NCBI GenBank assembly: GCA_964036045.1
Contig: OZ038379.1
Span: forward strand, 22,692,001 to 22,756,000
Source: Eutreptiella sp. 'Long Island Sound 2002'
Lineage: Eukaryota; Protista; Euglenida
DNA length: 64,000 nt
Direction of reading: 5' to 3'
Shown: positions 1 to 64,000 of the stretch, one piece after another
Layout: the number at the start of each line of letters is the position of its first letter
How positions within the stretch are numbered: the first letter of the stretch is position 1
Made by a program: the position numbers and the translations under genes
The notes under the pieces: model-generated
Databases searched by the model: none
What the model saw: the letters and a program-made list of their open reading frames with translations, nothing else
What the model was told of the DNA's origin: nothing

Positions 1-1
1 T

Positions 2-3000
2 GGCCAGCCCTCCGACCACCGCCGGCTGGGGAGCGCCGCCCATGGATCCCCGCTACCCGGGGGACGGCCGGGCGCCCCACTACGGGGCGGCCATGCCCCC
101 GCAGGGGATGAGCGTCCCACAGGCGCCGTATCAGCACCAGCCATACGGGCCGCCGGCCCCGACCGCGGACGCGACAGCGCCCCCCTCGGGGTACGCGGGG
201 CCCTGGTACGGGGAACCAGTCCCAGCTCCCGCTGCCACAGCCCCGCCCGGCCCGGTGAACCCGGTGGCGCCCCCCACGTGGGGACCCAGCCCGTAAGGGG
301 CGTTCCAGACGAACTTCCCCTCCCCGCGCCAGTCACTCTGGGGTGGGACGCCGGGGACGTGTTCTCTCCGGGGGCCGTGGCCCACGACCACCTCAAGCTT
401 CTGGCCCGGGACTCCGTGTGTCCGGGGCGCCCCTCTGCCCATGCCCAGTGGGGAATTGTATTCGGCATTTCTGGCGCCGTGTGCGGCGTGCGGGACGTGG
501 CCACGACGCTAGAGTGCTTACCGGGCCTCCACCCCGCGCTGGGGCACGTGTCCCTTTTTCAGGGAGACTGGCGCCTTCCCGCCATCCTTTAGCAGTGGGC
601 GGCCCACATGGCCGTGTACCAAGTCTCGGGCGGTCATTCGGTGCAGGTGTACAGCGGTGGGGGGGGCGTCACCCACCCGCCCGGGGCTGAGGGATCAGTG
701 ACGTGGGTACCCAGGTCAACGTACAGTCGCGGCCGGGTGGTGTTCAAAGCTGCGTCCAGCAGCTCCACCGCCTACGTTGCGGCCAACATCGACGCACGGG
801 CACTGGGGCGGTATTTGCGGCGCTCCACGGCGCTAGAGCTCCCCACCAAGGTCCGGCAAGCCGTCCTCCGCCGGTTGGAACACGCGGCGGGTCCCACTGG
901 CCGGGGGACGCTTGACACCCTCTCTGGGGGCACCGCCAGCGACCACCGCGGACTCGGGGACCTTCGGGCAGTCACCCTGAACCTCCGGAGAGGCCTAATG
1001 GGTAAGATGCCGGCCCTGGGGTCTTGTCTGCGCGGTTGGGGTTATCCGGACTTGGTGGGACTACAGGAAGTGGGCAAGCTGCCCGCCAACATGGTGGTCC
1101 ACGCCATGTACTGGGCCACATTCACCCCCGCGGCGCATCCGGCGGCCGGGCTGGGGTTGCTGGTGCGGTGGCATCCCACCTTTCGGGAGGTATGGCGGGA
1201 TATGCACTCCAGCGGGCGCGGCGTTGCCCTGGAATACCACTGTCGGGGGGGACACATCCTGGCGGTGGTGGTGTATTTCCCGGCCGACCAGGACTTGGAC
1301 GTGGTGCGTAGCATCCTGTCAAGGGTCCTGGGCGTCATGGCCCCCCGTCGTGGGGTGTATACCCTGATGATGGGGGATCTCAACGCCAACCCGGGATGGG
1401 CGACAAGCTTCCGGCAGGCCCCGGCTGCCCTCACCATCCTATGGGAGGAGTTTGTCCAGGACACTGGCCTGGTCCGTTGTCACTCCACCTCCGAGGCGCC
1501 CACGTGGACCGACGGGCGGGGGTGCGTGGGGGTGATTGACCACATGCTACAAGGCCCTGCCCCAAAGGAGGGACATCTGTGGGTGGACGAGGCCTCCCCC
1601 TTCCCCTCTGACCACCGCCCGGTGGTGTGGGACGCCCGGGATTTCCAGGACCCGGAGGACAGACCCCCGGTGCGGCTGCGTGCCAGGCATTTCCAGATTC
1701 GCGACCCGGGCATCACGGGCAGCTACCATGCGGCCTTGTCAGCGGCCCGCCGGGAGGAGGGTTTGCGACCCGCGAGTCTGACGGCTCTGTACGAGTATTT
1801 CCTGGCCTCCACCATACGAGTGGTGGAGAGGGCCCATGGCCCCCCTCGTGAATTCGGGGAGCTCCCGGGGCGTGTGGACCAGGTCCACCGTCAGCTCCAG
1901 GCACACGCTAAGCGGTGCCCACGGTGGTGGGAGTCACTGGACACGCTCAAAGAGCGTTTGGATCTCCGCCAGGACCTGGCGCAAGCCGGGGAGGTGGGGA
2001 ACCTGCAACGGTATCTCTTCCATCTCCCGGAGGTGGCCCCCTTCGCCAGACCATCCCGTGGGGCTTTCCGCCACCTGTACGGGCCCGCTCGCACGCCGCC
2101 GGTCCAGCCGCGGTTCTGCGCTCAAGTGGACGTGGCGCCGCGTGCCAGGGCCAAGGTGGCCCTGGACCAGGTGCGTCACCGACACCAGAAGACGCTGAGG
2201 GAGCTGACGCCGGGGGACGTCCGGGCCCTCACGGGTTGGGTCACGCCCACACGGCCGCTGGGGTTGCCCACGGCTACGGTCCCCCACCTCCGCCGCATAC
2301 TCCAGCGCACCGGCAACACGGCTCCGGCTCGCGACCAGTTGCAGTACTGGATGTTGCGGGAGATGGACGACGACGGTCTCGCCATGGTATGCGAGGTCGT
2401 CAACCGCTACATGCGGGGGGAACGCCTGGAGGCCCTCTCGCACGGGGACCTCCACCTCCTCCCTAAGAAACCTCCCCATGGCATTGGGGCCAATGACCGC
2501 CCACTCACCAACCTAGTCCTTATGCGCAAGGTGGTGGGTCTGGTGGTAAAGGAGAAGGAGCAGCCCTGGCTTCGGGAGCACGGGTTCCTCCCCCCCAGCC
2601 AATTCGCCCTCTGGCCGGGAACGTCCATATGGGACTTCCTCAGGGTACTGCACGATTATTTCTGGTACCGCTGGGGCTCTGGGGGCGAAGCCTGGCCCGT
2701 CCCCGACGACGTCCGTCACGCTTTCGGTTCCCCAGACCACGTGTCCCGGGACTCTGTACACCAGGTGGTGGGTTACGGCCCGGAGCTGTGCCACTTGCAC
2801 CGCTCCCTGGTGGAGGACATGCGCCTGGACATGGGCGGCACGGATGATGTCGACCATGCCGAGGGGTGGTTCGACGCAGGGTCCGGACAGGGCTGCCCTC
2901 TGTCCCCGCTGGATTACGCGCCTATGGGGGAGGTAAGGGCGAAGATGGTGTCCCGGAACTACCCCGGGGTGCTCACCCCAGCAGGCCTTTTGCACAGCCT

Positions 3001-5619
3001 GGCCTGGGCCGACGATACGGTCTGGCTCGGGGGCTCCCCGGAGGATGTGTCCGCCATCGCCAAAGCCCTCCCCGCCGAAGAAGACGCGGTGGCTCTGGGG
3101 TCCGACGTGTCGAAAATGCACGTCCTACGGACCTGGATGGACGGGCAGCGCGTACGGTACGGGGTTCCCTCGGTTCTGATGAACGGGGTTCGGCTGCCCG
3201 TGCCGACGGAGAAGGATTACATCCGCTCCCTGGGGCGCCACGCCCTCCCACATACGTATCACAAGGAAGATTTCCGGAAGTTCATGATGGCGGCGCGGCG
3301 TGCTTCCGCGGTTATCCCCATCAAGTCCTTGCGGGCGCAATACCCCCCGGCCATGTACAACCCGAAGGCGGGCGGCATGGCGCGTTTCCAGGCCGGGGTT
3401 CGGCCCCCCCCGGTCCGGGTATGGCACCTCGCGGACTACCCCGCCATCTCCGCCCTCCGGGCGATTGTGGGGGAAAACCTGCCAGCGCACCGCCTGCTCG
3501 GGCCTGTGCAGGCGGGGCTCTCCGGCATTCGCCCTCTAGGTCCGGACGTGTTGACCACGTTTGTGCTCAACTACGCCCGTCAGTTGAACCACCCCAATCC
3601 TCTGACCCGGGCTTCCGCCCGGTGGGGGCACATGTGCGCCCTCTGGCGGTTCCACCCGGACATGCCCTGCGTGCTCCGGGGCCTGGCGGACTGTGATTGC
3701 CACCCCACGGACCATGACCGGTTCCTGCGCTATACGTGGCTCATGGAAATCCGGGTCTGGCCCGCTCCGGGGAGCCACGCCGTGGAGGTGAGCAAACACC
3801 CACTGGGCGCGGCGACGACCATCGACGAGGCAAACGACGGCCACGCGGCTTTGGCGGCCGGTTATCGGGACTGGTCCAGCACCCGCAGAGCGGGGTGGCC
3901 GTCGCGGTTTCGTGGACCGGAGTCCCTCCCCCCGTGGCCCCGCTGCATGCGGTGGGCCCAGGAGGTCCACTCCGAGGGGGTCACCCTGCAGAGCGTGCCT
4001 GCAGAGGCGGTTTTCGTGCAGGACGCCTCCTGGTATCCCAACCACACGGCCGGGGGCGGGCTGGTGGTGGCGGACCCCACGACAGGATGGCACCGGATCT
4101 ACCGGATCCCCATCCCTGTCCACGTAGACGGGTCCTACCAGGCGGAACTCTACGTGGCCTGGGAGGTTTTGCGGGCACGTGGCGCCCACCGGGTGGTGTG
4201 GGGCACCCGAGGCCGGCAGTGGTCCTTCCACGACAGCAAGGGCTATATAGACGCCGTCCAGTCCCGCAACCCCGGGTCCTGTCGGACGACCTGCTGCGGG
4301 CGTGCCGGGGTTTGCTGTCCGAGGGGTTCAGTGCGCCTCAGCACCTGTACTCCCACAGAGTCGGCACCTTCCTGGACGCCCTGTTGGACATAGCCGACGG
4401 GGAAGCCAAGAAGCAGGCTTCCGGGGCCCGCCCCGAGGTGGGGTGGATCCGGGGGCTTCAAACACCCCAGGTCTGTTTCACCCACAACGACGTCCAGGTG
4501 CACAACCTGGACCGTCTGGTCGAGACGTCATCGCGCCGTCTGTGGGATCTTCATATGGAGGCCCCCGAGCACGGGGAGCGCCAATCCCTGGGGGTTTATT
4601 CCGCCGTTACCGAGCGGGGTTTAATCCGGTGGGGGGCGCACCTCCGCACGATGACGCGCCGGGACGGGCTGGGATTCGCCGGGGACGAGCGCCCCTGCCC
4701 CGCTTGTGGCTAGTCAGTGGGAGCGCGCCATTGGGTTTCCACCTGCCCGTGGCGCCACCTCTTTCGTTTGGCGGTCCACACGCAGCTGCACATACGCCTG
4801 GACACGCTGTGTGCGCGTTGGCAGCGCCGCGCGGTATCCCCATGGGGGATTGTGGTCCTGTACGGGCCCGATGCCTTCACCCTCAGCGTGGGCTCACCGG
4901 GGGACGACGACCCCCATCCTGGGGCGGGGGTGCGCACGCTGTATATCGATCCCTGCGGGGATTGGGAACCGGAGGACTTGCGGTACTTGTATGACAGGGG
5001 GTTAGTGGTGGGCGCCGCCCAGCGGGTGCTGGCCACGGTCGTCAACTTTCGGGATGCCCTGGACCGCAAGCGGGAGATGCCCATCGTCCCGGCGGCCAGG
5101 GAGGTCTATTACCGGGACGAGGACGGTCACACGTGGGACCTGGCGACCCGGGTACCAGCGCGCTTCGACCCGACCTCCCACGTGTGGGGGAGCCGGCCGG
5201 CGATGGCCGGGCTGTGGCCGGGGGCGAGTCTGCTGTGGCCCGTGTGCGAGCGCGGACGGCTGTCTACCGTTTTGCCCCCCGGGCAGTACAGGCCCCCATG
5301 CTGGGGCGGGACCCAGAGGGTCCTCTGGTATTCGGACCGGCCTCTGCCCAAAAGCTTGGGGCGTTGGCCCCGGGAGGTCCGCGAGGCGGATTTGGTCATC
5401 ATTGATGGGCCGGGCAGCCTGCCGCCGCGGCGGTTGGCCTGGCTCCTTTCGTACGGACCACCCTCCCGTTATATGGGGTTGTACGAGGCGCGGGGGGCGC
5501 AAGACCGTCGCCAAGTGCGCCGGTTGCGCGATATGCTGATGGCCACCTTGCGCATGGACGGTTATCAGCCCAGGGTCTCTTACCAGTTGCTGGGGTTGGC
5601 TTTGCGGCAACCCCGGTGA
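2..5619 (+). pseudogene. LINE family A ORF2 polyprotein (pre-APE domain, APE endonuclease, reverse transcriptase, RNase H, CCHC knuckle, ~290-aa C-terminal extension)
   Basis: APE motifs LRAVTLNLRRG, LQEVG, VVYFP, GDLN, IDH, SDH (about 962-1630). RT motifs LLPK, RPLT, GQGCPLSP, WADD (3005-3016). RNase H motifs VFVQDAS, YQAELY, FHDSKG. Knuckle CPACG*SVGARHWVSTC. Lesions: TAG 590-592, 1-nt deletion near 4277-4280 (NPGS|LSDDLLRAC), TAG 4711-4713. Confidence 0.9.
3..296 (+). pseudogene. Probable C-terminal end of a Pro/Tyr-rich ORF1 of LINE family A
   Basis: Frame is open from the window edge to TAA 294-296 (MDPRYPGDGRAPHYGAAMPP...). Composition resembles the N-terminus of family B ORF1. It overlaps the start of the ORF2 frame, which is also open from position 2. 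Confidence 0.45.
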
Positions 5620-6156
5620 TCCCCACGCTACGCCTGGACCCAGGTGTGTTCCAGGGGTGCGAACCGGGGGGACAGGGTTGCAGCAGTCGGCAGTTGGGTG
5701 GAGGGCCCCGCGCACGGGCGCCTTCGTCAGAAGTGCCGTGCGCGGGGGAGGGAGGGGGGATCGGGCCACGGACCAAGCCCCCGTGATCCGCCGGCCAAAC
5801 GCCGCCCAGTCGGTAGTACCTGGCGGCTAAGGGCCCACACCCGTGAGACTGCGTCCCCCTTCCCTTGGGGGGGTGGTGGACCGTGCCGGAAGTGGAGCCG
5901 GCGCTCCGCCTCGCCCCCCATTCCGTGCCCCTGGGGGGTGATCCGGCTACGTGTAGGGCGGGGGTGCATGCACGTGGTGCGGACCAGGGGACAAGAGGAG
6001 GAGACGAAGAGGAGAGCCGCCGCCATGATGCTTAGCCGGACGGGTTGGGATGTAACCCCCCTCCCGGTCGCGCGCCAGACCGTGGAGGGCCGGCGGGCAC
6101 CATGGGGATGTGCCGCGGGGGCGCCCTACCGGGGGACCGCATCTCCTCCTCCTCCT

Positions 6157-6240
6157 GTGTTGTGTTGTGTTGTGTTGTGTTGTGTTGTGTTGTGTTTCGT
6201 TGTGTTTCGTTGTGTTGTGTTGTGTTGTGGTGTGGTGTGG
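6157..6240. repeat. Pentanucleotide microsatellite (GTGTT)n grading into (GTGTG-G)n at the 3' end of LINE A
   Basis: Read directly; produces the VLCCVV / TTQHN ORF artefacts. Confidence 0.95.
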
Positions 6241-7559
6241 CGCTTGGCCCAAGGGCTCATCTGTTGCGAGCTGATGCCCAATGCAACGGAAGCCTGTTTT
6301 TTTTGTCTCTCTCTGACCCCCTTTTCCACCAGCATCTTCCCACTGCTGTGCCGTTCTTTGGCAGCGAAGAATGGGCCCTCAGGGGCATTCCGGCCGTGTA
6401 CGAAACGAGGGGGCGATGGCTTGACAAGCGACACCAAGAGTTACTGATGGGAGGGACCGGCCAAAAGTCTGGAACACCCCCGGGGGAGGGGGGGGGGGGC
6501 CATTTCCAGTAATGTGCACGCCTAGAGTACCAGCCCGCATGCATGAGCCCCAGCCACACAGTCCCCCAGGCACCTCCTACCTAATCCCCCTCCCCCCACC
6601 ACCGCCACCGCCACACACACACACACACCAACACGCACCAAAACATTTCGTGACCCCAACCCCTTCACCTCAAAGAAAAAAGACTGTGGCTGCAGTGACC
6701 CGCCTGTCCGTGGCCATATTCAATTGCCCCCCCCCCCCCCCCCCAAGACGCTGTGTTCTGGGTGTGGGGAATGCACGCAGAATCCCCCCACAAATTGCCA
6801 GTGTATCCTGACCCCTGGGCACATGCCCCGTTTTGTTGCAGCTGACCCGGATTGACTTCATGCCGGTCATTGGAATACTTGCTTTGCTGTTGCCCTGTGT
6901 TCATTGGGTCCCGAGGCCCGATTTACCTTGTCCAATAACACTGGGGAGCTGGCGGCAGCAGGGGGGAAGGTGGCAGATTTTTGCCTTCTTCCTCAGGCCC
7001 GCCCTGCACCATCACTCGCGGGTGGCAGTGGGCGGGTAGCGGTTGACGGTCAAGCAATGGGTTTATGACGAACCGTGCCAATGATTAGTGGACGAGGATG
7101 TGGAGACCAGACGACGGCCTTTTATGGGAGATTTGTTGGCGCCATGTAAGGCGCCCCAACCACCAAACCTCACCCAAATCCACTCCAAATGTGTTCGTGG
7201 TGTGTGCGAGTACTTCGGGTGGAATCTTGGCCGCGCAAGAAACAGGGAGATCCTTGCGATTCATGGCGCAGCCAGCGGCCGGTGGTATGGGCCGCAATGC
7301 TCCATCAGAAGTTGTGTTGCATCTTTTCGAGCAGCCTTCCAGTCCGTGGGTGGGTGGGTGGGCGAGTGGGCGGGTCAGTGGCTGACTGACAGAGTCAGTC
7401 ACTGAGGTTGTGAGTGAATGGGTCATTGAGTGTGTGTATGTGTGTGCGCGCATGTGTTTCAGGGCGCGCTTGTGTGGAATTTTCGAAAATTCATGTGAAT
7501 GGTGCGTGTGTTTGTATGTGTTCGGGTGTGTGCCTGTGTGTGTCCATGTGTAAATTGTG

Positions 7560-8250
7560 AGGGCTGCTGCTTAGTGGTGGTTCTCTTCGATGGTACTGCT
7601 GCTGTGGGAGAGGGCATTTGTCACCGGTCGGTGGGAGGGGAAGGAATGTCGCAGGACAAAGTGCTGGGCTTGCTCAGAGAGGCAACACGCTCCTGAAAAT
7701 GATACTCTTCTGCCACCAGATTGAATCCAGTCCGTGGGTGTGCCTGGTTGGGTCGAGCTTCAACAGCAGCGGTCTGATGGTAAGCACATCCATGTGCTGC
7801 GTGTGTGCACACTGCACACGCTTTCCAGCATTTTGTACGGGTGAACATTGCGTGAGTACCAAATGCATCCTTCATAATACATACAATAAGCAGGCAAACA
7901 GACACGCAGGTGCAGTGCGAAAAATTAGCGCAGTTGTCTGTTGCATTGAGTGAGTGCAAAGCAATGAGGGGTTGGGTTTTTTTTTGGATACGTGCAACGC
8001 GGGTGGCTTTTCCTGCGGGGAGTTGCCCCATCAATGTCGTCTAGGCTGGAAAAACGGTGGTGTTTTCTTTGGTCCCAACGCTGTAGGTCCTGTCAAGCAA
8101 CCCGCACACTGGATGGTTTCAGTGCTTCTCTGCTGTTGATGACCGCAAAACTTTCATATGTGGATTCAGTTTACTTTTCTTTTGACACCTGTGCACTGTG
8201 GTTCATTGGGTTCACCAAGGAGGCATGGGTGACCAGGTGACCACTTGGGC
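7560..8250 (-). pseudogene. Heavily decayed hAT-like transposase C-terminal remnant
   Basis: Across stops and frameshifts: HASLVNP (resembles AxLLDPR), LDSIWWQKSIIF..VLP.A..ALC and MPSPTAAVPSKR (resemble the WW...L..LA..L..P.SSA..ER dimerization motif). Confidence 0.3.
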
Positions 8251-8699
8251 ATTCCAGGCCCTGCGAGGGGAGGGGAATTGAGTGTCATGCACTTCAGCCT
8301 CAGGATTCATGAGAGATCGACTCCTGAGTCCTCAAAGTGGTTACAGGTGTGATTTTGGACCATTCAATACCGGGGATGATGTCATACCAAAGAGGGGAAA
8401 CTTTGGATGGGGCGAAATTTGGCATGGCAAAATTTGGCACAACAAAACTATGCCATGGTGTTTTCAAGAACAGTGGCCATTTTTCTAGGTGTCATTTTGA
8501 GCGCTCCTGGGAGACACACTTCCGTTTCACAGTTTGCTGTGCAGGTGTCCAACAAAGGAAGGGTACAAGGCGAACAACTAGCCTGCCAAAGGCTGTTGAA
8601 GTTGCTTCATTCTGTCTCTGGGAGCCTTTGGTCCCTCACATTTTGCTTAAAGGAGTTGCAGGGAAGTACCAGCTTATGCAGTCCAGGACACTGTTCCGC

Positions 8700-9400
8700 A
8701 GTGCTGGTGCTTGTGGTGTGTCTGGTGGGCGTGGGCGGTGTGGAGGTTGTGGCGGTGGACGTACATGGTGATGAGGGCTGGGTGGGTCGCTACGTTGAAG
8801 GACCCACCGCCATGCTGAAGGGGTGGGCTGTGGGAGGGTAGGGGTGTGTCGCCGGTGGCTACGGCAGCCGCCCATTCATGGTCCTCGTGATGGGCCACGT
8901 AGTAAGCCCCCATGCATGCCCGGAGGGTGTCGGCGATGGGCCTGAGGAGGCTTGGGTGGCGAGTGGGGTAGGGTGCCGAGGGGGCCTGGGGCTGAGCGTG
9001 GTATCTTGTGTTTGGTGTTCCGCAGTGGGGGCAGCAAGCGAGCCAGTGGAGGGCTCCCTGGTAGACCAAGTGGTTGCGGTTGCATGGTGGTTTGCGGCAT
9101 TCGCTGGTCCATGCAGATGGGGCACGCGGTAGCTGGTGTCTGGCGCGACCTGTGGATCGACGGTGATTGCAAGGCACGAGCTCGTAGTGCCTGCATGCTT
9201 GTGGTGAGTGTGTGCTTTGTGCTGTTGGTGCCCCCCCCCCCCCCTGTCGTGCCTGCAGTCTGCCCATGGATTGGCCGCATGGTTTTTGGTGCCCCGGGAC
9301 CAGGGGTGTGGAGCTGGGGGGGCGGTGGTCCATGTATGTGGCGCAGGTTCGGGGTTTGGGGGCCATGATTCGGCGGTTGGGGTATTGTGGTGGTAGTTTG
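8700..9400 (-). pseudogene. Decayed retroelement C-terminal fragment with Cys/His knuckle-like motifs
   Basis: CPICMDQ and CPHCGTPNTRYH followed by LLRPIADTLRACMG in different frames; GC-rich coding-like texture. Confidence 0.3.
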
Positions 9401-10411
9401 GTGTCCGGTCAGTTGTGGGGTTTTGCCATTGGTGCTGTTGGCTTCGCCCCCCCCCCCCCCCCCGGCTATTGCGGTTGATGCGGTGCCCGCTTTTTTCGCG
9501 CGCACCGTTTGCACCTTGTTTGGGGCCATTACCTAGTTTTCACCCACCAGTCGGACGCTCACTGAATGGTAGTGCATAGTAAAATTGGCACCCAACAACA
9601 GCCAATCACACCACTTTTTTGCAGTCCAAAGTGCATCTAGATTATACGGAGCAAAAATGATTGATGTAGAACATGTAGATGTCCAAATGCATATGTTTCA
9701 CAAGCCGGGTAACCGTATATAAGTGCCAAATCGACAGTCATTTTAACGTTGTAAAGGGGCCCAAAATAACGTGGACTCCTATTCATTTCACATTGTGTGC
9801 GTACATAATCACCCGAGCGTTGTGACAGGCCTAAAATAGTAGCAAGAACCCACTGATTTGCACTGTTGCCATTGTAGAAAACAGGCGTACCGGAGCGATT
9901 CCAACACAATGACATTGTGTTGCTGAGCTATAGACCAAAGAATAGCATGTACAATGCAGTCTTAAGGGCATGTAGGGTGAAATGGGGCAACAGCTTAGCA
10001 TAAGCAGCAAATCACCGGGCAACAACAACGTAGGACGGTGGTGTTTGGTAGATTATGTATATAAAAGAGATGCACGGTGCGCGCACGCTACGCCCCGCCT
10101 TTCCTGTAGCACCGTAGTGCTGCAATACAACAAAAAGTGTTATACATGACTTGTTGATGCTTAAACTTCACAAACACTATATTCACATTACTCGCACTCC
10201 ATACTATGCACCACAAACCACTGCAACACATTCCGCAAAAGCTCTTTTCTGCACACAGTGACAAGAGATTGTGTTGCGCCGCGTCAACCTTTTGGCGGCG
10301 AATTTCTTTTTGGACTCCTATCTTCTCGACTGCATAAAACTACGGTTTTCCAACTCTTTGCTCACTGCATACCGAACGCGGACCGGTTGGTTTCATGAAA
10401 CATCATAGATG

Positions 10412-10783
10412 TCATTTTGTAGAATGTTGTAGGAGCGTTAGGTTGAGTGCTCGACTCACATTTACACCCCGCATCACCCGGTCTGCTGTGTGGCCAAAGA
10501 AAAATATACAAAACTTGGCACACAAATCTTTGCAAACCACCCTTTCATGGTTCACCAAGAAGGTTCTCTGTTTTTCTTTCAGATGCGGATTTTTAAGGTG
10601 CCTGTCATTCTCCTTCGGCACAAAGTTGTACAGGTTCGTAATCAGTGTGTCTGTGTGTGCCATCTCGTCAGACAACCACAGGGGACACATCTTCCTTGAG
10701 GGAAGGTGGTCAAACAGATCACCATTGATAATCATCATTGTCTTGTTGATTTCTTGAAATCGCTTAAGTGGGGACACAGGCAA
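10412..10783 (-). pseudogene. Decayed ORF of unknown function, divergent from the 11050-12063 ORF, inside an AT-rich island
   Basis: 123-aa open stretch with globular-looking composition (LITNLYNFVPKENDRHLKNPHLKEKQRTFLVNHERVVC); coding-like texture continues past stops toward about 9600. Confidence 0.3.
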
Positions 10784-11049
10784 GCGAGCAGCGTGCCCTG
10801 TGTCCGAGGTGAAAATCCGAGCCTCGGGGGAGCGGGGGTGAAAATCAAACTTGCTACATCACCCGTGCCGTCAAGGGCCCTGCATACACCACGTTTCTCC
10901 ACAGATGCTAAGAAAATAGCCCATGACAGTTTTTTGACTACTTTTAAAATTTGCGGTATTTACGTCAACAAAAATACTCCGCAAAGCAAAAAAATGTCTT
11001 CTTTTGTTTGGCGTGAACATATTTTTAGCACGGAATATTCGTTTAGTGC

Positions 11050-12063
11050 AGATTATTTGTTCGCTTGAAGGAAAATCCCGATGCACCGCGCGTACTCGAC
11101 TTGTTGCGTGTACCAATGTTTAACTGGCCTACGAAACCGAAGCCAGCAGGGGACCGACGTTGTTTGACGTTTCGCTGGTTGTTAATTCCGGCGTCGGACG
11201 ACTGGGATAACAAGGTATTGTTTCCTCACCCCACCTTCTCCATGCGGGAGGCCTCGCGCATCGATCACTTGCCCCGGCTGTACAGATCCCGAATGATCTC
11301 ACGGTTGGTCCAACCCAAATGAAAGAGATCGAGGAATCAGAGTTCTGGGGTCCCCTTGCGATTACTCATGCCATGTGGTATTATGATCCTCATTTGCACC
11401 ATCGCAAATTGCAGGATTTCAGGCTTGTGTTTGGCTTCGTTGATCATGTCTCGGATATGGCTTGTAAGATTGCGGCCATCCAGCTTGATACCCGCATGTA
11501 CCTTCTTGGTGTGTCTACAAAAAGAGCCGCTGATTGAGACAACCAAGTGCAGAAGAAGTTGAAACACATCGTGACGCATGGCGGACGCTTGGATCAGTGT
11601 GGTGATTGGGATCAGCAAGCCAACTGGAGCAACTGTGTGATTCCACTTTGGGTCATGGATGACAAGTATGATCAAGCTGCTTGCGGTGTGAAGGAGGAAC
11701 TGCCCCTGCCAGTGGAAAAACGGCAGGCAGAACCGGCGCAAGCTGCTGGTGCAAAGCGGAAGTTGACTAGTCAGTAACCTACCCTGAAGAAAAAGAAGAC
11801 TGCTGCTCAGCCCCCAGTTGCGAAAACTACCACGGGTAGAGATAGTGACGGAAGCGATGAAGAAGAGGAGGATGAAGAGGAAGAGAAGGGGGAAGAGATA
11901 TCTCCGGCGAAGAGGCCAAAGAAGGCATCTGAGAGATTAGAGACCGAGGAAGCAACTGGTCGGGACCGGGGCACCATCATAGCTCCATTGAAGCAGCTAG
12001 CCCGTGAGTCTATACCAAGAGAGCACTGTGCCAAGCCGGCTGCGAGGGTAAAACAACAATAGC
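11050..12063 (+). pseudogene. Decayed ~330-aa ORF with globular N-part and acidic/Lys-rich tail (possible DNA-transposon accessory gene)
   Basis: ORFs 11065-11322, 11319-11537 and 11547-11777 join with one frameshift and in-frame stops, then continue as DSDGSDEEEEDEEEEKGEDISPAKRPKK. An AG acceptor-like site (tttagtgcag) lies at about 11050. Confidence 0.5.
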
Positions 12064-14778
12064 CAAATCCGTGGACGCTAAGTTGGCAACTGCTCCGAAG
12101 AAAAAAGTAATTTCTTCCTTTGTTGTGAAAAATTATACACGAGGGCTCGCACAAGACATTGTCCTTGGACGACCTTTTTGCTATCATTTGCTGTAGCATA
12201 TTTCACCGTGTGTTGCGACTTCGTGCGCTTGCTTTGTTGCGTCATGCACGAGGCCTCGCGCATAGAACGGGATCAAAGAATGTTTTTTTGTGGTCAGTCA
12301 GACGCAAACAATTGATGGTGGACAGTTGGTTTTGCAAAAAAAAAAACAACAATGACCAAAAATAGCTACCACATGTCATTTTTGGTAAAAAGCAAAAGAT
12401 TTTGCTGGAAAGAAAAGTTTTTTTCTTTCATTTGATTTCACCAAAAACAGACCAATATGGTGGAATTAATAGATTTTTTGCGAATTTGTGAGAGACCTGG
12501 TAAGCCCATTCCCCCAAAAACTATTTTTCGTACGTGTTGTAGCAGCGGATATTTTCACTCGTTTTGACCATGCAACTTGAGCCACCTAAGAATAATTTTT
12601 CACTGTCTTTGTGAACCTGTCCGATTTCCATGTTCACAAGTATTTTTGACCATGCAACTCGAGCCACCTAAGGTACTATCATGCTGTCCCTAGATGCAAC
12701 GAACAATGTGAATCATTGGTTTCTATTGCATGTTGCTTGTAGGGGCAGGGCAGGGACGTGGGGATAACGTTATTCGTAATTGTATTTTGTTTAGAAATTG
12801 TTCCTGAAGCGTTACTTTTTTTATATACACTTGCAGCGAATGTTTTTTAGAGCGCCATCTAAAATTTTAGTCACTTTGGCAATCTTTTCATATGTTTTGC
12901 ATTAAATTTTAGATATTCGTATATTTTTTTTTCACGTTTTACTATTTTTTAGCGCGTCTAAAAAGTATTTTCACATCTAAAAAAATATTTTCCCCACCAA
13001 GAGCCCCAACCAACCATCCCAATCTAAAAAAAAAGTTGGACCCAGATTCAGGGCCCAGGCCACGATTCTTACTTCCGATTGGGAGTCCATTGCGGGGGGG
13101 GGGGGGGGGCTGATTCTTCTTTCCAGGTAGGGAAGTCCATTGATATGCCCTTTGGGGAGGGGGGACAACTCAAAATATAACTTTTTGCCACAAACCTTTT
13201 TGTTGGCATTTTCTGGCATGTGCACCTGGTTGAAGGATTGTTTGGAATGCTTTGCACCTCTTGCATCTCTGTGATGGCTGTAGAGCTCACCTTGGCCACT
13301 TTTTTCGTAGCTTTCAATATTTGTGGAGATAGAAATATGGCAAATGGCACAAAACTGATGATACCCTGTAATTTACGGACAACGAAACCTGTTGGACATG
13401 GGTACATATGTTGCACAACAAAATTGCAAACATGCATCAGAAAACACTCAAATCCTTCAAATTGCACAGAAGAGTCCCGCAGCCACAGGTCTTTCTTCAT
13501 GCAGTCAGCAGGTGGGTCACACAAGGATGAGGGAAGGTTTGTTTAACTAAAACTCACAAGTGTTGTACATTTTGTGCATTGTTTTCTGGCCCTACGTTAG
13601 CAATACAATTATTTTGCTCCTCAAGGGGTGATACTGGTGTGCAGAAGCGTCTCAAAGTATTTTTTGGCCTTTTCAGGAGTGAAGCTAGAGTGTGGTTGTC
13701 TGGGGCTGTGCTGAGGGATTTCTAAAGGGGCCTAGGTCTGTGACAGGGTCTCAAGGTGCTTAGTTTTTGGCACATCCCGTTCGCTTGCGAATGGGGGTTG
13801 CACCTGTGGGCCTAAATAGGTGGGCTTGCACTTGAGTGATTCATATTGCACAGGGTGGTATCGGTTTGGCAGAATTACCTGTTCTTTTTTGTATATTTGC
13901 AGTGGCCCCAAGCACCCACCCGGCTGGGGGGGGGGGGGGTTGGTGGGCATGATTCTTATATCCGGATGGGGGTCCATTGACGTTGGAAGGGGTGGTGAGG
14001 GGGGTTATTTTTCGGACGCGGGTCCATTGACATGGGGGGGTCCATGGTGATCGGTCTCAGATACTGAGGGAATCAATGGTCAGATCGACTGCATGCCCCT
14101 GCCAATGCACTTACAGTCACAGCCACTGGGTGCCCCGGCGGTAATGCGGGGACGCGCAGTGCAAAAAGCCACAGGGTTAGAGGAAGCGGCACTTCCAGGT
14201 TACAGGTGGCCTTTGGGGGGTACTGTAGAAGCGAGATAGATGGGTGGAGTGGGGGGTGTGAAGCAACGGATACTCAGCTACCATATGACCCCCGTGACAC
14301 AGGTCATAGGTCATCGCCAACAACATTGTTCTGCTGCACTGCAGCACTGTTTGTTCACAGACATAGCATTGTTCGCTGGTCACCTCACTCTGCCCTCCCC
14401 ATGGCCCCGATTAGCTGTACCGACACCGCTTGGGCCAGTTCTCTGAGTTGTCCTCATTTAATTCCTCTGAAATGTGGGACCCCCCCGAGCAGTTTGAATC
14501 CGTGTCATACGAGTCAGGCATTTCCTGCAGTCCCAACTCCCCCCAGATATCCTGCACTGATTTTTGTTTCATGACACATTCATATGCCTTTCTCGCTCCC
14601 TTGGACGCCTTGGCGTCTGCACGCTCATTGGTGGAGTGGGTGGAGTGGGGGGAGGGGGGTGTGTTGCTGCGCCCATGTGCTCCTCATAGGCGGCCATGAA
14701 TCCCACTTACCAGTTACCTAAAGCAGCAAAGACAACAACCAACCAAAAACAAGTGCCCCCCCATTGGACCAACATTAC

Positions 14779-15158
14779 CAGGGCGGTCCTTACAGGGAAA
14801 AAAAAAGTGTTCCGTTAGACAGTTTTCCCAAAAAACCCGCGGGCACTCCATGCGTTCAACCATGGTTGGTGGCGGTTGGCGGTTGGCAGTTGGCAGTTGG
14901 CAACTGGCGGTTGGTGGCGGTTGGTGGTGGTTGGCGGTGGTTGGTGGTTGGTGATTGGTGGTTGGTGGCGGTCGGTAGTGGTTGGCGGTTGGTGGTTGGT
15001 CGCCGCTGGCAGTTGGCGGCGGGTGGTGGCGGTTGGTGGTTGGCGGTTGGTGGCGGATGGCGGTTGGAGTTGGCGGTTGGCAGTTGGTGGTCCCTTGGGG
15101 CGGTCCTTAAGGGCGGTCCTTAACAAAAAAAAATTCTGGTTCCTTAAGGACCGCCCTG
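14779..15158. mobile_element. hAT-type MITE with internal (GGCGGTT/GGTGGTT)n satellite
   Basis: Perfect 14-bp TIR CAGGGCGGTCCTTA / TAAGGACCGCCCTG; perfect 8-bp TSD AACATTAC at 14771-14778 and 15159-15166. Confidence 0.93.
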
Positions 15159-16777
15159 AACATTACTACCCTTCACAGGAGGGCGACGTCTTCATCATCA
15201 AAACGAAAATCTTAATACTTTCCGGATCCCATGATCCCGGAATTAAGAGGCCATAAATGCTGCAAACACCATGGATTGCACCTCTGGATACACAATGTGC
15301 GTGCAGGCAGACAGTACACTGAATGTTGGAAGGACAGGATGGGCCCGTGGGTATAGGGGGTAGCTCTTCCAAGAAAAAAAATTCCGATCTAATGCAGCTG
15401 TGGGCATGGGGGGATCGCTGTGTGTGTCTCAGTACGAACGGATTGCAGGAGCAGCAGGGCAGAGAACAAAATTTTCGACCAAGATCACAGACAAAATTTT
15501 GGGGTGGGGCGGTCAGGCCTAGGTAAGCGGGCAAAATCTTCTTACAGGCACCCAAGAAAGCTCTCAGGATCAAGGCCAATGCAACGACTGTCTCTTGAAG
15601 CGAAGATCCGGAGAAATAAATAAATTCAAAGTAACACCATTATTTATTGCATTCATGGCAGGGTTACATCTGCAATTCATTGCGCAGCCGGCGGCCTTTG
15701 GCCTGGGGTAGGGCTCCGTACATCAACAGAAACAAAGAAGGCCATTCATAGAAATGCAATAAGAAAGAAAATTCTTGAAAACTGCAAAACTTGTCCGAGT
15801 GAAAAGATAGAGAGTGCTGCTCTTCAGATGGGGAGGTGCAAGGGACCCCTTTGAGTTCATTGAACCGCCAGTGTGCCCTGCGCACAAAATGTGTGGCCGG
15901 CTGACCGGCATCCCAGGACCGTTCTCTGGGCACGGGACTACGGGCCATCAGGTATGCTCGGTGCAACAAAGGGTTCATGGCTTGGAGAACCAGGAAGGGG
16001 GCTGGGGGTGCGAGTGGAACCACTGAGGGCACAAAGCCAGTTCTAGTCAGCATTTCCCGGCACTCAAACTGTCGTGGGTACAGGACACAAAGGCATACGG
16101 TCACTGGGAGCAAGGCATCCAGCCACCCCCCCCCCCCCCCGCCCCTGTAGCACAGCAGTCCGCCAGGAACGGGCGAAATTGGTTCTCTCGGAGGAGGCAA
16201 AACTTACCCGCAGGCCATTGCTTAGTGACCCCAGGGCCGCAAGCAGGTCACAAAGCGCTCCACATGCACGTCCTAGTATGCATATGCAGCAATGTTCGGC
16301 AGTTCATTCGAGATCATAACTATGATACACTCTGGTGTTCCACTGAACCATTGTAGTCTACCTTTTGGCCGGTTTTATTCAACACCCTGGTGTTTACATC
16401 GAACAGTACAGGTCGGGCGCCCATTGGCTGACTGCATTCCTACTCACCTTGCTTTCGCTGGCTCTACTCGGCCAAGTGAGGTCAGTTTGCACTCTGCTTT
16501 TGGGGAAGGGTGGGAAGGAAATTCGCTGGGGTGTGTGGGCCAAACGCATGGCCTGTGGGTTCAGGCCAGGCTAATTAGAATCCATGTCTGGCGTTTGACA
16601 TCCAGATGCATAAGACAATCTGTTTCTGTCGTAACCATGATGGTGTGAGCTGGCTTCCATACTCGGGGTGTTCAGCCGCCGCCGAAGGAGGGGCTGGGCA
16701 GGTGTTTTTAGGGCGATTAACCCAGAGCCATCCACATATCTTCAGTGACCCGGGGGGGGGGGGGTTAAGCTTGGGCC

Positions 16778-16808
<31 letters not shown>

Positions 16809-16899
16809 ACCCTACTGCCCGGGGGGGGGGGGGGGACCCTCCACCCACAGTCACATACAAGCACTTGATTGAGAAGCCCCCGTTGGCTGTAGTTCAGAG

Positions 16900-17345
16900 G
16901 AAGGACGCCACGCCATTCGGGTGCTTTTTGTCCCCGATAACCCAGAATGTTTTCTTGGCAGTGCTCATGAAGGTGCCTCAGTCACACCGTGCTCTGCACG
17001 CTGAGGTAGACGTGTCGCCCACACCCCTGGAGCCCATTCTGTGACAGATAAAGGGCCACGGCTCTCACAGCTCAAAAAAGAAAAGAGGCGCATACATGTG
17101 CACACTGGCAGGCTGGCGAGACGCCCCACAGGGCAATCACAGTAAAGCTGTGCATGGCCTGAGCGCTCACAGCTGATGGCAACACACTCCGGGAAGGATG
17201 AGAGGCCCAAAACAGTGGCAGGCACACGATAAAAGCAGGACTGCCCGGTGCCAAGAGGTCAGCATTCCTTGCCATGTGTAGTGTGGAAACCAAAGGACGT
17301 AAAACATAGTCACACTGAGCCCTGCTGCCCACTCTTATACCCAAC
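16900..17345 (+). pseudogene. Possible very old retroelement RT fragment
   Basis: Stop-riddled reading HRAITVKLCMA..., resembling the RPI(T/S)L-type RT motif region; weak. Confidence 0.2.
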
Positions 17346-17360
17346 CTTGGCTAAGTGTTT

Positions 17361-17430
17361 GCACTGCGTGCGCACTGCGAGCGCACTGCGTGTGCACTGC
17401 GTGCGCACTGCGTGCATATTGCGCACGCAG
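17361..17430. repeat. 11-mer tandem array (GCGCACTGCGT)n; second copy at 18015-18062
   Basis: About 5 and 4 units read directly; the two arrays flank the orphan exon at 17447-17877. Confidence 0.85.
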
Positions 17431-17446
17431 AGGCTAGGATACTCAC

Positions 17447-17877
17447 CCAAGAATACCTGTCACCTGTTTGATAGAGGGAAGTCTGAAAGGTGTCAATACC
17501 ATAGGGTTGGCCAAGTGTCCATCGATACTTCTGGTTGTAGTTATAACCAACAGCATCGTCGAAGAAGAACTGTCCGGTCTTGGTGTCGACTCGCCACCAT
17601 CGAGTATCGGCGATCGAGAGCCTTCGAGCGACGATGACCACGTTGACTTCTCTGCAGTTGTGGACGTGGCCATACCGATCGATGATCTTGAGCATCTCGG
17701 TTCGAGAATCACCTTGAAGTCGACCAAGGTTTTGGTGCACGTACTATCTGTCGGGAAGAGTACTCTGCAGGGCGAATTGAACCGCCTCTACGGATACGAG
17801 GCTCGCTGCAGTGTCGGCAATGACGACGTCGAGATCCGGGTCGTGTCGACTGTATACACTTTGTCGATGGGCCTCTT
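17447..17877 (-). pseudogene. Orphan 431-bp spliced exon, unknown protein, one in-frame TAG
   Basis: Polypyrimidine acceptor tttccccctAG before 17877 and donor GTGAGT after 17447. Frame is open for 143 codons except TAG at 17746-17744 (…VVIADTAASLVSVEAVQFAL…RWWRVDTKTGQFFFDDAVGYNYNQKYRW…). Confidence 0.6.
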
Positions 17878-18129
17878 CTAGGGGGAAATGGTTGACAATT
17901 CAAATATGCCACATCCTAAATGCTTGGGAAGCCGGAAAACCCCTGGTACGGAACCAAAAACTTGTGAAAAGGGGCCAAAACTAGGGTTCGAGTATTTGCC
18001 GACATCCAAAACTTCGCACTGTGTGCGCACTGCGTGCGCACTGCGTGCACACTGCGTGCATGGCATTCCCCTTGTTAAATCCATTGGCCAGCCATTTGTG
18101 ATGCTACAGCCCCTATGACCGCTTTTGGG

Positions 18130-18560
18130 CAACATTTCATGGCACCGCCGTGCTACACCGACCGGACCCCAGCCGCACTGCACGCCTGCACTGCGCATGA
18201 GACACCCTCCATGAAGTGTATCACTGAGAGAGCTCCCCATCAGCAGAAGAGGACGAGCTTGAAGACGCAGCCGATGGTTAAATTCCTTTATTCCTTGAGG
18301 CGGTTGATAGCAGGTGCAGAAGCGCTTTCGACCACCGGGTAGTCGTTCGACAAGACGGTTGTCGGAAAGGGGGGTGGGAGGGCACACTTCCCACACCCGC
18401 CATGGCATTGGCACCGAAAATATGGGGCCGAGGGGGGAGGGCATTGTCCGGGCACCGCTTGGAGGACTTGGGGCCACTTTGCCAGGTGTTAACGTCCACA
18501 GGATTGGGGTGCTCGGAAATGCTTTGTTCGGGTAGCTGGCGAGTCTGCAGAGCCCTATTA
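18130..18560 (-). pseudogene. Possible decayed pre-SET/SET-domain fragment
   Basis: CQCHGGCGKC; YPVVE followed by a frameshift to RFCTCY; then RNLTIGCVFKLVLF..WGALSVIHFMEG, whose spacing matches SUV39/SUVH NRxxQxGxxFxLxVF...GWGxRSxxxIxxG. Confidence 0.25.
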
Positions 18561-21513
18561 CCCCCCGATCCCTGATCCTTCATATCAGCTTTGGTAAAGA
18601 TACTCCATCCTGGCAAAGGCAAACCCAGAGACCATTGCATCAGCGGTCCTACTTTTCAACATCCAACACCCACAGACCTAAACAGACCACCAGCTCTTTC
18701 CACGATGACCTGACTCCCCTCCCCCTGCCCTTCCCTCAACTTGTTTAATTACTGAATCTTCGCTTGTGGCCCACCCCGCAGCAGAGCAGGTCGGACAAAC
18801 TTGAGAGTGTGTATTGTGCAGAGTGCCAATAGTGTGCAGCGTGCAGTGTGCAGGAAACATGGTGATGCCGTGGGTGGTGTCCACAGTGCGCCGTGTGCAT
18901 TGTGCGAAGTGGACGTTGTGCAGTGTACAAAGTGCGCAGTGTATAGTGTCATCAGGTCATCTCGGAGTTCCTGTGCGTGCCGCGGGGCAATATCTTCCCT
19001 GATGGCTTTTGCATGGTTGCTGATATTTTCTGGTGGCTTCTGGCTGCTTCCGGCGGATGCTTGTTTGAGGAGAATACACAATACCATAATGAAGCTTGAT
19101 GCTTTTCATGCCCCCCCTTGAGGAAAATGTTCACAGCCTCAGCATGCTGGACATCTCCCCACTTCAACCATGGCTGCAGTTGAGGGTGCCCATGGGAATG
19201 CTCACAGCGCTTGTGAAAGAGTGCTGGGGCTGGTCACCAACTGACTGAACTTCCGACTTTGCAAGTATAACCTCAACAAAACATGTGGTTGTGTCTCCAC
19301 ATCAGTGGGGGGCGAGGGAGCAGTAAAGAGAATCCCTGTTGTATGCAGGCAAAACAGGATAGGAGGCACCCGTGGCGCCGGCCTCAGGCTTGAACATATT
19401 CAAGTGGAGGTGATAGCTGACCCGAGGGGGGGGTCTATGTGGGGAGAAGTGGAGGAACCAAAGCACTCGAGGAGTATTTCGGGATCGAGGATGAGAGCTG
19501 ACCCATGCTGACCAAAACAGCGTGGTAGTGGACATAACAAACAGTAGAGCACGCAGTGAGGCAAAGCCAAACCTGATACACGTGCAAGTTTGCTGGCGAA
19601 TGTGTCATTCGCATGGCTGCCAGTTGATTTCCCCCCTCGGCGCACAGGGCCAGGAATGGCTGTCTGAGAATTTAGACGTTGCAGGATGACGGAAACGGTG
19701 ATATTCCAGCAGCCACAGGTGCCACATTTAGACATCTCCGTGACATTTTTGTAACCTGTCACTAACCTGTCACTGGGAACATCAGCGGCTCAATGGCGGC
19801 CCAGGGTATCCGACCCCCCCCCCCCCCTGCGCAAGCACGCTGAAAGTCAGGAAAACGACGGTCAGACGGGGTCCCGTGCTCAGCCATATTCCTACAATGG
19901 TCGTCACCCTCCTGCATCACACCGGTAGCATCTCAGTGCGCAAACGCGATGAAGCCGCGGTCACAGTCCTGTCCAAATGCGGCAGAGCCACAGCTGGTGA
20001 CTGCAACTTTAGTCGCCCGGCTAACTGACGATTAGCCCTGTCCCCCAAGCCGACATTTCCGCCGCCGCTGCTCATCACTCACATCCATGCTAAATCCTGA
20101 CCCCTCAGTTGAGTCCTCCAACCTTACGGTCCCACAAAGTCTTGAACAACTGCACATGTTCCCCATCAGCGACAGCGACAGGGATGGATGCACTGGCTGC
20201 AGCAGGCTTTGCTGCAGCCTGCTTTCCACGTTTGGCTGCAGGTTTCGGTGCAGGTTTAGCAACTGTTGGAGCTTCCAGCTTTTTGGGAATCCACTTTGCC
20301 TCCGGGATGTTCCGGGTGAAATACAACTTGTCCCCAAAGGTGTGCCCCAACCCCCAGGTTCCCCGCGCAGATTTTTTGGAACTAGGCAGTGACCCCGAAG
20401 GAACTCTGAGCTATTGCACGTGTGCACAAGAGGCAGTCAGCACAAAGCGCAGAAAGAAATTTGGCTTGTCAGTGGCCTACAAGACCATAGGTACCTTTCT
20501 GGGGGGGCTGGACATGGGGGGGGCGAGGGTACATGGCCAGACCGCAAAAGCGCAGAATGGCTGTCCAACAAGCCCGTCATTCGTTAAGAATAGCCCCGCA
20601 TCGAGGTGGATGCAATCTTGGATCAGCAGTCGAGCTTGAAACAGAAGAGTCAGTCAGTCAGGCAGCGGCCAAGTACCAGACCAATACCATCTCAACATGG
20701 CGTGTCGTTTGGACAAGTCGGAGCTTGCACACGGCTCAAAAAGAGAAATGTCCATAGTGTGTTCATTCATACAACAGCCACACGGAAACCGTAGCATCTG
20801 GAAATGGCGCAAGCAACACCAAAAACCTCAAATTCGCTGCCTACAAACAGAAAATTTTGAGAAATGCGCGAAAAAAACCAGAAACCAAACCATCAATTTA
20901 GTCAATTTTTTGTGCGAACTAGTGAACTTTGTACAGTAGCCGCGGGTCATGTGGTTTAGACAAGGTGGGGCTTGGTCAGGACTGGACGAGGTTGCACTGT
21001 TAGTGCATGAGCGGCGAAGCCATGACAAACAATTGTGCGGGTATACGAACCGCACCAGAGGCGCCGACAGCGATTGCTTGGGTCATAGAACAACGATAGT
21101 CGTCACCCTCCGGAATCACTCCGGCATGCATCGCATCACGTAGTCAGTAAAGCGGCACATCAGCGTAACAGATCAACAGCAAGGTGCCGTTAGGCGCCCC
21201 CACACGTTGCCCCTACTGTCCAGCAATGCACTGTTCTTTGCGCATCCAGTCATGAGGCACAAGGTCAGCAAGGCGCCTTTAGGCGCCATCACAGCTTACG
21301 CCCTCTCTTCAGTACCCTACACTGCTTGTGTTTCTTGTTTGATGTTGTACGTATTCCCCACATCCCAAGCGTGCACTCAAAGCTGAACAACATCGAATTT
21401 GGGGTTGGCGAGCCACGGCCACAAAAACTCAGTGAGTCTGAGGAACCAAGAACACTGTAGCATAGATTAAACTGATATCCGCTGATATCCGTGCTGTAGT
21501 CTGTGCCCCACCC

Positions 21514-22333
21514 CAGGGTGTTGCTTGAGCGGAGGGGGGAGGGGGGGAGGGGGTCTAGGGGAGGGAGGGAGGGGGTCCACAGGGGGGACCCCCCCCCCTG
21601 CCAGAATGAACCATATCAACCAGGAATTGCAAAAATGCACCACATTGACCCATTCAGCATATACATTTGTCATAGTGTCTGAACACAGGTACTCAAATCA
21701 TCTTTTTGGGTCCATACATTGTGCCCTCACCTGAACACCACCCGGCAACACAAACAGGAAACACGGTGGAATGCTCATTGTTATCAAATCGTTTGCCGAA
21801 GATCAATCAGATTTGGACTCACCTGAGCCGGGCTCACCAATGTCATCCTCTTCTGAACTGGAGAGGAACCAGAAGAATCTGAGTTGGATGACGAGTCCCT
21901 GCTTGGGGCAGACACATCATGGAGTGTTCAGAAAAAGTGTGGAACATGCTTTCCGTGACACATTGTATGCCTCTTGCCTTTTCTTCCCAGTCCATCTATC
22001 TTGGAAGCGAAAATAGAGGATCGCGTTTACAACATCATTGCGTTTTGCGCGGGGACACGGTTGGACCGGGGTGCTGAAGAACGCACTTATGGGACACTGG
22101 GACATGGTGTCTACAACAGAGGGAAGAAAGGACACAATGGAGTGACCAAAGAACCCTGCAATAGGTGCGCCGAAGGCGCGGGAGGAAAAAATTGGCCCAA
22201 ACGAAAAAACGTTCCCCGAACCCTGATTCTCAGGTGAATTAGAGCGGAGGGGGGAGGGGGTCTAAGGGAGGGAGGGAGGGGGTCCAGGGGGGAGCCCCCC
22301 CCCCTGCCGGAATGAAATTAAAGCAACACCCTG
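21514..22333. mobile_element. Non-autonomous TIR element with internal ~85-bp direct repeat and ~630-bp cargo
   Basis: 13-bp TIR CAGGGTGTTGCTT / AAGCAACACCCTG; TSD GCCCCACCC (9 bp) at 21505-21513 and 22334-22342. Block GAGCGGAGGG...CTGCC(A/G)GAATGAA occurs at about 21527-21610 and about 22243-22316. Confidence 0.85.
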
Positions 22334-22699
22334 GCCCCACCCGCACACAAGTGCAACCCTTTTCCTCCATCCTCCATCCATTTCACTCACATCCATGCTA
22401 AACTGAGAGTCCTCTGTCCCTCTGTCATACATTGCTGGCTCTGCACCACTGAAGTTCCTGGTGCCTCCTGACTCCCCCGCCTCCCATTCTGGCATTATCA
22501 AGCTTATGAGGTACTTTTCACAGGGAGTTACAGGATTGATTGACCTAGAGACTTGAGGGGATGTTTTGGATCCATCTGGGCACCACAACCCCTGTTGAGA
22601 CCCGTGTTATCACATTGGTTGGCAAGGTCATACCTCTAACCTTACGGGCAGTGAGAAGCTACTGTTTTTGTCCAGGGAGACGAAAGCGCCTGTAGCCCC

Positions 22700-23905
22700 A
22701 GACACTCCGGACGCACACTAGGCCGGTCATCATTGGGGCGTAGCGTCCAACCCTTTTGCCACCATGCAGTCAGCCTGCTGACACTCTCAGGTGGGACAGT
22801 GCCCACCATAATTGCACAACCCCCCTTAGATGCCATGCCACTGCATGAATGTATACAGAACAGTACGCGCTGCGTGGTGTCGGGACCAGCCCAGACATGT
22901 GCTGGCGGCATAGCGGAACGCACGAATCGCAGGTCAGAGCACAAAAGCAGGCAAACGGTGCCCACTGGTGCCCTCAACGGTCCTAAGGAGAGGCTCAGTG
23001 GCACCACGACAATCGAGGTGCGTTACTGCTGGGGGCAGTTGCGGGGCAGCTGGTTTGTGTCTCAGCGAGACAATCTCACCAGCGAGAAAGGGCACATACA
23101 AGAGATCTGGTCAACATCAAACGGAGTGTTTCTTGGGTACGTGCTTCCCGACTCGTATATCCCCCCGTTGTTCTCGGCCCCTCTCCTTTCCATCTCATCC
23201 TTTCCGTTTTTGGAAGTGTTCGTGCCATCCGACCATGACGAAAGCCTACGGCCCAATTCATCCCTTTGAAGGATGGACAAATGCTGAACAGACTTGCCAC
23301 TGACGTCCGCCAGTCAGGCATGATCAGAAGGAGCTGGTTCCTTCTCAGGCGAACACGGGAGGCAGCCGCTTCCTACCGAATTTCCAGCACGGCAGCAGCG
23401 GATATGATGGTACGGGGCTGATTCCTGACAAAACTCAGTTCCGCTGTCGGACACAAAATCTGACAAGCTACGCCCCTGCGTCTAAGAGCCATCCCCCAGT
23501 GGCACCTCGGGGAGGCAACCCGCTGACTTTGCGGATCTCAACCATCCCGTGGAGCAGCTGGAGTACGAACACGCTCACGCCCTGCAGCGGATGGCTGAGC
23601 TGGAGTCTTGGCTCGGAGAACGCAGGGGGCGATCAAGCACCTGTACCCCCGCCCCCTCCCAAACAAGCACGGTCGTGTACCCCTGGCAATTCCTGCCGGG
23701 AGGAGAACCAGACGCAGCGGAGCGTGTTGGGGCGGCAGTACGGCCAGGTGACGGGCGGGGTCTCCGGGTGGCCTTGCAAATGGCGGGGGGACCTGGTGAT
23801 GCAGGGTGCGGACCCAATGATGAGGCAGACGGTCGCCGCAGTGATCGCCTTTCCTGTGCTGCCAACCGCTGACAGCAGGAATGAGAGTGGGGCCAGTGTG
23901 TGAGT
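22700..23905 (+). pseudogene. Decayed coding-like region (possible host-gene remnant with coiled-coil segment)
   Basis: Fragments such as HPVEQLEYEHAHALQRMAELESWLGERR in shifting frames; donor-like GGGTACGT near 23136 and GTGAGT near 23900. No family recognised. Confidence 0.25.
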
Positions 23906-25737
23906 GGGCTAGTGATGGGTCAGGGAATCCAGGTGGGACCGTGGGAAGGCAGAAAGGTATGAGGTATGCAGGTGACCGCGACCCCGATAGGGTCAAGATG
24001 GCAAATCGGGGCAAAGGGGAGTGCCAAGGGATTTAGGGAGGGGGATGGAGGGTAGGGTTCCAGGGAAGAGTAGAGAAGAGAACAGAAGAAAGCGTTACCT
24101 GGAGGAATGCGTGGCAACCTGAGACCATGAAGTGAAGGTTGGTTTGACTATCCTCGTTTGTTGGCCTGTGTACAGTCTGTCTGGTGGGGGCTTTGACAGG
24201 GGCGGAGTAGTTCTTCATGCTCATACCGTATTTGACATCCCAACAAAACCGTCACCATTGTGAGTGTACAGCGGGAGCAGTAAAAGAAACTGTGTCAAGT
24301 CCTTTGTAAAGGGTCACTTTTTTTCCGGTGCCTTTGGTGCCAAGTTCGGTTCAGACCGCACCAACACTTTCGGTCCGATGGAGTTTCCGGGCCTTGTGGA
24401 GCAGGTCCCTTGTGGTGCTGCCTTGGGCGTTTTCCACCTTCCCAAAGACATGGGGCACGTGGTTGCGCCCGTTGTGTTCGAATCCAGCGGACGGGTGTGC
24501 GAACATCGGTGGTGGCCGCGCGCACGCAAATGGTGCCATTTTGGAAGGGAGTGTGTACCTGCAAACAGAGCGCACGGTGCACACCATAGAGCAGGTGGCC
24601 CTTGCCCCACGAAAGAGCACACGGTGCACAAGAAGGAAACCAGAAGGGACGACCCCAGAGCAGATGATGCGGTTGTGTACTGCACTGGGCCCTGTGCAGT
24701 GGACAAATGGTGGTGTCCAGTCCTTTTAGGGTGTGACAAAATCGACCCCGAACAGCCCGGAATGGTCTCTACGTGACCCCAATCCAGCCCCCAAAACGGG
24801 TAACAACGGCGCAACAACGACGAAGACCGGCCCGACAGCGAGTGTCACGGAGGATCGACGTCAAACCCCACAGTTCATAAAACAGAGAAGACCAGTGCAA
24901 AAAAAAAAAGGAGCGGATCAGCAGCTGTGGACGCAACACCATGTGTGTCATATGGCACACCTGAGAGGGTTGAAGATCCACACTCACACACGCACGCGTG
25001 CACGCACACGGACACAGAAGTATCACAGGTCTCATGGGGGAAACCACCTGCCACCACCCCCTTCGAGGAGGAGTACGCACTCCGTTCCAGGGCAGGTCAA
25101 GGACTCCTTTCCCATGGGCGGAGGGGTGCAAAGGACCCTCTGAAAGTCAGGTCACGCAAAGCGCCTCCTGTACGCAGTGGGTGGCCTGAGCCCAGCCTTG
25201 AAGTGTGCAAATGCGCACGCGTGCACGGGCACGGTGGGCGTCGGTGCAAGAATCGCCAGTTCATGCCCCCACCCCCTCCTTCCTGTGCTTCGCATCTCTC
25301 TGGGAGGTTGAGGGGCAGGGGGCTGGTGTGTGTGCCCCCCATCACTAGTGTGACGAAGTGATTGTCACTTTGGCTGTGGTGGGATTGCTCAGGGACAGTC
25401 CTCTTACCTGCATCCTAATAGAGTACAGGGGATATGTACATATTACCTCCACCCACATCTACTCCCATCCACTCCCACACACACACAACATACACACACA
25501 ATGACAACCGTGAGATTGCAAACAAAGCAGAAAACCAAACTCCTCAGCAGCTGCAGGGCAGCTCTAGACGTTGTTCGTTCTGTGGTAGAGTTGAGAGGGC
25601 CCGTCGCACTTCCTCCGAAGTGCTGAGAAGTACAAACAGTAAGATCCTGCACAGCCTGCCCAACCCATGAACAAAGCGCGGATCATCCTTATGGGAGCCG
25701 TGTATGCCATCGTTTGCTGGGTGCACCCCCCCCCCTA

Positions 25738-25756
25738 CACACAAACACACACACCC

Positions 25757-25788
<32 letters not shown>

Positions 25789-25927
25789 GCACCCACACAC
25801 ACACACACACACACCCACACCCACACACACACACGCACACACACACACACACACACCCACACCCACCCACACACACGCACACACATACACACACACACCC
25901 ACACCCACCCACACATACACACACACC

Positions 25928-25990
<63 letters not shown>
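25738..25990. repeat. (CA)n microsatellite, left flank of LINE C
   Basis: Read directly, with CCCA/CGCA variants. Confidence 0.97.
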
Positions 25991-25992
<2 letters not shown>

Positions 25993-26013
25993 GTTGTTGT
26001 TGTTGTTGTTGTT

Positions 26014-29246
<3,233 letters not shown>

Positions 29247-29488
29247 TGAGAACCGCAAAAACAAGAACAGAGCAAGAAAAGCTGTGGAAGAAAACTCCTC
29301 AGGGACAGCAGAGCTGCCCTAGACGTCTTTCGGTCTGTCAGAAAACGCGGCAATGTGCTGCACTGCATATCATCAGTTCAGATCCAGCTCCCTGACCTGC
29401 CCTGAGAATCGTGCAGCGTTAATGACAGACCACAAGATTCACCTACGCGCGCACACACACCCACACACACACACACACACACACATAC

Positions 29489-29544
<56 letters not shown>

Positions 29545-29582
29545 ACCCACACCCACCCACACACACGAACACACACACACAT

Positions 29583-29621
<39 letters not shown>

Positions 29622-30010
29622 CACACACACACACACACACACACATGGGATATGCATGTCCAACAGGCAGGGGGCAAAATCAGCCTGTCACTGGGCACCT
29701 TTCTGTGGTACAGAGCAACCTGCACCGGTCCAGGTGGCAGGACCAGGTAGGCAACAGCGGGGAAAATGCTCGGTACAGACACACGTATGTACACACAGTC
29801 ACTGCCGGCAGCCAGCCAAACCGACAAGACACAGCACACAAGCAGCGAGCGGTGCTCCGGGCCTAGCAATCAAGTGTAACGTCTTATTGACATTGCTGAC
29901 ATCCCTGAGAAGCAAGCCGCTGCATCAAGGGTTTAGTCGCTCATACTACGCATATGGGTTTGTTGAAGGTACGTGGTCTGTGGTCTCAACTGAAACGCAC
30001 CGTAACCGTT

Positions 30011-30062
<52 letters not shown>

Positions 30063-31089
30063 GCACGCACACACACACACACGAACAACACATGCACAAT
30101 TGTGGTCATGAGTATGCATTTCTTTGTCAGGTTAGGTCAGGTCATGGTCCCGTCGGACAATCAAAACAAAGCGTGTGGCGATGAGGCGCCTTCCTGTAGT
30201 GTGGGGACGTGCACAGGTTGCCTGTGCATGTCCACGAGGGTGTTATCTGCTGCAACCCGTGGCAGATTGCACCACAAGCCTGCACAGGCGAACAGGGTAC
30301 GGTCCCGAACCAGCACAGTCCCCATCTTGCATCCCAGGCCTCCTTGAGCATTCGTGGCGACTGGCAATGACAGCGGGGTAACATGCCGGCGCACTGCACA
30401 TCCCAGGGTAGTTAGTCCCTAGGGGGTGTGAAAGGCTAAAATGCTGGTATCCATCGAATCTTTCTCGACGGTTGGAGGGTAACCGACGGCATTTTGACGT
30501 AATTAGAGCGCTCTCTGGAGGCGGTCATTAATGGAAAAAATTAAAGATGTGGGCGTCCTTAAGGAACGCCGTGACATGCACGTACACACGCAAACGGGGC
30601 AGGCGGGGCAGAAGGATGTGCAGCCGCATCCGCGCGATGCTTGTTGGAGGCCAAGGAACGCCTGCCATGCGCCCTCTCCGATGGTGCAAGGGACGACCTC
30701 ACATCCCACGCGAATTCCACAGAAACCGGCCAATCCCACGCAATCGCGCACTCCTGTGCTGCACATGTAGGCCCCCGTGAGTGAGCCACTCCCTTCAGGA
30801 GCCCAGCGACCCCGTCACTTACGGCCGCTCAGGTCCAGGGGCCGCCGAAGACCCTGGATTTGTGTGGGAAATTTCGCGGCAAATTTGAAGTGCGAAATTT
30901 CCCACATGAAGTTGACTACCCCCAAAATCCCCCTTCCCCCCCCCACCGTATTTCTGAGGGCTCTGGGGAGGGGGCGGACCAGTTCTGCTGCAACACACCC
31001 TGATACACGAGTGTCAGATAAAACGATCGGTGGGGGGGGGGTGTGACCTAATTAAAAAACAGACAATCGGTGGGGGGGGGGGGACTGAA

Positions 31090-32463
31090 TCACGCTCTGG
31101 ACACCCCGTTCTCGGCATGTCCGGTACGTGCACCAGCTGTGGGGCTGTGGACCAGGGCCGTGGTGGAGGAGGAGGCAACGTCGGAGGATTCAAAGGGGAG
31201 GAACAACAGCGACGAATTGCTGGACGGGGGAACCGGTGAGGCGTGCGACCCCGCCTTGGGGGACCCCGCCTTGGACCCCGCCTTGGTCCAGGTGTTGGTT
31301 TTCGTGCGGTTGGGCATGTGGACGTTGTGGATGTTTGAGAGGCTCTTCCGGATCTTCGGCGACCGCACGTGGGCCTTGTCGGGACCGCCGAAAGGAATGG
31401 GCGTGTTCGGCAGGTCCGCAGCATCGGGCACCACTGGGGCCAGCGCAGCGCGGCGGGCTGCGGTGGTCTTCAGCCCCGCGTGGGGGCTGTCGTCCCCGAA
31501 GCCCCCCCCCACGGCATTGTGCGACCCCTGCAGAGAGTCGAAGAGCTCGCAAATGCCCTCGGGGAGCTTGGCCTGGAAGTCCGTCAGGTCGGTGGTGGCG
31601 CACCGCTGCAGCTTCTTGGGGCTGCCGGGGGCCTCAGCCACGAAGTAGGTCTGGAGCTTGCCCTTGCCCTTCACGTCCACAAGGCCCCTCGGCGTGAACG
31701 GCACGTCGTCCTTCAGCAGACTGTAGAGCTCGGAGCTGACGTGGGTCTTCCCGGGCTGCCCCGTGGTCTCCATGCGGGAGGCCACGTTGACGGTGTCCCC
31801 CCAGATGTCGTAGCAGAACTTGGTCTTCCCGATGATGCCCCCCACGACTGGGCCGCAGTGGAGCCCCACGCGCATCTGCAGCTCGTTGTCGTCCAGCGGG
31901 CACTGGGCGCAGATCGCGTGCATGTCTGTGGCGAAGCTGACGCAGCTCTTGGCGGTCTCCTTGTGGGAGAAGTGGTTGGCCGGCCACCCCACGCACATGT
32001 AGCAGTCCCCGATGGTCTTGATCTTCTCGACGCAGTGGTGGAGGCACATCTCGTCGAACTGCCCGAACAGGGAGTCCAGGTACTGCACCAGCTTGACCGG
32101 CCCCGTGGAGGAGGCCAGGGCGGTGAACTCCACGAGGTCCCCGAACATGATCACGGCGAAGGGGTGCTTGCGGCCCGCGAAAGCCGAGAAGTAGTCCCCG
32201 AAGACGGACCCTGAGCGGGACGCGTTCATCCGGGACTGGCTGTCCTCCTCGGAGGTCATGTTGCAGGTGTCGCGGTCCGTGTCTTGCCGGTTTTTGAGGC
32301 TGCGGCTGCTGCTGCAGTTGCTAACCGCCCTCGAGAATTGGAAATCGTCGAGGCGCGTGGGTTGGTCCGCAATCGACTGGAAGAACTCGAAGAGCGCGCC
32401 AGCGATGGCCTCGGGGAAGGAATGGTTGACCAGCTCGTAGGCCAGCTTGCGCTCAATGCCCAG
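31090..32463 (-). CDS. Class III adenylate cyclase, 3' exon (helical linker, catalytic domain, low-complexity C-tail)
   Basis: Acceptor ctgcAG|CTG at 32464/32463 (phase 0). LGIERKLAYELVNHSFPEAIA linker. Catalytic motifs MFGDLVEF, EKIKTIGDCYM, MRVGLHCGPVVGGIIG, YDIWGDTVNVASRMET. Both metal Asp, the Lys/Asp ATP-specifying pair and the Asn/Arg pair are present. Strong GC3 bias; TGA at 31092-31090. Confidence 0.93.
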   Translation of the reverse strand: MGIERKLAYELVNHSFPEAIAGALFEFFQSIADQPTRLDDFQFSRAVSNCSSSRSLKNRQDTDRDTCNMTSEEDSQSRMNASRSGSVFGDYFSAFAGRKHPFAVIMFGDLVEFTALASSTGPVKLVQYLDSLFGQFDEMCLHHCVEKIKTIGDCYMCVGWPANHFSHKETAKSCVSFATDMHAICAQCPLDDNELQMRVGLHCGPVVGGIIGKTKFCYDIWGDTVNVASRMETTGQPGKTHVSSELYSLLKDDVPFTPRGLVDVKGKGKLQTYFVAEAPGSPKKLQRCATTDLTDFQAKLPEGICELFDSLQGSHNAVGGGFGDDSPHAGLKTTAARRAALAPVVPDAADLPNTPIPFGGPDKAHVRSPKIRKSLSNIHNVHMPNRTKTNTWTKAGSKAGSPKAGSHASPVPPSSNSSLLFLPFESSDVASSSTTALVHSPTAGARTGHAENGVSRA

Positions 32464-33879
32464 CTGCAGACGGTCGCAGCGTGTGCACCCCATGCACACC
32501 GTCCACCGCACTCCACAATAGTCCGCCACACACCGGTACACCTACGCCTGCACACCTCTCTGTACCACACCACGCAACACGCCACACGCCACACGCCAAG
32601 CCACACCACCCGACCCGACCCCACCCCACCCCCAGGATGGGTCCTCCAGGAATCTACCCTCAGGCTGCCCCCAACAGAGGCTGCTACAGCACTACAGGTA
32701 TAAAGTGTAGGTGTCCTGGGGACAGGGCAGTGCCAAGCACGTCCTGAGGACCTCCAGCAACGCCCGCGCACCTGGGAGCATGGGAGCAAAGCCTAGAGGG
32801 CCACTACGAATGACCGGGGTTTGTCAAAGCGTGCCCTTGGCCAGCTTGCCCTTCCTGGCACCCAGCCCATGGCCTATAGAGGCGTAGTAGGGAGGCAACA
32901 CAACGCCCGCCGGCGGCTGGAGCTCGTAGGCTTCCCGACCCATTGTCCCCTGGTGGCCTCAGCGTTGGGCTCCGCTGCCCCACCGCTAAGGCCCGGAGCA
33001 CTGGGCACACAAAAACGCAGCAGCAAGCAATTGTGGAGCAAGCAGGTGCCCCCCCCCCCCCCCAGGCCAGACGGATGGACAAATAGGCACAGGGTGGTAT
33101 CTCCGCTGACTAGCTCTGGGGACTGTCAACAGTCCAGTGGGCCTTGAGACCGGACATTCGGGCGAGTCAAGTGGTGTCCGGCGTGTGGGTGCGGGTGCAA
33201 GTGCAGGGCGCGGGGTGGGGCGGCGTGGGGCTGGTGAGTGTGGGATGTGTTGGGTTGGGTTGGGACAGGGCCTCCCTCGTGCAGGAGCAGGGTCTCAGGC
33301 CTGGGCTTCCTTCCCTGCCCAGCCACAAAGCTGAACAACCTGACTGTCCGGTTCCAAGGCTGAGCGGACTATGGACAGCCTCCAGACCTCACCGGAGCGC
33401 TGGTGAGCCGGAGACACCATTGTCTTGTGTGCATGCATACACTCGGGGAAGGGGGGACCACCTGCACAGGGAACCATTGCCCTGCTCCCCTGGAGTATTA
33501 GCGACATGGTGGACCCAAGGCATGACAGGTCTCACGGGCAAGCCATGCTTGGCCCAAATGCAGGGCCCACACGCCTAAGCCCAGCTGGTGCACCATGTCT
33601 CATTCACCTGCATTCCTCACTTGCTTGCTAGGCTGTTGTTGTGTCATGCATGTGTGGGGCTTGTGGGAGGGCGGGAAGGTGGCGGGAAGGGTCCTTGCGC
33701 GTGGGGGCTAAGTGTGGTCTCGTGCTCTAGGCCCGGTGGGGAGGCTTGGGAGCCTAACGCTGAGCCAACCGAGGAGACGTGGGCCAGGGTATCACAACCT
33801 CCAAGTCAAAGGGACATGCTGCAGGGCAACCCCACGACTGCGATCGCACGGGGGCAGTGGGTCTTCTTCTGTACACTGC

Positions 33880-34100
33880 AGCACCGCAGCCCCCACCGCA
33901 GCCCCCACTGCCCACTGCCAACGGCGGTGTGGCAGTGAGCAGAAGGAGACACCACTGCCCACAGCCCACAGCAGTGGGACAGTGAAGAGACGGAGCCGCC
34001 ACTGAGCACTGCCCACAGCACGGCGGTGGTGCACAAAAGGAGACGCCACTGCCCACAGTGCGCAGCCCTGTGGTGGTGTACAGAGGGAGGCGCCACAGCC
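33880..34100. repeat. Degenerate ~55-60-bp tandem repeat
   Basis: Recurrent CGGCGGTG...GGAGACGCCACTGCCCACAG-like units. Confidence 0.55.
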
Positions 34101-34605
34101 CGCGACCGATGGCGCTCATCAAGGCCCGCGTAGGGCCAGGAGGCACCATGGCGTGGGGGGTGCAGACTCCCTCCACAGAGGAAAAGGGGAAGGCACAGCA
34201 CAGGTGCAGCCGCCAAGGGGGCCCAGAGCAGCCAGTCTGGTGCATGGGCCGCCGCCACAGTAAAACACAGGCCACCCCTCCCCCCAGCGGAATCGGCCCA
34301 CCACCCCCAGAAGACAGCCGACACCGAGTCACAAGGGGCCTGCATGGGACCCGCAGCCGCCTACCCACAGCAAGACAGTGGGCACCCATCAGGCAGGGCA
34401 TACAATTAGCTTTAGGGATAAGGATCAGGGCCCACCCGTTTTGCATTTTCCCATGTGCAAAACACCCCGGCCTTTGCCAGGCTGGCCACAGCGCCTTCGG
34501 CATTCCTTACCACACCACACCACACCACACCACACCACACCACACCACACCACACCACACCACACCACACCACACCACACCACACCACACCACACCACAC
34601 CACAC
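34058..34605 (+). mobile_element. 3' fragment of a diverged relative of LINE family B with (CACAC)n tail
   Basis: ALIKARVGPGGTMAWGVQ versus family B TLLKARLGPGSTMAWALQ; same terminal motif CAGCGCCTTCGGCA (34489-34502); tail about 34509-34605. Confidence 0.75.
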
Positions 34606-35023
34606 CGGAGTTCCTCCGCCACGTCGTGGAGGAGTCCATACGGGTCTGGTACGCCCACGCCAAGGCGCGTGCCACACTGCTGAAGGCCCGCCTGGGCCCG
34701 GGCAGCACGATGGCGTGGGCGTTGCAGGAGCTGCGCCTACACCAGCAAGCGGAACGGGAGGGAGTGCAGCGGGAGCTCCTGGAATAAGCGCGGTCGCCAA
34801 GGGCGAACCGACCAGGTCTTCCCGACTCCCCCTCTCTCCACCGAGGCCTACACACATACGCACGGCGCGCACACAACACACACAGCCCCGCCCGTTTACC
34901 TGTACCCGTGGGTAGACATCCCGGCCATTGCCTTCTGGTAACAGCGCCTTCGGCACACCACACCACACCACACCACACCACACCACACCACACCACACCA
35001 CACCACACCACACCACACCACAC
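34606..35023 (+). mobile_element. 5'-truncated LINE family B copy flanked on both sides by (CACAC)n
   Basis: 34606-34954 closely matches about 47693-48031 (EFLRHVVEESIR...QRELLE* plus 3' UTR); coding differences appear mostly synonymous; tail 34955-35023. Confidence 0.93.
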
Positions 35024-36670
35024 CCTGAGTACTCCCCAGCTCTACCCATGGGCTGGGTGCCGGGTGCGAAGCCCCGGACGACAGGGCCCGGGCACTGCCA
35101 ATAGGCGGTGTACTAACAGTGTCGGGTGCGCGCACGTCCCAGTGCCAAGCACCATCCCCAGGGACCCCGCGGCCCCTAGTACCGGCCGCCTTGGCCCTGG
35201 GAACGGTCAGCGACCCCCCGTAGAGGACGGCTGACCTAGCCTCCCCCTCCTCTCTTCCCCTACGCGCCCGCCCACGCACCGGGCCCAAACCGAAGCCTAG
35301 ACACGCGCCCCTCCTGGCGCTCCTGCCCCAGCCCCCCCCACGGCCGCCCCTCCGCATGCCCCGTCGGCCCCTCCCCCCTGTGCTGCCTCCTCTCCTCGCC
35401 CCCTGCTGCCTCACCCATCCCAAAACCCTCCCTGACCCTACTCCTCTTGCAGGCTGGCAGCGCCTGAGCGGCGCGCCCCCAGGGCCCCGCATCGGCGGCC
35501 GGCCGCGTGAGGGTATCAGCCACACCGAGGAGGCCCCTATACGGGGGCTTCAATGGCGCAGCAGGGTCAACAGGGGTATGATGGGTGTGTGAGTGGGTGT
35601 GAGTTTAAGAGAGACTACGGGACCCCCACGGGACGGCCTGCGCCGGGGCCAGTATTTTCCTGTTCTGGTTTTGTTTGTTCCTGTTCTTTCCTCCTTGTTA
35701 TTTGCGCAACTGCCTGTAGGGGTGCAAGCCTCATGCAGGAGCCTCCGGGCCTGTTGGCGCCTTCCCTTCGGGTTTTTTCTTCTTTTGTTGTAGGCTGAGT
35801 GAGCAGAGCGGCACCGCAGTGCCTGAAAGGCCCGTGGCCCGGACATGCGCGGGGGGCCTCAACAACGACCCCCCGCCCTGCAATATCCGCCTTCGGAAGA
35901 CTGCCTGTGAACAGCAGGCGGAACAGTGCCGGAAGGGCAGTGTGGCCCCGCTAGTGATGGCGGTTCGAAGCCACGCTGCCCCTGTATGCTCGTGGCCCGA
36001 CGGCCGGTGGTTTGACACGGGGACAGGTGGTTAAAGTACTGAAGGAAATTGATTGCCCGATGACCAATGTGGAAGAAACAGTCCCTGTCCCCGTCCGGCT
36101 GGACGCCCCGGTATCGGTATCCAACATCCTTTGAGGTACGGTATAAGGCCCCCCGGCCACCACCCCGGCGCCAACACCAGGGAGGGCGTCCGGGAGGGGT
36201 AACAGCCCCCGATCCCCCAAAGGCAGCCCCAAAGGTGTGCGCACCACTGGAGGGGCATGTCTGCGGGGTAAACCAAAGCGCTGAGTAAAACCCTAATGTA
36301 ATGATTAGTGCCTACTGCCGTAAATAATGCTTAAACGGGTAACATGGCCCGCGCCCGGTGCCAGTTTTAGTGCGCAGCCCCAAGAGCCGGACCCGACCGG
36401 CCGTACTGAGGCGAGCCCGGCAATGGGTATGGCAGGCCGGACTTTAAGTGCTGGTAGCCACGCCTCAGTACACTCCGTGGGCTAATAAGGCCCACGGGGG
36501 GGCCAAACACCGTTACGTTCGGGAGTTAAGCCCCGGCGGTGTTTGGGTTTGTTCCTGGTTAAGAGGACTCACGTTGAGTCCCAGATACTGTTACCCCGGG
36601 GTTATGACTCCCGGTACTGCCTGCTTACTTGCCTGCTGCCGCTAAGAGGTAGGAGGGAATACCCACGGGT

Positions 36671-37962
36671 CCTGCAAGAGGCTCCGAACACCCCGTGAAG
36701 GGGACTCCCTATCCCCCCCAGGCCGGTGCGCCCGGTTCTCAGCAGAAGATGGCCCCCCATTGGCCTGGCAGGAGGCTCCGAACACCCCCTGGGCAGGACT
36801 CCCCGTCCCCCCCGGGCCGGTGCGCCCGGTTCTCTGAAGAAGATGGCCCCCCATTGGCCTGGCAGGAGGCTCCGAACACCCCCTGGGCAGGACTCCCCGT
36901 CCCCCCCGGGCCGGTGCGCCCGGTTCTCTGAAGAAGATGGCCCCCCATTGGCCTGGCAAGAGGCTCCGAACACCCCCTGGGCAGGACTCCCCGTCCCCCC
37001 CGGGCCGGTGCGCCCGGTTCTCTAAAGAAGATGGCCCCCCATTGGCCTGGCAGGAGGCTCCGAACACCCCCTGGGCAGGACTCCCCGTCCCCCCCGGGCC
37101 GGTGCGCCCGGTTCTCTGAAGAAGATGGCCCCCCATTGGCCTGGCAAGAGGCTCCGAACACCCCCTGGGCAGGACTCCCCGTCCCCCCCGGGCCGGTGCG
37201 CCCGGTTCTCTGAAGAAGATGGCCCCCCATTGGCCTGGCAGGAGGCTCCGAACACCCCCTGGGCAGGACTCCCCGTCCCCCCCGGGCCGGTGCGCCCGGT
37301 TCTCTGAAGAAGATGGCCCCCCATTGGCCTGGCAGGAGGCTCCGAACACCCCCTGGGCAGGACTCCCCGTCCCCCCCGGGCCGGTGCGCCCGGTTCTCTG
37401 AAGAAGATGGCCCCCCATTGGCCTGGCAGGAGGCTCCGAACACCCCCTGGGCAGGACTCCCCGTCCCCCCCAGGCCGGTGCGCCCGGTTCTCTGAAGAAG
37501 ATGGCCCCCCATTGGCCTGGCAGGAGGCTCCGAACACCCCCTGGGCAGGACTCCCCGTCCCCCCCGGGCCGGTGCGCCCGGTTCTCTGAAGAAGATGGCC
37601 CCCCATTGGCCTGGCAGGAGGCTCCGAACACCCCCTGGGCAGGACTCCCCGTCCCCCCCGGGCCGGTGCGCCCGGTTCTCTAAAGAAGATGGCCCCCCAT
37701 TGGCCTGGCAGGAGGCTCCGAACACCCCCTGGGCAGGACTCCCCGTCCCCCCCAGGCCGGTGCGCCCGGTTCTCTGAGGAAGGTGGCCCCCCATTGGCCT
37801 GGCAGGAGGCTTCGAACACCCCCTGGGCAGGACTCCCCGTCCCCCCCGGGCCGGTGCGCCCGGTTCTCTGACAACGGCGGCCTCCCATAGGCCTGGCGGG
37901 AGGCTCCGAACACCCCCTGGGCAGGACTCCCCGTCCCCCCCAGCCAGGTGCGCCCGGCCTCA
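36671..37962 (+). repeat. 94-bp tandem repeat, ~14 near-identical copies plus ~2 degenerate copies to ~38150, in the putative 5' UTR of LINE B
   Basis: Identical short ORFs start every 94 bp (36937, 37031, 37125 ... 37689); unit CCTGGCAGGAGGCTCCGAACACCCCCTGGGCAGGACTCCCCG...AAGATGGCCCCCCATTGG. Confidence 0.97.
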
Positions 37963-38425
37963 GGGGAAACAATGGCTCCCCACGAGCCTAGCGGAGGGCT
38001 CTAACCACCCCTTGGGCTGGACTCCCCGCCCCCCCAGGCTGGTCTGTAGAGGGTGACAGCCCCCCCACGGGCCTGGCAGGATGCCCCGAACACCCCACTG
38101 GGCTGAGCACCCCCCTGCTCCCCCCGGCCGGGAGTGCCCGGTGGACGTGGAGGCGCAACCCCCCGGCAACAGATCTCCCCCCCCCCGGACCCAGGTGCCC
38201 CAGTGTGCGAGGCAGCAGCCAACGAGTAGCGCGCAGGGGCGCGTTTCCGGATAGATTCTAGTGTACGGGCCCGTAAGGCCGGCCGCCGTAGGCCACCAAC
38301 GCGCGAGCGAGAGCAGGTTCCGGCGCCTGAGCACTGGGCGACCCGGAGGAAGGGATACGCAGTGCCCATGCATGGGCTTCCGGCCTGCGACTCCCTGCTC
38401 TTGCTCTGCAGCCCAGTGACACAAC

Positions 38426-41400
38426 ATGTTCCCGTCGACGCCCGCAACTCCTTACATGCAGCGCCCTCCTGTCCCCGGAGGCCCGCCTGCACCACACCCC
38501 GCGGGGTCCCCGGCTTTTGCCGCCCCCCCCCTCCCCCACTATACCCACACCCCATACGCGCCCCACCAACCGCTCGTGGAGGTTCACTCCCAGCCAGCGT
38601 ACCCCGCCTATTACCTGCGGGAGCCGCGGTATGGGCTTCCCCCGCCCCCCCGCCCGCCCTCGCCGCTCCCGACGGTACCGCCCCCGGACCACCGTGACCT
38701 GGAGTTGGCCTACCTACGGGGCCACGTGGCAGGCCTGGACCGCCGCACCGAGGGGCCTCCGCCCCCTAAGGAGGCGGCGCAGAGGGCGCCCCCGGCGCCG
38801 CAGGGCCCTGCCCCCGACGCGGTCGGCGAGGCGACGCCGGCACTGCTGCTGGCACCGGCGAGGGAGACGGAGCCCAGGCAGGACCGCCGGCCCCCGGCAC
38901 CTACGGAGCCGCCACGCCGGCCCCAATGCGCAACCTACCGGAGGTCCCGCTCCCCCAGACGGGACCTACGCGACGATCGCCGAGACCACGGCCGTACAAG
39001 CCCCGGTAGAGGAGGCCGCACGGCCCACCGCCGGCCCTACCGCTCCCCTGAGCGGTACTACCAGCGCCGGTCCGAGGAGCGCCCCTCCGGACACCGAGCT
39101 CCCGCCGCTAGAGGTAGAGACCATACCCCCGACCGCCGGGATAACCGCTCCCGTCGTGACCCGCCCGGATCAGCCCCCGGCCCGGGCCGGGAGCGACGAG
39201 ACCCCGACGACCGGCGCCGGTACCGCTCCCCCAGCCCGGATACCGCTAGACGCCTGAGGTATGATGCGCCAGATACGGGGCGCCGGCCGCAGTGGGAGCC
39301 CCGTACGGCTCCCGACGCCCAACCCCCGCATGTCCCGAGGGACAAGCCCCCACGCAAGCGGCAGCGCCATAACAAGGAAGGCAGACAGCCTGCGGCGCAG
39401 TCGCCCGCGGGCACCCTGCACAGGCTACCGGTGCACGCTCTGGCGGGGACCCAAACGACGCCGGGCCTCCTGGCCCCCCGTGCACAGCAGGCACGACTGC
39501 CACAGGACGGCGCCCCCCGCACGCCCCAGAAGCACCGTACCGGTGTCACGCAAACCACCCCGGGCCTCCGGGGCCCGGGCTACGCCTCCCCGAGCGGGGC
39601 AATGAAAGCCCCCCAGCTGCCCCGCGCCGCGGACCCTCCGACCGTCCTGCACATCCGGCGCCTCCCCACAGGGTGGTCCCGCCATCACCTGGCGGACCGT
39701 TTCATGTGGCTGGATGGGGCGGAGGGGGTGGCGGAGGCCTTTTATGGAGGAGAAAACCACGGGTACCTGACCTTCCGCGCCCACACACAGGCGCTGGCGG
39801 CGTGTGCGGTAGTCAGCGCTGCCCTGGGTACGGTAGCGCCCCCGCCCGGCCGCCTGCCGGCGGCAGTCCACTGTGTCAACCGCAGTGTCATCCGGGACCT
39901 CACCGTGCACACACAGCGGGACGCCGCGGGCGAGGAGCGGCACGACACGCCGTCCGCCGGGGCTGCCCCCCCGCGCATGGACCGCCCCTCCCTCACCGAG
40001 GATGACGTCCGGCGCCTCATAGCCGATGCCGTGGGCGGAACGCAGCAGGTGGTACATCCAACATCCACGGCCGCAGGAGCCCGCCCGGGCGCCCACAGCC
40101 GACGCGGTCGGTGGCGCCGGCCGCCCCCTACCCCGAGGCCCCCCTCCGGCACAACAGGCGCCCATCTCCCGGGAAAGAGACCCAGCGTTGCCCGGGGGCG
40201 GGGCAGCCCCTGAGCGAAGCCCGGAGGTCACCGCGGCTCGGGTGAGCCCGCCTGCGCGGCCGCGAGCCGCAGCCAAAGGCCGTACCAGCCAGCTTAGCCG
40301 GCGTATCCTGGCGGCTACCGGGACGCCTAGTGACCCCGGCCTACCGGCTGCCGGGCATGCCAGCGCAGGGCCCCCCCGGCCCGGCCCCTCGGATGTGGCA
40401 ACTGAAGGCGTGTCCCAGGACCTCTTGGGCGCAGATTGCCGGGAGGAGGGCCATCAGCAAGCCCTCGCCAGCGCCCCAGAGGCCCCTGCGGCCCGCCCCC
40501 AGGCGCCCGCTGGCAACCCCATGACCGCCCAGGCCCACGACGGTGCTGAGGCCTCAGCTCCCCCGACGGGGGGCCACCCCCCGGAGGGACCCGCCCTGGA
40601 TTGGTGTACAGTCTGTCGCTTCTGGCGCCCCAGCCCATGCGACCAGTGCCCCCCGCAGAGAGCCCCCCAGGAGGAAGACGAGGCTGCGGAGCTGGCCCCG
40701 GAAGGAGAACGGGAGCTAGGGCCCCGTGAGACCTCGCCCGCACTCGAAACTCCCACTTCGCACGCGGCGGATGACCCTCCGCCCACCCCCATCGATGTGG
40801 ATGCGTCCCAGGGCAGAGCCACCCAGCTGGCTGGCCTCCTGGATGATGAAGCGGGCGCCCTCAGCCCGCTGGAGCCCCTACCGCCGGCGGTAGAGTTGGA
40901 TGGCGACCCTGCACCGCCGGCAGCCGGCCGCGCCGACAGCCCGCCGGGCGAGCTGGGCCCGCACGAGTCCCGCCTGGCGGCGCTCATCGCCGATACTGCC
41001 CTGGAGGAGGCGAACCCCTGCAAGGCCCTGGACGTCGCTGTCTTCCTGGACAGCGAACGCCTGTCGGCGGTGGGACGCCGCATGCGGGCGGCGGGCCAGG
41101 ACACCACCCCCGTCCCCGGCCCCCATTCCCCGGAGGGAGACGGCCTCCCTCCCCTCCTGGCCCAGTATGCAAAGAGGACCCGCGAGCTTCTCCAGCTCGT
41201 GGGCTATACCCTGGGGGTCCCCTCCTTCTCCCTCTCCAGCTGGGAGGGAGATGCCATGCCGGCTCCTCACCCGCCGGGACTTGGGATCACGGTGTATTAC
41301 GTGATCGAGGGGAGGGTGCAGCTCCGCCTCCCCACCCCCGAGGGCGGCTCGCGCCCTGGGTGGTGGCTCCAGGCCATGGCATATGCGTATGCCTGGTCTG

Positions 41401-42025
41401 CCCCACCCCCGCCCCGGGCGGTCCCCCCGGATACCAGGGCCCTGGTGCTGATATGCCAGTGCCCGGTACATGTCCCCCGGGGCACGCCGGCCACCGCCCC
41501 CCCCCCGGTCCAAATCTGCGTCAAGCGCGGGGACCGGTACACCCCAGTCGACACGGCGAGCATGGACCTCGGGGACCACAGGGCCACCCTCACCCCACCC
41601 GGAGGCAACCCCCTGGCCATCGCTACGCCCATGGTGGCCAGGGCCACCTACGACAGGGCTCGGGGGGGACTCGTCATCGTCCCCTCGGCCCTGGGGGCCC
41701 AGCAGCTCCGCGACGCCAACTGGAAGGGATGGAGCGCCTCGTGGGTTAGCTACGCCCGGGCCCTCCAGCCGGCCAAGCCGGTCGGCTTCAAGGTCCTGGG
41801 GGCGCAGGCCCCGGCCCTACGAGACTGGGTGCTCCCCAGGCTCACGGGCGAACGGCCAGCGGGGACTCCCTGACCACGGTGTTTGGCCTCATCGGGCGTG
41901 ACCTGCGGGCAGCCCAGGAGGCAGCTGGCGGCTCGGCCACACACGCCGACCCCCAGGGCGGGCCCACTTCCTCAGAGCCGGACCCGGAGCCGGAGCACCC
42001 CACTCCCTCGCAATCCCAGAATTGA
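38426..42025 (+). pseudogene. LINE B ORF1 (~1190 aa restored): Pro-rich, RS/RD-rich, RRM-like domain, acidic linker, C-terminal globular domain
   Basis: RRSRSPRRDLRDDRR / YRSPER / YRSPSP tracts. RRM-like VLHIRRLP..WSRHHL..RF...HGYLTF (about 39640-39800). Frameshift from a 7-bp duplication at 40054-40067; probable 1-nt deletion in the G-run 41861-41864 (restores GDSLTTVFGLIGRDL... to TGA 42023-42025). Confidence 0.75.
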
Positions 42026-45000
42026 GGGCACCCCGGAGGACGTGCACGCTGTGGGGTACATGTGGCTCAACGTCCGGGGCCGGTACCTCCGGCAACGCCT
42101 CCTGGCGCAAGCCCTGCACATGGCAGCGCGCCGCCCTACCCTCCTCATCCTGGCTGAGGCCCAGTCCCGGGCAGGCCCCGAGGACCCCCCCTTCCAGGAC
42201 TACGCCCGTCACGTCGTGCTCCCCGCCCAAGGCAAGACGGGGGCGGGCCTGGAAGTATACGTCCGCACCGGGACAACCACCCGGGCTTCCCTCCTCTGGG
42301 GCGCGGAGGATGCCAACGCCCTCCTCATGGAGGTCCTCACCCCGTGGGGTCGGCATCATGTGCTGGCAGCCCATGCCCCCCACATCAGCATAGGCGTGGA
42401 GCCTTACGTGAGATGGTGGGCCGCCGTCTGGAGGGAGGTCACCTGCCTGGTCGACCCGACGACCGTCCTGGTTGTCACGGACACCAACTCGGCGGCCCGA
42501 CCGGCAGATAGAGGGACCCCGCGCCCCGAGGACACGGGCTACCGCACGTTCCTGAGGGCCTTCAACCTCAGGGACTTAGTGGACCTTCACCCGGTCCCGC
42601 AGGACACATACTCCTGCTTCCAGGGAGCCGCGCGCTCCCGCATCGACACAGCCGCCTGCCACAGCGAGGCGCAGTTCACCATCGCCTCGTACCACTACTG
42701 GGCGAGCACCCTCCTCTCGGACCACCACGTCCCCCTCCTTCTCACCGTCGCCTTCCCGGTGAACCGGCTGGACAAGCCCAGCCCCCATACGGTCTCCCGC
42801 ACCCCGGAGTACCACCTGGGCCCAGTGGCCCTGTCCCCGGCCGACACGGCCGATTTCCACAACTCAGTACTCCGCAGGAGAGCCGTGGACCCCCAGCTCG
42901 CCCCGAATCGGTGGCTGAAAGGCCTGCAAAGGGCCATCTACGATTGGGCCCACGCCACGGGCAGGGTCCGAGCCCTCCGCTTCCGGCAGTACCGCCTCAA
43001 GACGCGCCCGGCGGAGCGAGCTCCCCCCTCGCGGGCTCCCCAGCAGCCCTTCCCAGCGCGCAGCATGCTCCCCACGGTGGGGCGTTTTACAGTGATGGCC
43101 CAGAGCATATTGGGCACCTCAGTGACGGCGGGGCACGCCCTCAAGCGGAGCCTAGTGGCCTTGGGGGAAGCCCAGCGCCAGCAGAGCCTCCGGGGGGTGA
43201 AACGCAGGGCCCTCCGATGCAAGCAGGAAACCCTCAACTTGAAACGCACCCCGGAGCAGTGGAGGGAGGTGCAGCGTCGTAGCATGGGCCCCCCGCGCGA
43301 TGTCTCGGAAATCCCCCTGGACAGCAAGGCGCTCCTCAACCCCAGGGAGACGTTGTCCGCCCTGTACTTGAGCCGCCTACGGCTCCAGGGCCATAGCTAC
43401 CGGATCCGGGATGACCCCGACCGATGGGCCCACTTCCAGAGGTACCTGGGGCTCCTGCCGCAGCATGCCCCGCCAGCCCGCGGCGACTATGTCCAGCCCC
43501 GCCACCTCTGGGAGGTGCAGTCAGGGAAGGCCCGCGGCCCCGACCTCCGCCTACCCGAAGCGGACGTCTGCATCGATATAGCCTGGTAACGACACCTGAC
43601 GGAGGCGGACCAGAAGACCCTGTGCACCGTGGTGCGCAGCCCCCCAGTCAGCCGCACGGTGGGCAGGCGGGGGCGGGTTACCCTGCTCCTAAAAAACCCG
43701 GACCAGCCGGTCCAGGAGGCGAACCTCCGGGGGATAACCATCTCCTCCCACGTCTCCAAACTCGAGCCCACGGCCTTCTATGCCGTGGCGACAGCCGTCT
43801 ACGAGCGGGCCCTGGGGGGCCCCTGCCTAGTGGGGGGCATGCGGGGGATATCCCTCCAGGAGGTCGTCCGCACGGTGCACATGAAGCTGGACCTGGCCAG
43901 GCTTCAAAACCGGATAGTGGACGTCCTGATCACGGATCTCGCGAAATTCTTCGACGTGATCGCGCAGGACATTCACCCTATAGTGGGAGCCCGGGTGGGC
44001 CTGGGAGAGGCCGACCACCTCGCCACCCATACCGAGGGTTTCTCCTACACCCTGCCCTTGGGCCCCTGGCAGTCCCACACCCTGACGCAACTCCTGGGTA
44101 CGCCCCAGGGTACCGTCCAGGGGGTCCATGCGGGGGCGACGGCGGCGCTCCCTTTCTTGCGATACATGGACATCGCATACCGGTCCTCGGCGGTGGAGCC
44201 CTTCCGCTTCCCGGGACTCATGTGGGTGGACGACACGATCGTCCTCTTGGAGCGGGGCGATTCCCACCCCATACAGGGGGTCCTATTGGATCAGCGGGTA
44301 TACTACCAGGGAATCCTGCGGGTGGACGTCCCTGACCGCAAGATCCAGCACGGCTCCACGTCAGACCCGCGGCCCCTACGGTCGCCTACGCCAGCAGCCG
44401 TGGCCCGCCACCTAGGCCGCGCGTGGGTGACGAGTACCCCGGACCAGCGGCGGGAGGCACTGGCAGGGGCCCCGGAGATACAGCCCTCCAGGGTCCTCCG
44501 ATATATGGGAACCGACATTTACCTCCAGGGGGCGCCTACGGCCCCCCGCAACCTGCCGGAGGTCAGGGCGGAGCTCTGGACACAGCTCCGCCCCCAGCGG
44601 CTCTCCCCGGACGCGGCCATGATGGTACTCATGGCCAAGCTCCCGAGCAAGCTGCTCCCCCTGGCCAGCGTGTACCGCCCCACGGCCAAGGTACACGCGG
44701 CAAACGATGCTCTCATGGTGCGAGCATACAAGCACGTGACGGGCATCTCCCGCCACGCTCATACCGACGCGCTCTGGGGACCCTGGGAGCATGGGTGCCA
44801 GGGTCTCACTCGGTCGGAGCACTCGTGGCAGGCGGCGGTAGTTCGAGAGTGGGTTCGGCAGGGGGCCTGGGCCAAGCAGGAGTTCCGGGACTCCCAGGCC
44901 TACTCCCTGCAAACGCACCAGGCGCTCAGGGGGGGCTGCCCGGCGGTGCTTACCCCGGGGCAGTACACGCATCACCCCAAGTGCCCCCACCTCATAGCCA

Positions 45001-46654
45001 CGCTGCAGCGGGTCGTGGATGAGGTGGCTCTGCCCATGTGGATGCCGGGCCAGTGCTCAGGGACCACCCCCATCCTGGTCCGAGGTCCCGGTGGGCCGCG
45101 ATCGGCGGCAGCGGCGGCCCCTGCCCCCCGGGTGGAGGTGTACACGACTCTGTATGGCGCCGTCGCGCAGGTCGTCGTCCCCCCGACGGTGTACGAAACG
45201 GTACAGGCCCTGGGCTACCATCACCTCGGCGACCTCTACACAGAGAATCACCAGGTGCTACCGGAGCGAGCCCTGAAGAGACGAGCGCCAGCCCGCAAGG
45301 GGATCCCGGGGCTACGTGCATGGCTGGCCCGCCACGCTGCGGTACTAGTCCCGCTCCTGAGGGAACCCACGCCGCGATGGCAAGCGGCACCCAAGGACTG
45401 GGTCCCGGGGGCCGTGCCCACCTATCAGGCGGAAGTCATAGTGGGGGGCCGGGCGGCCAAAACCACCCGAATGGAGACGATATACCATAGGGGGCAGCCC
45501 CTCCGGATAACCGCGGCCCTGCAGGACACCATGGAGACCGCGGGCTGGGCGCCAGAACCCCGGGTATGCCAGCAGCCCCCGGGCACCCTGCCCAGCGACA
45601 CCAGGCTCCACCGCCTCCTGGTGGCCCTCCTGGATATCCAAGTGCAGGTGAATGCGCCACTGCACGCCCAGCTGTGGGGCGACCACCGGCAGGAGTCCCT
45701 GGCCCAGCTCCAGCGCACTGGGGTCAGGGCGCCCACCGTCGTGTGGACGACAGCCCCCCCGTCTGCCGCCTACTGGAACTGGGCCAGCACATCGCAGGCC
45801 CCTCTCGTGACGGTCACCTCGACGCTACCGCCGTTTCCGTGGATCGCCATAGCCCCGGCGGCGGTGGCGCGCTTCCAATATCCAGCGGAGTGCATGGCGC
45901 ACAAATGCCCGGGGCACCCGCACAAGGGGCCCCTCTATTACTCCCTCGATACGGTGGGGTCAGTGCCAGCGGAGCTTCACCAGGCCCTGCGCACCCACCT
46001 CAGGGAGCACCATGGGGACATGGCCCTCCTGGCGCCACACGGCCGGGCGACCAGCCCCCCGCGAGTGTTGGCCCCTGAGACTCGCCCGGGCGTCTGGTTC
46101 CATGACCTGCCTGCGCTGGCGACCCTCCGAGGCAGTGTCGTGGCGGTGGATGCAGGGGCCACGCAGGCGGGTATGGCCATGGCCGGGGTCGTCCAGAGCG
46201 GGCCTGGGGAGTATCAGGCCCAGGTGGCCTCAAGAGTGGGCACCTCCCAGGAGGGGGAGGCGATGGCCCTCCTCTCGTATGCCCGCCGGCTGGCGACACA
46301 GCCGGGGGTTTACTGGCTGGTGCCGGACTCGGAGGCAGCAGTGGGGGCCCTCCGCACGTACTAGGAAGGAGGGCACTGCGGAGATGGCATTAACCACCTC
46401 TACGCCACCGTCCTGGGGGGGCAGCGCCTCTCCCCGAGGTCTGCCATCAATGTGGTGACCACACCATCGCACTGGATCACGGACCTCAACGTCCGTGTGG
46501 ACGCAGCGACGCGGGAGCCGCCGGAGGTAGACCTCACGTGGCTCCTTAGGCGCCCCTACTCATTTATCCCCCCAGTGCCCTTCCGCGACCAGTGCCAGCT
46601 CTCCCCGACGGCGCTGAGTGACTGGTTGCAGGACCGGGCCTCCATACCGGCGCA

Positions 46655-47251
46655 CACGGGGGGGCGACTACAACCGGTCTTGATGCGACCCACCCCCCAA
46701 CTATCTTTCAAAACTCGCGGGGGGGGGGGGTCCAGCCGGGGGTCGGGGGGGGGGGGGGGTTCCTCCCGGGGGTCGGGGGGGGGGGTGTTCCTGCCGGGGG
46801 TCGGGAGGGGGGTGTTCCTGCCGGGGGTCGGGGGGGGGGTCTGGCCGGGGGTCGGGGGGGGGGTCTAGCCGGGGGTCATGGGGGTGTCCAGCCAGGGGTG
46901 AGGGGGGGGGGGGTGGTTAGGGTTAGGGTTAAGGTTAGCCCAGGGTTAGCCCTAGGGTTAGGGTTAGGGTTAGGGTTAGGGCTAGGGTTGTGGTTGCTGT
47001 TAGGGCCTGCAGCCCTCCTGTAGCCCTCCTTCCTTATTGTTTTAACACAAATATGATTTCTCTACAAAATTTTGAGTATTTTGAGTATAAACACATAGTA
47101 TGAAGAAAAAAATTGGCGCCTTTGGCGCCAGACAGTTTTCTCTAGAGACACTTGTTGGTGGCCGACCCGGCACCACTATCTTGCAAAACCCGGGGGGGGG
47201 GGGGGCTGGGGGGGGTCGCATACAAGGACCGGGCCCGGCCGCCCCCCCGTG
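46655..47251. mobile_element. 597-bp MITE carrying telomeric (TTAGGG)n-like repeats, inserted in LINE B ORF2
   Basis: Perfect 12-bp TIR CACGGGGGGGCG / CGCCCCCCCGTG, extending imperfectly to about 37 bp; 8-bp TSD CCGGCGCA at 46647-46654 and 47252-47259. Confidence 0.95.
46915..46990 (+). repeat. Interstitial telomere-type (TTAGGG)n tract with variants
   Basis: GGTTAGGGTTAGGGTTAAGGTTAGCCCAGGGTTAGCCCTAGGGTTAGGGTTAGGGTTAGGGTTAGGGCTAGGGTT; preceded by ~21-bp G-rich repeats at 46730-46870. Confidence 0.9.
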
Positions 47252-48093
47252 CCGGCGCAAGCCATCTACGAGGCCCGCTGGGGGGTAAACTTCATGCCAG
47301 GGGGGGGCCTCCCCCTGGACTGGTTCGACCACGACCAGCAGCGCCACATCACGGCGCATCGCATGGACAACGTCCCGACCATGGCCGTCCTAGCCCACCG
47401 TTCCTCCCACCGGGGCACGGTGCTGGATACAACGTGCCTCCTGTGCGGGACACAGCCCGAGACGGCGCCCCACCTGTGGGCCTGCTCGGCTCAATCGCAC
47501 GAGTGGGGGCCAGCCCGCCGGCGCCTCGCAGCGTGGCTCGACCAGAAGGTGGGGCCACGGGCGGCCCCAGTGCGTCACCAGCTGTGGGAACCGACTGTGC
47601 TGGGGCAGTGGGCGGCAGCCCTGCGGACCCCCTCCATGCAGCTGGCCCACCTGGAGTGTACGGGGCCCCACTCGCTGGGCACGGAGTTCCTCCGCCACGT
47701 CGTGGAGGAGTCCATACGGATCTGGTACGCCCACGCCAAGGCGCGTGCCACACTGCTGAAGGCCCGCCTGGGCCCGGGCAGCACGATGGCGTGGGCGTTG
47801 CAGGAGCTACGCCTGCACCAGCAAGCAGAAAGGGAAGGGGTGCAGCGGGAGCTCCTGGAATAAGCGCGGTCGCCAGAGGCGAACTCACCAGGTCTCCCCG
47901 ACTCCCCCTCCCCCTGCCGAGGCCTACACACTTACGCACAGCGCGCACACAACACACACAGCCCAGCCCGTTTACCTGTACCCGTGGGTAGACATCCCGG
48001 CCTTTTGCCTTTTGGTAACAGCGCCTTCGGCACACCACACCACACCACACCACACCACACCACACCACACCACACCACACCACACCACCACAC

Positions 48094-48795
48094 CTTGTGC
48101 GTGAGTTTCATCTGCTTATCCATGGCCTTTGCCAACAGCGTCTTCTGGACCTCGAGCTGCCCCAGCACCATCAGAATGGCAAGGAATGAGACAATGCCGG
48201 GGCAAAGGATGTTCATGCAGGAGAACCCGATGTCCCAGCCACGCGGGAGCGTGGCCCGTTGAGGGGTCAGGAGCTCAGCCCCGACAAAGACCTCGGCGAA
48301 GCTGAACCCCACGAGGACGACAATGAGGAGGACGAGCTGCCACAGGCACTCCCGCAGCCCAGCTCCGGTGGTGCGCAGCAACTGGGGGCCGAGGATGGCC
48401 CACGAAGCCACGGCGCTGCCGCTGCCACTCCCGCCGAACGACCAGTGAATGCCCAGGGCCGTGAATGCGAGGCCATGGCACAATGCGCTGCGAGCCAAGG
48501 GAAGCCGCCGGGTCGTCAGCAAGTACACGGTGCTGAAGAAGCAGACCAGCACCAGCAGCGCCGGGAACAGCGCGGCGAGCTTGACGCCAAAGACCCAGTA
48601 GCACAGCGACCACAGGGTGCCGCATGCACCGCACAGCACGGCAGCGACGAACACCACCAGTTTGGACCGGATCACTTCCAGGTTGTCGTCGGGCTCCGCG
48701 AGCCGGTCCTGCAGCGCGCAGTAACATTGCCAGCATAATCCAGTGTTGCCCTCATCATCGACCACATCGACCACATCATTGTTGACGTGTGCCAT
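48094..48795 (-). CDS. Class III adenylate cyclase, 5' exon (multi-pass membrane anchor, about 6 TM)
   Basis: LAEPDDNLEVIRSK followed by about six hydrophobic helices (LVVFVAAVLCG..., LAALFPALLVLVCFFSTVYLL, ...GIVSFLAILMVL), resembling Rv1625c-type anchors; GC3-rich. Start is uncertain (ATG 48795 or 48846, or an upstream exon). Confidence 0.85.
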
Positions 48796-49219
48796 CTTCC
48801 CAGATGACAATGTCTGATCAACAAGAAACGTGGGGTCCAGATGCATGACTGTGCGTATTGGCAGGGCTGTCCTTGAGGGAGGAAACGGCGTCTCTGCTAC
48901 GCTGTAGTGCAACAGTACGTGGCGGCACGGGACCTGCACCACTGACTAGCGCGCAAATAGGCTGCCGTTTTGCAGCTTATTCAATGACTGGTAAGCGCCG
49001 ACAGTGGGCCTGCAACACGGGGGGGTCGGTGTGAAGGACCCACCCACCCCCTGGGACACGTTGGCCAAACGCACTTTGCGGGGGGGAGGGGGGGGACCTA
49101 ATTAAGGTGAGCTAAGCGAAGGTGTAGGGGAAACCTTCGGTAGACAACTTGTTTAACATAGCCGCCTCCCAGGGGCTACTGGATTGCACTGGATTGCACC
49201 CACTCAAAGACACATGACC

Positions 49220-49355
49220 CCGGGGGAGGGGGGGGAGAAAAAAATTCCTGGTACCAGCGTACAGCTGTTTTTTCGTGGGATACCCCCGCAGGAGGGGGGG
49301 GGGGGGGGTGCGAAAAAATAATTTGCAAGAATTTTTTTCCACCTCCCCCCCCCTG
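49220..49355. mobile_element. 136-bp MITE with 10-bp TSD upstream of the cyclase gene
   Basis: Direct repeat ACACATGACC at 49210-49219 and 49356-49365; imperfect G-rich TIRs C(C/A)GGGGG...GAAAAAAATT. Confidence 0.75.
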
Positions 49356-49914
49356 ACACATGACCTCAAAAAAGGAGTGGGAGCAAAAGATGATGCAAAG
49401 TGGTGTGAGAAACAAAACGCACCGTCAGAGCAAGAACCTTCTGCATTTATGCTTTTCAGAGGAAGAGGAGGAGGAGGAGGAGCCATGGGCCTCGCACCCA
49501 TCTGGGCTTGAGGTGCATGTCTCAAAAAACCTGGACTTCAGCCACTTCTCTCATCACCACCTCACACAATATCTGTCCAGAGTCCGGGGTACATTCCATC
49601 CCCCCAGCATCTGATATCCCATCCAGGTCCCAACAAGCCTGAGCGGTGTTCTTAGTCACCAGGATGGTGCACTGTCCCCTGAATGGGATGTTGATGTGTG
49701 TGTCTCCACGCGCACACACCGCGTCTCTGAACGTAATCTAGTTTTATGCAAGACCACAGCCACACAGGCTGTAACGGAAATGTACGCAAACACCCTACAA
49801 AAAGTATATGTATGTATTGCAATTAAGAGCGCCCTTCCAGTTGGGGTGCCATTGGTTTGGAGCACTGGCTTGCGGCAGGCCGCAAGATTTGCGTCGACCA
49901 CATCACCAAGCGGA

Positions 49915-49985
49915 CAAGCCGGGATTCGAACCCACTACCCTAGTCCGCAGGACGAGGGGGTTTGGCCACTATGAGGGAGTGTTCA
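49915..49985 (-). mobile_element. tRNA-derived SINE head or tRNA pseudogene
   Basis: Minus strand reads TAGTGGCCAAA (A-box-like) ... GGGTTCGAATCCC (B-box); no complete cloverleaf. Confidence 0.5.
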
Positions 49986-51295
49986 CACTGTGCGCGTACC
50001 ATGCAGGGTAGTTGAACAATTACGCTAGCAAACGGGTCCACATTAGAAGGTCCGTAAAGGTTGGAGGGTGCAGCTTGGTGGCTGGCTCTTCCTTCCTAGA
50101 TGCTTGCTACGACTTGCTGGATGGTTCATGGTAATACCTGGTGCCTTTTGGATGATTTGGGGTATGTCCTCGTGCTGGTATTTCCTAGTGGTGTGTGGAT
50201 GTGTGTAGGTAGTTCTGTGGTGTCTGGTTGTTTGATAATTATTCCTAGTGGTGTTTGGAGGTTTGCCTACTATTCCTAGCAATGGAGTGTGCACGCATAG
50301 TTCAATTCAATGTACTGGTGCCCATGGGGGATGAACAACTTGGCCATTAACTTCAGACTTCATTGCCAAGAACTGCCCACATTTAGATGCCGCTTGGACA
50401 GTGGCAGCAACTTGGGCATCAAAAGACGTGTGTCCGTGAAAATCACACCACTGGGAACCCATGAAAGAGACATTGCTATGTTGGACAACAAACACAAGGT
50501 AGTGTACAAGCAATTTGTGGCCTTTTTCCCTACCAACTATAAGCATTACCAATTAAATTAATTCATGCAACAACTCCACTATACAAACCATGCGTGCACC
50601 GTGCGCACACCGTGTCCGGTACTCCCTCAATACTATGACCAGTCTTTGTGAAAAATATTAGCAAAATCTACCTCACGGTCGAATGGTGGGAATGGAGAGG
50701 GACTTTGGCACAAGCAAAACTATGTCCACAACAAACAATATGGGCACTCGGGTATTTGTCATTTACATGCGCACATTCTTGGACACCCTGCATTGTACAA
50801 CTCCAACAAAGAGCAACATATGTTCGAACCACCCAAGCCACTTGTGAACCTTCCAAGCCCCCCATCCCACGGCGCTCCCAAGCAATAGCTACTTCGTTGG
50901 AGAAGCTACAGCACTTGTGTTCTCACTAGTTGAACACTTTCTTGGACAATATCCTAGACATGCTGGATGGTGCAGTTAAGCAGGCAGTGCGGATACATCC
51001 TACACCAGTACCAGTGGATTACCTCGTAGATTTATCGGCCCCTACCTCATGCTTCACGATCTGCCCTCCTGTCTAGAGCAGATTACCTTCGAAGTTTGGT
51101 GCGGATTGTTCACTGTCTAGCCCCCGGCTGAGTATGCACACTTCCTCAATTATGAGAGGCAAGCTCACGTGGCAACAATACTTGTGTTGTGTGTCCATGA
51201 GGCAACACCTCTTCCCCTAGCCAGCCGGCATATGTCTTTTGTGCTCCGCTCCTTTGTCTGTTCATCATGTTCTAGAGGCTTGTTTTTCTATTTTC

Positions 51296-51384
51296 GGTAT
51301 TCTCAAGTTTCCTTGGTGTTACGAACCTTCATCCCTCGATGGACATGTTGTGCTCCCATTGAGTGGGGAGTGTTGGTACGATGG
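51296..51384 (+). repeat. ~90-bp dispersed direct repeat; second copy 53016-53104
   Basis: GGTATTCTCAAGTTTCCTTGGTGTTACGAACCTTC...GTTGGTACGATGG is near-identical in both places. Confidence 0.9.
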
Positions 51385-52779
51385 GGGGGCATCAATGGTT
51401 AGGTTGCAATGTCCGCATTAGGCTCCGGCTGTGCCTGCCCCACAGCTTTCATTGCCCACTGTCCTCAACGGCGCTTTCAACGCATTCAGGTTCTCTGGCG
51501 TGTTCCAGCCCTATCCCTCCCTGAATGGTTGGGGTTGCGATCGTCTAGGCTCCATCAGATTAGGCGTACATGCTGGTCAGAGGTCACTCTGTCACCAGGC
51601 GCTCTGCGAGCTGGATCCCATTTGGCACTCCCCGGCTCCGGCTATTTCGTGGTCCTTAGGTTGTAAAACCCAGTGGGTTCAGGCTGTTTGGTTCGGGGGT
51701 CAATTACACACAACATACAGCAAGGGAGGGTCGTGTTCTGCTTGCTGGGAGGTTGGTCAGGGCGGCTACATAACCGGCTGGACTCCTCCATTGCCATCAG
51801 CTGCAGTTCACGGGTGACACATTGAGATCCCTCTGTGCTGCACGTCACTGTGGCGGCCGCAGATTCTTGGGATGCCTGTGACCGGGGGGAGTCCCGTGTG
51901 CTGTGCCCCCCTCCCCCCCCTTGTCCAAGAGTACCAGGTTGAGCAACTCCAGTAGCTGCGGGGCCATTGGCGACGCTCCTGGTGGCATGCGGAAGGTATT
52001 GCGGTTACCCACAAAGTAGGGCGTGGCCACTGTTGCCGGCGTTCCTAGAGTCACCAGCTCCCCAACCGGCCTCCGGAACTGCTATGGCGTCATGTGGAGG
52101 GGGTCCGGATCCGTTGCCGTTTGGGCATCTGCACTGGTGTGCACACCTCGATGTCCCACAGCGGGGAGGGCGGGGGGGGGGGGGGGGGGGGCTCGGCCCC
52201 CCCCCCTCCCGCCCCTCTCTCATGTCGCTGTGGGGTGCGTTGCATTGGGTCATCATTTGGCTCAATCATGGTTGGTAACAGATACTGGATGCCCCCGCCT
52301 AGGCAATTCCAGTGAATGTTCCAAGAGTTCAGCACACAATCAAACTGCTATGCTACATCTAGGTGCTAAGATACAGCTTGTTATGTGCAACATAAGAACT
52401 GTGTGGCACCGGCCAAAAACTTCATGAACCTGAAAACATAGAAGACAAAGCAGACGCTACCAAACAAACAGGGCGGAGCCACGACCTGTCAACGGCCGTC
52501 ATCCCCAGTGTACCACCTGAATCCAAGAAAATTAGGTTCGAATCCCGGGGGCTCATGGCGGGTGGGTTTGGCGACACAGTCCATAGATATCTCCCTCCTG
52601 TTGGCCACTTTGTCATCATTTGGGGGGTCAGGGGGTCCTAGTGCCTTTGGTTCCTCTGCTAGCTCCCAGCCCACCCATTCCTCATCCCACTCCTCATCGA
52701 ATCCTGCCGCCTCTGGTTCCGTGCGCCGTGGGTACACTGAAATTTGGCCGAAGAGTAGCGGCGATTGTCGGCGTCCCAC

Positions 52780-53012
52780 ATCCGCCACGTGATCCGCCCT
52801 GGTGTTCCCTGGTATTTTGATGTGCGACGAGGTGTGGATCCATTTCACCTGTTTAGCTAATTGTTCGGTGAGACACAGTAGCAGTTCCCACACTCTGTGC
52901 TGGACTGGGCGGTCGCCCACCATTTTGGCGCCCACTCTAACATGCCGTTGACAATCAGTAGGCAGTCCGGGGCAGACCAGCATGTGTTCCCCTAGCCTGC
53001 GGCCCTCCATGG
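52780..53012 (-). pseudogene. RNase H1-like C-terminal half (retroelement remnant), truncated by a repeat insertion
   Basis: CPDCLLIVNGMLEWAPKW, then a frameshift to PVQHRVWELL...VKWIHTSSHIKIPGNTRADHVADVGR (the H...GN..AD motif). Confidence 0.7.
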
Positions 53013-53344
53013 CGTGGTATTCTCAAGTTTCCTTGGTGTTACGAACCTTCGTCCCTTAGTGGACATGTTGTGCTCCCATTGAGTGGGGAGTGTTGGTACG
53101 ATGGAGCGGGGGGGGGGGGGGGGATGGTTGGGACTCACTGTCTACTGTCCTTCTCCGTGCCCCTTACCTTATGCTCGGTGGTTCCAAATTACCTCAAATT
53201 GTCGTGTGGTAGAGTCCCGGGGGGGTCGCCGGGCCCGGGTCCTTTCCGCCGACTCCCCCCCACCCCACCCTGGCAATTGGCACCAAAGTGCCGGACCATC
53301 GGGGCCAAAGGCGCCCTAAAGAAAAATTGCTTGATCTAGTAGAG

Positions 53345-53830
53345 GATGAAAAAATGGGTTTCTACCCCGGGTGTTTGTACTGCTGCATGAAGGAATCACA
53401 CATGTTATGCCAGCATGATCCATGGACCTCTGGTCAACTCAAGTTTTGAGTGCGCCTGTGCTGTACATAAATGGACCTTCAGCTTTCCGGGGTTCTCCCG
53501 AGTACACTCAATGACACCTTGAGCGCCAGGAACTCAAAAAAAGAAAAAGAAATGCTACATCACCCCTGCATTCTCGGGGGTCCCCAACGAAGGGGACAAA
53601 ATCAGAATTGGCTGCCTCACCCCAGCCTTCTCGGGGGCCCAAAGGAGGACGGAAATGCTACATCACCCCTGCATTCTCAGGGGTCCCCAACAAAGGGGAC
53701 AAAATCAAAGCAGAAAAAAAACAAAAAAACAAAATCCCCCCACTCAAAATACTCAGTTTTTTCAAGAGAACCCAATAATAGATGAAAACCAAATTGGACC
53801 AAATCTCAATACCACCCCTGTGCACAGGTT
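53345..53830 (+). repeat. Dispersed repeat with internal tandem units (ATGCTACATCACCCCTGCATTCTC...); inverted copy at ~57520-58055
   Basis: An approximately 85-bp core (53451-53533 versus reverse complement of 57866-57949) is about 90% identical; weaker homology extends outward. Confidence 0.85.
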
Positions 53831-53840
53831 TGTCAGAGAT

Positions 53841-53912
53841 GGCCCATACCCTAGTGGGTAAAGCAGTGCCTCTGCAACTGAAAGGTCTTGGGTTCAATCC
53901 CGAGTGAGGGCA
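53841..53912 (+). mobile_element. tRNA-Cys-like SINE head or tRNA pseudogene
   Basis: CCTAGTGGGTAAAGCA (A box/D arm), CT-GCA-AC anticodon-like loop, AGGTC, GGTTCAATCCC (B box); mismatches in the acceptor, anticodon and T stems. Confidence 0.55.
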
Positions 53913-54479
53913 ATCTACAGGACCCTAGGCAGCATCACAGACACAATGGGGGGGCCCGGAACGCATTCGTTCATAGTGGGTGTGATGTGTGTATTGCGCC
54001 GGGAACACACGACTCTAAGTGCATATACAGTGCAGCCAAATCCCGTGTACAGGCAAAACCCAACACAGGACAAGTGTGTCCAGGACACACAGGGCAACAT
54101 ATGTGGGCCAATCCAAATGATTAAGCTCTGTGGTGTGTGGACTGTATCAGGCCCATGCATGTAAAGTTCGATTGCAGCTCAACACAGCGAGCTCAAGTCC
54201 TGTGTGAGGGTAAAGCCCACCATAGGATAAGACTGCCAGTCGGACCTGCTGTACTAGGGCCGCAGCTGTTACTCCTCACTGCCGGGTCTCCCATAGCGCC
54301 TTTGCACACTGGACTGAAGGGGCGACTCAACTCAACTCATCGTTTCACCACTGTGCGTGTAGGTCACCCTAGATGATTAGGATGACACCTGACCATTCTA
54401 AGACTTGTTCACTCGCAGAAAGCCCACCAGAAAATTCCCCGACTTGACCATAGCCACTGTACTTGCCCTCACGACTCTC

Positions 54480-57280
54480 AGTTCACCAACCCCCGAAAGA
54501 GTACGAATGACGCACACATACGGCGCGACGCACGTGCACTCACACTACACCCGCAATTTGCCATGCCACCGCGCCATGGTATGACAAAGCCATAGGACTT
54601 ATCCACATGCACACAGGACCCACACATGACAGTTGTCCATGGAAGCACATCTGCTTTCGCTGTAGCCTCCTTGCAGCCTAGGTTCCTACACAGGGCCCTT
54701 ACATTGTGGACGCACGGATGGCCCGGAGCTCCTAGAGGAGCACTTCCGTCGTGCAGTGAGGAGTAACAGTTGCGGCCCTGGTATAGCAGGTCCGACCGGC
54801 AGTTGTCCATGGAGGCACATGTGGTCTCGCTGTAGCCTTCTGGCAGCCCAGATTCGTGCAGGGGGCCCTTACATTGTGGACGCACGGATGGCCCGGACCT
54901 CCCGGAGGAGCTCATCCGTCGACGGCACGGACGGGGGCTGGGTGGGGCGGTAAAGGTGGACCTGTTCGAACGCGTGGGCGGACCGTCTGGGTTGCTTTCC
55001 CGGCCTCAGGCCTGCGGCTGCCCAATGATACGGTTCTAGTGAGCCACTCCGTTCTCTAGCGGGGGGACAACTCGTCCAGCACCGGCGGCACCGGGATATA
55101 CTCCTCCCACAGGGGCAGGCCGGGCCTGTGAGGGGGTGGTGTGTTCCGTAGAGGCGGTCATAGTGTCGCACTCGTGAGATGCACCGGTGGGTGCGTGGGT
55201 GGCATCGCGGGCAATCTTCCCTGCTTGATCAACAACAACAGTGGGGTTGGCCGCGGGTCGGCTTAGATTGCATCCTCTCCAGTTGCAAAAAGCCCGGGAT
55301 GGATAGTTCACATGTCCACCGCTGCACTGCCAGGATGCCACAGGTGGCTCCCCGGCCGTTTTGGCAGTGCTCCTCCGGTGACGTGCTCTTGCGGTGTTGG
55401 CGACGAGGGTTGCTCCGGCACAGGTGGCGCCACAGACACCGGAGCCGGAGTCCCACACAAGTGGCATCGCCCTCGGTCGGGTCGGTTCCGTCGGCCACAT
55501 AGTGCGCATCGCCAGTTGCGGTGCTTCGGATGGTCACAGTGGAGGCACCTTTTGCGCCGGCCGTAGTTGTAGAACTTGCAACGGGGGCAATTCCAATCGC
55601 CACATGTGGGCTTGGGGCGTGTGTCCATGTGTACAAAGTTTGCATGTAAGCCACGGCAGGGACGCAAGGGCTGGAGGACGCGTGCATTAGTGGGCGGGCC
55701 TTTAAAGGCATTAAACAGGGTTAGCTGCGGCCCCCCACCCTGGTTTCAACTACATGCGCAGTAAAGGCCTTTGCACGGTTCCATTGCAGTCATGCGGGTA
55801 GCCTGTCCAGAGGGTGAGCAGCGAGGGGGGACATGCATCATGGTAATATGCCGGTTGCGCTGGTCTGTAGCGATTCCTAGTGAGGGCATAAGACACAAGT
55901 TCTGCACGAGGTCGGCCTCAGGCCAGTACGTGCAGGGTGCTTGGCTCAGAGACGGGATCACCACCTGTACGCGCTACATTCATTGATACTTTGGCGGGGA
56001 AGTCACTGTCGCGGTCCAAGTACCGTGGACCTGTTGGCAACGGTCCTCAAGGCCCAAATGCTCTCGCCGTGACTCCTTCCCATCAACACCCGTGTATACA
56101 CTCCTATTAGCCGTCATCCAAGCGGCGTCCAACGTGCCCTGTCGGGCGGGGCCAACTCATCTGGTCCCATCCTGTACTCGTGTCGGGTGGGGGCGGGGAG
56201 AGAGGCGGTCGTGTATAATCCGGCTGACGTACTTCGGCACAAACGACGCGTCCGCGTCCCACTTTCGATAGCATGATGCTAACAGTGCACCTGACGCATC
56301 GCACGTCATCCTCCATTTTGTCACTAACCTTGCAGTGGTCATCTTGTGTCACCAGGTTCCGCGATGAGAGAGCAGGCGACCGCATCGAGGGTTAGTATGG
56401 GTGAAATGTCATGTCCCTGATGCGCGAGTCCGTCACACTGCGAACGAAATTAGTGCCCGCCGGAGCCCATGCTGATGGAGGTGGTCGTGACCCCTGTGCG
56501 GTGTGCTCACTTCCGCGGGGCTTTTCCCTCTGACCGTGGGCCTCGGTGACGATGGTCATCGCGCACATGGCGTGCACACGCCGCATATCGGCGGTTGGGA
56601 TCCTGTGCCGGCTGTACCGGTTGCATGTGCACGAGGGCCCCGGGTCTTTCAATCCCTTGGCTTTGGAACACATGATGCTGGTATGGAGAGTGTACCGCCA
56701 TCCGATGCTGATCCGGTGGTCGCATGCCGTATGCTCCAAGGTGATGCTCCTTGGGCGGTGTAGGGTCATAGGGTCGTTGGACATGCTCGGTATGTTGTCC
56801 TCGTCCCATCGTCTGTTCATGGTCCTCGGGGTCCTTCCGAATCCGTCTGATGAGCTTCTTGTAGCTCCTCTCGTTCTTGCGCCGTTGGGTGTACTTGTTG
56901 TCATATCCCGGCAGACCCTGCATGGCCGCGTGCTGGGGCCATTGTGCGATGGGGAAAGGAACCATAAACGGCATCATCTGCGGTGCAGTCGCTGCTAGAT
57001 TTGGTGGGCGAGCCGCGTGTCGATTGGCGCGGGCCCTTTTTGGTGGCGGCGGTGTCACAGACCGTGATCGGGATGTGGACGACGTCCCGGTATCTGAGGC
57101 CTGCTTGCCACCGGACCCAAATTCACCCTCGCTGCTTAAACGGGAGGATTCCGTTTCGGAGGGAGGCAACAAGATGTTCACTTTCGGTTGTCCTGACACA
57201 GCCTGGAACTCCTCCCAACTGGGCTGTGCGGTCCGGAAGCCAGATTGCGGTCGTAGTACAGACGTTAAAAGCTGATCCAT
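54480..57280 (-). pseudogene. Decayed gag/ORF1-like gene with tandem RanBP2-type zinc fingers
   Basis: WNCPRCKFYNYGRRKRCLHC (55595-55537), WRCALCGRRNRPDRGRCHLC (55514-55455), WQCSGGHVNYPSRAFCNWRGC (55332-55270, different frame). Low-complexity 257-aa ORF 57280-56507 lies upstream; multiple stops and frameshifts. Confidence 0.65.
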
Positions 57281-57519
57281 GGTCTCACTGTCTCAGTGAG
57301 GGTTGCCGGCAAATTGCGGGAGGAGTTCTTGTGGAGAGGACATGTCAAGCTGAGGCTGAGGCATACGGAGTGGGCTCAACATCCATATCTTGGAGTCCAT
57401 GAAAAATGCAGATTCTCCATGAACTGCCGCCCTGCGGAAGCGCCGAAGTTCCCTGTGTGCCATAGCGCTGTGTTTTTTCCCCATATACGTGCCACAGTCC
57501 TTGAGTGCTCGCAGGGTTG

Positions 57520-58055
57520 ATGTAGCATTTCCGCCCTCCTTTGGGCCCCCGAGAAAGCATGAGTGAGGTAGCCAATTCTGATTTTGTCCCCTTTGTTGAG
57601 GACCCCCGAGAATGTAGGGGTGATGTAGCATTTCCGCCCACTTATGGGCCCCCGCGATATATGTAGGAGTCCGGAGGCCCCCGTGCCCCTCTAGCCGGCC
57701 CCCTAACCCCCCCCCCCCCCCCCCCGCCCACCCCCCACCCCCCACCCCCCACCCCACCCCACCCTGAAAGTGGCACGGAAGCAGGAAGGAGTCGGCGTCT
57801 AGCCCATTGTCCTGCCCCCCCCGGGGGTAGAGTCGTCTCTCGATGGGTGGCGCATGGTTTTTTTTGTTCCTGGCGCTCAAGGTGTCATTGAGTGTATTCG
57901 GGAGAACCCCAGAAAGCAGAAGGTCCGTTTGTGTACAGTACAGGTGCACCTAGAAACTGGGTGGACTAGAGGCCCAAGCAGTGTACCGGCATAACATGCG
58001 TTGATCCTTCGTACAGTAGTGCACGCGGGCTGCCACACCCAATAGGCTTCCATCT
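57520..58055 (-). repeat. Inverted copy of the 53345-53830 repeat, interrupted by a ~200-bp C-rich insertion
   Basis: Reverse-complement match; both translate as LSGVLPxTLNDTLSARN and LHHPxILGGPQQRGQNQNWLPH. Confidence 0.85.
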
Positions 58056-59819
58056 ATGTGGAGGCATGTAGTGTGTGGTACTAGGTGTCCTACACACGTG
58101 GTATCTTGTGTACAGTGTCAGTGCAGTGGTACATGGATTTATATCTTGGTGCCAGACTAATGCGGGCGTGTTTTGCCATATACAGCATGTAGGTGTGTCA
58201 TGCAGTGTGTATATCCGTATTGCCAGACACGGTATGCAGTGGTATCGTGAGGAACTAGCGAAAAGGCATGCAGTGCAGCATCTATGTGCGGGACATGGAG
58301 TGGTGGTGTGTATGCAGTGCATATGCGCTGGTGTTCATGTTGCACAGGTGTTCATGTTGCACAGGTGGAGGGATATGCTACGCATACTCAGGTAGCAGTG
58401 GGTTAGAAAATAGATATTCAATCTTGGTGAATGCAATTCAAGTTGCATGAGCATGTAGCTCGTCTAGTCAAGAGCAGTCATCCATCCATTCACCCAAGGA
58501 CGCTCATTGGTGGGCATTGGTGTTTGCAGGGCAAATCAATGGCGTCCGGGGTATCCGCCAACAGGCAACGAAATCGGGGCAGCTATGGGACAATGATGAA
58601 CTGTGTGGAAAACTGGCCGCAGGCTACAAAGGAGGCCGTGGCAAGGGAGGGGTCACTGCTGCAATCCTCATATGGTCAGGTCCCACTGGTGGCGGTCCAC
58701 ATGGGTCTCACTCACTCGCGCTGTGAAGCATCACCCAGTTCGGCACCGTCTGCACCGCATGCCTTTACTTGTTAGCATGAGATTGTCCTTGGTACCCTGA
58801 TGGGACAGGCCAAGCCATGCGATCCCAACCATCGTTCCTAAAGGGAGGAGGTGGTGAAGGCGGCGGTCTCATGTACACCGGCTTGTCCATCACTGTGCAC
58901 ACATATTGCCCCTGTCGTGCGGCAATTAGCAACACATTCACAGTGCACCACGCACACTAAACATCCGCCTCCATGCAGCTTGCCACACGTTGAGCATTGC
59001 ACCATCATATGCTGAGTACCATCCATACGGGTCCCAGGGCTCACATCATCAGTCGCACACGGGGCCCTTGCAGCAGGGCTCTCCCGGGATGGTTGTGGCT
59101 GGCACGGCATAGGCCAACACGGACTCTTTCCTCTCGGATGCACACCACTTCCATGGAGGTGATTTGACGTGTAGAGCCATTTTTGTATCATCTTTTTTGT
59201 TGAGAGGATTTAAAGGGGCTAGGAGAACGTATGCACACCATACCTTCTGCCCCGGCGGCCATTTATCTCATCCGTCATTGGCCTATCCCTACCCGGTATC
59301 CCTTTGCCGTGGTGAAGGAACTTTTTTTTTATTCTGGGCACTATAGTGGAGTATCGTCACTAGGTCGTGCGGGACACAGTTTGGTGGGTTTTGGAATTTC
59401 AACATTTGGGCACTCGTGACCCCACATTCGTTGCTAACCCCCCCCCCAGAAGCCCGGGTTTCCAAGACACCAGTCAGTGCTTACAATGCAAAACCATCAG
59501 TTCATTTGTCTGGACCTTGTCTCTCATTGCCTTTAATCAATGGAATGCTTGCTCCTCTAAAAGCACCCCTTGCTCTTCTTGTTGAAGGAGTCGCCAAACC
59601 TCTGTTTACACTCGCAGCTGTGTGGTGCCCCTCATTGCTACATTTGGCAACCACAACCGATTCACCTCCTTTGGTCCACCAACACCTCAATATAAGACTT
59701 CGAGTCTGTGAAAATGGGGTTGTGATGAGGCTAAAAACCGCACAAAGCCCAAGCATTGTTGGGCCATGAGGAGGATCCAAGCATTATATGTTTCCACCAT
59801 GGAATAGGAACATACACCA

Positions 59820-59866
59820 GATAAGTAAGCATAAGATAAGTAAGCATAAGATAAGATAAGTAAGAA
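59820..59866. repeat. Short (ATAAG)n-type microsatellite
   Basis: ataagtaagcataagataagtaagcataagataagataagtaag, read directly. Confidence 0.8.
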
Positions 59867-62800
59867 TCTTGGCACACAACGGCAAAGACCCCGCACAACG
59901 ATGATACAGGAACCATGAAGCATTCGTGACAAATACCGTGTTATTTGGCACATGCTGATCGTCACGAATGACAGCGTGTCTCGGTGCGGCTGGAGCCCAT
60001 GGTGGACTAGAAGGGACCAACCACACCCAAGAATGCGGTGGACAACAAGATTGAGACAGCTCTGGTCCAAGCCAAGAATGCATCCATTGTGCTTGCCAGT
60101 CATGATGTGTTGTGGCCATGACACAGGGTCACACTAGTGCCGGTTCCACCTCTGGGAGGAAAATTGTGACCCCTAAGAAGTGTAAAGGGCTAGGGACCTG
60201 TCACAATCAGTTTTCTGGGAACGGCAAAAGACCTTTAGCCCCTACTTGTAGCAAGGGATGTGGGGATGCATGCGCCGACGAGCCGTAAACAATCCGTGCA
60301 ACGTAGAAGCACACAACACAACATTAACATGTTGCGCTGCAGCTACTGTGGATACGTGTGTAGAAACTCGGAAATGGTAGAGACTGTTGTAGGGGTGACG
60401 GACACTTGGGTAGATCCCATTGACGCCTCTGCATAGCTTAGAGCTTATGGCAGATACCCCGCAAGCAAGACACAACACTTGCCGGTTCCTTTTGAAGCCA
60501 CAATGCCCAAGCTATGCGGAATTTCTTGGCCAAGAGATTCCGAACCACATGGACATCAAAGGAGGGACCACCACCTCAATAAAGCCAAGTACCCGGGCCA
60601 AGCCTTGCTCGACCGCCGCTTGTGAAAGGGCCTAAGCGGCAGACACCATGTAGACACGAGCCTCTTAGTGACCGCATCCAAGTATTGTAGGTATGGTAGC
60701 CACGGTAGTTGTGCCAATGTAAGAGGAACGTGTTGAACGACCTACACGATGGAGAATGTCTCCACATCCACAAGTGGCGTTGGGTAGAACTCCGTGTGGC
60801 ACTAGCAATGGCTACAAATTAGACACAGTTAGCACTGGTCCTGCCGTCAAAGCCCATCCACAAGCATCCCAAGCTTGTGAAGAAGGTCGCTAGTGTATAG
60901 CAGATAGGGCGCGTGGTGCATCAAGTTTCACAACCAGGCTCAGATGTTGCAGAAATTCTTGTAGCTTGTGATAAGAGGACCCCCGTAGCACCGATATGAA
61001 GCCATGTTGCATGCCAGTAAAACCATAAACGACAAACATCCACTATGAGGCAAAACAATCCTAATGTAAAAGTTCACAAATCACAAGAATGGGCCAAGAC
61101 AATATCACGAATTGGAACCTCCAGAGAAAACAATTGGGTTGTCCCCTCACACTAATCCATGCGGACCTGTCCTACTCTAGACTTAGTGGTTGTAGGGAAG
61201 AGAGTATGCATAGAAGAGATGTCTCAAATAGAGGAAAAATGATTCCCCTCCCATAGGTTGACACGGGCCACAGGCGCTCTGAACGCCGCGATCATAGGGT
61301 AATCATGTTCGCTGACAAAGGACTGAAGTGACCAGCAAGTCATTGTCACTGGATGATAAAGATGGTGTAAGGATAACACCCCCCCCCCCTTGTATTAGCT
61401 TCACAAAAGTCCCAAATTAATGCCCTCCCTACGCCTAGCTTGCAGCTTGGGCAAGGCCATAGACACCCAAGTTCAAAAAGAGAAAATCGCATGGTGAGTG
61501 CAAGAAAGGGGAATATAATGTACGAATCCCCAAAATTGGAGCTATGTGGGTTCAAGTGGGCAAACACTCACAACAAATGTGTCCATGACTCTATGCAACT
61601 GGCAAATTTGTCACCAAATCCATGTCTTACGTGGCCGCACTACACCTGGTACTGAACCAAATTAGGTCCCAAATTGGTCCGGTCCCTACACCCACTGTAG
61701 CTTGGACAAGGCGTTAGCTTATACAGGGGGGGGGGGGTAGTTGAAAATCGTGCAGAAGGGCAAAAAAGTTGTCGCATGCCTGGTCTGTGTGGTAGAGGGA
61801 ACAGCAAAGGAGGATAGGGACCCTCCTAGGGGTTGTCGGAGGAGGTGGTTGCGTGCCCTACAAACTCAAAGCCCTTATATGGCAGTGAGTTGGGTCCCCT
61901 TCGTCCCTTCGTGTGTGTCCTTGATTTGTCCGTGGGGGGGGGGTGTTCCCAGCGGGGACCTTTGACCGCCACCTACCCGTCTGTGAGGTGCACCCAGCTT
62001 ATGCCTCGGGGAAGTGGGGGGGGGGGGGGGGTCAATGGTCGGGTCTGATCGACTCAGTGTCCCCAAAAGGACACTTCTAGCCATGAGTCCATGCGTGTGA
62101 TGGTGGCCTTGCATGTCCCTTGCTCTGCATATGCCCCAGCACCCTGCTCCCGGGCTCCTCTGGCTCTCTCATCAGCATCCACCTCCCGTGTGAGAATTGA
62201 CGAAACCAGCTTTCCTTTGGAGCCATCCACCCAGCCGGCCTCACAACTGTTAGTCCTTCATCATCCCGCCACTCAGTACTCGGAACATGAGGACACCACT
62301 ACGTCCGCACACAATCGTCATAGCTCTATGGTCGCCGCGCGCAACTCCGATGGACTATTGGTCTAACTCTAGTGTAGTGGCATGGGAAGACATGTCACCT
62401 CTGCAGACGGCTTGTGCGGCTACGCACATCCCACATCCCCGTCCTCATGCAGACACTCCTGCACTTTGAGGACCCATTGCACAGAGAATGCAATGAGGAA
62501 TGTGCAGGGGCATGTTCATGGACTCGTCCTACTTGACCAGAGCCGACATCTCTGCCCCGCTCACATCTGGACACGAACAGCTGCTCGCAGCATTTCCTTA
62601 GCCTTGTGCCTTGCCATAGCCTCGTGCAACGGTGCAAAGCCAAGCATACGGTCCCGATCATATCAACAGAGGCTTGCCATTCCAGCGTTGTGTGACACAT
62701 ATCACATCAGGGGTAGGGGAATGACCGCTGCCTGCGCAGGCCTGCGCTTGATGGGAGGGCGGCTGAAAGGGGGTCATGGGACGACGGCGGTGGCTGCTGT

Positions 62801-62999
62801 TCAGCAAATTCTGGGTGTGACACAGTTTAAGGGCAACTGGAGAGCACAGAACCAGGGGGGGGGGGGGGGTTGACCGGCGCGCTAACGTTCCCCCAGAAGC
62901 TGTTGCGGTGGAATTGACGGTCACCCCTCAGAGGGCGGGTACCCCTCCCCCCAGTCAAGCACCTGCTGCCTCTGCCTGACTTCAGCTTCGTTCTAGTGG

Positions 63000-63760
63000 C
63001 CACGTTCAGGCCACGGAATGGCTACAGCCACCATCCAGACACCAGAGAACTGTTTGAAATACTTGTGCCGATGAGATGATACAAAGCCACACCTTGTGCA
63101 CTCATATTCTACACTCTGATCACTGCACGGCGAAGCAGAACTTATGTACAGAAAATCCATTCCACCGGCCTGAAGGTGTCGATACTGCAAGAATCCGGGT
63201 TGTGCGAAAAAGGAGTTCAGCAGGAGGAGGCTGCTTTGGCGTGTTCCGAGATTAGAATGCGCTACACATGCAAAGTGGGCAATCTGTTCATCGAACTGGG
63301 CACGGACACACACGGTCACATACGCCAAAGCTAAATCACAGGTCACACCCAACCCCAAGTGGTTGGACTATTTGACAATGGCCTGGCAGCAAAAAGAGAA
63401 ACAGACATTTGGTGATGTTTGTCCTCGAAAGACTTTGTGGATATGCAGTTTGGCGCTTGGCAGCACTTGGCAGAGGCAGGTGCCCGCGTGCATGCAGGCC
63501 ATTCTTCCTCTGGGCTCTGACCGAGATGGGCAATACCGGTATTGTGGTGTTCCCCAGACATGGCTCAGACTCCCCACCGCACCTCAGCACGACGCTTGTC
63601 CTCCAAAAGCGGATGGCAGCACATGACACCCCACATGGATTCCATTGTAGCGCCACAAATATCGAATTGCGGACCGGAGCAGAGGCAGGTTACATGGCCC
63701 ATGCTTTCACGGCCACCAAGGTCATGAGCATGGACCCAGTGCCACCATGCAACTGAGTGT
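63000..63760 (-). pseudogene. Decayed pogo/Tigger-like (DDE_1) transposase remnant
   Basis: In order: TLVAVKA...SIF, FWRTSVV (resembles WMTS), GLHARGH (resembles LDxxxxH), NITKCLFLFLLPGHCQIVQPLGVG (resembles NIxLxFLPPxxTxxLQPLDVG), with stops. Confidence 0.55.
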
Positions 63761-64000
63761 GCCTCAACCCTTCAGGCAGGGTGGCGGAGGAGTGTGAAGA
63801 GAGGATGAGCGGTGCCGTAAGGCTGATGGTTCACAATGACGCAGATTAAAGTGTCCTGTGCACTCCTCCTTCTCTTGAGCATTTCAATGGTCATGACTGG
63901 AAGCCTATTTGGATGGGCAACAGTGAAATTCAAGCCGTTTGTGTACCTGACTTAGTTTTGGTCCGCAGGGGCGCTTTGCCGGATTGGCAGGTGGCACCTT

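What the first reader, a model, noticed from the sequence alone, without database searches (positions are those of the whole stretch)
34058..48093. Serial insertion of LINE B relatives into their own (CACAC)n tails
Seen: three head-to-tail units, each ending GCGCCTTCGGC plus (CACAC)n: a diverged fragment (34058-34605), a 5'-truncated B copy (34606-35023) bounded by the pentamer on both sides, and the near-full copy. Established: some APE LINEs (R1-clade Waldo, Mino) target microsatellites. Inference: family B targets the pentamer it also deposits as a tail, so each insertion seeds the next landing site. Its APE has His at the usual catalytic Tyr position (AAHAP versus family A VVYFP).
Basis: partly seen in the sequence, partly recalled or inferred. 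Interest (0 to 1): 0.75.

Follow-up and report, generated by a model that had tools for sequence, protein, structure and literature searches.

The report
Euglena LINE that lands in CACAN repeats
This is a stack of three copies of a jumping gene (a LINE) of a Euglena genome that inserts almost only into CACAC-type five-letter repeats, including those behind earlier copies; the habit is known from insect and fish LINEs and is seen here in a very divergent protist lineage.

Summary
Three co-oriented units end in GCGCCTTCGGC followed by a CCACA/CACAC array (34491-34606, 34944-35024, 48021-48093). They are three separate insertions of different age: median identity to 29 young copies is 99.7% for unit 3 and 93.4% for unit 2, and unit 1 gives no match.

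Targeting is strongly supported genome-wide. Of 698 exact 5' ends, 530 follow an exact CACANCACA, and 30 of 30 inspected 5' ends lie in CA-rich repeats. All 100 of the first-listed 3' ends are followed by CAC.

"Deposits its own tail" is not supported. The repeat after the 3' end matches the repeat before the 5' end: three CACAA pairs and one CACAG/CACTG pair. Insertions in unique DNA carry no pentamer tail, only target duplications that begin CACA. Five of six arbitrary (CACAC)n arrays stand free.

Landing pads persist because each insertion splits an array, or duplicates it through long target duplications (at least 173-220 bp at three loci).

The endonuclease has all six EEP motifs. His sits at motif iii, which is the general superfamily state.

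The host is Euglena. Earlier notes of this scan describe similar repeat-seeking LINEs elsewhere in this genome. This is a new member of a known kind.

The parts
33900..34508 (+). Unit 1: an old, short, gene-less relative. It has a 47-bp repeat array (33905-34101) and a diverged B-like 3' region that ends GCGCCTTCGGC at 34491-34501.
   Evidence: 5' boundary shared by genomic copies at 71-85% identity; no BLAST match to young copies.
34509..34606 (+). Perfect (CCACA)19.6 array between unit 1 and unit 2.
   Evidence: (100% matches).
34607..34953 (+). Unit 2: a 5'-truncated copy of family B (element positions 47683-48030), from an older subfamily.
   Evidence: alignment; median 93.4% identity to 29 young copies.
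34954..35024 (+). Perfect (CACAC)14.2 array between unit 2 and unit 3.
35025..48030 (+). Unit 3: a full-length but dead family B LINE, about 12.4 kb without its foreign insertion.
   Evidence: The 5' 21-mer is shared by 698 copies. Identity to other copies is 99.7%. Stops and the insertion.
36674..38043 (+). 94-bp tandem array (14.6 copies) inside the 3.4-kb 5' region of unit 3.
   Evidence: Element length varies from 11.3 to 12.3 kb between copies (coordinates).
38420..40210 (+). Open frame of 597 codons, rich in Pro and Arg; putative ORF1.
   Evidence: No Pfam hit. Its function is inferred from position only.
40023..46865 (+). ORF2 frame of about 2280 codons, broken by three stops at 41871, 43587 and 46362.
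42036..42776 (+). EEP/APE-type endonuclease domain with motifs N12, E41, H113, D149-x-N151, D204 and D229-H230.
   Evidence: motifs conserved in relatives. (ESM Atlas 0.96 to Exo_endo_phos clusters). Pfam and PDB sequence searches were blank. The AlphaFold model failed.
43590..44639 (+). Reverse transcriptase core; MWVDDT at 44220-44237.
   Evidence: (ESM Atlas 0.96, RVT_1 in 26 of 30 hits). Pfam and PDB were blank.
46137..46343 (+). RNase H-like motif series: VDAG, then GEAMALL, then VPDSEAAV.
   Evidence: One search gives the coordinates. This is a motif-level inference only; no tool confirmed it.
46655..47251 (.). Foreign 597-bp insertion with an 8-bp target duplication CCGGCGCA. It is not part of family B.
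   Evidence: Absent from every other copy that covers the site. Duplication shown. G-rich repeats and (GGTTAG)12.7.
47435..47485 (+). C-terminal Cys-His knuckle CLLCGTQPETAPHLWAC. It is out of frame with ORF2 in this copy because of the 597-bp insertion.
47968..48030 (+). Conserved 3' end: a hairpin GUUUACC..GGGUAGAC, a second hairpin, and single-stranded UUCGG.
   Evidence: The first hairpin is kept in 16 of 18 diverged 3' ends with different stem sequences. The gene-less partner shares only the last ~110 bp.
48031..48093 (+). (CACAC)11.6 array and imperfect end after unit 3. It abuts unique DNA, an exon on the opposite strand.

Best explanation
Family B is a young, abundant, very divergent LINE of a Euglena genome, with an endonuclease, a reverse transcriptase, an RNase H-like segment and a Cys-His knuckle. 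It integrates by target-primed reverse transcription at sites whose top strand reads CACA just 3' of the nick.

Shown:
- The element's own sequence ends ...GCGCCTTCGG, and what follows is target DNA.
- Insertion is in one orientation only and overwhelmingly into CACAN pentamer arrays. CACAC is used most; CACAA, CACAT, CACAG and (CA)n are also used.
- The repeat behind an earlier copy is such an array, so copies and gene-less partners pile up head to tail. This happened at least twice in the window, inside an intron of a cyclase gene on the opposite strand.
- The array survives each hit. It is split in two, or duplicated by a long target-site duplication.

Inferred:
- The nicked bottom strand ends ...TGTG-3' and pairs with CACA at or just beyond the RNA 3' end.
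- The reverse transcriptase recognises the conserved 3' hairpins, which would explain the partners that share only the last ~110 bp.
- It is not resolved whether the endonuclease, the RNA-primer pairing, or both set the specificity.
For: 5' junctions:
- 30 of 30 full-length 5' ends lie directly after CA-rich microsatellites.
- Genome-wide, 530 of 698 exact 5' 21-mers follow an exact CACANCACA within 0-4 nt; the reversed-pattern control gives 0.

3' junctions:
- There are 2532 exact 3' ends. All of the first 100 continue with CAC. By my count from that list they are about 57 CACAC, 11 CACAA, 6 CACAT, 3 CACAG, 2 (CA)n, 10 degenerate pentamers and 11 short or unique.

Matched flanks:
- The same repeat type lies on both sides of L043/L004 (CACAG/CACTG), L036/L061, L038/L077 and L039/L078 (CACAA).

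Unique-site insertions:
- Target duplications begin CACA and no pentamer tail is present: L064 (18 bp, with paralogous empty sites L086 and L087), L065 (14 bp), L067 (~16 bp), L070 (~7 bp).

Insertion into an earlier copy's tail, bounded by duplications:
- L002 (at least 220 bp) and L016 (at least 173 bp).

Other support:
- Five of six arbitrary (CACAC)n arrays are free-standing.
- The window units differ in age: 99.7%, 93.4%, and no match.
- The 3' hairpin shows compensatory stem changes.
- Endonuclease and RT assignments.
Against: - Neither enzyme domain is recognised by Pfam or by PDB sequence searches. The AlphaFold model of the endonuclease failed (pLDDT 31). The domain calls therefore rest on motif order, motif spacing and language-model look-alikes.
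- About 11 of the 100 listed 3' junctions are not in a microsatellite, and several of these lie in longer satellites (L065, L067, L068, L069). A looser preference for tandem repeats cannot be excluded.
- CACAC is used about 5 times more often than CACAA, although perfect CACAA arrays are at least as abundant. This could mean that RNA tails copied from the donor's flank, or some added repeat, play a part.
- The 60 fetched loci were the best-scoring matches, not a random sample.
- No true empty allele and no read-level data were available.
Confidence: 0.85

Rival explanations
1. One reading: the element itself synthesises a (CACAC)n tail at each insertion, so most (CACAC)n arrays are its own products and each insertion creates the next landing site from nothing.
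For: - Most tails are CACAC and are perfect arrays.
- CACAC is used about 5 times more often than the equally abundant CACAA.
- 7 to 13 of 30 full-length copies sit just downstream of another B-type 3' end.
Against: - In 4 of 4 non-CACAC copies checked, CACAA or CACAG follows GG directly, with no CACAC unit, and the 5' flank has the same type.
- Unique-site insertions have no tail.
- Five of six sampled (CACAC)n arrays have no B end beside them.
Confidence: 0.12
2. The head-to-tail stacks arise in one step, or by recombination, rather than by repeated insertion. Possible routes are a template jump from the 5' end of one RNA to the tail of another, or unequal crossing-over between tails.
For: - L018 and L030 are identical 5'-truncated units (both start at element position 43982) lying 3480 bp apart.
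- Eight 3' ends lie within 22 kb at C1:80.44-80.46 Mb.
Against: - The window units belong to three families or ages and have different 5' ends.
- L002 and L016 show a new copy inside an older copy's tail, bounded by its own target duplication.
Confidence: 0.08
3. Insertion is random, and only copies that happen to fall in harmless microsatellites persist (passive accumulation).
For: Passive accumulation near CA repeats has been proposed for Drosophila Waldo-A and Waldo-B (PMC3812793).
Against: - Copies are 98.6-100% identical to each other, so there has been little time for purging.
- Orientation is strict and the junction is exact, GG followed by CACA, even in unique DNA.
- The target arrays are under 0.05% of the genome.
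Confidence: 0.03
4. The tandem arrangement in the window is an assembly artefact.
For: Repeat-rich regions with perfect microsatellites are hard to assemble. No reads were available.
Against: - The same architecture recurs at many loci with different flanks, truncation points and target duplications.
- The three units differ in sequence.
Confidence: 0.02

Closest known systems
Waldo (ACAY repeats) and Mino ((AC)n), R1-clade LINEs of insects
   Same: They are APE-type LINEs that insert sequence-specifically and in one orientation into CA-containing microsatellites, so both flanks are the repeat (PMC3812793).
   Different: - The host is a euglenid protist, not an insect.
- The preferred target is a pentamer (CACAC, more loosely CACAN).
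- The enzyme domains are too divergent for Pfam.
- An RNase H-like segment is present; from memory, R1-clade elements lack one.
- Target duplications reach at least 220 bp.
- Membership of the R1 clade could not be tested.
Kibi ((TC)n) and Koshi ((TTC)n) of fish; Dong ((TAA)n)
   Same: The same habit: microsatellite-specific LINEs (PMC3812793).
   Different: Different repeat motifs and different hosts. No detectable sequence relationship.
TRAS1 and SART1 of Bombyx (telomeric (TTAGG)n); from memory
   Same: A five-base repeat as target, strict orientation, an APE-type nuclease that cuts within the repeat, and head-to-tail accumulation in repeat arrays.
   Different: Those are telomere-specific and poly(A)-tailed. 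Family B uses interstitial arrays, including intronic ones, and has no poly(A).
R1 tandem arrays in rDNA, and Zepp of Chlorella (copies inserted into earlier copies); from memory
   Same: Repeated insertion at a site that each insertion regenerates gives head-to-tail stacks.
   Different: Here the regenerated site is a microsatellite that also exists free in the genome. It is not a unique gene site or a poly(A) tail.
Other repeat-seeking LINE families noted by this scan in the same genome (s1-216516, s1-193004, s1-213006, s1-206519)
   Same: The same genome and the same kind of behaviour. s1-216516 describes a (TGTGG)n-tailed LINE with satellite cargo and a gene-less derivative, which fits family B.
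   Different: I could not compare sequences with those notes; the look-up by sequence was blank. The other notes concern (TG)n and (GA)n targets.

Membership tests
APE-type non-LTR retrotransposon (LINE) | An EEP/APE-like endonuclease domain N-terminal to the reverse transcriptase, with catalytic motifs i-vi. | tested here: met
   - Motifs N12, E41, H113, D149-x-N151, D204 and D229-H230 are in canonical order and conserved in relatives.
- ESM Atlas scores 0.96 to Exo_endo_phos clusters.
- The motif list is from PMC12988330.
- Caveat: there is no Pfam or PDB sequence hit, and the fold prediction failed.
APE-type non-LTR retrotransposon (LINE) | A reverse transcriptase with an xxDD palm motif. 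| tested here: inconclusive
   MWVDDT lies at 44220-44237. ESM Atlas scores 0.96 to RVT_1 clusters, 26 of 30 hits. Pfam, PDB phmmer and a 32-sequence profile all found nothing.
APE-type non-LTR retrotransposon (LINE) | Hallmarks of target-primed reverse transcription: a fixed 3' end, variable 5' truncation, target-site duplications and no LTRs. | tested here: met
   The 3' end is constant, and the 5' ends fall at many element positions. Duplications of 7-18 bp and of at least 173-220 bp are seen.
Microsatellite-specific LINEs (functional class: Waldo, Mino, Kibi, Koshi) | Most copies genome-wide are flanked on both sides by the same microsatellite, in one orientation. | tested here: met
   Matched flanks. 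No opposite-orientation case was seen among 30 inspected 5' ends.
Microsatellite-specific LINEs (functional class: Waldo, Mino, Kibi, Koshi) | The target repeat exists before insertion (empty sites). | tested here: met
   - Free arrays L071-L075.
- Duplications that contain repeat plus unique DNA, in L002 and L016.
- Paralogous empty sites for the unique-site insertion L064.
- True allelic empty sites were not available.
R1 clade | Placement within the R1 clade in a reverse transcriptase phylogeny. | not testable with these tools
   No reference LINE reverse transcriptases were alignable. All database relatives are unnamed ENA proteins, and none matched a protein of any named family or taxon.
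LINEs with a 5' HDV-like self-cleaving ribozyme | An HDV-like ribozyme fold at the first ~70 nt. | tested here: not met
   No Rfam match at E up to 10 over 34900-35500, and none at gathering score over 32000-49000. The fold z-score is only -1.8. A divergent ribozyme is not excluded.

The most novel reading that the evidence does not exclude
Family B often makes very widely staggered cuts, 170 to more than 220 bp apart. Each insertion then duplicates the whole landing pad, that is the microsatellite plus adjoining DNA, on both sides of the new copy. If so, the element amplifies its own target arrays and drives the growth of repeat-and-retroelement stacks that fill Euglena introns. It would do this with an endonuclease of the general EEP (His at motif iii) type rather than the Tyr type usual in LINEs.
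Probability: 0.3. Interest if true: 0.6.

Novelty: new member of a known kind. Interest (0 to 1): 0.45.

Why it matters
- It extends microsatellite-specific LINE integration, so far documented in the papers I found for insects, fish and a snail, to a euglenid. The lineage is so divergent that standard domain models miss both enzymes, so such elements would be left unclassified by routine annotation. The published E. gracilis assembly paper reports 32.7% of sequence as unclassified repeats (PMC11252322).
- It gives a clear, testable rule: nick so that CACA lies 3' of the junction. It also offers a natural series of targets (CACAC, CACAA, CACAT, CACAG, (CA)n) for separating nuclease specificity from RNA-primer pairing.
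- It helps explain how some Euglena introns grow into multi-kilobase stacks of co-oriented elements.

Tried and rejected
- Pfam on all long frames and on the excised endonuclease returned nothing.
- PDB sequence searches, with single sequences and with a 32-row profile, returned nothing meaningful.
- The AlphaFold2 model of the endonuclease, built on a 16-row alignment, was unusable (mean pLDDT 30.9), so no fold search was run.
- BLASTP of the family B endonuclease against the family A endonuclease gave no real alignment.
- Word-based and exhaustive protein searches found only unnamed ENA proteins and fragments, with no named or other-taxon relative, so the clade could not be placed.
- Rfam found no ribozyme at the 5' or 3' end. 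This followed leads from earlier notes on HDV-like and twister-like motifs.
- RNAalifold on a MAFFT alignment missed the 3' hairpin because of a register shift. Folding each sequence separately showed it.
Six of eight guessed 3' windows missed the end.
- A second sample of 12 3' ends gave no further informative target duplications, because most belonged to the gene-less partner.
- I did not take the contig for human, and no restricted sequence was involved.
Full report
WHAT IS THERE

The window is G000:C2:22692001-22756000 of a 2.28-Gb genome. The host is therefore a Euglena. The published E. gracilis chromosome assembly has smaller chromosomes (at most 121 Mb; PMC11252322), so this is another assembly or a close relative.

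Between 33.9 and 48.1 kb, three co-oriented units each end in GCGCCTTCGGC followed by a perfect CCACA/CACAC array.

- Unit 3 (35025-48093) starts with CTGAGTACTCCCCAGCTCTAC. This 21-mer occurs 698 times in the genome, so it marks the true 5' end of a roughly 12.4-kb element.
- Unit 2 (34607-35024) is the last ~350 bp of the same family plus its array.
- Unit 1 is a more distant relative. Its genomic copies (71-85% identity) share a 5' boundary near window 33900, so it includes the 47-bp repeats at 33905-34101.

Median identity of the last ~350 bp to 29 young copies is 99.7% for unit 3 and 93.4% for unit 2. Unit 1 gives no match. These are three separate insertions of different age or subfamily, oldest upstream.

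The stack lies antisense in an intron. On the minus strand, an exon at or below 32469 encodes an adenylate/guanylate cyclase catalytic domain (PF00211, E = 3e-18). A long open frame abuts the last array at 48094.

THE ELEMENT

Unit 3 has these parts:
- a 3.4-kb 5' region holding a 94-bp tandem array;
- a 597-codon Pro/Arg-rich frame;
- a roughly 2280-codon frame broken by TGA, TAA and TAG;
- a 597-bp foreign insertion with an 8-bp duplication, absent from other copies.

Pfam sees nothing in any frame, and PDB sequence searches see nothing. Even so, residues 42036-42776 carry the six EEP active-site motifs in canonical order: N12, E41, H113, D149-x-N151, D204 and D229-H230. All are conserved in the relatives that cover them. 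From memory, human L1 endonuclease has N14, E43, Y115, D145, N147, D205 and H230, so the spacing is nearly the same. The ESM Atlas places this segment with Exo_endo_phos clusters at 0.96 and places 43590-44639 with RVT_1 clusters at 0.96. An RNase H-like motif series and a C-terminal Cys-His knuckle follow, at motif level only. The AlphaFold model failed.

However, His is the general residue of EEP motif iii, and Tyr171 is the APE1 speciality (PMC12988330). The site looks intact and DNase I-like, not defective.

TARGETING

All 30 fetched full-length 5' ends are preceded directly by CA-rich microsatellites. Most are CACAC; seven are CACAA; two are CACAG or CACTG; two are (CACG)n/(CA)n. Genome-wide, 530 of the 698 5' ends (76%) follow an exact CACANCACA within 0-4 nt, and the control gives 0. 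In the sample of 30 the same strict pattern caught 23, so the true share in repeats is near 100%.

The 3' 15-mer occurs 2,532 times, and all of the first 100 are followed by CAC. By my count from that list:

| Repeat after the 3' end | Approximate number of 100 |
|---|---|
| CACAC | 57 |
| CACAA | 11 |
| CACAT | 6 |
| CACAG | 3 |
| (CA)n | 2 |
| degenerate pentamers | 10 |
| short or unique | 11 |

Perfect (CACAC)7 gives 54,240 overlapping hits and (CACAA)7 gives 64,800. By my estimate these arrays together cover under 0.05% of the genome. CACAC is also used about five times more often than CACAA, although CACAA is at least as abundant.

IS THE "TAIL" MADE BY THE ELEMENT?

The evidence says mostly not.

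- Where the 5' flank is not CACAC, the 3' repeat is the same type and begins directly after GG. This holds for L043/L004 (CACAG/CACTG) and for L036/L061, L038/L077 and L039/L078 (all CACAA).
- Copies in unique DNA have no pentamer tail. L064 is a 377-bp copy bounded by an 18-bp duplication CACAAAGGCCAAATAGGC. Two 79%-identical paralogous sites carry that stretch once, without the element.
- L065 (14 bp), L067 (~16 bp) and L070 (~7 bp) also have duplications that start CACA.
- Five of the first six (CACAC)n arrays listed on contig 1 stand alone between unique flanks.

So the element ends at ...TTCGG. The first nick falls just 5' of a top-strand CACA, and the array is the target.

SERIAL INSERTION

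In L002 and L016 a new copy sits in the array behind an older B-type 3' end. It is bounded by a duplication of at least 220 bp (L002) or at least 173 bp (L016) that contains part of the array plus the DNA beyond it. L008 shows a duplication of at least 205 bp of the array itself, with the same internal variant on both sides. These loci show directly that earlier copies' tails are reused. They also show that long staggered cuts can copy the landing pad to both sides.

Seven to thirteen of 30 full-length copies lie just downstream of another B-type 3' end. Some arrays of identical truncated units look like local duplication instead (L018 and L030).

PARTNERS AND THE 3' END

Many of the 2,532 3' ends belong to gene-less partners: a long 47-bp satellite array, about 300 bp of other sequence, and only the last ~110 bp of B. 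Others join the satellite to longer 3' parts of B.

Eighteen diverged 3' ends keep a hairpin whose stem sequence changes in a compensating way (GUUUACC/GGGUAGAC, UUUGCAU/AUGCAAG, UUGCU/AGCAA) around a loop ACCCGU. A second hairpin and a constant UUCGG follow. I infer that the reverse transcriptase recognises this end.

COMPARISON AND NOVELTY

Microsatellite-specific APE-type LINEs are known: Waldo, Mino, Kibi and Koshi, with Dong listed alongside them (PMC3812793). I found no paper linking Euglena to such elements. Earlier notes of this scan describe similar families elsewhere in this genome, one of them probably this family (s1-216516). So the scan has found this before on other DNA.

I class it as a new member of a known kind. 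The least ordinary details are the long duplications, the His-type nuclease site, and the extreme divergence of the enzymes.

LIMITS

- Clade placement was impossible: only unnamed ENA proteins matched, and none from a named family or other taxon.
- The fetched loci were best matches, not a random sample.
- No reads or alleles were available.

Noticed in passing
L002, L008, L016 (loci; analysis): Target-site duplications of at least 220, 205 and 173 bp flank 5'-truncated family B copies. They contain microsatellite plus adjoining sequence. Unique-site insertions have only 7-18 bp. This two-sized pattern is unexplained.
   Followed up: partly
window 46655-47251: A 597-bp insertion inside the LINE, with an 8-bp duplication CCGGCGCA. 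It carries G-rich 24-27-bp repeats and (GGTTAG)12.7, and is absent from all other copies that cover the site.
   Followed up: partly
window 47968-48030 and 17 loci listed: A 3'-terminal hairpin whose stem differs between related families through compensating changes while its loop ACCCGU is kept; probably the element's recognition signal for its reverse transcriptase.
   Followed up: partly
L065, L066, L068, L070, L088, L090, L091, L095, L099: An abundant gene-less partner: 1.1-1.7 kb or more of 47-bp satellite, about 300 bp of other sequence, and only the last ~110 bp of family B. It accounts for many of the 2,532 family B-type 3' ends.
   Followed up: partly
window 36674-38043: A 94-bp tandem array (14.6 copies, 94% matches) inside the 5' region of the LINE. 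Full-length copies differ in length by about 1 kb, probably through this array.
   Followed up: no
window 31900-32469 (minus strand) and 48094-48942 (minus strand): The whole 15.6-kb stack lies in an intron of an adenylate/guanylate cyclase gene on the opposite strand (PF00211 exon). On that strand the upstream exon appears to end ...AAG, right against the GTGTGG... of the repeat, so the repeat may supply the splice donor.
   Followed up: partly
whole genome: A 24-nt stretch of the Euglena spliced leader occurs 5,458 times, dispersed over the chromosomes rather than only in tandem gene arrays.
   Followed up: no
G000:C8:51997951-52001861 (L018, L030) and C1:80442913-80464644: Local clusters: two identical 5'-truncated units 3,480 bp apart, and eight family B 3' ends within 22 kb. 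These suggest that tandem duplication acts alongside repeated insertion.
   Followed up: no
window 32640-33080 and 33242-33860: Two further dispersed repeats of unknown kind (71-82% identity to many genomic copies) lie between the cyclase exon and unit 1. A degenerate CA-rich microsatellite lies at 32560-32630.
   Followed up: no
L065, L067, L068, L069 3' flanks: Several insertions that are not in a microsatellite lie in ~57-65-bp satellites whose units contain CACAC. This hints at a wider liking for tandem repeats.
   Followed up: no

What the first reader, a model, noticed from the sequence alone, without database searches (positions are those of the whole stretch)
45585..45845. Degenerate PCIF1-like N6-adenine methyltransferase-type domain inserted between RT and RNase H in LINE B
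Seen: LINE B has an extra ~300 aa between the RT thumb and RNase H that LINE A lacks (about 125 aa there). Within it, TLPSDTRLHRLLVALLDIQVQVNAPLH...VVWTTAPP...STSQAPLVTV lines up in order and near spacing with the PCIF1/CAPAM methyltransferase core as I recall it (ALP..VFEALHRLFGVSFECFASPLN...SFEANPPF...ESSPEPLSFIV). The NPPF catalytic motif is eroded to TAPP. Inference: these LINEs carry a captured adenine-MTase fold, probably catalytically altered, that could bind or cap-modify their own RNA or read the target DNA.
Basis: partly seen in the sequence, partly recalled or inferred. Interest (0 to 1): 0.85.

Follow-up and report, generated by a model that had tools for sequence, protein, structure and literature searches.

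The report
Possible dead methyltransferase-like domain in LINE
A recently active, very divergent LINE retrotransposon carries a conserved ~190-residue domain between its reverse transcriptase and RNase H; its predicted fold weakly resembles the PCIF1/CAPAM cap adenosine methyltransferase, but the catalytic motif is missing in every relative, so it is probably a non-catalytic nucleic-acid-handling module.

Summary
The stretch is the middle of a ~190-aa domain (about 45470-46030). Purifying selection acts on it (dN/dS 0.2-0.3; RT 0.17-0.19). It is present in over 300 fragments of this LINE family, including relatives only 23-25% identical.

Sequence and profile tests against PCIF1 are all negative: Pfam, PDB profile search, an HMM against shuffles, and hhalign at 0.16% probability. 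These methods also miss this LINE's own RT, endonuclease and RNase H, so they have little power here.

No family member has (D/N)PP(F/Y/W). Only one proline of "TAPP" is invariant.

Verdict: partly supported. It is probably a methyltransferase-like pseudo-enzyme domain acting as a connection or binding module (confidence about 0.5). It is not an active N6-methyltransferase. PCIF1 ancestry is unproven.

The parts
41883..43589 (+). N-terminal part of LINE B ORF2 (endonuclease region), closed in this copy by a private stop at 43590-43592
   Evidence: Translation. Other copies read Y at the stop. There is no Pfam hit. Language-model features of the intact copy P0004 point to Exo_endo_phos + RVT_1 clusters.
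43593..44789 (+). Reverse transcriptase palm/fingers and thumb, with motifs ITDLAKFFD, GTPQGT, WVDD and RYMGTDIY
   Evidence: The motifs were read directly from the translation. dN/dS is 0.17-0.19 against older subfamily copies. Pfam and PDB sequence searches do not detect it.
44790..45431 (+). Upstream half of the RT-to-RNase H linker: long helices plus a small hairpin-and-helix domain at about 45072-45389
45432..46064 (+). Conserved alpha/beta domain predicted as a class I methyltransferase-like fold; structured core about 45471-46031
   Evidence: AF2 model m5bd3c4ae61b6 has pLDDT 65.9 and pTM 0.64. PCIF1 and RlmJ-type methyltransferases are the top structural matches. More than 300 family fragments were found. 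dN/dS is 0.2-0.3.
45585..45845 (+).
45747..45764 (+). Loop TTAPPS after strand TVVW, at the place where a class I methyltransferase would carry motif IV
   Evidence: Of 35 family members covering the site, none has [DNS]PP[YFW]. The consensus is W-[LMT]-[ST]-[AG]-[PQ]-P-[TA]. Divergent relatives read FAQEPT, SAHEPT, SDEGPT and FRIAPT, and only P110 is invariant. Reads from other runs change only S111 to T.
45891..45911 (+). Invariant C154-x2-H157-x-C159-P160 loop, a possible zinc site together with conserved C46 (45567-45569). By order of secondary-structure elements it sits roughly where PCIF1 has its substrate-binding loop.
   Evidence: These residues are invariant across relatives 23-25% identical. 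Single-member weak zinc-finger Pfam hits were seen. The position relative to PCIF1 is an inference from element order.
46143..46654 (+). RNase H-like domain (VDAG...EGEAMAL...PDSEAAV...SHW..DLNVRVDAAT), cut by a private TAG at 46362-46364 and then by an insertion
   Evidence: The motif pattern was read from the alignment with intact copies. All other runs read CAG at 46362. The domain is not confirmed by Pfam or PDB sequence search.
46655..47251 (.). Foreign insertion (G-runs, TTAGGG-like repeats, AT-rich core) that interrupts the ORF2 C-terminal region of this copy
   Evidence: Sequence. Intact copies run straight through this point.
47252..47863 (+). ORF2 C-terminal region with the CCHC motif CLLCGTQPETAPHLWAC (47435-47485)
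   Evidence: There is a weak zf-RVT hit in relative P0013.
48033..48093 (+). (CACCA/CACAC)n 3' tail of the element
   Evidence: Sequence.

Best explanation
The stretch is the centre of a ~190-residue, selectively maintained alpha/beta domain. This domain belongs to one highly divergent family of endonuclease-type LINEs and sits between an upstream helical linker and the RNase H. Its most likely fold is a trimmed class I (Rossmann-type) SAM-methyltransferase fold, closest to the PCIF1/CAPAM and RlmJ group of adenine-N6 methyltransferases. It lacks PCIF1's helical and WW domains and the catalytic (D/N)PP(F/Y/W) loop. It therefore most likely works as a pseudo-enzyme. I infer that it acts as a rigid connection module that spaces RNase H from the polymerase site, and that it grips the RNA template or the RNA:DNA hybrid. 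The grip would use the former substrate groove, a cluster of invariant aromatic residues (W105, Y114, W115, W137) and an invariant Cys/His loop that may hold zinc. Shown: the domain exists, it is conserved and under purifying selection, motif IV is absent, and the model is methyltransferase-like. Inferred: that the model is correct, ancestry from a PCIF1-type enzyme, and the binding and positioning role.
Confidence: 0.5

Rival explanations
1. It is a lineage-specific connection domain with no methyltransferase ancestry. On this view it is a generic, possibly zinc-stabilised alpha/beta module. The AF2 model is either wrong in its global packing or only convergently Rossmann-like, and the PCIF1 resemblance comes from chance local sequence similarity carried into the model and into Foldseek's amino-acid term.
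For: All sequence and profile tests are null. The letters that suggested PCIF1 are not conserved in divergent relatives. Structural scores lie below the tool's stated noise level. Four of the five AF2 models were poor. The conserved C46/C154/H157/C159 set has no counterpart in PCIF1.
Against: VIA uses structure only and still ranks PCIF1 and RlmJ-type enzymes first among 48,161 chains, and the top list is almost purely class I methyltransferases. The negative profile tests have little power here, since they also miss the RT-to-RT homology between LINE A and LINE B and the RT, endonuclease and RNase H of LINE B.
Confidence: 0.38
2. It is an active adenine methyltransferase with a non-canonical catalytic loop that methylates the element's RNA, its cap-adjacent base or the target DNA.
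For: The fold resemblance is to N6-adenine methyltransferases. The segment at the motif I position (D56, R58, R61, N74, A75) and an aromatic cluster near the loop are conserved.
Against: No member has the D/N or the aromatic residue of motif IV, and only one proline is invariant. The equivalent substitutions abolish PCIF1 activity. No glycine-rich or PCIF1-type SAM loop is conserved in divergent relatives. PCIF1's cap-binding helical domain is absent.
Confidence: 0.04
3. It is a decayed, functionless spacer, or a degenerate second RNase H like the retroviral connection domain.
For: Retroviral RTs show that a connection domain can be a dead RNase H (established knowledge). The top AFDB hit is named as an RNase H type-1 domain-containing protein.
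Against: dN/dS of 0.2-0.3 and invariant residues across relatives 23-25% identical exclude a neutral spacer. No RNase H or RT structure appears in the top 50 of either PDB search, although such structures are abundant there. The AFDB hit aligns residues 214-424 of a 533-aa protein, which is more likely the region upstream of its RNase H.
Confidence: 0.03

Closest known systems
PCIF1/CAPAM methyltransferase domain (PDB 6IRV-6IS0; Pfam PF12237)
   Same: It is the best or joint-best structural match of the model in four searches. The order of elements is the same: helix, strand, loop, strand, catalytic-position loop, helix, strand. PCIF1 acts on single-stranded RNA and RNA/DNA hybrids.
   Different: There is no detectable sequence or profile similarity. 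NPPF is absent family-wide. There is no helical cap-binding domain and no WW domain. The LINE domain is about 35 residues shorter. It has a Cys/His loop that PCIF1 lacks. It is embedded in a LINE ORF2 between RT and RNase H.
RlmJ / DUF519 23S rRNA m6A methyltransferases (PDB 2OO3, 6QE5)
   Different: RlmJ has DPPY and binds SAM, is bacterial, and has a helical subdomain. No sequence similarity was detected.
Catalytically dead methyltransferase-fold partners (METTL14, DNMT3L, TRM6)
   Same: They keep a methyltransferase fold but have lost the catalytic motif, and they serve as a nucleic-acid or partner-binding scaffold. DNMT3L and TRM6 appear among the weak Foldseek hits.
   Different: They are stand-alone cellular proteins that pair with an active paralogue. 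No active partner is evident in this LINE.
Methyltransferase-like domain of DIRS-type retrotransposons
   Same: It is a precedent for an adenine-methyltransferase-like domain next to RT/RNase H in a retroelement (established knowledge). One Tyr-recombinase protein appears at AFDB rank 26.
   Different: DIRS elements are tyrosine-recombinase retroelements, and their domain is Dam-like and follows the RNase H. No comparison could be run here.
Retroviral connection domain / L1 ORF2p wrist
   Same: They occupy the same place in the polyprotein, between the thumb and the next module, and have the same presumed job of spacing and holding the template-primer duplex.
   Different: The fold differs. 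No RT, L1 ORF2p or R2 chain appears among the structural matches.

Membership tests
PCIF1/CAPAM family (Pfam PF12237 PCIF1_WW) | Significant match to the family profile or to PCIF1 sequences | tested here: not met
   No Pfam hit at E of 1 or less for the window protein, or at E of 10 or less for any of 67 family members. PDB profile searches found nothing at E of 10 or less. The HMM did no better than shuffles. hhalign against an 18-sequence PCIF1 alignment gave 0.16% probability. The power of these tests is low here.
PCIF1/CAPAM family (Pfam PF12237 PCIF1_WW) | Class I Rossmann methyltransferase fold that superposes on the PCIF1 methyltransferase domain | tested here: inconclusive
   [not shown]
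PCIF1/CAPAM family (Pfam PF12237 PCIF1_WW) | Catalytic NPPF loop (N553-F556 in human) | tested here: not met
   The window reads TTAPPS. None of the 35 members covering the site, nor any of 4 divergent relatives, has [DNS]PP[YFW].
PCIF1/CAPAM family (Pfam PF12237 PCIF1_WW) | Helical (cap-binding) domain inserted in the methyltransferase domain, and an N-terminal WW domain | tested here: not met
   The 145 aligned model residues span human residues 165-668, so the helical domain has no counterpart in the model. There is no WW hit in Pfam.
PCIF1/CAPAM family (Pfam PF12237 PCIF1_WW) | Binds SAM and methylates cap-adjacent Am | not testable with these tools
   This needs biochemistry.
Adenine-N6 methyltransferases in general | Motif IV (D/N)PP(Y/F/W) following strand beta-4 | tested here: not met
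   Only P110 is invariant.
Endonuclease-type LINE (non-LTR retrotransposon) ORF2 | RT motifs A-E in one ORF with an N-terminal endonuclease region, many near-identical genomic copies, and a simple-repeat 3' tail | tested here: met
   RT motifs were read. Copies 97-98% identical form clusters of 119 and 268 member sequences. Language-model features match RVT_1 + Exo_endo_phos clusters at 0.91-0.92. The tail is visible at 48033-48093. Pfam itself does not detect the RT or the endonuclease.
Endonuclease-type LINE (non-LTR retrotransposon) ORF2 | RNase H domain with the D-E-D-D catalytic pattern downstream of the linker | tested here: inconclusive
   The pattern is visible by eye in intact copies, but there is no Pfam or PDB sequence hit.

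The most novel reading that the evidence does not exclude
A LINE lineage of a GC-rich estuarine protist captured the catalytic core of a PCIF1/CAPAM-type cap adenosine methyltransferase. It then lost the helical domain and the NPPF loop and gained a Cys/His loop. It now uses the dead enzyme as an RNA 5'-end or RNA:DNA-hybrid clamp between RT and RNase H. First-stage notes flag similar PCIF1-like segments in Penelope-like and other elements of the same genome (untested). If those hold, co-option of this fold by retroelements could be recurrent.
Probability: 0.3. Interest if true: 0.75.

Novelty: new variant of a known kind. Interest (0 to 1): 0.55.

Why it matters
LINE ORF2 proteins are usually described as endonuclease, RT and, in some clades, RNase H plus a zinc knuckle. 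A conserved, selected extra domain with a methyltransferase-type fold between RT and RNase H would be a new architectural element. It would add a case of an RNA-modification enzyme fold being recycled as a non-catalytic part of a retrotransposition machine. It would also give a concrete target for asking how RNase H is positioned in LINEs that carry one. I found no paper describing a PCIF1-like domain in non-LTR elements in the searchable library. The case also carries a practical lesson. In this very divergent, GC-rich family, standard profile tools miss even the RT, so only structure-level evidence could reveal such domains.

Tried and rejected
- Pfam and NCBIfam on all pieces of LINE B and on intact copies gave nothing, not even RVT_1.
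- PDB sequence and profile searches with the linker, the sub-domain, full-length P0004 and the RNase H part gave nothing relevant.
- The language-model atlas on the linker and on the sub-domain gave no lead.
- The ESM Atlas shape search was uninformative.
- The first AF2 run on the whole 451-aa linker was too poor to search (pLDDT 54).
- I asked whether other copies keep NPPF or DPPY. They do not.
- I tested LINE A's shorter linker for a reduced version of the domain. No similarity was found, though this test has low power.
- I fetched real PCIF1 sequences and ran a profile-profile comparison. It was not significant, and its best local alignment is in a different register, with LINE residues 70-119 against PCIF1 beta6-loop-beta7, "QVVVPAFEH...TVVVWLQN..YQRW".
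- The degenerate-RNase-H idea was rejected because no RNase H-like structural matches appeared.

Full report
**What is in the window.** It lies in a long frame, 41883-46364, that reads as a LINE ORF2. This has an N-terminal endonuclease region and RT motifs (ITDLAKFFD, GTPQGT, WVDD, RYMGTDIY). A long linker follows, then an RNase H-like segment that starts at VVAVDAG.

This copy is dead but young. It has in-frame stops at 43590 and 46362, where other copies read Y and Q, and all other sequencing runs read CAG at 46362. A foreign insertion at 46655-47251 splits the C-terminal region. That region then continues to a CCHC motif and a (CACCA)n tail. Other copies are 97-98% identical and numerous, forming clusters of 119 and 268 member sequences.

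From RT motif E to the RNase H start is about 550 aa in LINE B and about 260 aa in LINE A. The "extra ~300 aa" is therefore correct.

**The linker is a real, selected protein region.**
- A profile of the 451-aa linker, searched exhaustively against 1.84 billion representatives, found 310 proteins. All 150 listed are short fragments of this same LINE family.
- A later word-based profile search found 189 more, all unnamed ENA gene calls.
- Members from other samples are only 23-25% identical, yet they align over nearly the whole sub-domain and keep 17 invariant positions.
- Contigs from estuary metatranscriptomes hold the region. This shows presence in RNA libraries, not transcription.

The quoted strings hit human PCIF1 (6irv_A) and zebrafish PCIF1 exactly. 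An X-padded query made the tool print human residues 493-583. N553 served as the anchor. The motif order is the same in both proteins, and the spacings are:

| Interval | PCIF1 | LINE |
|---|---|---|
| LP to PL(N/H) | 25 | 26 |
| PLx to PP | 37 | 31 |
| PP to PL | 23 | 14 |

**Sequence-level tests are all negative.**
- Pfam gives nothing for the window protein at E of 1 or less.
- Pfam gives no methyltransferase family for any of 67 family members at E of 10 or less.
- PDB profile searches give nothing.
- The family HMM scores -2.6 bits against the PCIF1 segment, and 277 of 2000 shuffles do as well.
- hhalign against that segment gives P 0.32.
- I fetched genuine PCIF1 genes from metagenome contigs and their relatives and built an 18-sequence PCIF1 alignment. 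The profile-profile comparison gave 0.16% probability, E 0.37, and its best local alignment is in a different register.

**These negatives carry little weight.** The same family's RT, endonuclease and RNase H are invisible to Pfam and to PDB sequence search. hhalign also fails to find the certain RT-to-RT homology between LINE B and LINE A.

**The catalytic motif.** Of 35 family members covering the site, none has [DNS]PP[YFW]. The consensus is W-[LMT]-[ST]-[AG]-[PQ]-P-[TA]-x-A-Y-W-x-W. The four divergent relatives read FAQEPT, SAHEPT, SDEGPT and FRIAPT, so only the second proline is invariant. TAPP is therefore not a recent erosion of NPPF. If the domain descends from a methyltransferase, the motif was lost before these subfamilies split.

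Engineered NPPF-to-APPA and NPPF-to-SPPG mutants of PCIF1 are dead. What is conserved is D56, R58, R61, V64, L66, N74, A75, T102, W105, P110, Y114, W115, W137, I140, A144, Y150, C154, H157, C159, P160, L190 and E192, plus C46.

**Structure prediction.** The 451-aa linker folded poorly (pLDDT 54), and only an upstream small domain came out confident. Searches with that model gave nothing.

The 211-aa sub-domain (45432-46064), with a 78-row alignment, gave one model with pLDDT 65.9 and pTM 0.64. The other four models scored 49-54.

The better model gave these matches:

| Search | Result |
|---|---|
| Foldseek vs PDB | Rank 1 is 6irv_A, human PCIF1 (E 0.045); rank 3 is 6irw_B |
| AFDB clusters | 9 of the top 22 are PCIF1 family; rank 1 is an "RNase H type-1 domain" protein aligned over residues 214-424 of 533 |
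| Swiss-Prot AFDB | Rank 1 is zebrafish PCIF1 |

The aligned ranges are informative. Model 45-193 pairs with zebrafish 490-673. The human alignment spans residues 165-668 with only 145 aligned residues, so the helical domain has no counterpart in the model.

**Weighing the evidence.**
- PCIF1-family hits are not independent of one another.
- The model is only middling in confidence.
- Against that, the top of an unbiased structural ranking is almost purely methyltransferase fold.

I therefore put about 0.6 on the domain having a class I methyltransferase-like fold, about 0.3-0.35 on real descent from a PCIF1-type enzyme, and under 0.05 on catalytic activity.

**Proposed mechanism (inferred).** The domain is a pseudo-enzyme that serves as the connection between polymerase and RNase H. 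It would hold the template RNA or the RNA:DNA hybrid in the former substrate groove. PCIF1 itself accepts ssRNA, hybrids and ssDNA. The invariant aromatic cluster and the invariant C-x2-H-x-C-P loop are the likely contact or stabilising elements. With C46, that loop may bind zinc. By element order, the loop lies roughly where PCIF1 has its substrate-binding loop.

**Literature and earlier notes.** I found no paper in the searchable library describing a PCIF1-like domain in LINEs. Other first-stage notes flag PCIF1-like segments in other retroelements of this genome. I did not test them, and they are not independent support.

Noticed in passing
[not shown]
   Followed up: partly
window 41883-46364 and intact copies P0001-P0004: Pfam, NCBIfam and PDB sequence searches detect none of the RT, endonuclease or RNase H of LINE B. 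hhalign also fails to link the LINE B and LINE A RTs. This is an unusually divergent LINE lineage, and standard annotation would miss it.
   Followed up: partly
window 46655-47251: A foreign insertion carries long G-runs, repeated GGGGTC-type units, TTAGGG-like telomeric repeats and an AT-rich core. It splits the ORF2 C-terminal region of this copy, and the flanks rejoin exactly as in intact copies.
   Followed up: no
window 43590-43592 and 46362-46364: Both in-frame stops of this copy are private. Other copies read Y and Q, and contigs of four other runs read CAG at 46362.
   Followed up: yes
window 45639-45788 against PCIF1 beta6-loop-beta7: The best profile-profile local alignment pairs QVQVNAPLH...TVVW...YWNW with PCIF1 QVVVPAFEH...T(V/I)VVW...YQRW. 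Spacing agrees within one residue (32 against 31, and 12 against 11). The alignment is not significant (E 0.37), and it is incompatible with the structural alignment.
   Followed up: partly
P0003 (locus not fetched): One gene model fuses a TRIP13 N-terminal domain and a run of HTTP-type repeats to the LINE RT. This is probably a LINE inserted in or next to a host gene and merged by the gene caller.
   Followed up: no
L002, L003 and proteins P0113, P0379, P0382, P0385: A second subfamily of the same linker plus RNase H module, 23-25% identical, occurs on short contigs of other ENA samples (ERZ28668930 and ERZ28668932). The module is therefore not confined to one genome.
   Followed up: partly
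window 40026-41873: The upstream ORF is proline/alanine-rich, with a CTVC...C..C cysteine cluster and a structured-looking C-terminal part just before the endonuclease. It has no Pfam hit.
   Followed up: no
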